Positions 1 through 64,000 of a DNA stretch of 64,000 nucleotides are shown one piece after another. Position 1 is the stretch's first letter, and each line of letters begins with the position of its first letter. The position numbers and the translations under genes were made by a program. The stretch is taken from sequence record OZ317122.1; one strand, given 5' to 3'. A model generated the notes under the pieces. The model saw nothing but the letters and a program-made list of their open reading frames with translations. It ran no database searches and had not been told where the DNA came from. The stretch is from a phage.

Positions 1-60
1 GCCAGAGTTAATAGTAGCGAAATTTTTAAGCAGAGCAGTAGTATCTTTAGACAGTTTCAT
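1..60 (-). CDS. 45: DNA polymerase sliding clamp gp45, first 20 codons only (gene continues beyond window start)
   Basis: Reverse complement of 1-60 translates MKLSKDTTALLKNFATINSG with ATG at 58-60; matches remembered T4 gp45 N-terminus. Confidence 0.75.
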   Translation of the reverse strand, partial: MKLSKDTTALLKNFATINSG

Positions 61-115
61 GTAATTTCCTTCAATTCAAATGAGATTTAATTTTATAACT
101 AATTTAATAAAGCAA

Positions 116-505
116 TTAACGATTAAAATCAGCCGCAATTGTTTCCGCAACAATTTGAGCAGCAACAATTAGACGTTCATCTGCATTACCGCAATAATCA
201 TCTTCAAGACGTTCACCACATGAAGTCATAATAAATTTAGCACCGGCGTTTAGGGATTCTGTAGTATGTTTGCGCATTAGTTCAATCCATTTATTACTTA
301 CTTCACGATCGATAGCTTCATAATACGCATGACGAGCAGGTGCAGATTTAATTTTGTTCTGAATAACTTCCATTGCGTTATCAGAAAGAGACAAAACCCA
401 TGCTCGACGAATTTTATTTTGGTTTTGTGGATTTGATTCAGAACGCACGTGTTTTGGCTGAATATCTTTTACATCAACAGTATAATTCACAGTAATTTTA
501 GTCAT
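116..505 (-). CDS. rpbA: RpbA-like RNA polymerase-binding protein (129 aa)
   Basis: ATG at 503-505; size and position between genes 45 and 46 as in T4; assigned by synteny, not motif. Confidence 0.45.
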
Positions 506-514
506 AATACACCT

Positions 515-706
515 TTAGTCATAATAATCAGTAACAGTCCAAGCTTCATTTCTATTGGACATTATTTTTGTATATTCTGCTTTAAATGCATTCCTAAGCA
601 TAGATTCAGTAACTATATGCTCTTCATTAGAAAAATTATTTCTCAGAATATATCGTTTTATTTCAGGAATAGTTAATAGATGCTGTCCGGTTGAATATTC
701 TGCCAC
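515..706 (-). CDS. hypothetical small protein (45.2 position)
   Basis: 63-aa ORF on the early-gene strand between rpbA-like gene and gene 46. Confidence 0.4.
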   Translation of the reverse strand: MAEYSTGQHLLTIPEIKRYILRNNFSNEEHIVTESMLRNAFKAEYTKIMSNRNEAWTVTDYYD

Positions 707-757
707 AATTCCTCCGTATAAATATGTTTATCACTCGCTGTATCAAAAGGATATGTT

Positions 758-1474
758 ATGAATTATAAACTAATTTATGAAAAGTTAATCTCTAATGCTA
801 AATCTCGAAAACTTGATTGCTATACTGAATCTCATCACATTATACCACGCTGTTTAAATGGCAGCGATGATGCTTCAAACTTAGTAGATTTAACACCAGA
901 AGAGCACTATGTAGCTCATCAACTTTTAGTAAAAATTTATCCTTCTGAACCAAAATTAGTCTATGCTGCTAACATGATGACAGTTTCCACGAAATACGCT
1001 AAACGCAACAATAAAACTTTCGGTTGGATTCGTCGTAAACTCTGGGAAATAGAAAAGAATAAAGAATTCTCCCAGGAGACACGAAAGAAAATGTCTGATG
1101 CAGTAGCTAATAAAGCAAGACTAACTTGTCCTCATTGCGGTAAGTCTGGATTAAGTGGGAATATGAATCGTTGGCATTTTGATAACTGCCCAAATCACCC
1201 TAATCCTAAAGTTAGACCACCAATGTCTAAAGAACATAGAAATAATATCTCAAACGGGCTTAAAGCAATCGTTCTTGAAGAAACATCCTGCGAATTCTGC
1301 GGAATGATAGGCAAGAAATGCGTTATCGCAGCGCATAGAAATTTCTGCAAGAAAAATCCAAATGGACGCAAGAAAACTGAAAAGACTGGTACTTGCGTCC
1401 ACTGTGGTAAAGTTACCACTTTCGGAAATTTATCAAGATGGCATAATGATAACTGTAAATATAAACCTAGCTAA
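758..1474 (+). mobile_element. freestanding HNH homing endonuclease with three C-terminal Cys-rich repeats
   Basis: HNH motif SHHIIPRC...NLVDLTPEEHYVAH; repeats CPHCGK...RWHFDNC and CVHCGK...RWHNDNC; opposite strand to neighbours; 3' end overlaps gene 46 stop. Confidence 0.75.
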
Positions 1475-3155
1475 TCTTAGCTAAACTAAATCTACCAACT
1501 TTTTCCATTTGAATATGCTGACCATATTCTTGTGGGTCATGGTCTTTATGCGAAATTATGAAGAAGTTGGTATCCTTCAAACCATCTAAAATTTTAGCTA
1601 CATTTTTAATACCTTCAGCATCAAATGCACCGTCATACACTTCATCAAGAAATAAACAACTTATTTTAACACCTGAAACTTTTTCAGCAATATCACGCCA
1701 AGTAAATAAAAGAGCAATATCAATTCGCGCTTTTTCACCTTGACTGAATGAAGCATAACTAAAATCTTCACGACCACGGGATTTAATTGTCTCATTAAAT
1801 TCTTCATCTAATGTAAACACATAATCCGCTTCCATTATTTTAAGATAATGGTTAATCTGCTTATTAAATAATGGAATGTACTTTTTAATAATAGCACCTT
1901 TAATACCAGAATCTTTGAGCATATCAGTCAAAATTCCTCGGTGGTATTTTTCCATTACTAAATTAGTTTTTGTCTTAACAATTTTATCAAGTTCTTCTTG
2001 AAGCAGTGCTATTTCATCAGCATGGTCAATAAACTCAGAAGATGCTTTTTCTATAGCCGCTTTAACCTTTTTAGCTTTATCTACTGCTGCGATCAGAGAT
2101 TGCTTTTTATTGCGAATATCATTTGCTAACGACTGTTGGGTTTTAATATTATCTCGGTATTCATCAACAAGAACTTTTAAATTATCACGATGTGTTGAAA
2201 GCTGTTCAAACGAATGCGTACATTCAGAAACTTTATCTTTAATTTTAGAAACAACTTTATCACCGGAACTTAATTGTGACAAGCAGGTTGGACATAATCC
2301 ACCTTCGTGATACATATTAATGACTTTATTATACGAGTCAATTTTTGATTTAATTAAAACTGCTTCTTGACCGATTTTATTAAATGCATCAGTCGGGTCT
2401 TCGTCTAAAACAATATTAACTAATCTTTCATTAGCTTCTTCTATTTCCGATTTTAGCGTTCTAGCTTCTTTTGCCAAATCATCATACATATTTTGCAGAC
2501 GAGTAAGGTTGTCACCCGTTAATTTTTTCTGGCGTTCAACGTTATCATTATATATTTTAATTTGTTGGATAATACTATCTTTTTTAACATCAAGCACTTG
2601 GTTTTGTGAATTTAATTCGCGTATTAGTGCTTTATTAAGCTTATCCATTTCAGCTAATGTTCCTACCTCAAGCAAGTCTTCCACAAGCTTTCTTCGCGCA
2701 GGGGTCGACAAACCCATGAAAGGGGTATACCCTGCTGTACCAAGGACAACAATCTGCTTGAAACTGGCATATGACATTCCGATAAGCTGTTCAAATTCTG
2801 CTTGGAAATCTTTACTGCTGGCAGATTCATTAAGACGTGTACCGTTAACGGTGATTTCGAAAACGTTCGGTTTTTGTCCTCTTTTGATATAGTACTTTTT
2901 CTCATCATATTCCATCCACAGTTCAACTAAAAGTTCTTTCTTATTTGTGCTGTTTATTAATTGACCTTTCTTTACATCACGAAATGGCTTGCCAAAAAGC
3001 CCAAATGTGATGGCTTCTAACATAGTAGACTTACCACCACCATTTCGTCCAGTAATAAGAGTTTTTTGAACCTTATCTAATTGAATGTCAATAGGATTTC
3101 CACCTACTGACATTATATTTTGGTACCTAACTCGGTTTAGTTTAAAATTCTTCAC
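1467..3155 (-). CDS. 46: recombination nuclease subunit gp46 (Rad50/SbcC-like ATPase)
   Basis: 562-aa ORF; Walker A GRNGGGKST; long coiled-coil middle; CPTC zinc hook; first codon GTG. Confidence 0.9.
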   Translation of the reverse strand: MKNFKLNRVRYQNIMSVGGNPIDIQLDKVQKTLITGRNGGGKSTMLEAITFGLFGKPFRDVKKGQLINSTNKKELLVELWMEYDEKKYYIKRGQKPNVFEITVNGTRLNESASSKDFQAEFEQLIGMSYASFKQIVVLGTAGYTPFMGLSTPARRKLVEDLLEVGTLAEMDKLNKALIRELNSQNQVLDVKKDSIIQQIKIYNDNVERQKKLTGDNLTRLQNMYDDLAKEARTLKSEIEEANERLVNIVLDEDPTDAFNKIGQEAVLIKSKIDSYNKVINMYHEGGLCPTCLSQLSSGDKVVSKIKDKVSECTHSFEQLSTHRDNLKVLVDEYRDNIKTQQSLANDIRNKKQSLIAAVDKAKKVKAAIEKASSEFIDHADEIALLQEELDKIVKTKTNLVMEKYHRGILTDMLKDSGIKGAIIKKYIPLFNKQINHYLKIMEADYVFTLDEEFNETIKSRGREDFSYASFSQGEKARIDIALLFTWRDIAEKVSGVKISCLFLDEVYDGAFDAEGIKNVAKILDGLKDTNFFIISHKDHDPQEYGQHIQMEKVGRFSLAKIS

Positions 3156-3415
3156 AAAAGATTCCTTTTAATGTATCTTTTAGACCATTCTATCATATCA
3201 TCATAATCTAAAAAGTATTCATCAAATTCAGCCATGCAAACAACACCTTGTGCTGTTTTTGATGTAATATAAATTATTCCAACATATCTAGAATCTTCTT
3301 CGGTATAATCAATGTTTGCTATGAATTCATCATTAATGTCAAATGTCGAAAACTTCACAGTATGCATCCTTAATACAAGATACGGCCATATCTCGCAATG
3401 ATTTAGGTGTGTCAT
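3152..3415 (-). CDS. hypothetical protein (46.1 position)
   Basis: 87-aa ORF, ATG start, overlaps gene 46 start. Confidence 0.45.
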   Translation of the reverse strand: MTHLNHCEIWPYLVLRMHTVKFSTFDINDEFIANIDYTEEDSRYVGIIYITSKTAQGVVCMAEFDEYFLDYDDMIEWSKRYIKRNLL

Positions 3416-3602
3416 TATCTAAAATGTTGAAGTTAAAAGATACAGCCCAATCTGTACAGACCGTAACTTTTTTAATACAATTATCTTCAACCTCTAGCGG
3501 TTCAAACCAATATTCAATAATTTCTTTATGCCCAATATCATCTTTTACTTCACATTCAAAATGCTGACTCATCATAACATTTTTAAATTCATCAAAAGTC
3601 AT
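3339..3602 (-). CDS. hypothetical protein (46.2 position)
   Basis: 87-aa ORF, ATG overlapping gene 47 stop. Confidence 0.45.
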   Translation of the reverse strand: MTFDEFKNVMMSQHFECEVKDDIGHKEIIEYWFEPLEVEDNCIKKVTVCTDWAVSFNFNILDNDTPKSLRDMAVSCIKDAYCEVFDI

Positions 3603-4618
3603 TGTGTTGCCTCTACATATAACTGATTTGCATATTGAATAAGTGCTTCACGGTCAGAATCAGTGATGTCTGGAATTGCATTAATGTATTCTTCCATCAA
3701 CGTCTGAAGAGATTGAACTTCAACTTCTTCACTGTCATCTGACTCGACAGAGTTATCAATCTTTGACACAACTCGTAATGAATGCACAACTTTTTCTAGT
3801 TCAGATTCGAACTTCGTCAGATTTTTGTCTACTTCAGTTACTATAACACGTACTGATAGATTTGTAAAATCTTTATAGTCAATTTTTCCTTTAAATGGAT
3901 AATGAATTCTACGATGCCAGGTAGTATTGTTTGGAATAAATTCCATTCGTTCTGTTTCTGTATCAAACATCCAGAACCCACGAGGGTCATTCTCGTCACC
4001 TGCAGTTAGTGTCCATGGTGTCCCAATATATCTGACGTTAGCAGCCTCAGAGATAGTATGGAAGTGACCAGACCACACCTCTTTATAAGTCTTAAGGAAA
4101 TCAGGTTCAAGACCGTGAGATTTCATTCCTTTATAAAAATAAAATCCATTCAGTTCCCAGTGACCAACACAAAAAGAAGCAGATGAAGTTTTGATGTGCT
4201 CAAGAATTTCACCAGTATTTTCTTCACACATCCAAGGAATTAAATCAATTAAACATCCGTCAAAATCTACTGTAGTAGGCTTATCATATACTTTAACATT
4301 AGGATATTTAGCCAAAAGCTCAGTAGAGGCATTTGGAGTTAAAGTATTTTTAAAGTGCATATCATGGTTTCCTACAACAGTATGTAGGGTAATACCAGCA
4401 TCATCAAGCATTTGAACTATTTCACGAGCGAACTCCATAGTTTTGTGTGTGATTGCTTTTCGCACATCAAAAATATCACCGTATTGAATCCAGGTAGTAA
4501 TTCCATTTTTCTTAGAATATTCTATTGCTTGTTTAATTCCATCCAACTGAATGGATTGAATCCACTCATCATCGGCTTTAACGCCTAAATGCCAATCACC
4601 TAAATTTAAAATTTTCAT
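3599..4618 (-). CDS. 47: recombination nuclease subunit gp47 (Mre11/SbcD-like phosphoesterase)
   Basis: 339 aa; N-terminal metallophosphatase motifs LGDWHLG, GDIFD, GNHD. Confidence 0.9.
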   Translation of the reverse strand: MKILNLGDWHLGVKADDEWIQSIQLDGIKQAIEYSKKNGITTWIQYGDIFDVRKAITHKTMEFAREIVQMLDDAGITLHTVVGNHDMHFKNTLTPNASTELLAKYPNVKVYDKPTTVDFDGCLIDLIPWMCEENTGEILEHIKTSSASFCVGHWELNGFYFYKGMKSHGLEPDFLKTYKEVWSGHFHTISEAANVRYIGTPWTLTAGDENDPRGFWMFDTETERMEFIPNNTTWHRRIHYPFKGKIDYKDFTNLSVRVIVTEVDKNLTKFESELEKVVHSLRVVSKIDNSVESDDSEEVEVQSLQTLMEEYINAIPDITDSDREALIQYANQLYVEATQ

Positions 4619-4756
4619 ATATCAAGAACCGTCATTGAAATGCAAAATAAAATTATTGAAATAAACCCATCTGGCGTGCTAAAGAACCCAATCCAACATG
4701 CTCTAGTGAATAGATAAAATGCAAGAAAAAGTATCACATATCCAAGAAATATCATT
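4616..4756 (-). CDS. small hydrophobic protein (46 aa), below ORF-track cutoff
   Basis: ATG at 4754-4756, stop overlaps gene 47 ATG (ATGA); mostly hydrophobic. Confidence 0.3.
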
Positions 4757-4777
4757 ATATCAAACTCCGTATAAAGC

Positions 4778-4800
4778 TAAAGGGCCGAAGCCCTTTATTT
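4778..4800 (-). terminator. GC hairpin with CGAA/UUCG loop directly after a-gt stop
   Basis: aaagggccgaagcccttt overlapping a-gt stop; moderately U-rich tail on minus strand. Confidence 0.4.
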
Positions 4801-5997
4801 TGTAATAATGTCAAACTGTTCTTTAAAGCAGAAGCTTGAATCTTGATGCTGATACAAAAATTCATAAGCTTTTTCGCGTTCACGGTCATAAAGAGTTCGG
4901 TCAGATGACAGTTCTTTAATACGTTCAAATGTTGATTCCATGTCATTTTCATCAAACCAAATGATACCGCTATCATGCGAGGTCAAAGGAGTATTATCAA
5001 CACGGAATTTTAAATTTTCGCCAGTAGATTTCCAAAATACCGGAATTGTTCCACATGCACCAAGCTCGAGATGAGTATATTCTAAAGAACGTTGTAGATA
5101 TTTTTTGTCCAACTTACTCAGCTGATAACCAAATCCGGATTTACTCATGCGTTCAAGCATTTCGCTATTTACATAACGGTCAAGAATTTGCGTTGGCAAA
5201 TTAGGAGCAATTTTAATTTGGTCTACTTGATGAAGACGATAATACTCGTATGGAATTCCTTTTTCTTTAATAGGAATGAACGCTGGAGAACGTTCCAGAC
5301 CTTCCATAATAGTACTTAGTCCTGCAGGTTTAAGATGTTTTTCATGAAAATCAAACATCTGATAAAAACCTTTCCATGTAGTCGTACGACCAATCCAACG
5401 GTTGATATTCATGTTAATTTCAGAAACATCTTTCCAGTAGGTTGACCGAACCTTCGCAATATCCATAGGAGGCTGAAAGTTATATACGGTCGGTGCTTCT
5501 TCAATATCATCAAACAGAGAAACTGTTTCTGGATACCATTCTTTCATCAGAACTTTATTAAAATCACCATTATCAGAATGGCTAAAAATAACATCAGCTC
5601 GACGAACAGTTTCTTCTAATCCCAAATTTCGGCGCAAAGAAAGAGAAGAATGGTCATGTTGATAAACTACAACACGAACAGAAGGTTTAATGTTATCAAT
5701 AATTTTTTTATAGTTATTAATAGTGTCTTCTTCAACCGAAGTAGCAGGAACTGAATTGATAATTAGAATATCACAATCATTTACCAGCTTAAGTGTTTTA
5801 TCGTATTCTTTTGCTAATAAAACCGGAATTGAAAATGATTTATAATCATGCGCACAATTACGAGTAAATGATTTATCTTTAGCATAAACCAAAGTTACTT
5901 CATGACCATTTTTAATAAACCAATCACGTTGCTCGAGTGAGAATTTTGTTACACCACAACCTTCAAGACCTCGAGCCATAAAAATACATACTTTCAT
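4795..5997 (-). CDS. a-gt: DNA alpha-glucosyltransferase
   Basis: 400 aa; N-terminus and overall sequence match remembered T4 alpha-glucosyltransferase. Confidence 0.85.
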   Translation of the reverse strand: MKVCIFMARGLEGCGVTKFSLEQRDWFIKNGHEVTLVYAKDKSFTRNCAHDYKSFSIPVLLAKEYDKTLKLVNDCDILIINSVPATSVEEDTINNYKKIIDNIKPSVRVVVYQHDHSSLSLRRNLGLEETVRRADVIFSHSDNGDFNKVLMKEWYPETVSLFDDIEEAPTVYNFQPPMDIAKVRSTYWKDVSEINMNINRWIGRTTTWKGFYQMFDFHEKHLKPAGLSTIMEGLERSPAFIPIKEKGIPYEYYRLHQVDQIKIAPNLPTQILDRYVNSEMLERMSKSGFGYQLSKLDKKYLQRSLEYTHLELGACGTIPVFWKSTGENLKFRVDNTPLTSHDSGIIWFDENDMESTFERIKELSSDRTLYDREREKAYEFLYQHQDSSFCFKEQFDIITK

Positions 5998-6063
5998 TTA
6001 ATATCCTCTTTGTTTTGGTTTATTTTACCAAAAATTTATAAAGCAATATAGGAGCCGAAGCTC

Positions 6064-6237
6064 CTATCCACATAATACGCCATACAGAGGCTCGTTAGAA
6101 CTTTTAAATTTTATGCGCTTATATTTTATAGTTCCTTCTGCTTTAGCTTTATCATGAGACTCTTTAAAGCGTCTCATCATTTCCTCTTTAGAGGAACGAA
6201 TTTTATTATAATCTATTTCAGAAGTCTGGGTGTTCAT
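6064..6237 (-). CDS. small basic protein (57 aa), below ORF-track cutoff
   Basis: ATG 6235-6237, TAG 6064-6066; hand-translated from reverse complement. Confidence 0.3.
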   Translation of the reverse strand: MNTQTSEIDYNKIRSSKEEMMRRFKESHDKAKAEGTIKYKRIKFKSSNEPLYGVLCG

Positions 6238-6240
6238 CTT

Positions 6241-6444
6241 TCATAACTGCCACCATTTTTTGACTTGATAAGAATCAACCCACACTTTCATATTGGGGTC
6301 TGCTCTTACAATAGGAGGATTAACTTCTTTAATTGAACTATCATGGTATTCTTTTTCAGAAATTTTCACACAAAGATGACCATTCAAAGATTCAGTAAAT
6401 CCTGCATTAATTTTAAGACGCTTGAATTTTACGTGTGTAAGCAT
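6241..6444 (-). CDS. hypothetical protein
   Basis: ORF-track ORF trimmed to first ATG (track start is TTG). Confidence 0.4.
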   Translation of the reverse strand: MLTHVKFKRLKINAGFTESLNGHLCVKISEKEYHDSSIKEVNPPIVRADPNMKVWVDSYQVKKWWQL

Positions 6445-6730
6445 CAATCATATCCTCAATCTGCGATCTAGTAGTCTTCCAAAGAATACTGATGAGTTCA
6501 TCGTTATATGGCTGTTTCAGAATATCCCGACTTTTCTTGATAGCATATTCGTATTGAGCAAAATTATTGTTTTCAGCTGCGATCTGAGCGTGCTTATAAA
6601 GACGATTCAGTTCGCGTTTGTTTTTAGACAATACCTTATTTGCTTTTCTTTCTGCTTCAAGACGGTTCTTTTCTTCAATAGAAGAAATAAGCTTTTCCAC
6701 TTCATCATTAATTTCGGGTTTATCAGTCAT
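6413..6730 (-). CDS. hypothetical coiled-coil protein
   Basis: 105-aa ORF, ATG start. Confidence 0.45.
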   Translation of the reverse strand: MTDKPEINDEVEKLISSIEEKNRLEAERKANKVLSKNKRELNRLYKHAQIAAENNNFAQYEYAIKKSRDILKQPYNDELISILWKTTRSQIEDMIDAYTRKIQAS

Positions 6731-6731
6731 A

Positions 6732-6950
6732 TTATTTCTCTAATATAAAATAAAAATCATCATCTGTTAAATGATACCGATAGTTTAATTCTACACCATT
6801 AGATTTAAAAGCGGTATCATACGGATTTTCTGGATCAATATCAATGTCAAGAGCTAAAACTTCCCTGAGATACATTTTAAGTAAATAGGGAATAGCTTCA
6901 ACTTCAGGTATTTCTTCCAAGAATCCGGAGAGGTTAATCGTTAGCCTCAT
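6732..6950 (-). CDS. hypothetical protein
   Basis: 72-aa ORF immediately downstream of gene 55. Confidence 0.4.
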
Positions 6951-7491
6951 ATAAAAAATCCAAACTAGGAGAATCGTCTACAACACTTTTCTTTTCAGCC
7001 CCCGGTGTTCTATAGGTTGATTCTTCGTAATGCGTCATTTTATCGTAGATGTCTTGAATAAAAGTTTCATCTACTAACGCAACCATATCGTCGTCACGAC
7101 TGTCATAGACATTGTGAACGAAGTAACTATATTTCTTTGCAACTTCCTTACGTTCTTTTTTAATACGTTGGACAAATGCATTAAAACAAGCTTGAGTTAT
7201 ATACGCATGTGGGTTTTTATATTTCGTTTCATCAAAATTGTGAAGCCCCTTAATAGAAGCTTCTATACCATCTGCAATCATTTCTTGTTTCCAAGACTGG
7301 GTGTATCCTGAAAAGTTGAAACGTTTAGATAAGCCTTCTGCAATAAGCATAATGGCTAATCCGATAGTATCATTCTGACGAACTACTTTATTTGGGTCTT
7401 TATTATTTGCTAATTCTGTTTTCCAATCAATAATAGCTTGTAAAAGCTCTTTATTGTTTACGTAATTATATTTAGGCTTAGTTTCTGACAT
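6934..7491 (-). CDS. 55: late-transcription sigma factor gp55
   Basis: Trimmed to ATG at 7489-7491 ([13 protein letters not shown]...); 185 aa as in T4 gp55. Confidence 0.85.
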
Positions 7492-7569
7492 TTTCACCTC
7501 TTAGCTCAATTCATAGATCTATTATATCATAATATTTGAAGATCTATCTTAAAGCATAGAGGATATCAG

Positions 7570-7839
7570 TTATCTAAGTAAGCAGTATGCTTGGAACACT
7601 TTCTCCATCATCTTTTTAAATTCATGAATATCTATGTAATGATCATTAATATCAGCGCGATATAAAAAGTCTAAAAACTTTTTATGGGTATTAGAATATT
7701 TACTTCCAGTTAATTCAGAAACATGGCTTTCCCAATATCCAACACCAGTTTTATTTGGGAAAAATGAAATTTTCATGTATTGGTCAACATAGAAAATACC
7801 AAAATTTTCAATAGCAATAGAAATATTAATTAATTTCAT
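7570..7839 (-). CDS. hypothetical protein
   Basis: 89-aa ORF, ATG start. Confidence 0.4.
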   Translation of the reverse strand: MKLINISIAIENFGIFYVDQYMKISFFPNKTGVGYWESHVSELTGSKYSNTHKKFLDFLYRADINDHYIDIHEFKKMMEKVFQAYCLLR

Positions 7840-8051
7840 ACATTCATCAACTTAGCCGCTTCAAGAGCTGCATCTAGTGAATCAAATTGGTCAACATATT
7901 CAATCAATTCGCCGTAATTGGCATATAACCACCATTGGCTAAATTCATACTCAAGGATGAATCCGTTTCCTTCAATTTGAGTTAAACCAATGCCATTTGT
8001 ATTTACTTCATATCCAGCAAGACGCAAATCGTTAATAAGAGCTTCGTTCAT
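7836..8051 (-). CDS. hypothetical acidic protein
   Basis: 71-aa ORF, overlapping stop/start with neighbour. Confidence 0.4.
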   Translation of the reverse strand: MNEALINDLRLAGYEVNTNGIGLTQIEGNGFILEYEFSQWWLYANYGELIEYVDQFDSLDAALEAAKLMNV

Positions 8052-8053
8052 AA

Positions 8054-8380
8054 TTATACCTTAGTAATTTTCAGGTCTGCAAATTTTTTCTTACGTTGAT
8101 TTTTCATGCGACGAATAGTTTTATCGGAAATTTCATGCTTTTGATAAGCTTTAGATTCTACACCAAAAGCTTTAACATCAAATTCTGACAAGATATATTG
8201 AACCAACAATTCACGGACAGTATTGCGTCCAATCTTCTGATCATTCTGTTTCATCGTCTGATGAAGCTCTTTTTCCCATTTATCCAAAATTTGAGGAGTT
8301 ACAATATCGCCTTTTTCTAGCAAAGAAACTACTTTATCATATGCGTAAGAATTGATGGCGTTTTTAATTTGAATAGTCAT
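8054..8380 (-). CDS. hypothetical protein
   Basis: 108-aa ORF, ATG start. Confidence 0.45.
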   Translation of the reverse strand: MTIQIKNAINSYAYDKVVSLLEKGDIVTPQILDKWEKELHQTMKQNDQKIGRNTVRELLVQYILSEFDVKAFGVESKAYQKHEISDKTIRRMKNQRKKKFADLKITKV

Positions 8381-8415
8381 ACATTATCCTCAATTACGTT
8401 AAAATTTTATTATCC

Positions 8416-8434
8416 AAAAAGGGCCGAAGCCCTT
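8416..8434 (-). terminator. hairpin terminator (gggccgaagccc stem-loop plus T-run on minus strand)
   Basis: Minus-strand RNA: hairpin followed by UUUUU; sits just after stop of 8433..8633. Confidence 0.5.
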
Positions 8435-8633
8435 AGCTAAACTTTTTGGCACCCTTCCAGCCTTCGTACATCATTGCGACTGACAATGACAAAGCTCCTT
8501 CACATGCTGCATACTTATTATTCCAGAACCAATTTAGAAAAACTTCATCCTCAATACCATTGTGTTTCATGTTCTGGAAAAATTTGGCGCGTTCTTCAGC
8601 AATTCGCTGCGATAATTTAGATTCAGGATTCAT
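8433..8633 (-). CDS. hypothetical protein
   Basis: 66-aa ORF, ATG start. Confidence 0.4.
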   Translation of the reverse strand: MNPESKLSQRIAEERAKFFQNMKHNGIEDEVFLNWFWNNKYAACEGALSLSVAMMYEGWKGAKKFS

Positions 8634-8765
8634 TTAAATTTCCCAATTACCATTTTCATCAATAAATTTAATCCAGTCATTTACTGACCACTTAGTTGTA
8701 TCACCTTTTGGAGTAACATTTAAAATATATAGCCCTTGCTTAAAAAGCATTCGTTTGATATTCAT
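8634..8765 (-). CDS. hypothetical small protein (43 aa)
   Basis: Trimmed to ATG at 8763-8765 preceded by GAGGAAA ribosome-binding site; removes overlap with upstream gene. Confidence 0.3.
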   Translation of the reverse strand: MNIKRMLFKQGLYILNVTPKGDTTKWSVNDWIKFIDENGNWEI

Positions 8766-8772
8766 ATTTTCC

Positions 8773-9066
8773 TCAGCTGTAACGATAGCACTCGTTTGAT
8801 TTACGTTTAGCAACTCGTTGAGAAATATTATAATCAAAATCATCGTCAATGTAAACTGATTTTTTCAACTTTCTTACTTCACCACGTAATTGACGATTCA
8901 ATTCATTCTTAACCTCTGAATCAACACCTCGCATACGTCGCCATTTATCTGAGCGAAAAATGTTTTCAACCATATCTTTATGACTTACACCATCAGGAGC
9001 TTTACGCTTTCCGAAATAGTCATAATCACGCACTTTTAAGTCTTTACGACGATACGTTTTACCCAT
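8773..9066 (-). CDS. hypothetical basic protein
   Basis: ORF-track ORF trimmed from GTG to ATG at 9064-9066 (AAGGAAA upstream). Confidence 0.4.
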   Translation of the reverse strand: MGKTYRRKDLKVRDYDYFGKRKAPDGVSHKDMVENIFRSDKWRRMRGVDSEVKNELNRQLRGEVRKLKKSVYIDDDFDYNISQRVAKRKSNECYRYS

Positions 9067-9241
9067 GGAGTTTAATTTCCTTAGCAACTGAACTAAATGC
9101 AGCACGATCGCAAATCATGCGTTTATGTAACTTGAGTATAATATAGCAAACTTCAAAACTATTTACATGAGTAACACGAACAGCATTACCATTAATGAGA
9201 TAATACTGTCCCTTTTTAATTTCTTTATCAACCATAACCAT
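9059..9241 (-). CDS. hypothetical protein
   Basis: 60-aa ORF, ATG start, first gene after early promoter at 9268..9320. Confidence 0.4.
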   Translation of the reverse strand: MVMVDKEIKKGQYYLINGNAVRVTHVNSFEVCYIILKLHKRMICDRAAFSSVAKEIKLHG

Positions 9242-9267
9242 ATCAATTCCTCAAAGGCAATTCATAT

Positions 9268-9320
9268 GTTAATAATACCACAGTTTGAGCTCGTTGTAAA
9301 CAACTTTGTGAAAATTATTT
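9268..9320 (-). promoter_or_regulatory. T4-type early promoter (GTTTAC -35, TATTAT -10)
   Basis: Minus strand: GTTTAC, 18-nt spacer, tggTATTAT; shares the conserved gtaaacaactttgtgaaa plus-strand signature. Confidence 0.5.
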
Positions 9321-9399
9321 TAGGGAATGATAAGAAGGGAACGATAGCTTAGAATGGTAATATACAGAATGTGAGAAAGAAGGACCCAGAGGGCCCGTC

Positions 9400-9723
9400 T
9401 TAGTCTTCTATGATATCTCTATCATATCCAAGTGAAATGAGAGTTTCTTTGAAGTGTTTAATGTTCTTTTGTCTAGAATCATTAATGAAAATGACTGGAT
9501 AACGAATGTTAAGAGATGTGAATCCAGCGCGTTTAGCAAGAGATACAATCAGCGGACGATCATACTCAATCTTACCGTTATTTGTAAGAACTTTATAGAA
9601 AGTAAAAGGAGCATTGAGCTCCTTTAGAAGTTTTGTAACTGATTGACATCCAGGACAACGACCTACTTCTTCGGGGATGCCATAGATTTCAATCTTATTC
9701 TTTAAGTTCGAGTTTTGTTCCAC
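9400..9723 (-). CDS. nrdH: glutaredoxin-like protein (NrdH-like)
   Basis: CPGC redox motif; no in-frame ATG near N-terminus, so GTG at 9721-9723 with AAGGA upstream proposed as start. Confidence 0.5.
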   Translation of the reverse strand: MEQNSNLKNKIEIYGIPEEVGRCPGCQSVTKLLKELNAPFTFYKVLTNNGKIEYDRPLIVSLAKRAGFTSLNIRYPVIFINDSRQKNIKHFKETLISLGYDRDIIED

Positions 9724-10006
9724 GAGAAATAATTCCTTGATAAGCCCAGTATGGCGGGTTAACAGAATCCTCACCAGAGTTTTCTTCAGGAAAATAAACC
9801 TGGATAACGAAGCCGGATTCATCAAAGGTGAAATAAGTAGTAGGCAGTTCACCTAACAAATCGGCACGAGCGTTGATTTCTTCGAGGTCTTGTTCACGTC
9901 CAGCCCAGAAGCTTGGGTTCAGACTACATTCATAGAAATAATAGTCATTACCGAACATATCAAAACCATTCCAACTCTCTACTACATACCGCTCAAAACT
10001 AATCAT
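9695..10006 (-). CDS. hypothetical acidic protein
   Basis: 103-aa ORF, ATG start. Confidence 0.45.
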   Translation of the reverse strand: MISFERYVVESWNGFDMFGNDYYFYECSLNPSFWAGREQDLEEINARADLLGELPTTYFTFDESGFVIQVYFPEENSGEDSVNPPYWAYQGIISRGTKLELKE

Positions 10007-10008
10007 AA

Positions 10009-10224
10009 TTAAGCCTTTTTATCAAGAACAGCATTCAGCTTGTTAGTAATTTTATCCAGACGCTCATTAAACTCACTAGAAGATAATCCCTTTTCTGGAG
10101 AAATTAAACTAATCACGAAAAATATAGCAATAAAAGGAATAAGGAAAATAGCTCCAACTGCCATAAACAGAAAGAATGTTACAGTTGTAAGAAAATCAGC
10201 TAAACCTTTACGAAATTTATACAT
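10009..10224 (-). CDS. small membrane protein
   Basis: 71 aa with hydrophobic helix LTTVTFFLFMAVGAIFLIPFIAIFFVISLI. Confidence 0.45.
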   Translation of the reverse strand: MYKFRKGLADFLTTVTFFLFMAVGAIFLIPFIAIFFVISLISPEKGLSSSEFNERLDKITNKLNAVLDKKA

Positions 10225-10339
10225 ATTTTACCCTTAATTAATTAACCAAGCATTGATAAGCACTAAACTATATTGGGAATAAAATTCTGGACCAAAATGA
10301 AAAATCATATCATTTATAGTATCCATAATGTAATTCAGT

Positions 10340-10810
10340 TTAATCATGTTTCCACACCCCATCGGTATTTGACCAAAGTCGCTGATTATCTGATCCTCGC
10401 CACAGCTTTTTAGTCGGAAGATTTTTCTCATACTTCCCATCAATAATAACATCAACATATTTAAGCATTTCTAGCTGTTTAATATCTTCAAACTTATATC
10501 CTGTCCACAACCAAATGCTTTTATTGGGATAAAGATTTTTAATAGTTTGAACCACAGAGTGAATCACGTCTCTGTTATCAGGATAAAGAGGGTCTCCTCC
10601 AGTTATAGTTAATCCTTCTATATAATCATTATTCAAACATTCAATTAATTGTTCTAGTGTTTCACCAGTGAATGGAACGCCATTTCTAGCGTTCCATGTT
10701 GATTTATTATAACACCCTTCACATTTATGCAAACAACCTGTAACGAAAAGAACGACCCTGCATCCAGGGCCATTCACAAAATCGCAAGGATAAAATCTAT
10801 CATAATTCAT
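10340..10810 (-). CDS. nrdG: anaerobic ribonucleotide reductase activating enzyme (radical SAM)
   Basis: 156 aa; CLHKCEGCYN cluster; ATG overlaps nrdD stop (ATGA). Confidence 0.85.
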   Translation of the reverse strand: MNYDRFYPCDFVNGPGCRVVLFVTGCLHKCEGCYNKSTWNARNGVPFTGETLEQLIECLNNDYIEGLTITGGDPLYPDNRDVIHSVVQTIKNLYPNKSIWLWTGYKFEDIKQLEMLKYVDVIIDGKYEKNLPTKKLWRGSDNQRLWSNTDGVWKHD

Positions 10811-12679
10811 TGGTGTTTAACCCTATGCATGATTTCTTTATTTTTGCCGAGATTAAATCCACGTTCGTTCGGATTTCCCAAATAACCACAAGTTCTTCTT
10901 ATTGTGTTCATCTTTTTAGGATCAGTTTCTCCACAAATAGAACAAACAAACCCGTTTTCAGTAGGAGTCATTTCATGGGTACTTCCACACGTAAAACATT
11001 TATCTACTGGCATGTTAACACCAAAATAATCTAAATGTTGTGCAGCATAATCCCAGACAGCCTCAAGACCTTTTAGGTTATTTTTCATATCAGGAAGTTC
11101 AACATAAGAAATGTGACCACCTGTCGCAATGAAATGATATGGCGCTTCACGAGAAATTTTTTCAAACGGAGTAATATTTTCTTCTACTGAAACGTGGAAA
11201 CTATTAGTGTACCAGCCTTTATCGGTAACATCTTTTACACTTCCATATTTTTCTGTATCAAGTTTACAGAAGCGATAACAAAGGTTTTCAGCAGGAGTCG
11301 AATATAAACTAAAAGCAAATCCAGTTCTTTCAGTCCACTGTTTAAGATGAGCATTCATTTTAGTTAAAATTTCTTGTCCAATATCACGACCGACAAGAAT
11401 ATTCAATTCGTGAATACCAATGTATCCTAGGGACACTGAACTTCTACCATTTTTAAATAACTCAATTATATCGTCATCAGGTTTAAGACGAACCCCGAAT
11501 GCACCTTCTTGGTAAAGAATAGGAGCAACAGTCGCTTTAACTCCTTTTAAGGAACTAATTCTACACATCAAGGCTTCAAAGCACAGATCCATTCGTTCAT
11601 TAAATAGCTCAACAAATTTCTGTTCATTGAACTGTGTTCCAATATAAGAATCTAATGCGATACGAGGAAGATTCAGTGTTACAACACCGAGATTATTACG
11701 TCCATCAAGAATTTCATTACCAGTCGAATCTTTCCATACGCTCAAGAAACTACGGCAGCCCATCGGAGAAACAGGAATAGATGAACCAGTGATAGCTTTA
11801 TTGTTCTTAGCTGAAATAATATCAGGATACATCCTTTTGCTTGCACACTCTAGAGCAAGCTGCTTAATATCATAGTTCGGATCGTCTTTATAAAGATTAA
11901 CACCTTCTTCAACGAACATAACAAGCTTAGGGAAAATAGGAGTTATCCCATCACGACCGAGACCTTTAATACGATTTTTCAGAATTGCTTTCTGAATCAT
12001 TCGTTCAGTCCAGTCAGTTCCCGTACCAAATGTAATTGTTACAAAAGGTGTTTGCCCGTTTGAACTAAAGAGAGTATTTACTTCATATTCATAAGCTTGA
12101 AATGCATCGTATACGTCTTTTTCTGTTTTAGATTGAGCATAATTCAACGCATCGGCGATTTGCCATTTTTCTGCATCCTCAATATGTTTTGCATAGGTGC
12201 GTTTAACATAAGGAGAAAGTACTTTATCTACATTCGCAAAAGTCGTTCCGCCGTATTGGTGAGAAGCAACCTGTGCAGTAATTTGTGCCATAATTGCAGT
12301 AGCAACGCCAATTGATTTAGGAGTTTCAATCTGTGCATTACCTAGCTTAAATCCGTTTTCAAGCATTCCTTTTAAATCTACTAAACAACAATTAGTAAAT
12401 GGAAGAGCAGGGGAATAATCAATATCATGGAAATGAATAATTCCGCTTTCATGCGCTTTCATAATAAAAGTAATCAATATCATGGAAATGAATAATTCCG
12501 CTTTCATGCGCTTTCATAATAAAAGACGGGACCATATTTTTGGCAATGTGTTTAGACACAATACCAGCCATAAGGTCCCGTTGAGTTGGAAAAACACGAG
12601 AATCTTTATTAGCATTCTCGTTTAAAAGGTCTTTATTAGTTTTATGAATCAATCCTTCAATTTCTTTTTCAATTGTCAT
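10807..12679 (-). pseudogene. nrdD: anaerobic ribonucleotide reductase nrdD, frameshifted by a 55-bp tandem duplication
   Basis: 76-aa N-terminal ORF (12449..12679) and 566-aa ORF (10807..12507) share duplicated peptide FIMKAHESGIIHFHDIDY; removing one copy gives one 605-aa frame ending in glycyl-radical and Zn-ribbon motifs. Confidence 0.85.
12416..12525. repeat. perfect 55-bp tandem direct duplication (12416..12470 and 12471..12525)
   Basis: taatcaatatcatggaaatgaataattccgctttcatgcgctttcataataaaag occurs twice back to back; 55 is not a multiple of 3. Confidence 0.95.
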
Positions 12680-13149
12680 TTTAAACTCTTTCTAAGCTGC
12701 TTCTTAAATGAAGCTATTAACTGTGTTTTGGTGTCAGATTCATTATATTCAAATCCTCTTTGAAGCATCTCGGCCATCATTTCCTCTTTTCCTAAACGAG
12801 AAAATTCCTTTGATTTATCTCCAACAAAGTTAGGGTGAATATTATTTTGGGTGTAATCGGATTTTAAATAAGTAAGTAAATTTTCTAACCATTCAAGATA
12901 ATCAACACCTTGTCCCTTTAAGCCAGAACGATTAAATTTATGCTTCATTTGACCTTCTGCGGCATTGCAGAGATTACAAAGCAATCCACGTATCTTTCCT
13001 GCTTTTGGTCCATTTAATTCATGGTCATGGTCGAGGTGATTAGCTTGAACATCAGGATTTAGTTCTCGTTGGCAAATTAAGCATTTACCGTTTTGTGCAT
13101 TATAAAATTTTTGTTTTTCTTCTTTGTATAATTTGCCAGTCAATAACAT
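12676..13149 (-). CDS. 49: endonuclease VII (Holliday junction resolvase)
   Basis: 157 aa; MLLTGKLYKEEKQKF..., zinc motif CLICQ and HLDHDHE; matches remembered T4 gp49. Confidence 0.9.
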   Translation of the reverse strand: MLLTGKLYKEEKQKFYNAQNGKCLICQRELNPDVQANHLDHDHELNGPKAGKIRGLLCNLCNAAEGQMKHKFNRSGLKGQGVDYLEWLENLLTYLKSDYTQNNIHPNFVGDKSKEFSRLGKEEMMAEMLQRGFEYNESDTKTQLIASFKKQLRKSLK

Positions 13150-13191
13150 AATAAAACCCTTACCTTAAATAGATAAGGGTATTTATTATTT

Positions 13192-13368
13192 TTAAGTATT
13201 GTAAAACATTCGATGCAATCGTTTATACTGTCGAATCATCTTTTTAGTAGGACGAGAATAGGTTCCTACGCAAGTGGTCATATGAGGGTCCGTAGAATGT
13301 CCTTTAATAAAAAGTTTCCAAACCTTACCGCCATTTAACTTTTCAGTATAAACCAATTCGGTTTTCAT
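13192..13368 (-). CDS. small protein (58 aa) whose C-terminus repeats that of the pin-like protein
   Basis: Hand-translated; ends ...KMIRQYKRLHRMFYNT, compare pin-like ...QKIRQYKRLHQMFYNT. Confidence 0.35.
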   Translation of the reverse strand: MKTELVYTEKLNGGKVWKLFIKGHSTDPHMTTCVGTYSRPTKKMIRQYKRLHRMFYNT

Positions 13369-13450
13369 TAAAATGTCCTGTCAGAAAAAGAATTTTGAGT
13401 TTTTTCAAGTATTGTAAAACATTTGATGCAATCGCTTATATTGCCGAATC
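13194..13450. repeat. 44-bp imperfect direct repeat, copies at 13194..13237 and 13407..13450
   Basis: aagtattgtaaaacatt(c/t)gatgcaatcg(t/c)ttata(c/t)tg(t/c)cgaatc; 4 mismatches in 44. Confidence 0.8.
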
Positions 13451-13890
13451 TTTTGGTCAGAAAAAGAAATTTGAGTTTCAAGCCATTCAATGTACTCTGC
13501 GGCAGCTTGCATCAGGTTACCTTCATAGCCATCGTTATTTTCTTGCGCAGCTAATTTAGCTAATGCATATGAAATACGTTCACCTTGAAAAGCGGCTTTA
13601 GGCTTCTGAACATCTTGGCTAGTTCTCTCTACAACTTCCTCGATTTCACCATTTTCAACGGATTCAGTATTCCACAAACACCAATACGTAATTGGCTTAT
13701 CATAGATGTTAATAATTTTTCCATCAGAAAGTTCAATTTCAATAATTCCAGTGTCAGGCTCTATATCATCTTCACATTCTTTTGCAAGTTCACGAACTTT
13801 AAAGACAGTACCTGCACTAAGTTCCGGCCAGTAATTACACAGCCCTGTATCAGCACGATTAATTCTAAACCACTTATCTACTGTAATCAT
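13405..13890 (-). CDS. pin: Pin-like protein (T4 Lon protease inhibitor position)
   Basis: 161 aa from ATG at 13888-13890 (track start is TTG); assigned by size and position between 49 and nrdC. Confidence 0.5.
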   Translation of the reverse strand: MITVDKWFRINRADTGLCNYWPELSAGTVFKVRELAKECEDDIEPDTGIIEIELSDGKIINIYDKPITYWCLWNTESVENGEIEEVVERTSQDVQKPKAAFQGERISYALAKLAAQENNDGYEGNLMQAAAEYIEWLETQISFSDQKIRQYKRLHQMFYNT

Positions 13891-14012
13891 GTCCCATCTC
13901 CATATCAATTAAGTCATTTATCGTTGGTTCATTATATACTGTTTCTTCATCAGTGTAAACCGGTTCTTCCGGCTCTGGCTCTACAGTTTCCCATCTAGCC
14001 GCCCACCAAGGT

Positions 14013-14183
14013 TTAACCCCGAAGCTTATTAAGTTCTTCATAATCAATCCAGGATTCTAATCCTGATGGCAAATCAGATTCAATTTCCCAAAGAAGCTCT
14101 TCAATTTTCTGAAGACGATCTAGTTCTTCGGCTGGAATAGTAACCATTGACGGAGCTCGTGATACATTAATATCGTAAATCAT
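14013..14183 (-). CDS. small acidic protein (56 aa), below ORF-track cutoff
   Basis: ATG 14181-14183, TAA 14013-14015; fills gap between 14186..14401 and pin-like gene. Confidence 0.3.
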   Translation of the reverse strand: MIYDINVSRAPSMVTIPAEELDRLQKIEELLWEIESDLPSGLESWIDYEELNKLRG

Positions 14184-14185
14184 AT

Positions 14186-14401
14186 TTACCCCAATTTAAC
14201 CATACAATCGCCGTATTTCCACTTAGAAATAGACTTTTCACCATTAGAATAATAAACTTCGAGTTTAGCACGATTATTTTTAATTTGAATAACCTTGGCT
14301 GTCATCAAAGTTCCATACCCATAATAAACTGCAACTTCATCACCTACATATACCGCGCTTCCGCGGTAATCATGAATATAGTCAGTTCCTTCGAGCATCA
14401 T
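14186..14401 (-). CDS. hypothetical protein
   Basis: 71-aa ORF; ATG overlaps nrdC stop. Confidence 0.45.
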   Translation of the reverse strand: MMLEGTDYIHDYRGSAVYVGDEVAVYYGYGTLMTAKVIQIKNNRAKLEVYYSNGEKSISKWKYGDCMVKLG

Positions 14402-14661
14402 TTAAAATATTCTCGCAGTTGGTCAAATCCACCAATATGACTTCCATCAGGAGCAAATACCTGAGGCATTGTCAAGCCGATTTGAGTATCACGACCTAGT
14501 TTAGTCAGAAGCTCAGCGATTTTCTCATCATCAAAAACACCTTTTTCCGGCATAATGTTGATAAATTCAAACGGCTGTTTCTTCACAGTCAAAAGACGTT
14601 TTGCATTATCGCAATACACACATTTATGGATGTTGCTATCATAACCATATACTTTAAACAT
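14398..14661 (-). CDS. nrdC: glutaredoxin/thioredoxin NrdC
   Basis: 87 aa; MFKVYGYDSNIHKCVYCDNAKRLL... with CVYC motif; matches remembered T4 NrdC. Confidence 0.9.
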   Translation of the reverse strand: MFKVYGYDSNIHKCVYCDNAKRLLTVKKQPFEFINIMPEKGVFDDEKIAELLTKLGRDTQIGLTMPQVFAPDGSHIGGFDQLREYFK

Positions 14662-14662
14662 A

Positions 14663-14905
14663 TTATTCCTTAATTCCTAGTACTTGTTTAAAAGTCTCGT
14701 CGTAATCAAGACTTTGGCCCGTTTGTTCTTTATGTTTGTATATAATATCACTTACTTCTGATAGCATATTTTTATATGAACGAGTTAAAGCAGATTTAAG
14801 CACGCTGTATCTATCAGGAAATTTACCATGTTCATTATAATAAGCTATTGCTAATTCACGGACTGCCTTTTCAGCAGTCTCCATATATTCTTTACGCTTT
14901 GTCAT
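14663..14905 (-). CDS. hypothetical protein
   Basis: Trimmed to ATG at 14903-14905. Confidence 0.4.
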
Positions 14906-15206
14906 TTTCTTCTCGGTCAAATCGGTGTTTACAATGGCGACATTTATAACGAAGAATACTAGTCTGCCAATGAATCAATTGAACCTGTTCAGTTCCACAT
15001 TCAGGGCAATTAGGAACGTTTTTAGAAGCCCTTTCACGACGTTCAACCATGACCATTACAGAATCCCAATTAACAGGAGGGCTATAATCATCACAACCAT
15101 AAATCTTTCCACGCATTTCCATATCATCTTCCTCACCAGCCATAATAATTTTAATTAGACTAGAATTACTTGAAGCTGCAATGTCTTCTAATAGACGCTT
15201 TTTCAT
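14892..15206 (-). CDS. zinc-ribbon protein
   Basis: 104 aa; CPECG ... CRHCKH Cys pairs. Confidence 0.45.
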
Positions 15207-16132
15207 TTCAATACCTCAATAGCATTACGTAAACCATTTGCTTTTGCATTAAGAGCTTTTAACAATTTGGTGTGTTCTGCAATTTGGGCTTCAACTTCAA
15301 TCAAACGGGCATTGAGATATTCACGTTCTTCACTCAGATTATCAACCTTTTCTACTTTAGGCTCTTTTACAACTGTCTTATATGTATTAGGGTTCTTCAG
15401 TTTAATTAGAATGCGTGAACTGTATAACATTGAACCATTATCTTCGGTTTCGTCATACATTTCCACTACGTCCATAATTTTTAACATCATGCGGAGTTTA
15501 TAAGACAACGAACGAATAGTTTTGTTGTGCTTATTAATTTCTTTAGCTGTCATGGTGCCAAGATTACGTGAGTAATAATAAGGAACCTGGATATTAATTA
15601 ATACTGATGAACCACCTGGCTTGTGTGTTACTTCATCAGCAATAACCCAGTCCTTAACATGAACTGTATTTGTACGGTCATCGCCCGCGGTAAATAGTTT
15701 GCGAGCATGCTTAAAAAGCATATTCACTTGGTCATTGAATTGACAAGCAAATTTATCAGCAAATTTAGTTTCAGGAATGGTAGAAAACCAATCAGCCAAA
15801 TGAGTCTTTTTAACATCATTAACAATAGTAAATTCAACCAAATCGGTTATAGATGTCTCAGATTTAATGAAGCTCGGCTTCATAAAGTTTTTAATGTTCT
15901 CATGAGCTACAGTAGAAGATAACATACGAGAACGTTTAAACCATTCAAGCAAATTGCCTAACGAATGAGAATAAGCGTTTTGAGTATCTTTACAGATATG
16001 ATTTTCCTGACCAACATATTGAAGGAAATCACGAAGAATATTATTGATTACTGCTCTGTGCCCGATCTGATAATTACGGTGTTTAGTAATAAGACTGTCA
16101 AAATAATCAATATAATGTTTACGAGTTTTCAT
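15203..16132 (-). CDS. coiled-coil-tailed protein, paralog family member 1
   Basis: 309 aa; starts MKTR; C-terminal heptad-rich tail [42 protein letters not shown]. Confidence 0.5.
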   Translation of the reverse strand: MKTRKHYIDYFDSLITKHRNYQIGHRAVINNILRDFLQYVGQENHICKDTQNAYSHSLGNLLEWFKRSRMLSSTVAHENIKNFMKPSFIKSETSITDLVEFTIVNDVKKTHLADWFSTIPETKFADKFACQFNDQVNMLFKHARKLFTAGDDRTNTVHVKDWVIADEVTHKPGGSSVLINIQVPYYYSRNLGTMTAKEINKHNKTIRSLSYKLRMMLKIMDVVEMYDETEDNGSMLYSSRILIKLKNPNTYKTVVKEPKVEKVDNLSEEREYLNARLIEVEAQIAEHTKLLKALNAKANGLRNAIEVLK

Positions 16133-16184
16133 ATTCTTCTCACTTGGTTAATGGTTTATACTCCGAGCCATCCTTGGCTTTAAA

Positions 16185-17186
16185 TTACTTAATTAACTGT
16201 AAAGCTTGTTCAAGACGATCAAGACGATTAACGGATTCTTCCCAAATCTTTTTAGCCTGCTCATATTCTTTCTGCGCTTTATTAGAAATTTCTAGAACTT
16301 CTTTATAAGCTTTTTCTAGTGCAATAACTTCTGGACGAATTTCTACTGGTTCAGGCGAATCGTCAAGACATTCCATTAGTTCCTCAAGGGTAGTTTCTTC
16401 TTTAGGAGTATTCACAATTTCATCACATTTTTGTTGGTAAATTTCTTTATCAGTCGGTGAGTACGCACACTTTACTTCACGGAGACTAACTACAATTTTA
16501 TATCCTTCCCAACCGCATATATTCTTAAAAGGATAAGTATGAATATTTTCTACTGTTTCCATACAAAGTAATGCGGTCTCTAACTGACGAGTTATATCAC
16601 TAGCAATTGAGAAAAATTTATTAATGTTCTTTTGATTAGCTTCTGGTGTAAAAAATTCATAATTCACAAAAATAGCTGCTTTATTTTTATCAAGTTCATA
16701 TTCTTTTATGATAATCATATCAGAAGCCAAAGGATGAATTTGACGATAATCGCCATAACATAATTTAGAAGCTGATTTTAGAATTTGCTTCTTGAAAAGT
16801 CTAAAATTACTAATCCAACGACGAGTAAAAATATTCTCAGGGTCTTCTTTATTATTAAGATGATAAGAATTAACATCACCGAACCAACTGTATCCTACTA
16901 CATCTTTGGTTCGTTTAATTTCTTTCCCAAAATTACTAAGAATATCTTGATTAACTAAATATGAAAGAAGACGAGAACCTTTAAAAGTTTCCTTAATATC
17001 ATCTTTATATTCGCGACTAGAAATTTTATGAACTTCATGAATAAATTTGCTTGAAGAAACAATACTTGCATCAATATTATTGAGCCATTGATTGATAATG
17101 GAAAGAACGCTATTTTGGCCAAACATCGGTATAGCTTTATCATCAATAACGCTATTGAATGATTTGATATATTCGTTACGAGTCAT
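16185..17186 (-). CDS. coiled-coil-tailed protein, paralog family member 2
   Basis: Trimmed to ATG at 17184-17186; central motif RRWISNFRLFKKQILKSASKL; coiled-coil tail. Confidence 0.5.
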   Translation of the reverse strand: MTRNEYIKSFNSVIDDKAIPMFGQNSVLSIINQWLNNIDASIVSSSKFIHEVHKISSREYKDDIKETFKGSRLLSYLVNQDILSNFGKEIKRTKDVVGYSWFGDVNSYHLNNKEDPENIFTRRWISNFRLFKKQILKSASKLCYGDYRQIHPLASDMIIIKEYELDKNKAAIFVNYEFFTPEANQKNINKFFSIASDITRQLETALLCMETVENIHTYPFKNICGWEGYKIVVSLREVKCAYSPTDKEIYQQKCDEIVNTPKEETTLEELMECLDDSPEPVEIRPEVIALEKAYKEVLEISNKAQKEYEQAKKIWEESVNRLDRLEQALQLIK

Positions 17187-17243
17187 ATTAATCTCCTCAG
17201 TAGAAAGTAAGAACATTATACCACATCCTTGTGGCAAAGTAAA

Positions 17244-18263
17244 CTAGTTTAGTGCATTTAGTGCATTGTTCAGTTTAGAACGTTGCTTCGTAAGATTTTT
17301 GACTTTTTCTTGAGCTTTTTCTAGCATCTTTTCAGCTTCTAACACTTCATTAGTTGCTTTAACGAGTTCATCATCTACTGCCTTAAGAGACTTCTCAATC
17401 GCGTCAGCGTGCCATTTTTCTACAGGTTTAAAATTTGAATTTTCAGTAGGAAGAAAACTCACTTTATTAAGTTTACATGCATCTATATTGCTTGAGCTAT
17501 ACATCCAAAATTTAGGATCGTTTGATGAGCAATTAGATAAATTTAAGTTATCTTGCACTTCCTGCTTTTTCTCTTGCGGGACTTCATCCTTTCTCAAAAA
17601 ATCGTATTTAAATGAAACGATCATATCAAGTTCATACGTTGTTGTATGTTCCCAATTTCGCTCAAAATGAGGTAAAATCTTAGACTGAACAGCGGCAACA
17701 ACATCCATATACTTAAACGCTTCTGTCAACTGTGATTTAAGGCATTCACAAATTGAAAGAGAATTTTTTGTATTAGGTTTAAAGCTAATTCGTGCAGTTC
17801 TATTATTTTCTTTTAATGGTCTTACTTCCATCTGAAGAGTATAACCATCAAATTTCAGGTTCTTTAAGTTAATGTCAGAACCTTTTAATCGACTAGCCGT
17901 CGACAAAATTTGTTTTAATTGTTTACGGAATAGAGCAATAAATCTCCATTCAAGACGGTAATGATTTGGATTAAAAAATCCTGTTGATAAATCAACCTTA
18001 CTCTGACCAACGCCTTGAACAAATAGAGGATTTTTATAATCAATAGTTTTACAGAAATCGGTGAGCTGTTCGCGAGCAGTCATTTGCGTAATATATCCAG
18101 CTTTATCAAAATGTCGCAGCCATTCACTGCTATTCATATACTTAAAGTGAATGGAACTATTAACTCTATCAGGGTCTAAATTATTTTGGCACAAAAATGT
18201 CATAACATCACGAGTATAACTGGCATTACGAACCATATCTTCAATTTGAGAACGAGTTTTCAT
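17244..18263 (-). CDS. coiled-coil-tailed protein, paralog family member 3
   Basis: 339 aa; starts MKTR; central motif LEWRFIALFRKQLKQILSTASRL; coiled-coil tail. Confidence 0.5.
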   Translation of the reverse strand: MKTRSQIEDMVRNASYTRDVMTFLCQNNLDPDRVNSSIHFKYMNSSEWLRHFDKAGYITQMTAREQLTDFCKTIDYKNPLFVQGVGQSKVDLSTGFFNPNHYRLEWRFIALFRKQLKQILSTASRLKGSDINLKNLKFDGYTLQMEVRPLKENNRTARISFKPNTKNSLSICECLKSQLTEAFKYMDVVAAVQSKILPHFERNWEHTTTYELDMIVSFKYDFLRKDEVPQEKKQEVQDNLNLSNCSSNDPKFWMYSSSNIDACKLNKVSFLPTENSNFKPVEKWHADAIEKSLKAVDDELVKATNEVLEAEKMLEKAQEKVKNLTKQRSKLNNALNALN

Positions 18264-18271
18264 GGTGTTCC

Positions 18272-19159
18272 TTAAGATTTAAGTAAATCAACAATTTTAA
18301 TTAACTTTTCACGCTCAGATTTAGCTTTACTACTCAATCCAGATAGTCTGAAAATTTCATCATCATATTGTTGAATAGAAATATTCAGCTCTTCAATCTG
18401 TTTATTAAAATAATCAATTTGTTCAGAATGTTTTTCGTTACTACGAACTGGTACAGGTTTTGTAGGCAATTTAGTTGAACTGGATTCATCCGGGCGATAA
18501 ATTAAAATACAATTTGAACCAATCGGGCATTTAGCACCAGACACATATTCTAGTGTTCCAGCTTCTTTTAAAACTTCAAAAGCTAAACAAAGATGATGAC
18601 CCATATTGACATAATCTGTAGAGTGAGCTCTGATGTAATAATCATCTCCACGAGTACTAAATTTAAAGCATTTAAGGTCTTCTGTATTATTGGTCTTAAA
18701 AATCATTTGTTTATCTAGACCTTTAGCTAATCGAGCGCCTAATGCTAATAATCGTCGTTGATTTTCCCACAAATCCGCAATCATTTGGTCAAATGATAAT
18801 TTCGGCATTAGTCGACCATAAAGGTCATATCCTTTATTATAATTGCGAAGGATTTCACTCGCATTAATACGAGACAACGCTCCAATTTTATTAAGGGCTT
18901 TCATGATGCGATTAGATAAACCCATTCCAGATCCGTTTGTTCGTTGCAAATGTTTATCTAACCCAAACCCAATATCAACTTTAAATTTATCTAAAATTTC
19001 AGCATGAACATCTCTGTCAATAACATTCAAATCCAAAGTTGGGTTAAATCTATGAAAAAATTTATCTGGCTCTCCACGACGAAGTACAGTCCATTCATTT
19101 AATTTTTTATTAACTAAAGATTTAATTACTGCATTGACATTATTAATTACTACTGACAT
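18272..19159 (-). CDS. coiled-coil-tailed protein, paralog family member 4
   Basis: Trimmed to ATG at 19157-19159; weaker central motif LWENQRRLLALGARLAKGL; coiled-coil tail. Confidence 0.5.
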   Translation of the reverse strand: MSVVINNVNAVIKSLVNKKLNEWTVLRRGEPDKFFHRFNPTLDLNVIDRDVHAEILDKFKVDIGFGLDKHLQRTNGSGMGLSNRIMKALNKIGALSRINASEILRNYNKGYDLYGRLMPKLSFDQMIADLWENQRRLLALGARLAKGLDKQMIFKTNNTEDLKCFKFSTRGDDYYIRAHSTDYVNMGHHLCLAFEVLKEAGTLEYVSGAKCPIGSNCILIYRPDESSSTKLPTKPVPVRSNEKHSEQIDYFNKQIEELNISIQQYDDEIFRLSGLSSKAKSEREKLIKIVDLLKS

Positions 19160-19166
19160 ATTTTCC

Positions 19167-19574
19167 TCACTCAATTTCAATTTTACTAAATATACAGAAT
19201 AAGATGGAACAGACTATATAAGCACCACACACAGATTGAACTAATACCATTCCAAAGAACCAAACAATATTATCAAACAATGTCTGTTTTACGTCGAAAG
19301 GACGTAAACTTACAGTAATATTATCGCCTTTTTCTATTGATGAATACATCTCTGGTGAAATATATTCACTAAATCTATAACCGTCTTTGAGTTCATATAC
19401 GGCAATAAACGATAAACTAGACCCCTTTCCTTGAGTTCCTGTAAGGGTATTAACTACAGTAACATCATAATCTTTATAATGCATATAATCATTAATTGCG
19501 TAATAACCATATGCAATTGCTATACATAAACAACATATCAATAAATTCAATCTTTTAATTATCAACTGTTTCAT
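19167..19574 (-). CDS. membrane protein with N- and C-terminal hydrophobic helices
   Basis: 135 aa; LLICCLCIAIAYGYYAI and FFGMVLVQSVCGAYIVCSILFCIF. Confidence 0.45.
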   Translation of the reverse strand: MKQLIIKRLNLLICCLCIAIAYGYYAINDYMHYKDYDVTVVNTLTGTQGKGSSLSFIAVYELKDGYRFSEYISPEMYSSIEKGDNITVSLRPFDVKQTLFDNIVWFFGMVLVQSVCGAYIVCSILFCIFSKIEIE

Positions 19575-19629
19575 AATAATCTCAATTAAAAGGGCTTAGA
19601 ACCATTATACCATCCTTGGTATAAAGCGG

Positions 19630-20157
19630 TTATGCGAGTACCGTCTTTAACCGTTCTTCAAACTTCCGAAGAGTATTCTGGCGTTCAGCTCTTTGCTTTT
19701 TGTAAGTTTCAATACGCTCTGAAATGAGAGTGTATCGTTCATTTACTGATTCTTTCATAAAATCAGGAATTTCACGAGAAGCTTTAATCTCATCAAATTT
19801 ATCAATAACAGCTTGCTCTTCAGCAATTAAGTTATCATACATCAAAATATCTTTCTTGATGAACTCAATATCTTCTTGAGTTACACGAGATAATTTAGAT
19901 GCTTTATCCTTTTTGTACTGTTCGTTAGTATCACGAGACCAGTGTAATGTACGATTTTTATTCGTATTCTTGTAAATTTCTACAATACCAATCTCATCGA
20001 TAATAACGATCCAATTCCAACGAGATTTGTAAATTTGTCCTCCGTCAACCGTGATTTCACCTCCGATTGAGATGTCATTAAAGAACTTACTTTGTGCTTC
20101 AGATTTAAATTTACCATCGTTGTAATTTACCAGGTTGAAAATATCTTTAGCGTTCAT
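19630..20157 (-). CDS. hypothetical protein with C-terminal coiled coil
   Basis: Trimmed to ATG at 20155-20157 (GGAGG upstream); track N-terminus is translated promoter. Confidence 0.5.
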   Translation of the reverse strand: MNAKDIFNLVNYNDGKFKSEAQSKFFNDISIGGEITVDGGQIYKSRWNWIVIIDEIGIVEIYKNTNKNRTLHWSRDTNEQYKKDKASKLSRVTQEDIEFIKKDILMYDNLIAEEQAVIDKFDEIKASREIPDFMKESVNERYTLISERIETYKKQRAERQNTLRKFEERLKTVLA

Positions 20158-20179
20158 TTTGTGTTCCTCCGTAGTTGAT

Positions 20180-20225
20180 AGTTGTATAGTACCACAGAGG
20201 AACAGTCTTGTAAACAACTAAAAGA
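20180..20225 (-). promoter_or_regulatory. T4-type early promoter
   Basis: Plus strand gttgatagttgtatagtacca...gtaaacaac; minus strand reads GTTTAC, spacer, TACTATACAACTATCAAC. Confidence 0.55.
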
Positions 20226-20532
20226 AACTTCTTTCACAATTTTTTCCACTGAACCACGCGCTCACTGCTTTCTTAGTCTCAGGAGCAGTGTTATCCATAA
20301 ACCATTCAAAGGCAGCCTTTTTATGATTCTGGAGGGCTTCTCGGGCTTTAATCTGCTCACGGTCTATTAACACTAACATATGAGCCTTTCTTGTCACCAG
20401 GGGCTTCTTATGATTTTTTGAATACTCCCAATCATTTGTCCATCGCATCGTTGTTGCGAATTGAAGTACAGCTTCCTTAATCTTAGTTTCGTAAATTTCA
20501 CGAGCCTTTGAGTATAACATCATTACCTCCAT
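20218..20532 (-). CDS. hypothetical protein
   Basis: 104-aa ORF, ATG start. Confidence 0.45.
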   Translation of the reverse strand: MEVMMLYSKAREIYETKIKEAVLQFATTMRWTNDWEYSKNHKKPLVTRKAHMLVLIDREQIKAREALQNHKKAAFEWFMDNTAPETKKAVSAWFSGKNCERSFF

Positions 20533-20623
20533 TTACCAGTTTAATTCTAGTCATCTTTTTGATGGCAGTCCCATATAATCTATTTCTGAACTGCCTTTTT
20601 GTCTTAGAAGGCCTCTTATGAAT

Positions 20624-21591
20624 TTATTTCAGAAGAGTAACCGTAGCGATTTCTTCCCAACCGTTTTTGTCGGTCATAATGAAGTCAGCAAGATAAAGAG
20701 CAGTACGCAGTGAAACATTACGTAAACGGTTAACATTGACTTTCATCCATGATAATGCTTTATAAGTTTCTTCATCAGAAAGACCGCGCTTTTGCATCAT
20801 GTCGGTTGAAAGAATAACATCTTCAACCCTGACCATAATTTCTTCATTAGTGTGAACACCCAAATCTAAATAAACTGAGCGGGACACTAATGCTTGTAAA
20901 TGTGGAGCAAGTTTAGTACCACGGTCTAATTCGCGGTCAATATCAACGTTTGTGATAAAAACAATCGTTCCTTTAAATTCAAACTCACGCTCAATGCCTT
21001 TTTCTTCTAAGTAAGAAGATGCAGTGCTCCAGCAGACTTTACGGGTCTCTCCAGTGTCCAGAGCAGCTTTCAGAAGATTAAGAATGTCCATATCAGAGAA
21101 AACATCCACATCATCAATCAAAAGGACAGAATTCTCTTCACGATTATTCCAGAGCTGCTCATAAAGACCGATACCTGAGATTTTACCATTAATGCTTTTA
21201 TACTCAATGTATCCAATATCATTTGCTTTATTTAAAGCTTTATCTAAAGAATACGTTTTACCAATACCCGCCGCACCAGAGATAATTAATGAACGAATGT
21301 TTCCGTTAATAATACCATTCGTCATCATTCCCATAACATTAAATCTTTTATTAATGCGGGTTTTCATATCTTCATATGATTCTTTAACTTCTTCAACTTT
21401 TACACCATCATATGAAATGTCTGATTTGTAAACCCAAACACCGCGACGCTTACCGTCAATTTCAACAAAAACTTTACCATCTCCTTGTGCATCCACCGGA
21501 GCATTATCTGGGAACCATTCGCCTAAGAGCTCAAAAGTTCCAGAGATTTCTTTACCAAAGTAGATACCCTTATTGATAGTTACAGTTTTCA
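20624..21591 (-). CDS. P-loop ATPase (AAA-like), 322 aa
   Basis: Walker A GAAGIGKT, Walker B VLLIDDVD; trimmed to ATG at 21589-21591 downstream of promoter (GGAG upstream). Confidence 0.6.
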
Positions 21592-21619
21592 TTTTATTCT
21601 CCAAATCCGTATCAGTTGA

Positions 21620-21680
21620 TAGTTGTATAGTACCATAAAGCTTTATGCTTGTAAACCGTTTTGTGAAAAATTTTTGAAAT
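21620..21680 (-). promoter_or_regulatory. T4-type early promoter
   Basis: agttgatagttgtatagtacca...gtaaaccgttttgtgaaaaa signature between terminator and ATPase gene. Confidence 0.55.
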
Positions 21681-21706
21681 AAAAAAAGGGAGCCCGAAGG
21701 CTCCCT
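21681..21706 (-). terminator. rho-independent terminator
   Basis: Minus-strand RNA gggagccuucgggcuccc followed by 7 U; directly after stop of 21708..22721. Confidence 0.7.
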
Positions 21707-21707
21707 A

Positions 21708-22721
21708 TCATTTATAATAACTTCGGTGGTTTTCAAGATAGACCTTCTCAAGGAAGTCATCCCAGAAACCCATGTCTACTTTTTGCTGCATACCGTTCTT
21801 AGAAGCTTCAGTAGATGCTGCTTCTACTTGATCGACCACATCTTCCAAAAACTCTTGAACGGTTTTAAATGGATGTTTACCCAACTTCACGTCGAGAATA
21901 AATGGAGCGTCTTGAAGTGGATAGACTAAGTCGCCAGTTTTGTAAATTTCCAATAGTTGGAGTCCACCACGGCAAGCATGACTCAAAGCTTTCCAGTCAA
22001 TACCTTCATTGGCTTCGGCCTTACGAGCACGTTCACCGTATTCAGCATCTAATTTATTCAGTGACTGCTTAAGCTCAATAAGAGAAAGCGTTGTCTGATA
22101 TTTACGACCCAACACTGTGTAGAACGTTTGTGGGCCTGTTTTCTCATGATTATGGAACACCCATTCACAGAATTCGTTTTCTGGAAGACGATGCTTAATA
22201 TCTTCAACTTTAGTACGACGCTGCTTAATGGAACCGTCTTCTTGGTAATCAACCCATTGCTCAGGGATTTGATTAACTACTTTCAATACATCACGCAATG
22301 CGGCCAAACGAGAACCCTTAACACCATATTTAGAAGCTTGCTTGCGGACATATCCTAAATAGGATTTCATGTTAGTCGTATAAAAACGAGAACGATTGTC
22401 TTGAATAAACTTCCATACATCAGGCAAATCTGATTTAACCACTAGCTCAGGTGGAGTGTGAAGCATATCCAACGCTACAGTTTCACCATCTGCTGCTAAT
22501 TTAAAGAAATATTTAAGACTGTATAGTTCATGGTCAATATCATCTTTAGTGTTTTTAGATGATGTGTTGTTAGTGTTTTTACTCATGTGCTCTTTGACAT
22601 TTCCGATAAGAATATCGCGAGCAGGAGGAACAAAGATTTCTTTAAAATCGACATCAGATTCTGGTGTAGAAGTTCCATAAAGATGACTACCAAAATAACT
22701 TTTCATTACTGTTTTCATCAT
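21708..22721 (-). CDS. nucleotidyltransferase-fold protein, 337 aa
   Basis: N-terminal GSHLYGTSTPESDVD (GS-x10-DxD) then downstream acidic residue in ALDML. Confidence 0.55.
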   Translation of the reverse strand: MMKTVMKSYFGSHLYGTSTPESDVDFKEIFVPPARDILIGNVKEHMSKNTNNTSSKNTKDDIDHELYSLKYFFKLAADGETVALDMLHTPPELVVKSDLPDVWKFIQDNRSRFYTTNMKSYLGYVRKQASKYGVKGSRLAALRDVLKVVNQIPEQWVDYQEDGSIKQRRTKVEDIKHRLPENEFCEWVFHNHEKTGPQTFYTVLGRKYQTTLSLIELKQSLNKLDAEYGERARKAEANEGIDWKALSHACRGGLQLLEIYKTGDLVYPLQDAPFILDVKLGKHPFKTVQEFLEDVVDQVEAASTEASKNGMQQKVDMGFWDDFLEKVYLENHRSYYK

Positions 22722-23179
22722 TCAGCCTTATATTCAATAACAGGACACACTTTAGCTTTACGAGCTTTTAAAAATTCGACGATAATAGATTTCTTGGGTT
22801 GAATAGGAGGTAAACCTTTATACGCCCTATCAATATTTTCTACATGTAAAGCATAATCCTTTTTCCATTTATAATCTTTATATTTTTCATGCAGTTGTGC
22901 AGGAATAACAAATGAACCAATAATAAGTAAAATAAGCAAAATGGCAAGTATAAATGCTGATGGAATAAGAGTCCATAAACTACCAAAAATAAGCCATTTC
23001 TGTATGATTTCTGCACAGATAATAGTTAGACCTGCGAGTATAGTACATCCGAAAAAAGAAACGAAAAATGTAGGGATAACAATAGACCAAAAGTATGCAC
23101 ACAGTGTCTTAGGTCGTTTCCATTCGTCGTTAAACAGTTTGAATAATTTATAGTGCCAAGAGTTTTCATTAATAATCAT
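22718..23179 (-). CDS. multi-pass membrane protein
   Basis: 153 aa with three hydrophobic segments. Confidence 0.45.
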   Translation of the reverse strand: MIINENSWHYKLFKLFNDEWKRPKTLCAYFWSIVIPTFFVSFFGCTILAGLTIICAEIIQKWLIFGSLWTLIPSAFILAILLILLIIGSFVIPAQLHEKYKDYKWKKDYALHVENIDRAYKGLPPIQPKKSIIVEFLKARKAKVCPVIEYKAE

Positions 23180-23181
23180 AA

Positions 23182-23703
23182 TTATCCTTTCATTGAAGGT
23201 GTAACAGTTGTTAAATACTTAATCATAGCTTCAGCTTCTGATTTTGATAATGAAATTTCTCCATTGTTTTGACGAATAGAAATAAAATCCGGATGACGGT
23301 CACCACCAGCTTTTAAAACACACATATAAGTATCAGTTTCATCTTCAATATCTGAAATGATTGAAGCAGTTCCACATGAATGTGGTTTTTGATAAATCAA
23401 TACAGCTTTTCTTCCACCGTTTGACTGCTCATAAACTTTTAACACATCAAACAAATCGCTTCTTTTATCAATAGCTAAGATGTTGTTTTCATCTTCAATA
23501 TTAAATCCTTCGGATACTTCATAAAGTGTCACCCATAAATCACCAATATCAATAACAGCGTTCACTTTTCCATGACTTTCAAGAGCATTACAAATTTTCT
23601 TAATTTCATCATAACTCATTTTAATAATATCATCTCCTTGAATAAGGAAGATGTCATTTTTAAATTCAACACGAATTAAACCACTTCCACTTGAAATAAA
23701 CAT
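23182..23703 (-). CDS. hypothetical protein, paralog A of tandem pair
   Basis: C-terminus KSEAEAMIKYLTTVTPSM resembles KDEAIALKTYLDSVIPTM of next gene. Confidence 0.45.
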   Translation of the reverse strand: MFISSGSGLIRVEFKNDIFLIQGDDIIKMSYDEIKKICNALESHGKVNAVIDIGDLWVTLYEVSEGFNIEDENNILAIDKRSDLFDVLKVYEQSNGGRKAVLIYQKPHSCGTASIISDIEDETDTYMCVLKAGGDRHPDFISIRQNNGEISLSKSEAEAMIKYLTTVTPSMKG

Positions 23704-23709
23704 ATTTCC

Positions 23710-24243
23710 TCACTTTGAAATCATAGTTGGAATGACAGAATCGAGATAAGTCTTTAGCGCAATAGCTTCGTCTTTGGTAAATGTGACAATATACGATCGA
23801 AAATCATCAATTTGACGAATAGTTAAGACATCACCATCTTCATAGCATTTTGATACGTTTAAAACAGTTTCATCATTCTGATTGCAAGCGTTAGTAATAA
23901 TAGCATTGCAATTTTTGAGCCATTTTAAACTATGTTTTCTTTCATTAGAATAATAAAAATATTTAATCTTATCTATAAAACTATCCCAATGGATAACTGA
24001 TAAACACATTGACTCACTTTTAATATTAAATCCTGGGCATGAAGAATAAAAATGAATTTTGTGCTCATCATTGATGCTTACTATTTTATCAGTATAAGGA
24101 TATTCAATTTGGGTTAAATGAATGATTTCACTAGGCGTAAAATATAGCATATCGTCTTCTTGTGTCAAACGATACATATTATTTACTTTTTCTATAGCTA
24201 ATTCACCAAAAAGCGGACTAACTTCTAATACTAATCGTTTCAT
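23710..24243 (-). CDS. hypothetical protein, paralog B of tandem pair
   Basis: Trimmed to ATG at 24241-24243 (track start is GTG). Confidence 0.45.
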   Translation of the reverse strand: MKRLVLEVSPLFGELAIEKVNNMYRLTQEDDMLYFTPSEIIHLTQIEYPYTDKIVSINDEHKIHFYSSCPGFNIKSESMCLSVIHWDSFIDKIKYFYYSNERKHSLKWLKNCNAIITNACNQNDETVLNVSKCYEDGDVLTIRQIDDFRSYIVTFTKDEAIALKTYLDSVIPTMISK

Positions 24244-24397
24244 ATTGATTCTCTTCGACTCACCCACAATTACATACTCCTTTGAATAATATCAATAATG
24301 TTGTTCACCAGATTATAAGTAAACATTGGATAATTATATTGAATCATCACATACACAACAAACAAAACTTTCATTCTCTTCTCCTTGGCAGTTGACA

Positions 24398-24440
24398 AGA
24401 TTACTATATCATAACCTTGCCAACTTGTAAACCATTAAAT
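24398..24440 (-). promoter_or_regulatory. early-promoter-like motif
   Basis: Minus strand GTTTAC, about 17 nt, TATAGT; weaker match than other copies. Confidence 0.35.
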
Positions 24441-24597
24441 GACGTTTTCAATAAAATTCTGAAGCTTTGTGTGAGCATCAACCATGATTTTCATTTCTTC
24501 CTTTGCGAAAGCTGTACCTCTTTCCCTAGCAGAATACTCATAGTCAGAAACTGCATTAGCATATTCTTCAATTAGCTTCATTAAAAACATCTGCTTT
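24424..24597 (-). CDS. small protein (57 aa), below ORF-track cutoff
   Basis: Hand-translated MKTEKQMFLMKLIEEY...; 3' end overlaps the promoter-like motif. Confidence 0.25.
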
Positions 24598-24792
24598 TCA
24601 GTTTTCATTATTCCACCTAATCATTTCAAGATATTGAACTAACTTAGCTTTGGATTTATCCAAATCCTTTTTAGCTGCTTCTATACCATCGTATGAGTAT
24701 CCTTCACAATGCTCAACTGCTAATTGATATGAATCTATTTCAACATCACGTGCTAATTTAATAATTTTTTCAAACTGTTCACGTGTTAGCAT
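24598..24792 (-). CDS. hypothetical protein
   Basis: 64-aa ORF, ATG start. Confidence 0.4.
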   Translation of the reverse strand: MLTREQFEKIIKLARDVEIDSYQLAVEHCEGYSYDGIEAAKKDLDKSKAKLVQYLEMIRWNNEN

Positions 24793-24794
24793 AC

Positions 24795-24998
24795 TTAAAC
24801 TCTCGTATTATGATCGATAATTTCATCAAGAAACATATCTAAAGCTTCTACAGCATTATCAACTTTAGCTTCAAATTTTTCAATACCTTTATTTGCAATG
24901 CCTGCCGAAAACCAAGCAAAGTCACTAAGTTCCTCATCTGCTTTGCGAATTAAAGCTACCAATTCTTTAATTTTATCTGCTTGTTCAATTCTAGTCAT
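24795..24998 (-). CDS. hypothetical protein
   Basis: Trimmed to ATG at 24996-24998 (track start is GTG). Confidence 0.4.
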   Translation of the reverse strand: MTRIEQADKIKELVALIRKADEELSDFAWFSAGIANKGIEKFEAKVDNAVEALDMFLDEIIDHNTRV

Positions 24999-25186
24999 TA
25001 TTCCACCACATATGAAAGAGAGAATATTGCACACGCCATATGAGTTGCAGCTTCATCACACATATCATAACGTTTCTTAAGAAGTTCTACAAGTTCTTCA
25101 CTAGTAACTTCATCCATGTCGACGAAAAAATCACCATTAATGATGACGTAGATATTTCCTTCTTGATTAAGTGCTTCAATTTTCAT
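24998..25186 (-). CDS. hypothetical protein
   Basis: Trimmed to ATG at 25184-25186 with AAGAGGAGAA upstream; track N-terminus overlaps promoter. Confidence 0.4.
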
Positions 25187-25207
25187 GATGTTCTCCTCTT
25201 TATCCGA

Positions 25208-25262
25208 TAGTTGTATAGTATCACAGCTCAAATGGAAAGTAAACCGGTAAAATGAAAAAAGT
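25208..25262 (-). promoter_or_regulatory. T4-type early promoter
   Basis: gatagttgtatagtatcac...gtaaaccgg signature. Confidence 0.5.
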
Positions 25263-25281
25263 CTCCCGAAGGAGACTAATG
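25258..25281 (-). terminator. rho-independent terminator
   Basis: Minus-strand RNA agucuccuucgggagacu followed by UUUUUU. Confidence 0.7.
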
Positions 25282-25668
25282 TTATTCGAGGGAAAGAAGA
25301 TATTTACTCTGGTAAAACATCCCAGTAATATCATCTATCGTGCTTTGAATGGCTGGAGGCATTTCTTTATAAATGCTGTTAGATTGGTCTAGTATGCGAT
25401 CAATCATTTTAATTGTGTCAGTAGGAAGTTTACTGGCATCTGGAATAGAAGGCGTGTATTTTCTACCAGAATACCCCAAATATTGCTCACCAAATTTATC
25501 AATCAAATCTGGCAACTCAGAGAAAATAAAATCGTATGCTTTGTGTCTAGCATAACTTTTAGTTTCAAAATGCGCAGAATGAAAATAAGCTTGTGCAGCC
25601 ATTAATAAACCTAAGTATTCATCTGCCTTTGAAGGTTTTCCACTTTGTGAAAAGTCGCTGAATTTCAT
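25282..25668 (-). CDS. hypothetical protein (rI.-1 position)
   Basis: 128-aa ORF downstream of rI. Confidence 0.45.
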
Positions 25669-25958
25669 TCAGTCTCCAATTTAATGTTCATAATTCTAGC
25701 GTATGATTGTGCCATCTCCGCGCCTCGCTCTATACATTCAAAATCGGAAGAGCACGGGTCATTTTTATAAGTCGTTCGCATAAAACTATAGAACTGTTCA
25801 GATGATTCTACGCTTTTGTTTTCAAAAAGCATATAAACGTGTCTAATACCAGATTCCATAAATTTATCAAAATGAGGATCGACATTCGCTTCAATTGGTG
25901 GAGATAAAGCAAACGCTAATCCTAGCATGGCAAATAGTGCCGTTGCTTTTAAGGCCAT
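25665..25958 (-). CDS. rI: lysis-inhibition protein RI (secreted)
   Basis: 97 aa; MALKATALFAMLGLAF... signal-anchor; matches remembered T4 RI. Confidence 0.8.
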   Translation of the reverse strand: MALKATALFAMLGLAFALSPPIEANVDPHFDKFMESGIRHVYMLFENKSVESSEQFYSFMRTTYKNDPCSSDFECIERGAEMAQSYARIMNIKLETE

Positions 25959-25987
25959 AAAGGCCTCCTATCATTTTTGTCCTGTAT

Positions 25988-26182
25988 TTACTTTATGCCG
26001 ATGCACGGCCTTAACTTTATCAAGGTATTTTCAAAATTTCGCAATCTAGTATAGTCTGCCGGAGATTGGTTGAGTGATACTTCTCGACGCAAAGCTGAAA
26101 TGATATTTCCAACTTCCCTACGAATTTCATCTAATTGAAGCACAGTAAGATTGCGAAGTTGCTTTTCAGTTAATTGTAGCAT
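25988..26182 (-). CDS. hypothetical protein (rI.1 position)
   Basis: 64-aa ORF. Confidence 0.4.
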
Positions 26183-26224
26183 ATATACCCCTTTAGTTAG
26201 ATAAACCTATTTATAACTTTTGCA

Positions 26225-26806
26225 CTAACCGAGCTTTTTAGTTAATTCATTCCAATGTTTTCTACACAAAGAAACATAAATTTCATCACCAATACAGATT
26301 TGATTACCTTCTTTAACTGGTGTTCCATCTTCCGTTAATCGAGCTGTCATAATCGCTTTTTTACCGCAATGACAAACCGCCTTTAGTTCAATAAGTTTAT
26401 CTGCAATCGCTAAAAGTTCTTTAGAACCTTCAAACAATTTTCCAGCGAAATCAGTCCTTAATCCATAAGCCATAACAGGAACATTATATGTATCAACAAT
26501 TCGACTTAATTGATGCACCTGTTCAGTTTTTAAAAACTGAGCTTCATCTACAAATACGCAATGAATATCTTTTTGTGCTTCAGCCCATTTATAGAACTCG
26601 AAAATATCCATATCATCTGTAATAATATTTGCTTCCTGCCTAATTCCAATGCGAGAAACGACTTCACAGACAGAATCGCGAGTATCAATAGCAGGCTTAA
26701 GAACTAATACACCCATTCCGCGTTCTTTATAATTATGTGCAGCAGTCAAAAGAGAAGCAGATTTTCCAGCATTCATTGCTGCGTAAGTAAAAATTAAACT
26801 CGCCAT
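26225..26806 (-). CDS. tk: thymidine kinase
   Basis: 193 aa; P-loop AMNAGKS; C-terminal zinc Cys pairs CHCGKK ... C; TK1-type. Confidence 0.9.
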   Translation of the reverse strand: MASLIFTYAAMNAGKSASLLTAAHNYKERGMGVLVLKPAIDTRDSVCEVVSRIGIRQEANIITDDMDIFEFYKWAEAQKDIHCVFVDEAQFLKTEQVHQLSRIVDTYNVPVMAYGLRTDFAGKLFEGSKELLAIADKLIELKAVCHCGKKAIMTARLTEDGTPVKEGNQICIGDEIYVSLCRKHWNELTKKLG

Positions 26807-26815
26807 ATCACCTTC

Positions 26816-27001
26816 TTAAAGCATATTCACATAAGCTATTAATTCGTTTTCTTTCTTATCAAACCGATCAGCAAATTCTTCTTGCTGTTCGGGAGATAGC
26901 GGGCCGTATTCATCATAAAAGGTGTTTGCTTCTGTATGCTCATCTAGAAGTTCATGGATAAGCTCAAACAATTTATCTTTTTGTTCTTTACTCAGACTCA
27001 T
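26816..27001 (-). CDS. hypothetical acidic protein (tk.1 position)
   Basis: 61-aa ORF, ATG start. Confidence 0.45.
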   Translation of the reverse strand: MSLSKEQKDKLFELIHELLDEHTEANTFYDEYGPLSPEQQEEFADRFDKKENELIAYVNML

Positions 27002-27171
27002 ATATTAATTTCCAGGAGTTTTAAAATAATTCGCTTTTGCTTAAATATTTCCATAGTTAAATGACCAGTATCTTTTTGACCGATTCCAATGGCAAAACCT
27101 TTATTAACAGCGAGTTCAATTAAATTATCAAGCTCACGTAACACTTCATACTGTAACTCAAAACTATTCAT
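26998..27171 (-). CDS. small protein (57 aa), below ORF-track cutoff
   Basis: Hand-translated MNSFELQYEVLRELDNLIELAVNKGFAIG...; stop overlaps next ATG. Confidence 0.3.
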   Translation of the reverse strand: MNSFELQYEVLRELDNLIELAVNKGFAIGIGQKDTGHLTMEIFKQKRIILKLLEINI

Positions 27172-27380
27172 TTCGGTTTACCTTCTTTAACGAAATCTGG
27201 ATAAGGATAAAATCCCGAATAAAATCCTTCACCTTTATGATTGATGCATCCTTTATTAGAACAATAGCACCAATAATCGAAATCACAAGCCATTTCATCG
27301 TTGCATAAAGCAAAAACAACTGGCCATTTACACTTTTCACAATGGGCATTTTTAAGAATACTAGTTTGGCTCATAACCAT
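27168..27380 (-). CDS. Cys-rich small protein
   Basis: 70 aa with CEKCKW, CNDEMAC, CYC, C...H clusters. Confidence 0.45.
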   Translation of the reverse strand: MVMSQTSILKNAHCEKCKWPVVFALCNDEMACDFDYWCYCSNKGCINHKGEGFYSGFYPYPDFVKEGKPK

Positions 27381-27598
27381 GTAACCTTTAAGCAGTATTC
27401 TTCTACATGCTGTTTACGACCTTTCTTATCAATAAAGGTATATTCAACGAATGTTCCAATGTAGTCTTTATCTACATCATGCGGACTATTAATTGGACAT
27501 TTAGTACGGCAAATGCGTTCCCATTGACGAATAATTACTGCCTTATTCTTTGGGTCATATGGATGTGGATAATGTATATTCATAATAACGGTTCCCAA
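27371..27598 (-). CDS. hypothetical protein
   Basis: 75-aa ORF. Confidence 0.45.
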   Translation of the reverse strand: MGTVIMNIHYPHPYDPKNKAVIIRQWERICRTKCPINSPHDVDKDYIGTFVEYTFIDKKGRKQHVEEYCLKVTWL

Positions 27599-28047
27599 TC
27601 AACAATCACAATTTCTAATTTAGAGGAATATGTATCTAAAATCCCCTCAATAATATCCCAGTTCCCTTTACCTATGCCTGCACCAATCCTAGGCATATAG
27701 ATTGTAGGTTTAATCAGTTTATTTTCACCAAACTCATTTAATTCTAACATACAATTCATTAAAGCGGAATACTCAAAATTTGGCCCTGGTTGAAATTGAG
27801 TATAAAGGTTGAAGCAATACGCTTTATGAGTCCTAAAGTATTTTTCATAGACTGAGTAAGAACCGAGTTTAGTTACATCACCCCATTCAGTCTGTAATTT
27901 ATCAGCTTCCAAAATTTTAGGGAAAGCTTTGGTTAATTGACCCGCTACGCCTGAACCCATAGTATGAAAACAATTGCATCCATGCGCAATATTTTTACCT
28001 TCAGCGAAAAGGGCGACAATATCGCCCTTGATATATTTTACAATCAT
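27580..28047 (-). CDS. macro-domain protein (ADP-ribose binding/processing), tk.4 position
   Basis: 155 aa; glycine-rich HGCNCFHTMGSGVAGQL and later GAGIG, typical macro-domain phosphate-binding loops. Confidence 0.6.
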   Translation of the reverse strand: MIVKYIKGDIVALFAEGKNIAHGCNCFHTMGSGVAGQLTKAFPKILEADKLQTEWGDVTKLGSYSVYEKYFRTHKAYCFNLYTQFQPGPNFEYSALMNCMLELNEFGENKLIKPTIYMPRIGAGIGKGNWDIIEGILDTYSSKLEIVIVDWEPLL

Positions 28048-28385
28048 CTAGTACTCAATCCTCGATTATAAGAATCTACCAAACGGTCAACCATTGAATG
28101 ACAAGCGGCTTTATCTTTCTCCTCCGCAACTGAACATTCTAAGGTATTCCACTTTTTAGCATATCGTTTTAATAATGTATCGTTTTTGTATCTGCTTGAT
28201 TTATCTCTTTCTCCGTCTTTATATGCATATATTAATTTCTGCGCAAATTCAGCTTGGCATGCTTTATTTTTCCCACAATAATCTGCCGCAGTGCGATTTA
28301 CATATTCTCTAATTTCAGTATATGATGTATCTGCTAACGCAGAAAATGAAATTAATCCTATACATAAAACCAAAATTTTAGTCAT
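28044..28385 (-). CDS. secreted small protein (vs position)
   Basis: 113 aa with N-terminal signal peptide MTKILVLCIGLISFSALA. Confidence 0.4.
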   Translation of the reverse strand: MTKILVLCIGLISFSALADTSYTEIREYVNRTAADYCGKNKACQAEFAQKLIYAYKDGERDKSSRYKNDTLLKRYAKKWNTLECSVAEEKDKAACHSMVDRLVDSYNRGLSTR

Positions 28386-28923
28386 TTACTATTTCCAAAA
28401 GTTTATTATTTTTAAGGTAATTAGCCTTTTCTAGGACTTCAGAAGCATATTTAGAACCTGCTTTAACATTCCATCCCGAATTATAAGAGGATATTGCTTT
28501 TCTTATATCGCCCTTATGTATATTTAACCAATAAGAAAGTTCAATGTACGCCCAGGAAGCTGAATTGGACCGTTTATTCAACATTCTTTTTATTTCAGCA
28601 TCGGTCATATTATAACCAAGTTCCTTAACTCTTGCTCGCATAGTAGGCAAATAATTTTGGAACATTCCATAAGCGTGATGCTTTGGTTTAGATTTTAAAT
28701 TAACTCCGCCAGAGCTTTCTTGCCATAAAATAGCAGCCATTATATGACCTAATCCGCTCTTGTGGATATTTTTGTGTGTTTTATATTTTCCATCCTTAGA
28801 AAATTGTTCCCCGAATTGATACGCGTAACGCATGTTATCGAGTTGGACATTACTGAAAGTATGCTCGGAGCTATGTGCCATCATTGAAATGGCCAATAGA
28901 CCAGCGAGTAGTGCTTTTCTCAT
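28378..28923 (-). CDS. secreted lytic transglycosylase-like protein (vs.1 position)
   Basis: Signal peptide; SLT-like motifs WQESSGG, AYGMFQ, SYNSG. Confidence 0.6.
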   Translation of the reverse strand: MRKALLAGLLAISMMAHSSEHTFSNVQLDNMRYAYQFGEQFSKDGKYKTHKNIHKSGLGHIMAAILWQESSGGVNLKSKPKHHAYGMFQNYLPTMRARVKELGYNMTDAEIKRMLNKRSNSASWAYIELSYWLNIHKGDIRKAISSYNSGWNVKAGSKYASEVLEKANYLKNNKLLEIVND

Positions 28924-28930
28924 GCTTACC

Positions 28931-29392
28931 TCATTGAGTTTTAATTACTGCTTTAGAAGCCTTTCCTGGTAAACGACGACTATTGATAATTGCCATCCTG
29001 CATTGAAGCGACGGGTCTTTGAACTTCGCATTAGGTTTACAAACTGTAAATCCAAGCCAAAGATTTCCATCTGTGATTTCTAAACGTCCAGGACGGTATT
29101 CAACCCCATCAATAAAATCCTCATCAATGTCAGGACGCGGAGGCATACTCAGGAATTCATTAACTTCTAAAACATGGTCTTTTATTTTGTGGAATAATTC
29201 AAAAACATATGTCTCATCAATCTCCCGTTGAATTGCACGATCAAGAAGATGCTGAGAATATTTTAGATGAAACGATGAGACCCCTGCTGCTTTTGATGCC
29301 TCACGAATCTCATTGTTAATTTGACGAAACTCCGACTCAAAATGACGACGAAGCTTATTTCGACGGATAAAAACTTCTGTATTGATAGTCAT
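28931..29392 (-). CDS. regB: endoribonuclease RegB
   Basis: 153 aa; MTINTEVFIRRNKLRRHFESEF...; matches remembered T4 RegB. Confidence 0.8.
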   Translation of the reverse strand: MTINTEVFIRRNKLRRHFESEFRQINNEIREASKAAGVSSFHLKYSQHLLDRAIQREIDETYVFELFHKIKDHVLEVNEFLSMPPRPDIDEDFIDGVEYRPGRLEITDGNLWLGFTVCKPNAKFKDPSLQCRMAIINSRRLPGKASKAVIKTQ

Positions 29393-29417
29393 GTTGTTCT
29401 CCTCTTAACTGATAGAA

Positions 29418-29470
29418 AAATTATACCACAGTCAAGAGGAAAAGTAAACAGTTATTCTTTAAATCTAATC
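29418..29470 (-). promoter_or_regulatory. T4-type early promoter upstream of regB
   Basis: Minus strand GTTTAC, spacer, tggTATAAT. Confidence 0.55.
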
Positions 29471-29730
29471 AATTTATTCATAGACTTTGAAACTTCTGCA
29501 CGAACCTCATGTAGATTTTTGAGCTGTTCAAGACGCTGCGTATAGTAAGCAATTTCATCTTCTTCGAGACAGTCCTGTGAATCTTCTTTAAGATACCGTG
29601 CATAGTCCTGGAAAGCGTTACGGACTACTTCCTGGAAGTCATCAAGACTTTGAATTTTCTTAGGAGCAGCAGACACACGACGAGGGGCAGTATAATACTC
29701 ATAACCAAACCCTGCGCTTAATTGAGCCAT
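29452..29730 (-). CDS. hypothetical protein (vs.3 position)
   Basis: Trimmed to ATG at 29728-29730, overlapping upstream stop. Confidence 0.4.
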
Positions 29731-29996
29731 TAGTATTTTTCCTCTGGTTGGAACACAGCACGACAAGCCCACATACTGGCTTCTTTGAGTTTCGTTTTAG
29801 CAATAGCTAACTGATCGAGGCTTTCAGCATAATTCTTCGCGAGTTCAAAGTCTTCGCAATTATCTAGTGCTTCCCAGAATTCATCATATAAAGCATCAAA
29901 GATAAGTCCTAAACGAACTTCAGCGTCTTTAATAGCATTTACTTTACCGATTTTTTCGTCGGTATGTGGCTTATAACCTTTAATATCTTCAATCAT
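29730..29996 (-). CDS. small acidic protein at vs.4 position, candidate Acb2-like cyclic-nucleotide sponge
   Basis: 88 aa from ATG at 29994-29996; assigned only by gene order between regB and denV (fourth of six vs-position ORFs). Confidence 0.4.
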
Positions 29997-30210
29997 ATTT
30001 GACTTCCTCACCAGTACATAAATCGTATTCAACTAAACGAATAGGTTCATGAATGCCATATCCCTGAACAGAAATTTCTGTCGTAGGATAAATTCCACTA
30101 ATATCACCCATATTCCACGCTTCATTAAATTGCTGTTCGCCTGAATTACTAAACCACTCGGCGAAAGCATTTAGCACATCTTCAGAACCTTCAATAATTA
30201 TCTTTGCCAT
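29989..30210 (-). CDS. hypothetical acidic protein (vs.5 position)
   Basis: 73-aa ORF, ATG start. Confidence 0.45.
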   Translation of the reverse strand: MAKIIIEGSEDVLNAFAEWFSNSGEQQFNEAWNMGDISGIYPTTEISVQGYGIHEPIRLVEYDLCTGEEVKYD

Positions 30211-30572
30211 TACAAACTCTCGGTGAAGGTACGAGCGATAACGTCGCGCTGCTGTTCCGGAGTCAGAGAGTTAAAGCGAACTGCATAACCGGATACACGG
30301 ATGGTCAGCTGCGGATATTTTTCCGGATGCTTAACTGCATCTTCCAGAGTTTCACGACGCAGAACGTTAACGTTCAGGTGTTGACCACCTTCAATTTTAA
30401 CTGTAGGCTGTTGCTCAATTTCAATTTCACGGGCATGCAAACCATAGAAAATTTCTGGGTCTACAAAAGAGTCCTCTTTAAAGGTTTTAGAGACAATAAT
30501 TCGTGCTTGAATACCATCTTCAAAATAAATAGTACCTTTATGTGTGCCTTCAAGAATTTGATATGCTTTCAT
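30210..30572 (-). CDS. autonomous glycyl-radical cofactor protein (GrcA/YfiD-like)
   Basis: C-terminal [61 protein letters not shown] with RVSGY glycyl-radical signature. Confidence 0.85.
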
Positions 30573-30578
30573 ATAACC

Positions 30579-30908
30579 TCAATTAGAAAATAAATTTATC
30601 CAAGATTGTTCTTTAATTAAAAATGGCTCAGAATCATATGCCATTAAACTCTGTGTGATTAGTTCTTTAAAAGGCCCATCAATAAATTCCATGGTAAAAT
30701 ATGGAATTTTATTCATTAGCCGTGCATTAGGAGCCGTGCACAAAACTCTGCATCCTTTGAATACGCCTTTTTGTAATTTGTATTGCTTGGGATAAAATTC
30801 GCTCAAAATGTTATTTTTTGCCAAAATTTCAAAATGATTCACCAATTTATTTTTAATAGTTTTTGGCGAAAAATAAAGATATTCGAAAAGCTGAGTGTCT
30901 GTCATCAT
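30579..30908 (-). CDS. hypothetical protein (vs.7 position)
   Basis: Trimmed to ATG at 30906-30908 overlapping upstream stop; ATG at 30959 is an alternative. Confidence 0.4.
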   Translation of the reverse strand: MMTDTQLFEYLYFSPKTIKNKLVNHFEILAKNNILSEFYPKQYKLQKGVFKGCRVLCTAPNARLMNKIPYFTMEFIDGPFKELITQSLMAYDSEPFLIKEQSWINLFSN

Positions 30909-31444
30909 TGCATTCCGATTACGAAAAACTGTGGACGAGTAATACCACCAATGCAACATTTAATATTACAGCAGCAGTGTACAGTGTCAATATGGACACT
31001 ATAAATCTTATCCATATCAGGAGATTTGACAGGCTCATCAATTATATACAAAATTCGCGAAAGTGATAAACCTCTGAACTTGCTTCCTTTATTACCAATA
31101 AAACTGCGCACAGAATCAGTAAATAAACGAAAACGTATATCATCATTAGAATAACGCGAAAATTCCTTTTTAATATTATCTGCGGAAATTTTAGCGTAAG
31201 CTGAAGTATTAGAAAGAACAATAACTGTTCCACCGTCATACAACCAATTAGCGGCAAAATTAGTTACTGCAGTTGATTTACCAGATTGACGCCCACCATC
31301 TAGTCGAAGTGTGCAATACTGTTTAAGTAAGTCTTCAAATGGTGGGATATAATCGTTTTTACAAATTTCTTCTACTCTAGCATTAGAATGGTGTGTAAAA
31401 GCATTCATCAGGGATAGATAAGGACCAGTTAAAAATGTTCTCAT
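30905..31444 (-). CDS. P-loop NTPase-like protein (vs.8 position)
   Basis: 179 aa; Walker A-like GGRQSGKST; C-terminal Cys cluster HCCCNIKCC. Confidence 0.45.
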   Translation of the reverse strand: MRTFLTGPYLSLMNAFTHHSNARVEEICKNDYIPPFEDLLKQYCTLRLDGGRQSGKSTAVTNFAANWLYDGGTVIVLSNTSAYAKISADNIKKEFSRYSNDDIRFRLFTDSVRSFIGNKGSKFRGLSLSRILYIIDEPVKSPDMDKIYSVHIDTVHCCCNIKCCIGGITRPQFFVIGMQ

Positions 31445-31590
31445 TTTTGTTCTCTCTAGGTTTGGGCCATTCCATGGCGCATGAATTGTCCATTTCTGTA
31501 TTTACCCATTACCGCACTTGGGCTCGACCTTATTACAGGTTGGCGGGAATCCCTCACAGAATCATGAGGTCCAGGTTATTCCCATGTTAT

Positions 31591-32007
31591 TTAAATGTAA
31601 ATATTTTTGCCGTAATACTTATACCAGTGTGGCTTCATTAAAATTTTTTCATCGAGTCGTTGTTGACTCAACTTAATAGCTGATTTGCATGGATTATAAT
31701 CATTTTTCCATTCTACTGGAATATCGCTGATGTCAGGAACTTCAGTATCTTTTATACTGAACCCGCGTTTTAAGCATTCCGTTATAATGTCCGATTGACG
31801 CTTTCGCAAAAATTCTAACTTATCGTAAAAGAAAGTAACATGACCAGAACCTAAAATAAATTTAGAAGATATTTTAAAATCTTTAACGCGCTTACCGTTT
31901 GCCACATGCTTACGAACTATACCAAAAACACGCGGCAATTCACGGTATTCTGCGATTAAATGTTGATCAGCAAGTTCAGATACTAAAGTCAAATTAATAC
32001 GAGTCAT
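31591..32007 (-). CDS. denV: endonuclease V (pyrimidine-dimer DNA glycosylase)
   Basis: 138 aa; [17 protein letters not shown]...; matches remembered T4 endo V. Confidence 0.85.
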
Positions 32008-32021
32008 TTTATCCCTCCAAG

Positions 32022-32597
<576 letters not shown>

Positions 32598-33053
32598 TTA
32601 AAAGAGGCTGTTCATTATTCGGTAAAGTGAAGGACCCATCACATATTGCCACTGAGTACGAGGAATAAGAGCAAAAGCATCCATCTCTGGAATCATAACG
32701 CCATCTTTATTTTCAAAATAAGACTCGCAATGGCAATTTCTAAACATCTCATGCTCTACTGGAATCGTATAATAAAATAACTGTAAGTCTTTATTACTAG
32801 AATATTTAAATACACCTAGGTCTTCTAGAAGGTCTGGATTATAATTGCTAAAACCGGTCTCTTCTAAGCATTCTCTTTTTGCAGCTTCCAGTGCATTCAA
32901 ATCAGAACTTTCTACGCGGCCCTTTGGAATATCCCAGCGATGTGCCATCATTCCAGGCTTACGAGAACCAGTAACCCGACCCATAAATAAATCTTTATCT
33001 TCTGTCATAAAGATAATACCAGCTGATAGTGTTTTCATTTTAATTTCCTGCAT
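32598..33053 (-). CDS. nudE: Nudix hydrolase
   Basis: Nudix box GRVESSDLNALEAAKRECLEETGF. Confidence 0.75.
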   Translation of the reverse strand: MQEIKMKTLSAGIIFMTEDKDLFMGRVTGSRKPGMMAHRWDIPKGRVESSDLNALEAAKRECLEETGFSNYNPDLLEDLGVFKYSSNKDLQLFYYTIPVEHEMFRNCHCESYFENKDGVMIPEMDAFALIPRTQWQYVMGPSLYRIMNSLF

Positions 33054-33523
33054 TCAGTGATAAAGTTATTTAAATTTTGAGTATATTTCTTTTCATCAAA
33101 AATCTTTTGTTGTCTGCGTAAACGCCATGGCATTTCAATGAACATACGCCATATTCCTGATAATACTGCTGCTGTAAAAATATTAACAAGTATAGTTAAA
33201 AGAACCCAATCTCCTATTCTGTCCATTGGATTTTTTATAAAAAAGTAAAATACGAACGATGATATAGGAAGACTAATGATATACCACAGAAGAACCTTCT
33301 TATCTGTGAACCAATCAGCATTCGTTAACTTAGCGCGACCGTTTTGAATACATACGAACTTATCATCTGTTACAGTAAATGGCTTAGCTGCTTGATATCC
33401 CATTCTAAACTCCCTAATCAACAAATTTTTCATATCTTCGGAACAACCATTCCAGTCAACTCTATCAACTGAAATGCCATCGTCCCCATCATCTAAATCA
33501 TACCAGCGAGTTTTTAAAATCAT
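33035..33523 (-). CDS. membrane protein
   Basis: 162 aa with two hydrophobic helices. Confidence 0.45.
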   Translation of the reverse strand: MILKTRWYDLDDGDDGISVDRVDWNGCSEDMKNLLIREFRMGYQAAKPFTVTDDKFVCIQNGRAKLTNADWFTDKKVLLWYIISLPISSFVFYFFIKNPMDRIGDWVLLTILVNIFTAAVLSGIWRMFIEMPWRLRRQQKIFDEKKYTQNLNNFITECRKLK

Positions 33524-33882
33524 TTAATTTTCCTACAATCACTCACAAACTCTTCCATTGATTCTTTTTCAATATAAGACATATAGCTATTATATTCCTT
33601 TAATTGTATTTTGTAATCCTTTTTTCTTTGCCAATTTATTTTAAAATTATCATAATGAAAATATAACATGGTACCAAAGAATGAAAATAATGAAATCGCT
33701 ATAGTAAAACGAAGTTCACTCCAAACCTCTGTTATAATTACTGTGCCGTCGATATTTAAAATAAAACAGTCAATTAACAATCCAATAAGACTACCCGCAA
33801 GAGCTGTAAATACTGATACAGCAAGAATTAATAGTGCCTCTGGAAACGAATATTTGACTTTATTTAGTTTTGGCTTTTGCAT
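33520..33882 (-). CDS. membrane protein
   Basis: 120 aa with two hydrophobic helices. Confidence 0.45.
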   Translation of the reverse strand: MQKPKLNKVKYSFPEALLILAVSVFTALAGSLIGLLIDCFILNIDGTVIITEVWSELRFTIAISLFSFFGTMLYFHYDNFKINWQRKKDYKIQLKEYNSYMSYIEKESMEEFVSDCRKIK

Positions 33883-34256
33883 CGTGATTCCTTAACAAAT
33901 TTCATAATTTCATCAAATTCATACATATCTAGCTTAAGCTGGTGTTCCTTTTTAATCTTTTTACACTGAGCTTTCCAATCACGTACACGTTTACGATAAT
34001 GTCTTCCTTGATACCAGTATCCTACCCAATTTACGGGTACTAATAAAAGTGGAACTATTAATGGAAGAATTAGCATTAACACAAGTATTTCGCCAGAATC
34101 AATATCAGTCATAACATCTAAAACACCTCCAATAATCAATAGAATTACAAATGATATGAGTATAACAGGACCTATTAACACATCAGTAGAAATTATCTGA
34201 CGCTTTGGTTCATACTTCACAGGTTTACTTGGAAGGTATAGTGATGGTTTTGACAT
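33864..34256 (-). CDS. membrane protein
   Basis: Trimmed to ATG at 34254-34256; two hydrophobic helices. Confidence 0.45.
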   Translation of the reverse strand: MSKPSLYLPSKPVKYEPKRQIISTDVLIGPVILISFVILLIIGGVLDVMTDIDSGEILVLMLILPLIVPLLLVPVNWVGYWYQGRHYRKRVRDWKAQCKKIKKEHQLKLDMYEFDEIMKFVKESRCKSQN

Positions 34257-34839
34257 ATTCTCTACATTCCTTAACAAATTTTTCTAGTAATAAATCACTT
34301 TCAAAATTGGGATTTTCTACAAATTTATCAAAAAGATCATCAACAATAGTTAAGATATTCTTTTTACTAAGAATACGTTTATTTTCATGCTTCGTTTCAG
34401 AATCAACTATAAGAGTAAAGAAATATTTCTTGCCCTGAAATTTTACAGTAGTATCAATATAAAATAAATTTGACTTTTGTAAATTACGTTTAAACCATGC
34501 GTCACTTAAACTATAAACACCGAGATAATCAAAATCGTCGTTTAAATAACAAACCGTCCATTCAGGAGAAATGAAATCAGTAAATTCAACATCAAAATCA
34601 CACGTCAATGAATGAATTGATTCAATACTGTTAATGAGTATTCCAGGACGTATTAAAGACTTTTTACCTCTAGAAAATCTTCCGGAAAGGCTTTCATCAG
34701 TTTCATATGAAGACCCCCAATAGTAATTACGTCCTTCTGCCATGCGTTTAAGAGCATTTAGTAATTGGTCTGGAACATCAACCTGTCTTTGGAACTCTTC
34801 AAACATTGAATTGAAATCACTTTGCATTTTCATTTTCAT
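34225..34839 (-). CDS. hypothetical protein
   Basis: 204-aa ORF, ATG start. Confidence 0.45.
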   Translation of the reverse strand: MKMKMQSDFNSMFEEFQRQVDVPDQLLNALKRMAEGRNYYWGSSYETDESLSGRFSRGKKSLIRPGILINSIESIHSLTCDFDVEFTDFISPEWTVCYLNDDFDYLGVYSLSDAWFKRNLQKSNLFYIDTTVKFQGKKYFFTLIVDSETKHENKRILSKKNILTIVDDLFDKFVENPNFESDLLLEKFVKECREYVKTITIPSK

Positions 34840-34858
34840 TCCTATTTACTCCAAGTAT

Positions 34859-34880
34859 AAGGGGCCGAAGCCCCTTATCA
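34859..34880 (-). terminator. GC hairpin (ggggccgaagcccc) directly after stop of 34881..35474
   Basis: Stable CGAA-loop hairpin but no clear U-run; may be an RNA-stability element. Confidence 0.35.
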
Positions 34881-35474
34881 TTATTTCAGAGAATTAATGT
34901 ATTCCTGAACATCGGCAGAGGTAGTTTCAACCCCAGAAATATTACCGTTAAAGGTTTCAACTCGAGCAAGGGTATCTTCAATATCAACCTTAGTCAGTGC
35001 TGCAATTTCAACTACATCATCGGCAGTACTAATTCCAAGGGCATTTGCTGCACGAGTTTCACGGATATATTCCAATTTAACCGCAAGTTCTTGACGAGCA
35101 TCATCTAACTCAACTACTTTCTTGGCGATTTCAATTCGCATTTCAGCATAACCGTCAGCCTTAGTAGTCAACTGCTCAGCTGTTCGACGATATAGTAAAC
35201 CGAGTTTAGCATGCATTGTTACATCTTGGCCTTCGGAAAGAAGTTTACGAATTTCACGCTCTTTTGATTCGGCCTGTCGATTCTTTTCGATAACAAGTTC
35301 ACGAATACGTTTTTCTTCGTTAATAGATTTAACAGAAGCAGTTTTTAGATCTTTAATTTTATCAAGTAGTTTTGCTGCTGCAGCAGTATACTGTTCTTCG
35401 ACAGATAGATTTTTAGCCATAGCAGAACCAAGTTTAGTGCGAATAAACTCAACAATTTTCTTCAGTGTGTTCAT
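34881..35474 (-). CDS. coiled-coil protein, possibly PspA/IM30-like
   Basis: 197 aa, predominantly helical heptads; DTLARVETF segment weakly recalls PspA. Confidence 0.4.
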
Positions 35475-35517
35475 AGTATTTCCTTAGGTTAATTGAGATT
35501 TAAAATCCATGAGAGTA

Positions 35518-35694
35518 TTATACTCCGGATAGTTTGTAAACTATTTCAACATCGCCTTTTGCTGCTTTATAACCTTCAGCCCAAGATACAACCGAGTTTT
35601 TATCCGAAGATTCAAATTCTGGCATTGGGCTTTCGCCAATGTTCACGCAGTATGTTTCTTCATTTTCGTCGAACCAAATAATTAAAGTAGTCAT
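35518..35694 (-). CDS. small acidic protein (58 aa), below ORF-track cutoff
   Basis: Hand-translated MTTLIIWFDENEETYCVNIGESPMPEF... Confidence 0.3.
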   Translation of the reverse strand: MTTLIIWFDENEETYCVNIGESPMPEFESSDKNSVVSWAEGYKAAKGDVEIVYKLSGV

Positions 35695-35763
35695 TTATTT
35701 CTCCGTTTTCTGTATTTGTTTTGATAAGTCTATAATAACACCGTCCTTGGCGTTTGTACACAA

Positions 35764-36027
35764 TTATTTCATATTATTGAAATATTCTTCTGCGATTTCA
35801 TCGTTATCATGGTAAACTTTAGAAGACAGTTTAACATAACCTTCAGCAGTGAACATGTTAATCACAACCTTTACAGTATACCACTGACCATCTTCATTAC
35901 CCATTACTGCATAGGTTTCAAACATCGGATGGTCAGGACCGATAACTTTAATATCATTCACTGTACGACCGAAATCTTCTGAAACACATTTCATAAAGAA
36001 GTTGAACAGTTCGCCGTAATTATCCAT
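35764..36027 (-). CDS. hypothetical protein
   Basis: Trimmed to ATG at 36025-36027 (GGAGA upstream). Confidence 0.45.
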   Translation of the reverse strand: MDNYGELFNFFMKCVSEDFGRTVNDIKVIGPDHPMFETYAVMGNEDGQWYTVKVVINMFTAEGYVKLSSKVYHDNDEIAEEYFNNMK

Positions 36028-36064
36028 TTCATTCTCCAAGTTGTTTTTGTATCAGTAGTTGATA

Positions 36065-36115
36065 GTTGTATAGTACCATGGAAGAACAGGGATGTAAACA
36101 GTTTTGTGAAAAAAT
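36065..36115 (-). promoter_or_regulatory. T4-type early promoter
   Basis: gttgatagttgtatagtaccatgg...gtaaacagttttgtgaaaaaa signature. Confidence 0.6.
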
Positions 36116-36231
36116 TTTTTAAAAAGTTTTAGGGAATTCTAGGGCAGGGAGGGGCAATTAAAAGATAGGATAATATATTATAAAGGGTAGAAACTAAATG
36201 ATGTCTAGAGAGGCCCGGAAAGGCCTAGATA

Positions 36232-36261
36232 CCAAAAAGCCCCAACCTTTTGGTCGGGGCT
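36232..36261 (-). terminator. rho-independent terminator
   Basis: Minus-strand RNA gccccgaccaaaagguuggggc followed by UUUUU; near-identical to 36790..36819. Confidence 0.7.
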
Positions 36262-36268
36262 AAGAATG

Positions 36269-36742
36269 TTATTTGATTTGTTTAGCAGACCAAATGCGGT
36301 CTTTAATAATTTTTTGGATGTCTTCAACATACTCAAGAGAGTGAACATGTGGGTTATCTTTGAAACTATAAGCACGAGCTAGCTTTTGGCCTTCAGTTTT
36401 GATTACTAAAAGCTCTTTAAGGATAGCTTCATATTTGGAGATAATTCCTTTAACAATATTTTTCTCTTGTGTGACTTTAGGATCTGCTTTAGGAGCAGGT
36501 TTACCTGAAGCCTTTGCAAAAGCAGCTCCAGTAGCAACTAAACTTTTCCAAGCCATACTAACTGCATTCCCTGTAAATCCTTCGGCTTTCATATCACGAG
36601 CAAATTGGAATCGTGATTCATCGGAAGCATCTTTATAGGAATATTTACCCGCGGCAATGGCAGCTTTTGCAACAGCTTGAATTTCAGTGCTAGATGCTTC
36701 ATTTAACACCGCTTCATTTAAAAATTGAGTATATGATTTCAT
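36269..36742 (-). CDS. internal-protein-like capsid-targeted protein (157 aa)
   Basis: N-terminus MKSYTQFLNE resembles T4 internal-protein leader with LxE protease-site motifs; own late promoter; flanked by terminators. Confidence 0.55.
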   Translation of the reverse strand: MKSYTQFLNEAVLNEASSTEIQAVAKAAIAAGKYSYKDASDESRFQFARDMKAEGFTGNAVSMAWKSLVATGAAFAKASGKPAPKADPKVTQEKNIVKGIISKYEAILKELLVIKTEGQKLARAYSFKDNPHVHSLEYVEDIQKIIKDRIWSAKQIK

Positions 36743-36778
36743 CTTATTTCCTGTTTTAATTCGGGGTTTTAATATACT

Positions 36779-36786
36779 TATTTATA
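36779..36786 (-). promoter_or_regulatory. late promoter TATAAATA
   Basis: Plus-strand tatttata about 37 nt upstream of ATG at 36742. Confidence 0.6.
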
Positions 36787-36789
36787 CTA

Positions 36790-36819
36790 AAAAGCCCCAA
36801 CCTTTCGGTCGGGGCTAAG
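36790..36819 (-). terminator. rho-independent terminator ending the tRNA/stable-RNA transcription unit
   Basis: Minus-strand RNA gccccgaccgaaagguuggggc followed by UUUUU. Confidence 0.7.
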
Positions 36820-36820
36820 C

Positions 36821-37131
36821 CTTGCGGCAACCTTGTCGGGGTTCCACCTGCTAAGGCAAGTGTTTGTACGAAACGCCGGGATTCGAACCCGGTTATTAAG
36901 CAGTTGACGCTACTCAATATTTTTAAAAGGCCATATCTCGACCATATCCGAACGTTCCGTCAAAAACGCTACTCGGCTTACGGCAAAGATATTTCCTCGA
37001 ATCGATAATTCGGTGCGCCGTTTCTGCTGTGATATAAGGGGACATTAACAAAACATAAAGATTTATTAATACCAGTCCTTAAACAGGGAACATCAGTCCG
37101 ACGACTTGCCGGTAGCGACCCGGCTTCTTGT
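36821..37131 (-). ncRNA. candidate stable RNA region between tRNA-Arg and terminator, containing a tRNA-like T-arm
   Basis: No ORF; minus-strand ccgggTTCGAATcccgg with pairing flanks cggaacg/cgtttcg but no proper anticodon arm. Confidence 0.3.
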
Positions 37132-37207
37132 CTGGTCGAGGCAGTAGGGATCGAACCTACGACCCAGGACTTAGAAGGTCCTTGCTCTTCCTTCTGAGCT
37201 ATGCCTC
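37132..37207 (-). tRNA. tRNA-Arg (anticodon TCT)
   Basis: Cloverleaf: acceptor CGAGGCA/TGCCTCG, anticodon loop CTTCTAA, T-arm GTAGGTTCGATCCCTAC, CCA encoded. Confidence 0.85.
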
Positions 37208-37211
37208 GTAT

Positions 37212-37286
37212 TTGGCGGACGTGATAGGATTCGAACCTATAACCAATCGCTTAACAGGCGATCGCTCTGCCATTGAGCTACACATC
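37212..37286 (-). tRNA. tRNA-Asn (anticodon GTT)
   Basis: D-stem GCTC/GAGC, anticodon stem ATCGC/GCGAT with loop CTGTTAA, T-arm ATAGGTTCGAATCCTAT, CCA encoded. Confidence 0.8.
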
Positions 37287-37290
37287 CAAA

Positions 37291-37377
37291 TTGGTGGGGA
37301 GTGGTGGAGTCGAACCACCCGAGTCGCAATGACAATGGATTTACAGTCCACACCGCTACCTCTACGGGATAACTCCC
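37291..37377 (-). tRNA. tRNA-Tyr (anticodon GTA), long variable arm
   Basis: Anticodon stem GTGGA/TCCAT with loop CTGTAAA; T-arm GGTGGTTCGACTCCACC; 87 nt; D-arm pairing less clean. Confidence 0.7.
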
Positions 37378-37387
37378 CAAATTAATT

Positions 37388-37462
37388 TGGTGGCCCTGGG
37401 TGGAATTGAACCACCATCTGGCGATTATGAGTCGCTTGCTTGAACCTTCCAGCTACAGGGCC
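37388..37462 (-). tRNA. tRNA with CAT anticodon (Met or lysidine-type Ile, as T4 tRNA-Ile)
   Basis: Anticodon loop CTCATAA; T-arm GGTGGTTCAATTCCACC; CCA encoded. Confidence 0.8.
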
Positions 37463-37463
37463 T

Positions 37464-37539
37464 TGGTGCTGATTGACGGAATCGAACCGCCGACCTTCTC
37501 ATTACAAGTGAGTTGCTCTACCTACTGAGCTAAATCAGC
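37464..37539 (-). tRNA. tRNA-Thr (anticodon TGT)
   Basis: D-arm TAGCTCAGTAGGTAGAGC, anticodon loop CTTGTAA, T-arm GGCGGTTCGATTCCGTC. Confidence 0.85.
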
Positions 37540-37544
37540 AAAAC

Positions 37545-37634
37545 TGGCGGAGGCGATAGGATTTGAACCTATGAGTCGCCGGAGCGACTGCCGGTTTTCA
37601 AGACCGGTGCATTAAACCACTCTGCCACGCCTCC
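37545..37634 (-). tRNA. tRNA-Ser (anticodon TGA), long variable arm
   Basis: Anticodon stem CCGGT/ACCGG with loop CTTGAAA; long variable arm; T-arm ATAGGTTCAAATCCTAT. Confidence 0.85.
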
Positions 37635-37636
37635 AG

Positions 37637-37710
37637 TCTCCGTGGCAGGATTTGAACCTACGACATTCTGCTCCCAAAGCAGACGCTCTACCAAACTGAG
37701 CTACACGAAG
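37637..37710 (-). tRNA. tRNA-Pro (anticodon TGG), 3' CCA not encoded
   Basis: Anticodon loop TTGGGAG; acceptor CTTCGTG/CACGGAG; only 2 nt separate it from tRNA-Ser. Confidence 0.8.
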
Positions 37711-37720
37711 TAAATTAAAT

Positions 37721-37794
<74 letters not shown>

Positions 37795-37799
37795 AAATT

Positions 37800-37886
37800 T
37801 GGTGCGAGAAGTGGGACTCGAACCCACAAGGAAATCATTCCGCAGCATTTTAAGTGCTGTGCCTTTACCAATTTGACCATTCTCGC
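37800..37886 (-). tRNA. tRNA-Leu (anticodon TAA), long variable arm
   Basis: Anticodon stem CAGCA/TGCTG with loop CTTAAAA; T-arm GTGGGTTCGAGTCCCAC. Confidence 0.85.
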
Positions 37887-37892
37887 GCTATA

Positions 37893-38501
37893 TTATTTAT
37901 TACGTGAAAAAGACTGTTCTATCAATTCTGGACACTTTCGTTCTATCCATTTTCTAGCTTTTTGTGGGCTTATACCTATTATTTTAGCAGCTTTACTAAC
38001 CCATCCAAATTTAGAATAATCGATTTTAACTAATTCTTCGTAAATTTCATCAGTTAAAATCTTTTCATTAATATTTACCAGTAAATGATATAATTTATTA
38101 TCATTAGCAATTTTAATGAATCTTTTATAGTTTCCGCCTTTACTTAAACCTAATGAAGTAATTGCAGATGATATAGTAGCCGAATTTAATAGTGCGTTTA
38201 AAATTTCTTCATCACTAACATTATAACGCTTTCTATTATTTTTAATATTTTTACCAGCAAAAGTATCAGTTTGCGAATGGCAATTTGGACATAATAATCT
38301 TAAATTTGATTTAAGATGATTTTTGTTATTTCCATCAATATGGTCTAATTGTAGAACAATATGCTTATTTTGCCATTTTGAAATTTTACAAATTGCACAC
38401 TCATATGGAAAAATATTTTCTTTTATTATTTTGTCTTTTAGCTTTCCTGTACTAAAATTTGGATGTTTTCCTTCAAAAATTTCAGCTAATTTAGTATCCA
38501 T
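37893..38501 (-). mobile_element. freestanding HNH homing endonuclease adjacent to tRNA cluster
   Basis: HNH/zinc motif LDHIDGNNKNH...LRLLCPNCH; trimmed to ATG at 38499-38501; stop 7 nt from tRNA-Leu. Confidence 0.7.
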
Positions 38502-38611
38502 AATATGATTCCCAATTATTAACAAAGGCTCTTAAGCAAGAACCCTTGATGATAGAGGGTATTAATCAGTGCGATATGAGTTAATAATAACAAATAATTC
38601 TTAAAGCATAT

Positions 38612-38902
38612 TTACCATTTATAATAATAATACATATTTACGATGCATTCAAGACCCAAAGGATTCTTGAAAATATCATATTCAAGAGGACCTTTTTCTG
38701 TTTCAATAAAGAAATCAAAATTTACTGTATTAAATTTACGTTCTTCCTTCACTAATTTAACTTGAGAAGATGAACGGTCAATGTAAACCTTTTCAACTTC
38801 AAAACATGTTAAAATGCCATAATCATTAATCAAAGCTTTAGCCGCGTCTTGATCATATTTATATCCATTTTCAATGGATGATACTTTCGCATAAAGAATC
38901 AT
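38612..38902 (-). CDS. hypothetical protein
   Basis: 96-aa ORF, ATG start. Confidence 0.4.
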   Translation of the reverse strand: MILYAKVSSIENGYKYDQDAAKALINDYGILTCFEVEKVYIDRSSSQVKLVKEERKFNTVNFDFFIETEKGPLEYDIFKNPLGLECIVNMYYYYKW

Positions 38903-38904
38903 TA

Positions 38905-39303
38905 TCAGCCTTCATCAACAATAGTGTGAGTATTAGCATTTACGATTTGCCACCAATCAAAGCGATTAGAATCCATCGGTTTGTTTTCATTTTCTTTGAT
39001 AATGTCACGGAGTTCATCTTCAGAGAATGCTTTAGCAATTAAATCGGTATACCCACCACGGGGATAATAATTATCACCTGCAAACAAAAGGAAATTTACC
39101 TTCCCGGAAGCAACATATGCTTCCTTAGGATACTTGTTTCCTGCGTGGTCAACCACTTCAATATAACGGTAAGGAATATCGGTTCTTTCAACCCATTGCC
39201 ATGCCGCCGCAGGGGAATCGAAAGCATCTACACCTAAACGATTATCTTCATCTTTAGACGGATTATTTTCGTAATCCGCATATACATAATATTCAACGTT
39301 CAT
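38905..39303 (-). CDS. hypothetical acidic protein
   Basis: 132-aa ORF, ATG start. Confidence 0.45.
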   Translation of the reverse strand: MNVEYYVYADYENNPSKDEDNRLGVDAFDSPAAAWQWVERTDIPYRYIEVVDHAGNKYPKEAYVASGKVNFLLFAGDNYYPRGGYTDLIAKAFSEDELRDIIKENENKPMDSNRFDWWQIVNANTHTIVDEG

Positions 39304-39488
39304 TATTCACCTTTAGAAATTTTATCCATAACAATAGCAATTAAACCAATTAAAAATGCTACTACAAGTGAAAACACATTTTCTGCTGTAGTCAATAATC
39401 CACATATAAATCCAACAAACATTGAAAAACTAAAAGCGGAAGCAGAAATTGCAATAGCAACATTTCGAATTAATTCACAACGTTTCAT
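39303..39488 (-). CDS. small membrane protein
   Basis: 61 aa, two hydrophobic helices. Confidence 0.45.
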   Translation of the reverse strand: MKRCELIRNVAIAISASAFSFSMFVGFICGLLTTAENVFSLVVAFLIGLIAIVMDKISKGE

Positions 39489-39507
39489 TTTATTCTCCTC
39501 AGTAGTA

Positions 39508-39560
39508 GATAGGGTAATAGTATCACTACCCTATCTAAAAGTAAACTTATTTTTTACGAA
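39508..39560 (-). promoter_or_regulatory. T4-type early promoter with -10 region inside a 7-bp inverted repeat
   Basis: gataggg taatagtatcacta ccctatc then gtaaac at 39541. Confidence 0.5.
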
Positions 39561-39780
39561 AAATTGATTTATTTTCTGCTGCCCATTTTTCAATAACTGC
39601 AGCAGGACCAGTAACAACAATTTTATCACCGTAATCTTCTGCGGCGAGTTGACCGAAATTATCTAATGCATCACGAAGAACTCCATGAGGCATTTCACCC
39701 ATTTTATCTTTCTTGCCAGTGTAAATAAACTCAACTTTTACATCAGCAGTTTCAGCAATAAATTCTTGGTAAGTTTTCAT
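39547..39780 (-). CDS. internal-protein-like capsid-targeted protein (77 aa)
   Basis: Starts MKTYQEFIAE, the canonical T4 internal-protein leader with IAE protease-site motif. Confidence 0.6.
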   Translation of the reverse strand: MKTYQEFIAETADVKVEFIYTGKKDKMGEMPHGVLRDALDNFGQLAAEDYGDKIVVTGPAAVIEKWAAENKSIFRKK

Positions 39781-39807
39781 TTTGATTTCCATTTGGTTTT
39801 GTTTTGA

Positions 39808-39865
39808 TAGGGTAATAGTATCACAACTAAAACCCTATGTAAACAACTTTGTGAAATTATTTTAA
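39808..39865 (-). promoter_or_regulatory. T4-type early promoter
   Basis: atagggtaatagtatcacaactaaaaccctat then gtaaacaactttgtgaaattattttaaatc. Confidence 0.5.
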
Positions 39866-40114
39866 ATCTTCTAATCGTTTCTTCATCTTAGAACCATTTT
39901 TAGCAATTTCTCCTGCATCGGAGCATAATGCTAAAAGTGCTTTAACTTTAGTTTGGTCTCCTTTAAAAGATGAAGGATCGACCGCAGCAGCAAGTTCTTT
40001 AATACGAGAGAAAAGACGCTCAGCTTCAGCTAAAGCCATTCCAAGCTTTACTTCCATACCGTGGGAAGATTCAGTGATAGTAGTTTTTGTAGCAAACTCT
40101 TTGAAAGTTTTCAT
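39857..40114 (-). CDS. internal-protein-like capsid-targeted protein (85 aa)
   Basis: Starts MKTFKEFATKTTITE; AGGAAA ribosome-binding site. Confidence 0.55.
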   Translation of the reverse strand: MKTFKEFATKTTITESSHGMEVKLGMALAEAERLFSRIKELAAAVDPSSFKGDQTKVKALLALCSDAGEIAKNGSKMKKRLEDLK

Positions 40115-40139
40115 TTTTATTTTCCTAATTAATTTTGAT

Positions 40140-40872
<733 letters not shown>

Positions 40873-40873
<1 letters not shown>

Positions 40874-41598
40874 TATAGTACCTTTAGTGTATTTTTAATT
40901 TTAGAAAAAAGTTCTTCAAGAGAACCATCGTTTGTAATTACTAAATCGCCATCACGAATTGGCAATCCAGCTTCTGTAATATGTGTATCATTGGATTTTT
41001 GACCAGGACGAACTACATGAATTACTGTAGCACCCATCGCCCTAGCCGCATCCATTTCATGATCTTGACGGGTATCAGGAACGATATAATAATCATAACC
41101 TGAGTTAAATTTATCAAGATAATCTAAAGCAAATAATTTTACCCAGTACATGCGGTCGAAGTTATTAACAATCAAATCCGTACCTAGGGCTTGCATCAGA
41201 CGACGGACTGACCATTGATCTTCAATATTATTTATAACGTCAATAATCTTGTTAAATGCTACGGAATTAACTGATTCTTGTCCTTCGTCATCAAAAACAA
41301 ACACACCTTTAATTGGGCTTTTACCACTAAGATAGCAAAATGCTTGTTCCATAATCGTGATTACTTCTAATTTAGTTAGATTTAAATTAGTCTCACGATC
41401 ATAGTCAATTCCTTCAAACTCTTTACGAGTTAAGCAAGGATAGTCGGTATTTGCTGCAAATACTCCCCATGCATAAGCCAATGCATCCTTAATAGGACCA
41501 GCAAGTTGGTATTTAACTGCAGAATAATTGCTCATGATAAAATCAGCAGTAGTATCTTTTCCACTACGCTTTACACCGCTTAAAAAGATTAGTTTCAT
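40873..41598 (-). CDS. 1: deoxynucleoside monophosphate kinase gp1
   Basis: 241 aa; P-loop GVKRSGKDT; size and synteny as T4 gene 1. Confidence 0.85.
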
Positions 41599-41647
41599 AT
41601 GTTTCTCCTCAAATTTAGTTAAAATTATAACACATGAAACTGAAGCA

Positions 41648-42178
41648 TTAAACTTCCGCTATAATTTTTCCATCTTTTTCTACTTGAAAATACGTATAAG
41701 GAATCGTTGCTGTACATACTAAAGCCGGGTCTGAATCTTCTGTGTAGCTAAATTCTACTTCAGACAGGTCAGAAACCCAAGGCTTATAAAAATTTATTGA
41801 CATCACGATTTCAGTTTTGCTATTATCTAAAATGTAAAGCGTAATGTATTCAGGACCTGTTTTTTGGGCAGTATTTTCACCTGTAAGATAGTTGCTAGTT
41901 CCTAGCATCCATTCATACATTCCTATCCATGACTTAAGTTCTTCATCAACTATAAATCTCACGATGAGTGGATCGTACTCAAATGTAGCACCTGGACGTT
42001 GTGCTCGGCCCAGTCCAAACGGCCCAGTCACGGTATCAGTAACAGGTATTCTAATTCCTGGAATAGGAACTGACTGAGCATTTAAAGTAAAAGCAGATGT
42101 AGTATTACTATGTGGTATTGATACTACAAAGTTAGTTGTATTTGCTTGGTTAAAAATTTGTTGCAGTGCTTGCGACAT
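41648..42178 (-). CDS. 3: tail completion/sheath stabiliser gp3
   Basis: Trimmed to ATG at 42176-42178 (GAGGA upstream), 176 aa as T4 gp3. Confidence 0.7.
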   Translation of the reverse strand: MSQALQQIFNQANTTNFVVSIPHSNTTSAFTLNAQSVPIPGIRIPVTDTVTGPFGLGRAQRPGATFEYDPLIVRFIVDEELKSWIGMYEWMLGTSNYLTGENTAQKTGPEYITLYILDNSKTEIVMSINFYKPWVSDLSEVEFSYTEDSDPALVCTATIPYTYFQVEKDGKIIAEV

Positions 42179-42284
42179 ATATTCCTCATAATGCTTTATA
42201 ACTGTTGGTGGTATAATGGGTCTAAGTCCCTTCCATTCAATTCCATTTAGAACAAACAACAGAAAAGAATGGAAGATAATAGAA

Positions 42285-43109
42285 TTAGATATTTGACCAG
42301 ACTTTGTTTGCAGAGAAACGTTTTCCTTTTGAAACGAACTGCTGAAGTGGCATTAACACAACGTTCGCCCAGTCTTTCGGGGCGATTTCAACAAGGCTAC
42401 CCATAATATTACCAGGTATATATGCCTTAATCATTTGGTCTGCACCCCTAAATCCTTTCACTTGACTCCAATCAATTTTTAATTTCGTTTTATTAGTAAT
42501 AGTAGGTGTATTTGAATATTGCTTTAAAAGCTCTTCTAGGAATTGCTGGCGAGCTTTAGGTGGAATATAGTGCAAGTTCAATCCGTACATTAAATTATGC
42601 TTACCTAAACCAAGGTAAATTATCAAAGGAAATTTATCCCAGTAAGGAAGAGTTTCCTTGTGTTTAGCATCATAAGCAAAAGCATATATTCGTCCCGGCT
42701 GCGGGCGAACAACTTTATGTCCTTTTACTTGCTTAATAGTTTCAGCAAACCACTTTCTGGTTTTATTATTAATTGCTGCGCCTTCATTACGAATTTTATC
42801 GCGCAATGTTTGTCTGAATGAATTTATCATAAGCAGTTGTCTTTCTTGCTTATTGAGTTTATTCATTGGTTTTGATTCAAGCTTTTGAATCTTTTCAGCC
42901 GTTTTAATTCCTGAAGCATATTTTGACATTGCTGAAGTAAACGTAGAGTATTTGATTCCTCTTTCTTCAGCAAATTGCTTTCCGGTCATTCCTTTTGCTT
43001 TGGCCTTTTTATATTCAAGACCTATCTGAATCCATTTCTTTTCGTTTAATGATTGCTTAACCTTTGGAACTTGGGGAGTGCTTTCATTAATTATTTGAAA
43101 AATAGCCAT
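42285..43109 (-). CDS. 2: DNA end-protector protein gp2
   Basis: 274 aa, size and synteny as T4 gp2. Confidence 0.75.
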
Positions 43110-43561
43110 TATGCCCCCTTAAAGCCAAGAGCTCGTAATCCATCTTCTGTTAAAATTCTAAATTTTATTCCACGCTTTTCAGCTAAAGCTTGAGCTGCTT
43201 TCCATTTGTCAGTATTAACGGAATATGTATAAATTTCATTCATAAATCTTTTCTTCGCTGCAGTTGTTAGATGTGCTGGTTTAACTGGTGGTTGTGTTTC
43301 TTTTTTAGGTTTTATTTCAATAAAAAATTCTTGTCCAGAAGAATCTTTCATCCAAATATCCATGAAGTATCTACGTTTTTTCCCTTCTGCATTACAAAAA
43401 TAAGGAATTACTGCTGTTTCACTACCCCATGCAATAATTTCTGGATTTTTATCTAACCATTCAAAAAAGAATTTTTCCCAATTTGATCTATACGTAATTT
43501 TTTTAGGGTCACCTCTATACTTTGATATATTTTTAGGAACCCATTTTCCAGAATATGCCAT
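43109..43561 (-). CDS. 4: head completion protein gp4
   Basis: 150 aa, size and synteny as T4 gp4; late promoter upstream. Confidence 0.75.
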
Positions 43562-43572
43562 TGGATTCTCCT

Positions 43573-43580
43573 TATAAATA
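43573..43580 (+). promoter_or_regulatory. late promoter TATAAATA for gene 53
   Basis: Exact TATAAATA about 30 nt upstream of gene 53 ATG. Confidence 0.6.
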
Positions 43581-43587
43581 GATAATA

Positions 43588-43595
43588 TATTTATA
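43588..43595 (-). promoter_or_regulatory. late promoter TATAAATA for gene 4 (divergent)
   Basis: Plus-strand tatttata about 27 nt upstream of gene 4 ATG. Confidence 0.55.
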
Positions 43596-43608
43596 AACAG
43601 GAGGGCCC

Positions 43609-44199
43609 ATGCTCTTTACATTTTTTGATCCGATTGAATATGCGGCCAAAACGGTGAATAAAAACGCGCCGACTATTCCTATGACAGATATTTTTAGAAA
43701 CTATAAAGACTATTTTAAACGCGCTCTTGCGGGATACCGCTTACGTACTTATTATATCAAAGGTTCACCACGCCCGGAAGAATTAGCAAATACTATATAT
43801 GGAAATCCACAGTTGTATTGGGTTTTATTGATGTGTAATGATAATTATGACCCGTATTATGGATGGATTACTTCACAAGAAGCAGCTTATCAAGCATCTA
43901 TACAAAAATACAAAAATGTAGGTGGAGACCAAATAGTATATCATGTGAATGAGAACGGTGAAAAATTTTATAATTTAATATCATACGATGATAATCCATA
44001 TGTTTGGTATGATAAAGGTGATAAAGCTAGAAAATATCCTCAATATGAAGGAGCACTTGCTGCTGTTAATACGTATGAAGATGCTGTTCTTGAAAATGAA
44101 AAACTTCGTCAAATAAAAATAATAGCAAAATCAGACATTAATTCATTTATGAACGACCTTATACGTATAATGGAGAAATCTTATGGAAATGATAAGTAA
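43609..44199 (+). CDS. 53: baseplate wedge protein gp53
   Basis: 196 aa, AGGAGG ribosome-binding site; size and synteny. Confidence 0.8.
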   Translation: MLFTFFDPIEYAAKTVNKNAPTIPMTDIFRNYKDYFKRALAGYRLRTYYIKGSPRPEELANTIYGNPQLYWVLLMCNDNYDPYYGWITSQEAAYQASIQKYKNVGGDQIVYHVNENGEKFYNLISYDDNPYVWYDKGDKARKYPQYEGALAAVNTYEDAVLENEKLRQIKIIAKSDINSFMNDLIRIMEKSYGNDK

Positions 44200-45910
44200 T
44201 AACCTTAATTGGTTTGTTGGTGTTGTTGAAGATAGAATGGACCCATTAAAATTAGGTCGTGTTCGTGTTCGTGTGGTTGGTCTGCATCCACCTCAAAGAG
44301 CACAAGGCGATGTAATGGGTATTCCAACTGAAAAATTACCATGGATGTCAGTTATTCAACCTATAACTTCTGCAGCAATGTCTGGAATTGGAGGTTCTGT
44401 TACTGGACCGGTAGAAGGAACTAGAGTTTATGGTCATTTTTTAGACAAATGGAAAACTAACGGAATTGTCCTTGGCACGTATGGTGGAATAGTTCGCGAA
44501 AAACCGAATAGACTTGAAGGATTTTCTGACCCAACTGGGCAATATCCTAGACGTTTAGGAAATGATACTAATGTATTAAACCAAGGCGGAGAAGTAGGAT
44601 ATGATTCGTCTTCTAACATTATCCAAGATAGTAACTTAGACACTGCAATAAATCCCGATGATAGACCACTATCAGAGATTCCAACCGATGATAATCCAAA
44701 TATGTCAATGGCTGACATGCTTCGCCGTGATGAAGGATTAAGACTAAAAGTTTATTGGGATACTGAAGGATATCCGACAATTGGTATTGGTCATCTTATC
44801 ATGAAGCAGCCAGTTCGTGATATGGCTCAAATTAATAAAGTTTTATCAAAACAAGTTGGTCGTGAAATTACTGGAAACCCAGGTTCTATTACGATGGAAG
44901 AGGCGACGACTTTATTTGAACGTGATTTGGCTGATATGCAACGGGACATTAAATCACATTCTAAAGTAGGACCAGTCTGGCAAGCTGTCAACCGTTCTCG
45001 TCAAATGGCGTTAGAAAATATGGCATTTCAAATGGGTGTTGGCGGTGTAGCTAAATTTAACACAATGTTAACTGCTATGTTAGCCGGAGATTGGGAAAAA
45101 GCATATAAAGCCGGTCGTGATTCATTGTGGTATCAACAAACAAAAGGCCGTGCATCCCGTGTTACCATGATTATTCTTACGGGGAATTTGGAATCATATG
45201 GTGTTGAAGTGAAAACCCCAGCTAGGTCTCTATCAGCAATGGCTGCTACTGTAGCTAAATCTTCTGACCCGGCTGACCCTCCTATTCCAAATGACTCGAG
45301 AATTTTATTCAAAGAACCAGTTTCTTCATATAAAGGTGAATATCCTTATGTGCATACAATGGAAACTGAAAGCGGACATATTCAGGAATTTGATGATACT
45401 CCTGGGCAAGAACGATACAGATTAGTTCATCCGACTGGAACTTATGAAGAAGTATCACCGTCAGGAAGAAGAACAAGAAAAACTGTCGATAATTTGTATG
45501 ATATAACCAACGCTGATGGTAATTTTTTGGTAGCCGGTGATAAAAAGACTAACGTCGGTGGATCAGAAATTTATTACAACATGGATAATCGTCTTCACCA
45601 AATAGATGGAAGCAATACAATATTTGTACGTGGCGATGAAACTAAGACAGTTGAAGGCAATGGAACTATCCTAGTTAAAGGTAATGTTACTATTGTAGTT
45701 GAAGGTAATGCTGACATTACAGTTAAAGGAGATGCTACCACTTTAGTTGAAGGAAATCAAACTAACACAGTAAATGGAAATCTTTCTTGGAAAGTTGCTG
45801 GGACAGTTGATTGGGACGTTGGTGGTGATTGGACAGAAAAAATGGCATCTATGAGTTCTATTTCATCTGGTCAATACACAATTGATGGATCGAGGATTGA
45901 CATTGGCTAA
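44183..45910 (+). CDS. 5: baseplate hub/tail lysozyme gp5
   Basis: 575 aa; OB-fold N-terminus, lysozyme domain (DEGLRLKVYWDTEGYPTIGIGH), beta-helix VEGN repeats. Confidence 0.95.
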   Translation: MEMISNNLNWFVGVVEDRMDPLKLGRVRVRVVGLHPPQRAQGDVMGIPTEKLPWMSVIQPITSAAMSGIGGSVTGPVEGTRVYGHFLDKWKTNGIVLGTYGGIVREKPNRLEGFSDPTGQYPRRLGNDTNVLNQGGEVGYDSSSNIIQDSNLDTAINPDDRPLSEIPTDDNPNMSMADMLRRDEGLRLKVYWDTEGYPTIGIGHLIMKQPVRDMAQINKVLSKQVGREITGNPGSITMEEATTLFERDLADMQRDIKSHSKVGPVWQAVNRSRQMALENMAFQMGVGGVAKFNTMLTAMLAGDWEKAYKAGRDSLWYQQTKGRASRVTMIILTGNLESYGVEVKTPARSLSAMAATVAKSSDPADPPIPNDSRILFKEPVSSYKGEYPYVHTMETESGHIQEFDDTPGQERYRLVHPTGTYEEVSPSGRRTRKTVDNLYDITNADGNFLVAGDKKTNVGGSEIYYNMDNRLHQIDGSNTIFVRGDETKTVEGNGTILVKGNVTIVVEGNADITVKGDATTLVEGNQTNTVNGNLSWKVAGTVDWDVGGDWTEKMASMSSISSGQYTIDGSRIDIG

Positions 45911-45944
45911 TATACTTCCAATGAGCGCTGATTTAGGAGAATCC

Positions 45945-46439
45945 ATGGAAGGTTCTTCTATCGACGTCACCTTTACCGCTCAATTAGAAACAGGTGAAAC
46001 GTTAGTATCTATAAATATAACTAGTTACGAAGAAACTCCTGGGGTTTTAGTAGAAGAAAATCGCTTATACGGAACATATGAATCTGTGTTTGGATTTGGA
46101 AATGACGCGTTGAAATATCGTTTAGGCGATGAATTTAAAACTGCTGCTTCATGGGAAGAACTTCCTACTGATTCTGATACTCAGTTGTATTTATGGAAAG
46201 CTCCTCAAAACCTCCAGAAGACATTCACTTACGAAGTAACATTAATATATGACTACCAAGAACAAAGTGAATCTGGAGGTTCTGGCAGTAATTCTAGGTC
46301 ATCTTCTGATACTACTGAACCGACAGGTCCTCCTGCTCCAGTAAGAAAAACTCTCGTTAAAAATTATACTAAAACTATAGTTGGAAATTGGAGTCGTTGG
46401 GCTAATAAATTAAGAAGCTATGTGTATGAGAGGTCATAG
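45945..46439 (+). CDS. gp5.1-like protein
   Basis: Start set at ATG 45945 with AGGAGA upstream; ORF track starts earlier at 45882. Confidence 0.5.
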
Positions 46440-46733
46440 ATGTCAGGATTAAGTTATGATAAATGTGTTACTGCTGGTCATGAAGCGTGGCCTCCAACAG
46501 TTGTGAATGCTACACAAAGTAAAGTATTCACTGGAGGAATTGCTGTTCTCGTAGCAGGTGATCCAATTACAGAACATACAGAAATTAAAAAGCCATATGA
46601 AACACATGGCGGAGTGACACAACCCAGAACTTCTAAGGTATATGTCACTGGAAAGAAAGCTGTTCAAATGGCTGATCCAATATCATGCGGTGATACTGTG
46701 GCTCAGGCATCATCTAAAGTATTCATTAAATAG
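46440..46733 (+). CDS. 5.4: spike-tip PAAR-like protein gp5.4
   Basis: 97 aa; size and position after gene 5/5.1. Confidence 0.7.
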
Positions 46734-46741
46734 GATTTAAA

Positions 46742-48724
46742 ATGGCAAATACCCCTGTAAATTATCAATTAACAAGAACAGCAAATGCTATTCCCGAGAT
46801 ATTCGTCGGGGGTACATTTGCTGAAATAAAACAAAACCTCATTGAATGGCTTAATGGCCAAAATGAATTTTTGGATTATGATTTTGAAGGCTCAAGATTA
46901 AACGTTCTGTGTGACCTTTTAGCTTATAATACATTGTACATTCAACAGTTTGGTAATGCTGCTGTGTATGAAAGCTTTATGCGTACTGCTAACTTACGAA
47001 GTTCAGTTGTTCAAGCTGCACAAGATAACGGATATTTACCTACTTCAAAATCCGCTGCGCAGACCGAAATTATGTTAACATGCACCGACGCATTGAATAG
47101 GAATTACATTACTATTCCTCGCGGAACTCGCTTTTTAGCATATGCAAAAGATACTTCTGTTAATCCATATAACTTCGTTTCTACCGAAGACGTTATTGCT
47201 ATTCGTGATAAAAATAACCAATATTTTCCGCGTTTAAAATTGGCCCAGGGACGTATAGTAAGAACTGAAATCATTTATGATAAATTAACACCTATTATCA
47301 TTTATGATAAAAATATTGATAGAAACCAGGTTAAATTATACGTTGATGGAGCAGAATGGATTAACTGGACAAGAAAGTCAATGGTTCATGCTGGTTCTAC
47401 ATCGACAATTTACTACATGCGTGAAACTATTGATGGAAATACTGAATTCTATTTTGGTGAAGGTGAAATTTCTGTTAATGCTTCTGAAGGAGCTTTGACC
47501 GCTAATTATATCGGAGGTCTTAAACCTACTCAGAACTCTACGATTGTTATTGAGTACATCAGTACTAATGGTGCTGACGCGAACGGAGCAGTCGGATTTT
47601 CATACGCAGATACATTAACAAATATAACTGTCATCAATATTAATGAAAATCCAAACGATGACCCAGATTTTGTTGGGGCAGATGGCGGCGGTGATCCAGA
47701 AGATATTGAGCGTATCCGCGAATTGGGTACTATTAAACGCGAAACCCAGCAACGCTGCGTAACTGCGACTGACTATGATACATTCGTTTCAGAGAGATTT
47801 GGTTCTATTATTCAAGCAGTTCAGACTTTCACTGATTCTACTAAACCTGGTTATGCATTTATTGCTGCTAAACCTAAATCAGGTCTGTATTTAACTACTG
47901 TACAGCGTGAAGATATTAAAAATTATCTCAAAGACTATAATTTAGCTCCTATTACGCCATCAATTATTTCTCCTAATTATCTTTTTATTAAGACTAATTT
48001 AAAAGTCACATATGCTTTAAATAAGCTGCAAGAATCCGAACAGTGGCTCGAAGGTCAAATAATTGATAAAATTGATCGTTATTATACCGAAGACGTAGAA
48101 ATTTTTAATTCATCTTTCGCTAAATCTAAGATGTTGACATATGTAGATGATGCAGATCATTCTATCATTGGCTCATCAGCGACAATTCAAATTGTTCGTG
48201 AAGTACAAAACTTCTATAAAACGCCTGAAGCAGGTATTAAATACAATAATCAAATAAAAGATCGTTCTATGGAATCTAATACGTTTTCATTTAATTCTGG
48301 ACGAAAGGTTGTAAATCCTGATACTGGTTTAGAAGAAGATGTATTATATGATGTTCGTATAGTATCAACAGACCGAGATTCTAAAGGAATTGGTAAAGTT
48401 ATTATTGGTCCATTTGCTTCTGGCGATGTTACAGAAAATGAAAACATTCAGCCATATACAGGCAATGATTTTAATAAATTAGCAAATTCTGATGGACGCG
48501 ACAAATACTATGTTATCGGTGAAATAAATTATCCGGCTGACATGATTTATTGGAATATCGCTAAAATTAATTTAACATCTGAAAAATTTGAGGTTCAGAC
48601 TATTGAATTATATTCTGACCCAACCGATGATGTTATCTTTACCCGTGATGGTTCACTGATTGTATTTGAAAATGATTTACGTCCGCAATACTTAACTATC
48701 GATTTGGAGCCTATATCACAATGA
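46742..48724 (+). CDS. 6: baseplate wedge protein gp6
   Basis: 660 aa, as T4 gp6. Confidence 0.85.
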   Translation: MANTPVNYQLTRTANAIPEIFVGGTFAEIKQNLIEWLNGQNEFLDYDFEGSRLNVLCDLLAYNTLYIQQFGNAAVYESFMRTANLRSSVVQAAQDNGYLPTSKSAAQTEIMLTCTDALNRNYITIPRGTRFLAYAKDTSVNPYNFVSTEDVIAIRDKNNQYFPRLKLAQGRIVRTEIIYDKLTPIIIYDKNIDRNQVKLYVDGAEWINWTRKSMVHAGSTSTIYYMRETIDGNTEFYFGEGEISVNASEGALTANYIGGLKPTQNSTIVIEYISTNGADANGAVGFSYADTLTNITVININENPNDDPDFVGADGGGDPEDIERIRELGTIKRETQQRCVTATDYDTFVSERFGSIIQAVQTFTDSTKPGYAFIAAKPKSGLYLTTVQREDIKNYLKDYNLAPITPSIISPNYLFIKTNLKVTYALNKLQESEQWLEGQIIDKIDRYYTEDVEIFNSSFAKSKMLTYVDDADHSIIGSSATIQIVREVQNFYKTPEAGIKYNNQIKDRSMESNTFSFNSGRKVVNPDTGLEEDVLYDVRIVSTDRDSKGIGKVIIGPFASGDVTENENIQPYTGNDFNKLANSDGRDKYYVIGEINYPADMIYWNIAKINLTSEKFEVQTIELYSDPTDDVIFTRDGSLIVFENDLRPQYLTIDLEPISQ

Positions 48725-51700
48725 CAGTAAAAGCACCTTCAGTCACTAGTCTCAGAATTTCCAAGTTATCCGCAAATCAGGTGCAAGTACGCTGGGATGA
48801 CGTTGGTGCTAATTTCTACTATTTTGTAGAAATCGCTGAGACAAAAACAGACTCGGGGGAAAATCTCCCGAGTGATCAATATCGTTGGATTAATTTAGGA
48901 TATACAGCAAACAATAGTTTCTTTTTTGATGATGCTGATCCACTAACATCATACATCATTAGAGTAGCTACAGCTGCACAAGATTTTGAGCAATCTGATT
49001 GGGTTTATACGGAAGAGTTTGAAACTTTTGCTACGAATGCTTACACATTTCAAAACATGATTGAAATGCAATTAGCCAATAAATTCATTCAGGAAAAATT
49101 TACTCTTAACAATTCTAATTATGTCAATTTTAATAATGACACTATAATGGCTGCATTGATGAATGAATCGTTCCAATTCAGCCCATCATATGTTGATGTT
49201 TCATCAATCAGTAATTTTATTATTGGTGAAAATGAGTATCATGAAATACAAGGTTCCATTCAGCAAGTATGTAAGGATATTAACCGAGTTTATTTGATGG
49301 AATCAGAAGGGATTCTATATCTTTTTGAGCGTTATCAACCCGTGGTTAAAGTATCTAATGATAAAGGACAAACCTGGAAAGCTGTGAAGCTCTTCAATGA
49401 CCGTGTAGGATATCCTTTATCTAAGACAGTATATTACCAATCTGCGAACACAACATACGTCCTAGGATACGACAAGATTTTCTATGGCCGTAAATCGACT
49501 GACGTTAGATGGTCAGCAGATGATGTCAGATTCAGTTCGCATGATATAACATTTGCTAAACTTGGCGACCAGTTACATTTAGGATTTGATGTAGAAATCT
49601 TTGGTACTTATGCGACTTTACCAGCGAATGTATATCGTATAGCTGAAGCCATTACTTGTACGGATGATTATATCTATGTTGTTGCCAGAGATAAAGTTAG
49701 ATATATAAAAACGAGTAATGCACCTATAGATTCTGACCCGTTATCACCAACATACTCGGAAAGACTTTTTGAACCTGATACAATGACTATAACTGGAAAT
49801 CCTAAAGCAGTATGCTATAAAATGGATTCTATCGGTGATAAAGTTTTTGCTCTTATTATTGGTGAAGTTGAAACATTAAATGCCAATCCGAGAACTTCAA
49901 AAATAATTGATTCTGCTGATAAAGGAATATATGTTTTAAATCATGACGAAAAAACATGGAAAAGAGTTTTCGGTAATACCGAAGAAGAAAGAAGACGTAT
50001 TCAACCTGGATACGCAAACATGTCAACTGACGGTAAATTAGTTTCTCTGTCTTCGAGTAATTTTAAATTTTTAAGTGATAATGTTGTTAATGACCCTGAA
50101 ACTGTAGCAAAATATCAGTTAATCGGTGCCGTTAAATATGAATTTCCTCGTGAATGGTTAGCTGATAAGCATTATCATATGATGGCATTTATAGCGGATG
50201 AAAAATCTGATTGGGAGACTTTTACTCCTCAACCAATGAAATACTACGCAGAACCGTTCTTTAATTGGTCTAAAAAATCTAACACACGCTGTTGGATAAA
50301 CAACTCTAATAGAGCTGTAGTAGTTTATGCTGATTTAAAATACACTAAAGTTATAGAAAATATTCCGGAAACATCACCAGATAGATTAGTTCATGAATAC
50401 TGGGATGATGGTGATTGTACGATAGTAATGCCAAATGTTAAATTCACGGGATTTAAAAAATATGCGTCTGGGATGCTTTTTTATAAATCTTCTGGTGAAA
50501 TAATTTCTTATTATGATTTTAACTATCGTGTGAGAGATACAGTAGAAATTATTTGGAAGCCGACTGGAGTATTTTTAAAAGCATTTTTACAAAACCAAGA
50601 GCATGAGACTCCTTGGTCGCCAGAAGAAGAGCATGGATTAGCTGACCCTGATTTAAGACCATTAATTGGCACAATGATGCCTGATTCTTATTTGTTGCAG
50701 GATTCGAATTTTGAGGCATTTTGTGAAGCATATATTCAATATCTTTCTGACGGATACGGAACTCAGTATAATAATTTACGAAATTTAATTCGTAATCAGT
50801 ATCCACGAGAAGAGCATGCGTGGGAATATTTGTGGTCAGAGATATATAAAAGAAACATTTATTTAAATGCTGACAAACGTGATGCTGTTGCAAGATTTTT
50901 TGAATCACGTAGTTATGATTTTTATTCTACTAAAGGAATTGAAGCATCATACAAATTTCTTTTTAAAGTTCTTTATAATGAAGAAGTTGAAATTGAAATT
51001 GAATCTGGAGCTGGTACTGAATATGATATAATCGTTCAATCTGATTCTTTGACTGAGGATTTAGTAGGACAAACGATTTATACAGCTACAGGAAGATGTA
51101 ATGTTACTTATATAGAAAGAAGTTATTCTAATGGTAAATTGCAATGGACCGTGACTATACATAATCTTTTGGGGCGTTTAATAGCAGGGCAAGAAGTTAA
51201 AGCAGAAAGACTTCCTAGTTTTGAAGGCGAAATTATTCGTGGGGTTAAAGGAAAGGATTTGCTTCAAAATAATATAGACTATATTAATAGAAGTCGATCA
51301 TATTATGTAATGAAAATTAAATCCAATTTACCTTCTTCTCGTTGGAAATCTGACGTTATTCGTTTTGTTCATCCAGTAGGATTTGGATTTATAGCAATCA
51401 CGCTTTTAACTATGTTTATTAATGTCGGTTTAACTCTTAAACACACAGAGACAATAATTAATAAATATAAAAACTACAAATGGGATTCTGGATTGCCTAC
51501 TGAATATGCTGATAGAGTAGCTAAATTAACTCCAACTGGCGAAATTGAACATGATTCAGTAACAGGAGAAGCAATTTATGAACCTGGCCCAATGGCTGGT
51601 GTAAAATATCCTCTTCCTGATGACTATAATGCTGAAAATAATAATTCAATATTTCAAGGTCAATTGCCTTCTGAACGACGCAAGTTAATGAGTCCTCTAT

Positions 51701-51819
51701 TTGACGCATCTGGAACAACATTTGCACAGTTTAGGGATTTAGTTAATAAACGTCTAAAAGATAATATAGGAAATCCAAGAGACCCTGAAAATCCAACACA
51801 GGTTAAAATAGATGAATGA
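48721..51819 (+). CDS. 7: baseplate wedge protein gp7
   Basis: 1032 aa, as T4 gp7. Confidence 0.85.
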   Translation: MTVKAPSVTSLRISKLSANQVQVRWDDVGANFYYFVEIAETKTDSGENLPSDQYRWINLGYTANNSFFFDDADPLTSYIIRVATAAQDFEQSDWVYTEEFETFATNAYTFQNMIEMQLANKFIQEKFTLNNSNYVNFNNDTIMAALMNESFQFSPSYVDVSSISNFIIGENEYHEIQGSIQQVCKDINRVYLMESEGILYLFERYQPVVKVSNDKGQTWKAVKLFNDRVGYPLSKTVYYQSANTTYVLGYDKIFYGRKSTDVRWSADDVRFSSHDITFAKLGDQLHLGFDVEIFGTYATLPANVYRIAEAITCTDDYIYVVARDKVRYIKTSNAPIDSDPLSPTYSERLFEPDTMTITGNPKAVCYKMDSIGDKVFALIIGEVETLNANPRTSKIIDSADKGIYVLNHDEKTWKRVFGNTEEERRRIQPGYANMSTDGKLVSLSSSNFKFLSDNVVNDPETVAKYQLIGAVKYEFPREWLADKHYHMMAFIADEKSDWETFTPQPMKYYAEPFFNWSKKSNTRCWINNSNRAVVVYADLKYTKVIENIPETSPDRLVHEYWDDGDCTIVMPNVKFTGFKKYASGMLFYKSSGEIISYYDFNYRVRDTVEIIWKPTGVFLKAFLQNQEHETPWSPEEEHGLADPDLRPLIGTMMPDSYLLQDSNFEAFCEAYIQYLSDGYGTQYNNLRNLIRNQYPREEHAWEYLWSEIYKRNIYLNADKRDAVARFFESRSYDFYSTKGIEASYKFLFKVLYNEEVEIEIESGAGTEYDIIVQSDSLTEDLVGQTIYTATGRCNVTYIERSYSNGKLQWTVTIHNLLGRLIAGQEVKAERLPSFEGEIIRGVKGKDLLQNNIDYINRSRSYYVMKIKSNLPSSRWKSDVIRFVHPVGFGFIAITLLTMFINVGLTLKHTETIINKYKNYKWDSGLPTEYADRVAKLTPTGEIEHDSVTGEAIYEPGPMAGVKYPLPDDYNAENNNSIFQGQLPSERRKLMSPLFDASGTTFAQFRDLVNKRLKDNIGNPRDPENPTQVKIDE

Positions 51820-52816
51820 TTCAAGTGTTATCTATCGTGCGATAGTTACTTCAAAATTTAGAACAGAAAAAATGTTGAATTTTTATAATTCAATTGGGAG
51901 TGGTCCGGATAAAAACACTATCTTTATCACATTTGGAAGATCAGAACCGTGGTCATCAAATGAAAATGAGGTGGGCTTTGCCCCACCTTATCCAACCGAT
52001 TCTGTATTAGGCGTAACTGACATGTGGACGCATATGATGGGAACAGTAAAAGTTCTTCCATCAATGCTTGATGCTGTTATTCCTCGCAGAGATTGGGGAG
52101 ATACTAGATATCCGGATCCATACACATTTAGAATTAACGATATTGTAGTGTGTAACTCAGCTCCTTACAACGCTACTGAATCAGGCGCAGGCTGGTTAGT
52201 ATATCGTTGTTTAGATGTTCCTGATACCGGAATGTGTTCAATAGCATCTTTAACTAATAAGGATGAATGCCTCAAATTAGGCGGAAAATGGACTCCTTCT
52301 GTTAGGTCAATGACTCCTCCTGAAGGTCGAGGAGATGCGGAAGGAACAATCGAACCTGGAGACGGATATGTTTGGGAATATCTTTTTGAGATTCCGCCCG
52401 ATGTATCTATAAATAGATGCACAAATGAATATATCGTAGTTCCTTGGCCTGAGGAATTAAAAGAAGACCCAACTAGATGGGGGTATGAAGATAATCTCAC
52501 TTGGCAGCAAGATGATTTTGGGTTAATTTATCGTGTTAAAGCTAATACAATTCGTTTTAAAGCATATTTAGATTCAGTTTATTTTCCTGAAGCTGCATTG
52601 CCGGGAAATAAAGGATTTAGACAAATATCAATAATCACGAATCCTCTTGAAGCTAAAGTTCATCCAAATGATCCAAACGTTAAAGCTGAAAAGGATTATT
52701 ATGATCCAGAAGATTTAATGAGGCATTCGGGCGAAATGATTTATATGGAAAATAGGCCACCTATTATCATGGCAATGGATCAGACAGAAGAAATCAATAT
52801 TCTGTTTACATTTTAA
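51812..52816 (+). CDS. 8: baseplate wedge protein gp8
   Basis: 334 aa, as T4 gp8. Confidence 0.85.
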   Translation: MNDSSVIYRAIVTSKFRTEKMLNFYNSIGSGPDKNTIFITFGRSEPWSSNENEVGFAPPYPTDSVLGVTDMWTHMMGTVKVLPSMLDAVIPRRDWGDTRYPDPYTFRINDIVVCNSAPYNATESGAGWLVYRCLDVPDTGMCSIASLTNKDECLKLGGKWTPSVRSMTPPEGRGDAEGTIEPGDGYVWEYLFEIPPDVSINRCTNEYIVVPWPEELKEDPTRWGYEDNLTWQQDDFGLIYRVKANTIRFKAYLDSVYFPEAALPGNKGFRQISIITNPLEAKVHPNDPNVKAEKDYYDPEDLMRHSGEMIYMENRPPIIMAMDQTEEINILFTF

Positions 52817-52823
52817 ATTAAGG

Positions 52824-52846
52824 GAGCCCATGGGCTCCCTTTTTCT
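52824..52846 (+). terminator. rho-independent terminator after gene 8
   Basis: gggagcccatgggctccc followed by TTTTT. Confidence 0.65.
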
Positions 52847-52847
52847 T

Positions 52848-52855
52848 TATAAATA
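52848..52855 (+). promoter_or_regulatory. late promoter TATAAATA for gene 9
   Basis: Exact TATAAATA about 25 nt upstream of gene 9 ATG. Confidence 0.6.
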
Positions 52856-52879
52856 CTATAAACTCATAAGGAAACCGCT

Positions 52880-53746
52880 ATGTTCATTCAAGAACCAAAG
52901 AAATTGATTGATACCGGCGAAATTGGTAACGCTTCTACTGGTGATATCTTATTCGACGGTGGTAATAAAATTAATAGTGATTTTAACGCAATTTATAATG
53001 CGTTTGGCGATCAGCGTAAAATGGCAGTAGCAAATGGCACTGGAGCAGATGGTCAAATTATCCATGCTACTGGATATTATCAAAAGCACTCTATCGCGGA
53101 GTACGCAACTCCAGTGAAAGTTGGCACTAGACATGATATTGATACCTCTACTGTAGGTGTTAAAGTTATTATTGAAAGAGGAGAACTTGGCGATTGTGTT
53201 GAATTCATTAACTCTAATGGATCAATATCAGTTACTAATCCTTTAACGATTCAGGCTATTGATTCAATTAAAGGCGTTTCAGGTAATTTAGTAGTAACTA
53301 GTCCATATAGTAAAGTTACTTTACGTTGTATTTCATCTGATAATTCTACGTCGGTTTGGAATTATTCTATTGAAAGTATGTTTGGTCAAAAGGAATCACC
53401 GGCCGAAGGTACATGGAATATTTCTACATCTGGGTCAGTTGACATTCCATTGTTTCATCGTACTGAATATAACATGGCTAAATTGTTAGTTACATGCCAA
53501 TCAGTAGATGGAAGAAAAATTAAAACGGCAGAAATAAATATTCTTGTAGATACTGTTAATTCAGCGGTCATTTCTTCTGAATATGCTGTCATGCGGGTTG
53601 GAAATGAAACAGAAGAAGACGAAATCGCTAATATTGCATTTAGTATTAAAGAAAATTATGTAACGGCAACTATAAGTTCTTCAACTGTCGGTATGAGAGC
53701 AGCAGTTAAAGTTATCGCTACGCAGAAAATCGGGGTGGCTCAATAA
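52880..53746 (+). CDS. 9: long-tail-fibre attachment protein gp9
   Basis: 288 aa; MFIQEPKKLIDTGEIGNASTGDILFDGGNKINSDF matches remembered T4 gp9. Confidence 0.85.
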   Translation: MFIQEPKKLIDTGEIGNASTGDILFDGGNKINSDFNAIYNAFGDQRKMAVANGTGADGQIIHATGYYQKHSIAEYATPVKVGTRHDIDTSTVGVKVIIERGELGDCVEFINSNGSISVTNPLTIQAIDSIKGVSGNLVVTSPYSKVTLRCISSDNSTSVWNYSIESMFGQKESPAEGTWNISTSGSVDIPLFHRTEYNMAKLLVTCQSVDGRKIKTAEINILVDTVNSAVISSEYAVMRVGNETEEDEIANIAFSIKENYVTATISSSTVGMRAAVKVIATQKIGVAQ

Positions 53747-55551
53747 TGAAACAAAATATTAATATCGGTAATGTTGTTGATGATGGTACCGGTGACTACC
53801 TGCGTAAAGGTGGTATAAAAATAAATGAAAACTTTGATGAACTTTATTATGAACTTGGCGATGGAGATGTTCCATATTCAGCCGGTGCCTGGAAAACTTA
53901 TAATGCTTCATCCGGTCAAACATTAAAAGCTAAGTGGGGAAAATCATACGCTATTAATACCTCTTCTGGAAGAGTAACTTTACAACTTCCTAAAGGAACT
54001 GTTAATGATTATAATAAAGTAATTAGAGCTAGGGATGTATTTGCAACATGGAACATTAATCCAGTTACTTTAGTAGCTGCTTCTGGGGATACAATTAAAG
54101 GGTCGTCATCGTCAGTTGAAATTAATATTCAATTTAGTGATTTAGAGCTCGTTTATTGTGCTCCAGGACGTTGGGAATATGTCAAAAACAAACAAATTGA
54201 CAAAATTATTAGTTCAGATATTAGTAATGTAGCACGTAAAGAATTTTTAGTCGAAGTTCAAGGACAAACAGACTTTTTAGATGTTTTCCGCGGAACTAGC
54301 TATAATGTTAATAACATCCGAGTAAAACACCGCGGTAATGAATTATATTATGGCGATGTATTTAGTGAAAACAGTGACTTTGGCTCTCCTGGGGAAAATG
54401 AAGGAGAATTGATTCCTCTTGATGGATTTAATATTAGGTTAAGACAGCCTTGTAATATTGGTGACACTGTTCAAATTGAAACATTTATGGATGGTATATC
54501 ACAATGGAGAAGTTCATATACAAGACGCCAAATAAAAGTATTAGATTCAAAATTAACGTCAAAAACTTCTTTAGAAGGAAGTATTTACGTTACTGATTTA
54601 TCAACAATGAAATCAATTCCATTCTCTGCATTTGGATTAATTCCTGGAGAACCTATTAATCCTAATTCTCTTGAAGTTCGTTTTAATGGAATTTTACAAC
54701 AACAAGCTGGAACAGCAGGATATCCTCTGTTTTTGTGTGAAGGAGCTAGTTCAGATACACAAGAAGGTTGTATATCTCTTGGTGGTGAATGGAAAGAATC
54801 AAACACAGATTATTCTATAGAATATGAAGATGGAAAACCTACCAGTCTTTTATTTGATAGAAAATTTGAATCAGGCGATATAATCGTTATAACGTGGTTC
54901 AATAATGATTTAGGAACTCTTTTAGAAAAAGATGACATTATTGAATTAACGGATGACCGTTATGTTAGCAAAGGATCATCTACCGAAGTTACTGGTGATG
55001 TAGCCTTAACGGATTTTGATAAAATCGGTTGGCCAAATGTTGAAAAAGTTGATTCTTATACTAGAACGTATAATTCAATATCATCTATTTTCGATAGCAT
55101 TTATCCTGTAGGTTCAATTTATGAAAATGCTATAAATCCAAATAATCCGGCGACTTATATGGGATTTGGTTCATGGAAATTATTTGGTAAAGGACAGGTT
55201 TTAGTAGGATGGAATGATGATGTTACGGATCCAAACTTTGCTTTAAACAATAATGATTTAGATTCTAGCGGAAATCCTTCACATACTGCCGGTGGAACAG
55301 TTGGAACAACAACAGTGACACTTGAGAATGCAAATCTTCCTGCAACTAAAACCGACGAAAGAGTTTTAATTGAAGACGAAAACGGATCAGCTATTATTGG
55401 AGGTTGCCAATATGACCCAGATGAAACTGGTCCTATATATACAAAATATCGTGAAGACTACGCAACAACAAACTCTTCACATACTCCTCCTGCTAATATT
55501 AGTAATATTCAACCGTCTATTACTGTATACCGTTGGATAAGGATTGCATAA
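53746..55551 (+). CDS. 10: baseplate wedge/short-fibre attachment protein gp10
   Basis: 601 aa (T4 gp10 is 602); synteny. Confidence 0.8.
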
Positions 55552-56210
55552 TGAGTTTACTTAATAATAAAGCGGGAGTTATTTCCCGCTTAGCAGATTT
55601 TCTTGGTTTTAGAACTAAGAAAAATGATATTTCGGTTATGAATAATCAGCCAGTAGGCGCTGTAACAATTTCACAAATAGCAAAAGGTTTTTATGACCCA
55701 AATGTAGAATCTGCTATCAATGATGTTAGAAATATGGCAGAGCAACAGGTTGGAGCTGTATTAGTTAATATAAGCGGCGTATCTCCTACTGGCGTGCAAC
55801 AAACAGACTATTGGTCATTTGAAGGAACCGTTACTGATACTTCAGTCAAATCAGGTGACCCAGTTATTGTTAACATGTTTGGTATTCCAGTTAAAGCTAC
55901 TAATGGAATGACTTCAATTGAATTTACTAGTGCCGTTAGAATAGCTCTACAGGAAATGGTTGTAAAATTTATTGCAATTGATTCATTTGAAGACCATCCT
56001 ACCATAGGAAATAAAATACAAGTTAAGTATTTAGATAACCAAGAACATATCTTAGAACAATACTCTGATAAAGGAATTACTTTCAAACAGGAAATAATTT
56101 CTCCTTCTAAACCTGGGTATGGAACTTGGCAATTATTAGGTGCGCAAACTGTTACGCTAGATAGTCACACACAACCTACAGTATTTTATTATTTTGAGAG
56201 AGTAGCATGA
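55551..56210 (+). CDS. 11: baseplate wedge protein gp11
   Basis: Start moved to ATG 55551 overlapping gene 10 stop; 219 aa as T4 gp11. Confidence 0.8.
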
Positions 56211-57757
56211 GTAACAATACATATCAGCACGTATCAAATGAATCAAAATATGTTAAATTCGATCCTACTGGATCGAATTTTCCTGGCACTGTTACGACAG
56301 TACAGTCTGCATTATCAAAAATAAGTAATATCGGCGTAAATGGTATTCCTGATGCAACTATGGAAGTTAAAGGAATAGCAATGATTGCGTCAGAGCAAGA
56401 GGTTTTAGATGGAACTAATAATTCTAAAATCGTTACACCAGCTACATTAGCAACAAGATTATTGTATCCAAATGCTACTGAAACTAAATATGGTTTAACG
56501 CGTTATTCAACAAATGAAGAAACATTAAAAGGCTCAGATAATAATTCATCAATAACACCACAAAAACTGAAATACCACACTGACGATGTGTTCAAAAATA
56601 GATATTCGTCTGAGTCATCAAACGGGGTTATTAAAATATCATCTACACCTGCAGCTTTGGCTGGAGTTGATGATACTACTGCGATGACTCCGCTAAAAAC
56701 CCAAAAACTTGCAATAAAATTAATTTCGCAAATAGCTCCTTCAGAAGACACTGCAACAGAATCGGTGAGAGGAGTAGTTCAATTATCTACTGTTGCACAA
56801 ATTCGTCAAGGAACTCTCCGCGAAGGATATGCAATTTCCCCGTATACCTTTATGAATTCTGTTGCAACACATGAATATAAGGGTGTTATACGCCTAGGAA
56901 CGCAGACTGAAATTAATAATAATTTGGGTGGTGTTGCAGTAACAGGTGAAACACTAAATGGTCGAGGAGCTACCGGTTCTATGCGTGGAGTAGTTAAATT
57001 AACGACGCAAGCCGGTATTGCCCCTGAAGGTGATAGCTCTGGAGCATTAGCATGGAACGCAGATGTAATTAATACTCGTGGTGGACAAACTATTAATGGT
57101 TCTTTAAATTTAGACCATCTTACAGCAAATGGAATTTGGTCACGCGGTGGAATGTGGAAAAATGGCGATCAACCTGTTGCCACTGAAAGATATGCGTCCG
57201 AACGAGTTCCGGTTGGAACTATTATGATGTTTGCGGGTGATTCAGCACCTCCAGGTTGGATTATGTGTCATGGTGGAACCGTGTCAGGTGACCAATTTCC
57301 TGATTATAGAAACGTAGTTGGAACAAGATTTGGTGGCGATTGGAATAATCCTGGCGTTCCTGATATGCGGGGTCTTTTCGTCAGAGGAGCCGGCACAGGC
57401 GGTCATATTTTAAATCAACGTGGACAAGATGGCTATGGAAAGGATAGACTGGGCGTAGGATGTGACGGAATGCATGTTGGTGGTGTTCAGGCACAACAAA
57501 TGTCATACCATAAACATGCTGGTGGTTGGGGTGAATATAACAGAAGTGAAGGCCCATTTGGCGCGTCAGTTTATCAAGGATATCTTGGAACTAGAAAATA
57601 TTCCGACTGGGATAATGCTTCATACTTCACTAATGATGGATTTGAATTAGGTGGACCGAGAGATGCTCATGGTACACTTAATCGTGAAGGATTAATTGGT
57701 TATGAAACTAGACCATGGAATATATCATTAAACTATATTATTAAAGTTCATTACTAA
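56207..57757 (+). CDS. 12: short tail fibre gp12
   Basis: 516 aa; position and N-terminus [13 protein letters not shown] as T4 gp12. Confidence 0.8.
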
Positions 57758-57766
57758 GGATTACAA

Positions 57767-59224
57767 ATGATTGAATTAAAAGAGTTACCTTTTGTTGATA
57801 GCGTTCCTGACGAAGGTCAGGAACGTATTTCATGGATTAAAAATGGTGAAGAAATATTAGGAGCTAGTACTAAGTATGGAAATGATGGATCAATGAATAG
57901 ACCAATTGTTTCCGTGTTTAAAAACGTCGAAGTTCTTGATGAAAATGTGGGAATTCTTAAAACTGCCATTGAAACATCACAGAAAGATATTAAAACAATT
58001 CAAGGAGTTTTAGATGTATCAGGAGATATAGAAGCACTATCGCAGATCAGTGTTAATAAAAATGACATATCAAATTTAAAGACACTTACTAATGAACACA
58101 CTGATATATTAACTGGAACTAATAATACAGTTGACAAAATTATTGCTGATATAGGTCCATTTAATGATGAAGAAAACTCTGTTTATAGAACAATTAGAAA
58201 TGATTTATTGTGGATTAAACAAGAACTAGGGCAATATTCTGGCCAAGACATTAACGGTCTTCCTGTTGTTGGTAATGCTAGCACAGGAATGAAACATAGA
58301 ATAATAACAAATAGTACATTATTATCTTCACAAGGCATTCGTTTAAGTGAATTAGAAAATAAATTTACTGAATCTGACGTAGGATCATTGACGGTTGAAG
58401 TTGGTAAATTACGCGATGAACTTGGTAATAAACCAGTAGATTTTGGACCAAATATTTATAATAGATTAAACACTATAGATGATAAACAAACTTTAATAAA
58501 TTCTGATATAGCAGAAATTAAATCTTCTATTGGATACCCAGAAAATGTTTCTATAATAACAGAAATTAATAATAACAAAAGTAGCATTGAATCTATTAAT
58601 AATGAATTAAATCAGAGTGAAGGTGTTAAACAGCGCTTAACGGCTATTGAAACTTCTATAGGTTCAGATGATATTCCTTCTAGTATTAAAGGAAAAATTA
58701 AAAATCACACAACTTCTATTGAGTCTTTAAACGGAATTGTTGGTGAAAACACTTCGTCTGGTTTAAGAGCGAATGTTTCGTGGTTAAATCAAATTGTTGG
58801 AACTGACTCCAGCGGAGGACAACCGTCTCCTTCTGGATCTCTATTAAATAAAGTTTCAGTGCTTGAAGGAGAAGTTTCAGTTTTAAACAATAATGTTCAA
58901 AATATACAAGTTGAAATAGGAAATAATAGAACAGGAATTAAAGGTCAAGTTATTGAACTTACTTCACTTATAAATGGAAATAATCCTGACGGATCAACTG
59001 TTGAAGAACGAGGATTAACTAATTCTATAAAAACGAATGAAACTAACATTGCGGCAGTCACGCATGAAGTAAATACAGCTAAAGACAATATATCCTCTTT
59101 ACAGAGCAGCGTTCAAGCTCTACAAGAAGCGGGTTATATTCCTGAAGCTCCAAAAGATGGCCAAGCTTACGTTCGTAAAGACGGCGAATGGGTACTACTT
59201 TCTACCTTTTTATCACCAGCATAA
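57767..59224 (+). CDS. wac: fibritin (whisker) Wac
   Basis: Coiled-coil repeats and C-terminal foldon [27 protein letters not shown]. Confidence 0.9.
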
Positions 59225-59227
59225 CAT

Positions 59228-59247
59228 GGGGCCGCAAGGCCCCAAAG
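59228..59247 (+). terminator. hairpin after wac
   Basis: ggggccgcaaggcccc followed by a weak T-run. Confidence 0.45.
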
Positions 59248-59255
59248 GATTTTAA

Positions 59256-60957
<1,702 letters not shown>

Positions 60958-60998
60958 TAAATATTATAAACTAATTAAAGCCCAGATTAGGAGAAATC

Positions 60999-64000
<3,002 letters not shown>

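What the first reader, a model, noticed from the sequence alone, without database searches (positions are those of the whole stretch)
36821..37131. About 310 nt of non-coding sequence with a tRNA-like T-arm between tRNA-Arg and the terminator
No ORF is present. The minus-strand transcript contains ccgggTTCGAATcccgg flanked by sequences that can pair as an acceptor-like stem (cggaacg with cgtttcg), but no canonical D or anticodon arm. This may correspond to the T4 stable species 1/2 RNAs of unknown function, or to a degenerate tRNA. Its position inside the tRNA operon means it would be processed by the same RNase P/RNase E machinery.
Basis: partly seen in the sequence, partly recalled or inferred. 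Interest (0 to 1): 0.5.

Follow-up and report, generated by a model that had tools for sequence, protein, structure and literature searches.

The report
T4 stable RNAs rnaC and rnaD
This stretch holds the two small stable RNAs of T4-like phages (species 1 and 2, known since the 1970s but still of unknown function), and comparing phages shows that species 1 is a tRNA-shaped RNA whose two side-arm loops appear to base-pair with each other.

Summary
The window comes from a Tequatrovirus. The flagged 311 nt is not an unknown element. It is the orthologue of T4 rnaD (species 2 RNA; window 37131..37012, minus strand) followed by rnaC (species 1 RNA; 37005..36867), a 50-nt trailer and the operon terminator (36816..36793).

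The proposed acceptor pairing (cggaacg/cgtttcg) is not supported. It shows no compensatory change in 19 sequences and costs 13 kcal/mol.

Thirty distinct rnaC sequences from at least 8 Tevenvirinae lineages support a different fold:
- a terminal stem made by the true 5' and 3' ends
- a long hairpin in the D-arm position
- a 10-bp arm with a 6-nt loop
- a T-arm

The apical loops of the long hairpin and the 10-bp arm are complementary in 30/30 sequences (UUGACG/CGUCAA). They changed together in two separate lineages (UUGAUG/CAUCAA and UUGGCG/CGCCAA), which argues for a kissing interaction.

rnaC always sits in a tRNA slot of the phage tRNA array. rnaD is a separable, faster-evolving hairpin RNA with a hypervariable tip.

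Function remains unknown in the literature I could read. A tRNA-mimic decoy role is my inference, not a result. Entity: already known. Rfam has no family for either RNA.

The parts
37133..37208 (-). tRNA-Arg(UCU), the last canonical tRNA of the array; its encoded CCA ends 1 nt before rnaD
   Evidence: ARAGORN; Rfam tRNA model, 65.8 bits
37012..37131 (-). rnaD (species 2 RNA) orthologue, 120 nt
   Evidence: Aligned to the T4 misc_RNA rnaD. It is 84.7% identical to T4 and 100% identical to phage G9062. 735 phage records match it.
37108..37124 (-). rnaD 5' hairpin: GCCGG / loop GUCGCUA / CCGGC. The loop is invariant. The closing pair covaries (A-U 12, G-C 4, G-U 2).
37013..37105 (-). rnaD long hairpin. 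The base helix is invariant (GUCGUCG with CGGCG-AC). The mid-stem shows compensatory changes. The distal tip (about 37077..37035) is hypervariable, with at least 4 versions, two of which cannot be aligned to the others.
37006..37011 (-). 6-nt spacer (GAAUUA) between rnaD and rnaC
   Evidence: T4 annotation mapped through alignment A1
36867..37005 (-). rnaC (species 1 RNA) orthologue, 139 nt; a tRNA-shaped four-arm RNA
   Evidence: Aligned to the T4 misc_RNA rnaC. Covariance model R1 scores it 155.6 bits and finds a single copy in the window. MFE -50.2 kcal/mol, z = -4.55.
36998..37004 (-). rnaC terminal (acceptor-like) stem, 5' strand CGAUUCG (nt 2-8)
   Evidence: Pairs with nt 131-137. Pair 4/135 is A-U in 12 and G-C in 18 sequences. 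Two U.U mismatches become U-A and C-G in Tegunavirus.
36869..36875 (-). rnaC terminal stem, 3' strand CGUUUCG (nt 131-137).
36928..36997 (-). rnaC long irregular hairpin in the D-arm position (nt 9-78, about 25 bp); contains cggaacg
   Evidence: 15 of its 25 pairs show double changes. The same arm appears in independent MFE folds of four diverged members.
36958..36963 (-). Loop 1, UUGACG (nt 43-48): apical loop of the long hairpin and proposed kissing partner of loop 2
36920..36927 (-). U/A-rich single-stranded linker (nt 79-86, UUUAAAAA)
36894..36919 (-). 10-bp arm in the anticodon-arm position (nt 87-112), with a 6-nt loop
   Evidence: 8 of its 10 pairs show double changes
36904..36909 (-). 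Loop 2, CGUCAA (nt 97-102): complementary to loop 1
   Evidence: All 6 inter-loop pairs are standard in 30/30 sequences. A-U changes to G-C in 5 sequences and C-G to U-A in 2, with no one-sided change.
36876..36892 (-). T-arm: CCGGG / UUCGAAU / CCCGG (nt 114-130)
   Evidence: 2 of 5 pairs covary and 100% are paired
36864..36866 (-). CAA immediately after the annotated 3' end, in the position of a tRNA's CCA. It is invariant while the sequence further downstream diverges.
   Evidence: 26 of 26 distinct flank types
36817..36866 (-). 3' trailer with small hairpins (CACUUGC/GCAGGUG; GCC-GCAA-GGC)
   Evidence: Fold. It is retained directly after rnaD in Dhakavirus IME341, which lacks rnaC.
36788..36816 (-). 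Intrinsic terminator of the tRNA/stable-RNA operon (10-bp stem, 7 G-C pairs, then a U tract)
   Evidence: PMC2330249 says transcription terminates after the species I gene

Best explanation
The interval encodes the two classical T-even 'stable RNAs': rnaD (species 2) and rnaC (species 1). They are transcribed on the minus strand as the distal end of the phage tRNA operon and cut out of the polycistronic precursor.

Shown here:
- rnaC is a 139-nt RNA with tRNA topology. Its 5' and 3' ends form a 7-position acceptor-like stem that abuts a 5-bp T-arm.
- The D-arm is replaced by a hairpin of about 25 bp, and the anticodon arm by a 10-bp stem with a 6-nt loop.
- The 6-nt apical loops of those two arms are Watson-Crick complementary and covary. 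They most likely form a 6-bp kissing helix that locks the body of the molecule and leaves no free anticodon.
- rnaC sits in a tRNA slot of the array in every lineage examined.

Inferred:
- Its 5' end is made by RNase P acting on the acceptor/T-arm minihelix. Its 3' end is made by tRNA-type trimming, and the invariant CAA after the annotated end marks that site.
- rnaD is an independent module: a 5' hairpin plus a long hairpin with a conserved base and a hypervariable tip. Its 3' end is set by the cut that frees rnaC.

Function (inference only, about 0.25):
- rnaC presents a tRNA 'top half' to tRNA-binding proteins while being useless for decoding. That would make it a decoy or sponge for a host tRNA-directed factor such as a defence nuclease, an acceptor-end modifier or a processing enzyme.
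- rnaD's fast-evolving tip, and a reported host-specific adaptive SNP in it, fit a host-interaction role.

The confidence given (0.8) is for identity, architecture and biogenesis, not for function.
For: Identity:
- The T4 record annotates rnaD and rnaC after tRNA-Arg, and the window aligns to them.
- 748 phage records match rnaC and 735 match rnaD.

Structure of rnaC:
- The RNAalifold consensus equals the single-sequence MFE.
- On 30 distinct sequences 92.4% of cells are paired and 28 of 53 pairs show double changes. 0 of 500 shuffles reach these values, and slid controls give about 40% paired.
- Diverged members fold to the same four arms independently.

Kissing helix:
- It is paired in 30/30 sequences, with two independent compensatory events and no one-sided change.
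- Metagenome sequences show only the same three loop pairs.

tRNA slot:
- A real tRNA lies 5-6 nt upstream and tRNA-Trp or tRNA-Gly lies 6-11 nt downstream in Karam-, Winkler-, Teguna-, Gelderland- and Kanagawavirus and in Klebsiella and Erwinia phages.
- Model R1 aligns ordinary tRNAs arm for arm once the long arm is deleted.

Constraint:
- rnaC is at least 95% identical in 684 of 748 records, including RB69 at 99.3%. Only 245 of 735 rnaD matches reach 95%.

Separability:
- Dhakavirus IME341 and Gaprivervirus UPEC01 have rnaD without rnaC. Six or more genera have rnaC without rnaD.

Expression and processing in T4 (literature):
- Both RNAs accumulate late and were validated by Northern blot (PMC9697503).
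- One primary transcript covers the tRNAs and both RNAs (PMC2330249).
- A convergent SNP arose in rnaD in phage lines evolved on ECOR34 (PMC12685909).
Against: - No experiment or computation here addresses function. The reviews and papers I could read say it is unknown.
- The kissing helix rests on two compensatory events. Four of its six pairs never vary, so conservation for another reason, such as protein binding to both loops, is not excluded. Covariation also cannot tell intramolecular from intermolecular pairing.
- The terminal stem carries two U.U mismatches in 28 of 30 sequences, so it is a weak acceptor stem.
- The T-loop departs from the tRNA consensus in Kanagawa- and Winklervirus (UGCAUGC, UGCAUUC).
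- The mature ends are taken from the T4 annotation, not measured here. CCA is not encoded; CAA stands in its place.
- The rnaD fold is thermodynamically unremarkable (z from -0.8 to -2.5) and its base helix never varies.
Confidence: 0.8

Rival explanations
1. rnaC is a decayed tRNA gene: a pseudo-tRNA that is still processed because it retains an acceptor/T-arm minihelix, but has no function of its own.
For: - It occupies a tRNA slot and has tRNA topology.
- tRNA finders sometimes call part of it a tRNA.
- From memory, not checked here: T4 deletions of the tRNA region are viable on laboratory hosts.
- It is cleanly absent from Dhakavirus IME341.
Against: - It is far more conserved than its neighbour rnaD: at least 95% identity in 684 of 748 records, against 245 of 735 for rnaD.
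- Every helix is kept by compensatory change across at least 8 lineages, including a long-range loop-loop helix.
- The long arm and the two loops have no counterpart in any tRNA.
Confidence: 0.1
2. One reading: the 3' ~96 nt form a tRNA-like molecule whose acceptor stem is cggaacg paired with cgtttcg.
For: - The 8-bp pairing exists in Tequatrovirus sequences.
- ARAGORN and annotation pipelines call this fold a tRNA: tRNA-OTHER, tRNA-Phe, tRNA-Lys or tRNA-Met.
- There is a weak Rfam tRNA-Sec match of 16.6 bits, E = 1.8.
Against: - It has no compensatory change. Pair 49/138 is broken in 10 of 19 sequences, and every measure falls below the shuffles.
- It is 13.3 kcal/mol worse than the MFE.
- The same columns are explained by covarying pairs elsewhere: U-G, U-A and A-U at 42/49, and A-U or G-C at 4/138.
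- The T4-annotated 5' end lies 45 nt upstream of that stem.
Confidence: 0.03
3. The two complementary loops pair between molecules rather than within one. rnaC would then form dimers or rings, as phi29 pRNA does, and act as an oligomeric scaffold.
For: - Covariation fits inter- and intramolecular pairing equally well.
- The loops sit on different arms of a junction.
Against: - Nothing is known in T4 that needs an RNA ring. From memory, T4 DNA packaging works in vitro without RNA.
- The 8-nt flexible linker and the bulges in the long arm could allow intramolecular closure. This is inference, not modelled.
Confidence: 0.15
4. The RNAs are cis-acting parts of the operon (3' stabilisers, processing guides or a terminator-proximal buffer for the upstream tRNAs) rather than trans-acting molecules.
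For: - In T4-type genomes they are the last elements before the terminator.
- In T2-type phages rnaD directly follows a coding gene, where its 5' hairpin could stabilise that mRNA.
Against: - In at least five other lineages rnaC lies in the middle of the array with tRNAs on both sides.
- Both accumulate as discrete stable RNAs late in infection (PMC9697503).
- A stabiliser would not need the near-complete sequence constraint, or the conserved loop pairing, seen in rnaC.
Confidence: 0.1
5. The region encodes small proteins, as annotated ('hypothetical protein x2') in many GenBank records.
For: TTG-start ORFs of 53 and 42 aa overlap the interval, and records carry such annotations.
Against: - Substitutions follow RNA pairing, not codons.
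- The 53-aa ORF runs through the trailer and the terminator.
- In other genera a tRNA follows rnaC within 6-11 nt, so the ORF cannot be conserved.
- The curated T4 record and Northern data define RNAs here.
Confidence: 0.02

Closest known systems
Bacteriophage T4 rnaC (species 1 RNA) and rnaD (species 2 RNA)
   Same: They are orthologous in sequence and in position: tRNA-Arg, rnaD, rnaC, terminator. rnaC differs from T4 at 2 of 139 positions and rnaD is about 85% identical.
   Different: Only the context differs. This phage lacks segB and tRNA-Gln. It carries tRNA-Met(CAU), Tyr and Asn before tRNA-Arg, an HNH gene next to tRNA-Leu, and an extra 157-aa ORF after the terminator. The rnaD tip is a different variant from T4's.
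Canonical tRNA (Rfam RF00005)
   Same: rnaC has a four-arm junction and an acceptor-like stem formed by the two ends, stacked next to a 5-bp T-arm with a UUCGAAU loop. It sits in a tRNA array with tRNA-like spacers. The rnaC model aligns tRNAs arm for arm.
   Different: There is no D-arm; a ~25-bp hairpin replaces it. The 'anticodon' arm has 10 bp and a 6-nt loop that is occupied by loop-loop pairing. CAA is encoded where CCA would be. The acceptor stem has two U.U mismatches. ARAGORN and RF00005 do not detect it.
tRNA-like domains of non-decoding RNAs: the tmRNA TLD, bacterial and phage Y-RNA-like YrlA, and viral 3' tRNA-like structures
   Same: The concept is the same: a tRNA 'top half' (acceptor plus T-arm) is kept for recognition by tRNA enzymes while the decoding half is replaced. 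This comparison rests on established knowledge of those families.
   Different: ARAGORN finds no tmRNA tag or fold. The Rfam YrlA, tmRNA and TLS models do not match rnaC; the only YrlA match, at 19 bits, lies on the true tRNAs. There is no Ro-binding stem.
phi29 packaging RNA (pRNA)
   Same: A phage-encoded structured RNA of 120-170 nt in which two loops on different arms are complementary and covary among relatives (established knowledge).
   Different: pRNA loops pair between molecules through 4 bp to form a ring on the portal. Nothing here shows oligomerisation, there is no sequence or Rfam similarity, and T4 packaging is not known to need RNA.

Membership tests
T4 rnaC (species 1 RNA) | Sequence homology to the annotated T4 misc_RNA rnaC over its full length | tested here: met
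   139 of 139 nt align with 2 differences. T4 records match at 98.6%.
T4 rnaC (species 1 RNA) | Position at the distal end of the tRNA operon, after rnaD and before the terminator, on the same strand | tested here: met
T4 rnaC (species 1 RNA) | Accumulates as a discrete stable RNA of about 140 nt during infection | not testable with these tools
   Reported for T4 itself by Northern blot (PMC9697503). Not measured for this phage.
T4 rnaD (species 2 RNA) | Sequence homology to the annotated T4 misc_RNA rnaD, directly after tRNA-Arg | tested here: met
   84.7% identity over 118 nt to T4. The conserved ends and shared fold topology are present.
canonical tRNA | 7-bp acceptor stem formed by the 5' and 3' ends, abutting a 5-bp T-stem with a 7-nt T-loop | tested here: inconclusive
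   The T-arm is met: 100% paired and covarying. The acceptor stem has 5 standard pairs plus 2 U.U in 28 of 30 sequences, and 7 of 7 only in Tegunavirus. The T-loop consensus is lost in Kanagawa- and Winklervirus.
canonical tRNA | D-arm, and a 5-bp anticodon stem with a 7-nt loop that presents an anticodon | tested here: not met
   A ~25-bp hairpin replaces the D-arm. The other arm has 10 bp and a 6-nt loop that pairs with loop 1. The loop triplets differ between lineages (GUC, AUC, GCC).
canonical tRNA | Detected by tRNA covariance or heuristic models | tested here: not met
   ARAGORN and Rfam RF00005 find the 9 true tRNAs but not rnaC or rnaD. Occasional ARAGORN or pipeline calls in other phages cover only the 3' 96 nt, in the fold that covariation rejects.
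canonical tRNA | 3' CCA end (encoded or added) and aminoacylation | not testable with these tools
   CAA is encoded in place of CCA in 26 of 26 flank types. Post-transcriptional CCA addition and charging would need 3'-end mapping.
tmRNA | tRNA-like domain plus a tag-peptide reading frame and pseudoknots | tested here: not met
   ARAGORN reports no tmRNA. The only Rfam match is 10 bits to permuted tmRNA, on the T-loop alone.
YrlA / Y-RNA-like | Match to Rfam RF02553; a Ro-binding terminal helix plus a tRNA-like module | tested here: not met
   No match on rnaC or rnaD. The 19-bit match lies on tRNA-Arg and tRNA-Asn.
phi29-type pRNA | Two covarying complementary loops that mediate intermolecular ring formation | tested here: inconclusive
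   The complementary, covarying loops are met. Intermolecular pairing and ring formation cannot be tested here. There is no Rfam match.

The most novel reading that the evidence does not exclude
rnaC is a self-locking tRNA mimic. A conserved 6-bp kissing helix between the D-position arm and the anticodon-position arm closes the body of a tRNA-shaped RNA, so only the acceptor/T-arm 'top half' stays exposed, ending in an invariant NCAA in place of NCCA. Tevenvirinae would use it, together with the fast-evolving rnaD, as a decoy against host tRNA-directed defence or processing factors. Either reading would give a first mechanistic handle on RNAs whose function has been unknown for about 50 years.
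Probability: 0.2. Interest if true: 0.75.

Novelty: already known. Interest (0 to 1): 0.35.

Why it matters
The element itself is a textbook T4 feature, so finding it again is not news. Three points have practical value.

1. Species 1 and 2 RNAs are among the few T4 gene products that still have no function. Reviews and omics papers from 2010, 2022 and 2025 all say so.

2. The comparative model built here turns 'stable RNA of unknown function' into specific experiments: loop and compensatory mutants, 3'-end mapping, and decoy tests. The model comprises the terminal stem, the long arm, the covarying loop-loop helix, the invariant CAA tail, and residence in a tRNA slot across at least 8 lineages. 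I could not check whether the loop-loop pairing was already proposed in the 1970s sequencing papers.

3. Rfam 15 has no family for either RNA. Genome pipelines therefore routinely mislabel them as hypothetical proteins or as odd tRNAs (tRNA-OTHER, Phe, Lys, Met). The 30-sequence alignment and covariance model made here would correct this in more than 700 phage records.

Tried and rejected
- First collection scan: I miscounted a spacer and it returned nothing. I corrected the pattern after local validation.
- Bacterial and archaeal genome scan: 27 hits, about the number I estimated for chance. All score 16 bits or less with model R1, against 155 for the window. No cellular homologue was found, within the limits of the pattern.
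- Metagenome scan: 12 true hits out of 37, all from lineages already sampled. No new loop variants.
- Aeromonas phage 44RR2.8t tRNA cluster: the model hits only ordinary tRNAs. rnaC was not detected in this non-Tevenvirinae relative. KVP40 and Acinetobacter phage 133 were not examined.
- Three more Enterobacter phages: these belong to known lineages.
- rnaD as a tRNA-like molecule: rejected. Its 5-bp/7-nt hairpin lies 5' of the 3'-end-pairing strand, and its loop GUCGCUA is not a T-loop. No tRNA or other Rfam match.
- rnaC loop 2 as an anticodon: rejected. The loop has 6 nt, its triplet differs between lineages, and it is paired to loop 1.
- Obligate rnaC-rnaD pairing: the rnaD loop GUCGCUA is complementary to the UAGCG motif in rnaC. 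I judged this unlikely, because each RNA occurs without the other in several genera.
- T-loop-like 11-mer at 63222-63232: no flanking stem, so a chance match.
- Literature: Miller et al. 2003 is not held. Searches for species 1 RNA, p2Sp1 and tRNA-like T4 RNAs found nothing beyond four papers. The original 1970s sequencing and processing papers could not be read, so anything I recall from them is marked as memory.
Full report
**What is in the interval**

The window is from a T4-like phage (Tequatrovirus). The 361 nt around the finding are 100% identical to phages such as vB_EcoM-fFiEco06 and Yersinia phage PYPS2T, and 732 phage records match. Nine tRNA genes lie on the minus strand at 37886..37133.

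The curated T4 reference record annotates two misc_RNA genes directly after tRNA-Arg. These are rnaD ('species 2 RNA', 119 nt) and rnaC ('species 1 RNA', 139 nt). A pairwise alignment maps them onto the window (sequence read), all on the minus strand:
- rnaD = 37131..37012
- a 6-nt spacer
- rnaC = 37005..36867
- a 50-nt trailer
- an intrinsic terminator at 36816..36793

**Checking the observation**

- The T-arm-like motif is real and unique. It is the only such motif in the tRNA region that lies outside a called tRNA.
- 'No ORF' is nearly right. There are only TTG-start ORFs of 53 and 42 aa, yet many GenBank records annotate them as 'hypothetical protein (x2)'.
- The proposed acceptor pairing, cggaacg with cgtttcg, exists in this sequence but is not the conserved structure (see below).

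**What the literature says**

- PMC3014915 (2010): the biological roles of RNAC and RNAD are unknown.
- PMC9697503 (2022): calls them RNAs of yet unknown function, classifies them as late, and validates them by Northern blot.
- PMC12685909 (2025): again calls the function unknown. It reports one convergent SNP, inside rnaD, in all lines of a T4-like phage evolved on the semi-permissive host ECOR34.
- PMC2330249: citing Broida and Abelson, describes a ~1.75-kb primary transcript that is the precursor of the eight tRNAs and of species I and II RNAs, and that terminates after the species I gene.

Rfam 15 has no family for either RNA. Only chance-level matches appear.

**Structure of rnaC**

I collected homologues from annotated phage records and from IMG/VR. 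This gave 30 distinct sequences from Tequatro-, Kanagawa-, Winkler-, Karam-, Teguna- and Gelderlandvirus and from Klebsiella, Erwinia, Serratia and Hafnia phages (alignment A4).

The RNAalifold consensus is identical to the MFE fold of the window sequence (-50.2 kcal/mol, z = -4.55). Its parts are:
- a terminal stem, nt 2-8 with 131-137
- an AGG/CCU helix that opens a long irregular hairpin (nt 9-78)
- a U/A-rich 8-nt linker
- a 10-bp stem with a 6-nt loop (nt 87-112)
- one unpaired nucleotide
- the T-arm (nt 114-130), which runs straight into the 3' strand of the terminal stem

On the 30 sequences, 92.4% of cells are paired and 28 of 53 pairs carry changes on both sides. No shuffle out of 500 reaches these values, and sliding the partners drops pairing to about 40%. 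Diverged members fold to the same four arms when folded alone.

It is broken at one pair in 10 of 19 sequences, scores below its own shuffles, and costs 13.3 kcal/mol. The same columns are explained better elsewhere. The G-to-A change in cggaacg converts a U.G pair to U-A inside the long hairpin (A-U in Tegunavirus). The U-to-C change in cgtttcg is matched by A-to-G at nt 4 of the 5' end. In Yersinia phage TG1 the terminal stem is a perfect 7 bp.

**A loop-loop helix**

The apical loop of the long hairpin is UUGACG (36963..36958). The loop of the 10-bp arm is CGUCAA (36909..36904). They are perfectly complementary.
- Both are unchanged in lineages whose flanking stems have diverged completely (Gelderlandvirus; L043).
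- In Tegunavirus they read UUGAUG and CAUCAA.
- In a clade of Klebsiella phages they read UUGGCG and CGCCAA.

All six inter-loop pairs are standard pairs in 30 of 30 sequences. There are two independent double changes and no one-sided change. Twelve further metagenomic copies show only these three loop pairs. Nearest-neighbour duplex energies are -4.1 to -7.6 kcal/mol.

I read this as a 6-bp kissing interaction. It is established knowledge that two fully paired 6-nt loops are sterically possible, as in the HIV TAR-TAR* complex. Two caveats apply. There are only two events, four pairs never vary, and covariation cannot tell intramolecular from intermolecular pairing. I also could not read the 1970s sequencing papers, so I do not know whether this pairing was noticed then.

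**Genomic logic of rnaC**

In every lineage rnaC sits inside the tRNA array, spaced as the tRNAs are from each other:
- A real tRNA ends 5-6 nt upstream in Kanagawa-, Karam- and Gelderlandvirus and in Klebsiella, Erwinia and Enterobacter phages.
- tRNA-Trp or tRNA-Gly starts 6-11 nt downstream in Winkler-, Teguna-, Karam- and Gelderlandvirus and in the Erwinia phage.

The rnaC covariance model (R1) finds one copy in the window, at 155.6 bits. In an Aeromonas T4-like phage it matches only ordinary tRNAs, at 16 bits or less, by deleting the long arm and aligning acceptor, anticodon arm and T-arm in order. So rnaC has tRNA topology with the D-arm replaced. It was not detected outside Tevenvirinae, nor in bacterial genomes within the limits of the pattern used.

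The three nucleotides after the annotated 3' end are CAA in all 26 distinct flank types, while the sequence beyond them diverges. This is where a tRNA carries CCA.

rnaC is under very strong constraint. It is at least 99% identical in 491 and 95-99% identical in 193 of 748 matching records, including RB69.

**rnaD**

rnaD evolves much faster. Only 46 of 735 records are at least 99% identical, and 222 are below 90%. It is confined to Tequatrovirus-like phages plus Dhaka- and Gaprivervirus.

All variants share one topology:
- a 5' hairpin with an invariant GUCGCUA loop
- a long hairpin whose base helix (GUCGUCG with CGGCG-AC) never varies
- a mid-stem with compensatory changes
- a tip that comes in at least four versions, two of them unalignable

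Support is moderate. 97.8% of cells are paired, and the covariation score and the count of doubly changed cells exceed all shuffles. But only 5 pairs covary, and folding energies are unremarkable (z from -0.8 to -2.5).

rnaD and rnaC are separable. Dhakavirus IME341 joins rnaD directly to the trailer and terminator, and Gaprivervirus UPEC01 has rnaD alone. Six or more genera have rnaC preceded by an ordinary tRNA instead of rnaD.

**How it most likely works**

Shown: the identity, the fold, the covarying loop pairing, the tRNA-slot position and the strong constraint.

Inferred from the architecture and from established tRNA biology:
- The acceptor/T-arm minihelix makes the 5' end of rnaC an RNase P site.
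- Its 3' end is trimmed as a tRNA trailer is.
- The 3' end of rnaD is set by the same cut.

Function is inference only. rnaC displays the half of a tRNA that processing enzymes and many tRNA-directed proteins recognise, while its decoding half is replaced and locked. That is the design of a mimic or decoy rather than a decoder. rnaD's hypervariable tip, and the host-specific adaptive SNP reported in it, fit an interaction with variable host factors. I put about 0.25 on the decoy idea.

The rivals are a functionless tRNA relic, a cis-acting operon element, and oligomer formation through the loops. None is excluded.

**Verdict**

As an entity it is already known. The specific acceptor stem proposed is wrong. 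What this analysis adds is a comparative structure with a covarying loop-loop helix, a defined phyletic range, and concrete experiments on an old open question.

Noticed in passing
window 36269-36742 (minus), flanked by 36793-36816 and 36238-36261: A 157-aa ORF (PHROG 2280, function unknown, no Pfam match) lies between two near-identical copies of the operon terminator. It has a T4 late-promoter-like TATAAATA at 36786..36779. T4 has a single terminator copy here and no such ORF, so this looks like a gene-cassette insertion with a duplicated terminator.
   Followed up: partly
window 37893-38525 (minus): A 210-aa HNH endonuclease ORF (PHROG 14736, E = 6e-124) ends 6 nt before tRNA-Leu. T4 and phage G9062 have tRNA-Gln at that position, and the window has no tRNA-Gln at all. 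This may be a homing-endonuclease gene that replaced or displaced a tRNA gene.
   Followed up: partly
window 37133-37462 (minus): This phage lacks segB and carries tRNA-Met(CAU), Tyr and Asn between tRNA-Thr and tRNA-Arg. That is the T2L/RB1/RB3-type arrangement, whose tRNA-Asn gene holds the preferred SegB cleavage site according to PMC2330249.
   Followed up: no
L004 about 372-447 (Kosakonia phage Kc304); L036 196-267 (Serratia phage LC53): In Winklervirus the slot just upstream of rnaC holds a tRNA-like sequence ending ...CAGCUCCCACCA. ARAGORN does not call it. One record labels it tRNA-Phe-GAA. It may be a second non-canonical tRNA-like RNA.
   Followed up: no
L028 (Dhakavirus IME341) 200-470; L030 (Gaprivervirus UPEC01) 348-460: IME341 has rnaD fused directly to the trailer and terminator, so rnaC is cleanly absent. 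It also has an extra ~70-nt segment between tRNA-Arg and rnaD. UPEC01 has an rnaD homologue with a compensated mid-stem (GCCUG/CAGGC) and no rnaC.
   Followed up: partly
phage records MK373779, NC_054919, PQ898399, L005 and many others: rnaC is widely mis-annotated, as tRNA-OTHER, tRNA-Lys, tRNA-Met or tRNA-Phe (covering only its 3' 96 nt) or as two 'hypothetical proteins'. rnaD is also labelled as a hypothetical protein, and in one record as 'Early E3 16 kDa glycoprotein'.
   Followed up: partly
window 36975..36967 and 36916..36908 (rnaC nt 32-40 and 91-99, minus strand): A 9-nt direct repeat, GAGUAGCGU, precedes each of the two kissing loops. Its UAGCG core is complementary to the invariant rnaD loop GUCGCUA. 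Possible explanations are an internal duplication, alternative pairings, or chance.
   Followed up: no
A4 columns 122-128 (Kanagawavirus and Winklervirus rows): In Kanagawa- and Winklervirus the rnaC T-loop reads UGCAUGC, UGCAUUC or UGCAUCC instead of UUCGAAU. It loses the U55 and A58 positions of a tRNA T-loop, while the stem covaries normally.
   Followed up: no
window 36817-36866 (minus): The trailer between rnaC and the terminator folds into small hairpins, including a GCAA tetraloop. It is conserved in T4 and retained in Dhakavirus, which lacks rnaC. I do not know whether it is more than a spacer.
   Followed up: no
window 63222-63232 (minus): An isolated GGTTCAAATCC match far from the tRNA cluster. 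It has no flanking stem and is not called by ARAGORN, so I judged it a chance match.
   Followed up: yes

Follow-up and report, generated by a model that had tools for sequence, protein, structure and literature searches.

The open reading frame at positions 37893–38501 (minus strand) of the window, by which we mean the whole 64-kb stretch of phage DNA analysed here (OZ317122.1), is best explained as a free-standing HNH homing endonuclease gene that has taken the tRNA-Gln slot with which the T-even tRNA operon begins, with a target that would include the segment it replaced; from comparison of the sequences, the probability of this reading is put at roughly 65%. The phage belongs to Tequatrovirus. 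Among its relatives the frame is present or absent at one locus between homologous flanks, and it lies outside any intron or intein, both as expected of a free-standing homing gene.

The frame encodes 202 amino acids, from an ATG at 38501 to a TAA at 37895–37893 (coordinates include the stop codon), and has an alternative TTG start at 38525. Downstream of it, in the same orientation, lies an array of nine tRNA genes (37133–37886, minus strand; Leu, Gly, Pro, Ser, Thr, Met/Ile(CAT), Tyr, Asn, and Arg), the first of which is tRNA-Leu(UAA) (37800–37886, minus strand; found by both ARAGORN and Rfam). The tRNA transcription unit ends with homologues of the T4 small stable RNAs, rnaD (37011–37129) and rnaC (36867–37005), both on the minus strand, and rnaC is followed by a terminator-like hairpin (36793–36816). 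The upstream neighbor is a trna.2 homologue (38612–38902, minus strand). A preliminary description, made from the letters of the window, had the gene ending 7 nt before tRNA-Leu; the gene does adjoin tRNA-Leu, whose 5' end follows the stop codon after a spacer of 6 nt (37887–37892). The same description noted that tRNA-Gln is missing, and none of the nine tRNAs found in the 64-kb window is tRNA-Gln.

Comparison with T-even genomes lacking the insertion, proposed in the preliminary description, fixed both junctions. By blastn against T4 and against Yersinia phage PYPS2T, a segment of 618 bp (37890–38507, minus strand), in which the ORF is preceded by a 6-nt leader and followed by 3 nt, is absent from tRNA-Gln-bearing relatives. 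Homology between the window and T4 ends at 37889 and restarts at 38508; in place of the 618 bp, T4 has 64 bp of tRNA-Gln body (T4 locus L003 3961–4024), corresponding to positions 8–71 of the 73-nt gene. The suspicion that the insertion had removed or replaced flanking DNA was therefore justified. What is left of tRNA-Gln is, on one side, its 5' acceptor strand of 7 nt (TGGGAAT; 38508–38514, minus strand), 6 nt upstream of the ATG, and, on the other side, the last 2 nt of the gene, which together with the 1-nt Gln/Leu spacer form an AGC common to the window and T4 at the downstream junction (37887–37889, minus strand). The GGGA of the acceptor remnant may serve as a weak Shine-Dalgarno sequence for the HNH ORF. 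The tRNA-Gly/tRNA-Leu side of the window is 100% identical to T4 over 181 bp, up to 37889, and identity is 94% through the leader and trna.2, from 38508. PYPS2T, in which tRNA-Gln is present, is nearly isogenic with the window, at 99.7% and 99.6% identity over flanks of 6,090 and 6,114 bp; the alignments stop exactly at 37889 and 38508, the leader (38508–38624) is identical in the two phages, and homology is broken only by the exchange of tRNA-Gln for the HNH ORF.

An endonuclease encoded in an intron of tRNA-Gln is ruled out, with just 7 nt and 2 nt of the tRNA left and no intron detected by Rfam; a scan of positions 36600–38700 returned no group I intron and no family besides tRNA. A second candidate was an RNA hairpin that would mask the ribosome-binding site, a feature of several T4 endonuclease genes. 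The leader folds no better than shuffled sequences (z = −0.68), and its sole strong hairpin, a conserved one of 11 bp (38523–38548, minus strand), is found in HNH and tRNA-Gln alleles alike. This candidate was thus not supported.

Directly after the trna.2 stop codon lies a T4 middle-promoter-like site (38584–38608, minus strand), with a MotA box TGCTTTA (38608–38602), a 12-nt spacer, and a −10 element TATTAT (38589–38584). The pair is kept in T4, and the record of phage Lutter annotates a promoter at this site. Broida and Abelson, as cited in PMC2330249, described a middle promoter just 5' of the T4 cluster from which a transcript runs through all tRNA genes. Just upstream of the MotA box, at 38616–38632, the window and T4 differ by a 3-nt repeat-length polymorphism of ATT/TAA units (TATAAATG in the window, CATAAATG in T4); the window version is one base off the T4 late-promoter consensus TATAAATA. 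Further upstream, two stretches of about 110 bp each (39760–39872 and 40094–40203), which lie at the 5' ends of two small internal-protein-like ORFs and in the sequence just before them, each share about 80% similarity with the PYPS2T counterpart of the other and appear to be paralogous leader or promoter repeats.

The predicted product contains LQLDHIDGNNKNHLKSNLRLLCPNCHSQ and was recognized as an HNH nuclease from this motif in the preliminary description, an assignment that profile searches, named there as a possible refutation, upheld. PHROG 14736 ("HNH endonuclease") matches the protein over its full length (E = 5e-124), and its N-terminal 100 residues are matched by 13 more PHROG families annotated as HNH endonuclease and by one that carries the annotation endonuclease VII. 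The Pfam family PF01844 scores 17.3 bits against the window protein, below its gathering score of 21.4, and is matched at E < 0.01 by 15 of 17 aligned sequences (the window protein and 16 relatives), the best at 1.4e-6. Seven residues are invariant in this alignment, namely two CxxC pairs of zinc ligands (C35/C38 and C71/C74) and the H-N-H residues (H54, N66, and H75). The protein has the beta-beta-alpha-metal fold of the HNH/His-Me finger superfamily (the PF01844 clade). A PDB search with the sequence alone gave nothing significant (best E = 0.22); a whole-chain Foldseek search likewise gave no significant match, though its matches were HNH enzymes. At the level of family profiles and invariant residues, the HNH fold is established. 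The RefSeq label of the gene is already "HNH endonuclease".

The zinc-binding HNH domain is N-terminal (about residues 30–85) and is followed by a helical middle and by a C-terminal region that resembles a helix-turn-helix (about residues 160–195). The C-terminal 40 residues match helix-turn-helix families weakly (HTH_29, E = 0.014; P22_Cro, E = 0.024), one relative in the family matches several such families strongly, and the structure model of the protein has paired helices at 167–175 and 179–189. A role of the C-terminus in DNA binding is likely, as judged from these matches and the model.

In architecture and lifestyle, and in these only, the protein resembles T4 MobA–E: these are likewise free-standing rather than intron-encoded, belong to a T-even phage, are sporadic among relatives, combine an N-terminal HNH domain with a distinct, presumed DNA-binding C-terminal region, and are expected to nick their target, with recombinational repair following (PMC2988022). 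It differs in that no T4 mob gene lies in the tRNA cluster and in that it replaces a gene rather than occupying an intergenic site. A second likeness is to F-TflIV, the product of hegA in T5/BF23, which is about 48% identical over residues 16–92, the HNH domain, and which, like F-TflI and F-TflII, is encoded in the tRNA gene region of T5 (PMC2330249). The record of phage ACG-C40 notes a likeness to TflIV, and the GenBank notes or names of BP32 and Ec_O157kw point the same way. The match, however, covers 38% of the protein, and the C-terminal half, expected to set DNA specificity, is unrelated; orthology with F-TflIV is ruled out on these grounds. The BF23 hegA product is also longer (227 aa), and its gene, instead of abutting a tRNA, is separated from the nearest one downstream by about 950 nt. 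No publication was found that characterizes the window gene or notes the replacement of tRNA-Gln, nor were cleavage or inheritance studies of the protein or its close relatives.

Among 50,697 phage records, 446 have the contiguous tRNA-Leu/tRNA-Gln/leader allele and about 64 have the HNH allele (at least 95% identity over the full gene length), so that carriers make up about 64 of the roughly 510 records at the locus, or about 12% of Tequatrovirus records; RefSeq/GenBank duplicates are included in both allele counts. Universal presence in related phages, which the preliminary description had named as a refutation, is thus not what is seen. The carriers span at least 11 named Tequatrovirus species, including oe5505, lutter, deeone, c40, hy03, cm8, and ozark. 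Junctions are identical in the window and the eight other carriers examined, bar single-base differences in two, and this agreement points to one founding event in which the HNH ORF replaced tRNA-Gln. In phages without the HNH gene, tRNA-Gln itself exists as two alleles with compensatory changes in the anticodon stem, GCATAGCACTTTGACTGCTAGATGC in T4 and R5505, and GCACTGGATTTTGATTCCAGGATGC in RB14 and others.

Diversity around the insert was compared in nine carriers. Mean pairwise diversity is 0.0077 for the HNH ORF, 0.020 for the leader, 0.044 for trna.2, 0.027 for trna.4, 0.024 for 57B, and 0.134 for trna.3; only the tRNA-Gly/Leu block is as low as the HNH ORF. The trna.3 homologue (38905–39303) is by far the most diverse gene of the neighborhood (about 0.13–0.15), and many genome pairs cannot be aligned across it. 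HNH-positive and HNH-negative genomes each include both alleles at 38533, 26 bp from the insert, and both tRNA-Pro haplotypes, about 200 bp away, and the cassette has therefore recombined onto different backgrounds very near its ends. The two haplotypes of tRNA-Pro (window 37636–37710) differ strongly, at about 12 positions in 75 nt; one is found in the window, PYPS2T, Lutter, SH_GT, and HY03, the other in T4, RB14, OE5505, and others, and their distribution is independent of the HNH state. The HNH ORF is AT-rich and of foreign composition: its GC content (25.8%) is among the lowest 0.2% for stretches of its size (609 nt) across the 64-kb window.

These data bear on the possibility that the HNH ORF and tRNA-Gln are alleles of an old locus, moved about by ordinary recombination or by breaks that other nucleases such as SegB make, with no drive of their own. 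Flanks are mosaic in every phage compared, SegB cuts the tRNA-Gln and tRNA-Leu genes in vitro (PMC2330249), and syntenic homologues in divergent T4-like phages have diverged to the same degree as resident genes. Such passive exchange is nevertheless considered improbable, as the ORF is 3–6 times less diverse than the adjacent protein genes, which fits a young spreading allele and not an old balanced one, one junction pair is common to all Tequatrovirus carriers, and the catalytic residues are strictly conserved. T-even phages recombine freely, and the shuffling of the cassette across haplotypes is for that reason no proof by itself of nuclease-driven spread. A co-conversion tract around the insert was sought and none was detectable, because tRNA-Leu and tRNA-Gly hardly vary across the 17 genomes; where the window and PYPS2T differ closest to the junctions, the SNPs occur in one genome only.

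All nine HNH ORFs are full length, with no frameshift or internal stop, and their 13 variable codons comprise 10 synonymous and 3 non-synonymous ones; as read from these codons, the ORF is under purifying selection. The zinc and catalytic residues are unchanged in the nine copies. That the gene is an inactive relic of a former homing endonuclease, in the course of being lost, is very unlikely in the face of this conservation, even though the Pfam HNH score of the window protein is itself under threshold and defunct homing endonucleases such as I-TevIII are known in T4 (PMC2988022). Taken together, the sequences fit a cassette that is a young, functional, horizontally spreading element.

Under the favored reading, homing of the HNH gene, the ORF would be transcribed from the MotA-dependent middle promoter of the tRNA cluster and form the beginning of the tRNA precursor; RNase P, by cutting where tRNA-Leu starts, 6 nt beyond the stop codon, would create the 3' end of the HNH mRNA. 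In a mixed infection the enzyme would nick or cut the tRNA-Gln-bearing allele of a relative, and recombinational repair templated by the carrier genome would convert tRNA-Gln to the HNH ORF, with the leader and trna.2 as the homology arm on one side and tRNA-Leu/Gly on the other; inheritance of the locus would then be biased, as the preliminary description suggested. The carrier is proposed to be immune because the 64 bp holding or completing the recognition site are gone. Intronless homing of this kind is the standard pathway for the Seg and Mob enzymes of T4 (PMC2988022; PMC2330249), among which MobA and MobE are free-standing HNH homing endonucleases that nick their targets (PMC2988022). 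As the flanks are identical (181 bp against T4; the leader against PYPS2T), any sequence-based discrimination between the two alleles would depend on bases in the replaced tRNA-Gln segment or at the junctions. If the target lies within the tRNA-Gln gene, one of the two anticodon-stem alleles might resist. In two of the syntenic relatives from uncultured T4-like phages, tRNA-Gln stands intact directly upstream of the gene (14 nt upstream in one of the contigs), and a target inside the tRNA-Gln body is for that reason not a given.

The preliminary description had further placed the HNH gene at the site that SegB occupies near the tRNA genes of T4, which the gene order contradicts. Transcription in T4 proceeds through trna.2, the promoter and leader, tRNA-Gln, Leu, Gly, Pro, Ser, Thr, Ile, segB, Arg, rnaD, and rnaC, which puts segB deeper in the cluster, flanked by tRNA-Ile and tRNA-Arg about 1 kb downstream, and the HNH gene in the tRNA-Gln slot at the cluster head. 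In the window, the slot that matches T4 segB holds tRNA-Tyr and tRNA-Asn, the arrangement of RB14; the T2L cluster likewise has Met, Tyr, and Asn tRNAs (PMC2330249). The HNH protein has no GIY-YIG match among Pfam and PHROG profiles and no segB-like DNA is found anywhere in the window, which, with the different slot, rules out a SegB homologue or an occupant of the SegB site. The HNH gene and segB are thus independent residents of different slots, and phage HY03 has both.

In other respects SegB is a close parallel. It belongs to the same operon and shares a transcript with the tRNAs; its ORF runs up to the 5' end of tRNA-Arg, the tRNA that follows, whose maturation has been proposed to trim the segB mRNA; and it homes within the T-even tRNA cluster and cuts tRNA genes, its homing replacing tRNA genes of the recipient (PMC2330249). 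The differences are the fold (GIY-YIG against HNH) and the slot (tRNA-Ile/tRNA-Arg against tRNA-Gln). The window has tRNA-Asn (37213–37287) and lacks segB; if this pattern holds, its phage would be a recipient in SegB homing and a putative donor in HNH homing.

Other tRNA slots were also seen to hold ORFs. CM8 (L011 5180–5788), RB68 (L016 5267–5875), and AR1 (L015 5267–5917) have an ORF annotated as a homing endonuclease between tRNA-Gly and tRNA-Ser, where the window and other phages have tRNA-Pro; the AR1 copy is annotated as segD-like, and the CM8 copy, the only one compared, is a GIY-YIG protein 78% identical to the SegB-like HY03 gp001 over residues 1–120. This looks like a second case of a nuclease ORF in a tRNA slot. 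OE5505 (L007 5129–5611) and Lutter (L001 2129–2611) have a 160-aa ORF between tRNA-Met/Ile(CAT) and tRNA-Ser, in the tRNA-Thr slot of the window, ACG-C40, and JoYop; its C-terminal part aligns with the C-terminus of the CM8 GIY-YIG protein (32% over 115 aa), and its helix-turn-helix-like motif YANAINVSHTQARK resembles AAKIIGISPQKARKWIE of the C-terminus of the window HNH protein.

Beyond Tequatrovirus, three contigs of uncultured T4-like phages encode full-length homologues with 57–68% identity, in a syntenic position that follows the gp1, 57A/57B, and trna.x genes and precedes a tRNA array. No cultured phage with homologues in this range was found, the nearest isolates being the Tequatrovirus carriers. 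Identity of the neighboring genes in these contigs is 45–55% for gp1 and 69–76% for 57B; the HNH homologues have diverged about as much as these residents, and the lineage would accordingly be an old resident of the locus at the subfamily level. From these comparisons, the HNH lineage is old at that level, yet sporadic and young within Tequatrovirus. In one uncultured T4-like contig, the array is headed by a full-length copy and also contains, at a more internal position, a partial HNH paralogue (L005 7695–7958; 50% identity to residues 6–95).

More distant relatives (41–44% identity) lie inside tRNA arrays of unrelated contigs, with stop codons that overlap or abut the next tRNA. Of the 80 closest relatives in IMG/VR (77 distinct ORFs), a tRNA lies within 2.5 kb of 74 and at least three do so for 62, nearly always on the strand of the ORF. 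The 5' end of a same-strand tRNA lies within 20 nt of the stop codon in 24 of the 77 ORFs, against 4.5 expected under uniform placement in the flanks (binomial p of about 7e-12, which overstates the significance because the contigs are not independent). The commonest downstream neighbor in the family is tRNA-Leu(UAA) (nine cases), as in the window. Upstream there is no clear preference for a tRNA partner across the family, and tRNA-Gln stands directly upstream in two lineages only.

This association with tRNA arrays, together with the purifying selection and the intact ORF in all carriers, would also suit a nuclease kept for a phage function, either breaks in the tRNA array for remodelling or amplification, as made by SegB, or some other DNA transaction, with spread through benefit to the phage. 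Amplification of the tRNA locus driven by SegB helps T6 to escape Septu, OLD, and ToxIN, and the 2026 report of this effect poses the question whether HNH homing endonucleases act as SegB does (PMC13096335). Maintenance for such a function is nonetheless judged unlikely: the gene is carried by a small part (about 12%) of Tequatrovirus records at the cost of one tRNA, neither the window nor the carriers examined showed an amplified or duplicated tRNA array, and purifying selection is equally expected of an actively homing element. A broader and more speculative proposal, which we hold to be possible but doubtful, is that the protein belongs to a widespread, uncharacterized HNH lineage specialized for phage tRNA arrays, which would recognize tRNA-gene junctions, take single slots, and have its mRNA trimmed by tRNA processing, and whose breaks would be a main cause of tRNA gain, loss, and possibly amplification.

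As a clean case from nature, the locus shows a probable homing endonuclease gene in exchange for a whole tRNA gene rather than inserted between genes. With PYPS2T as a near-isogenic partner, it lends itself directly to a homing cross and a target-site assay. The more useful lead is the residence of the family in tRNA arrays, where about one-third of the 77 ORFs end within 20 nt of the next tRNA. The occupation of the Gln slot by an HNH gene and, in sister phages, of the Pro slot by GIY-YIG genes and of the Thr slot by a further ORF suggests that the turnover of phage tRNA repertoires is driven by nucleases in general. These repertoires are now known to matter for the evasion of defences that cleave tRNAs, and the family-wide residence in tRNA arrays comes at a good time, with SegB reported in 2026 to remodel tRNA loci against tRNA-targeting defences (PMC13096335). 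If the proposed lineage of tRNA-array specialists is real, it would be a parallel to the GIY-YIG enzyme SegB, with consequences for the escape of phages from host defences that target tRNAs.
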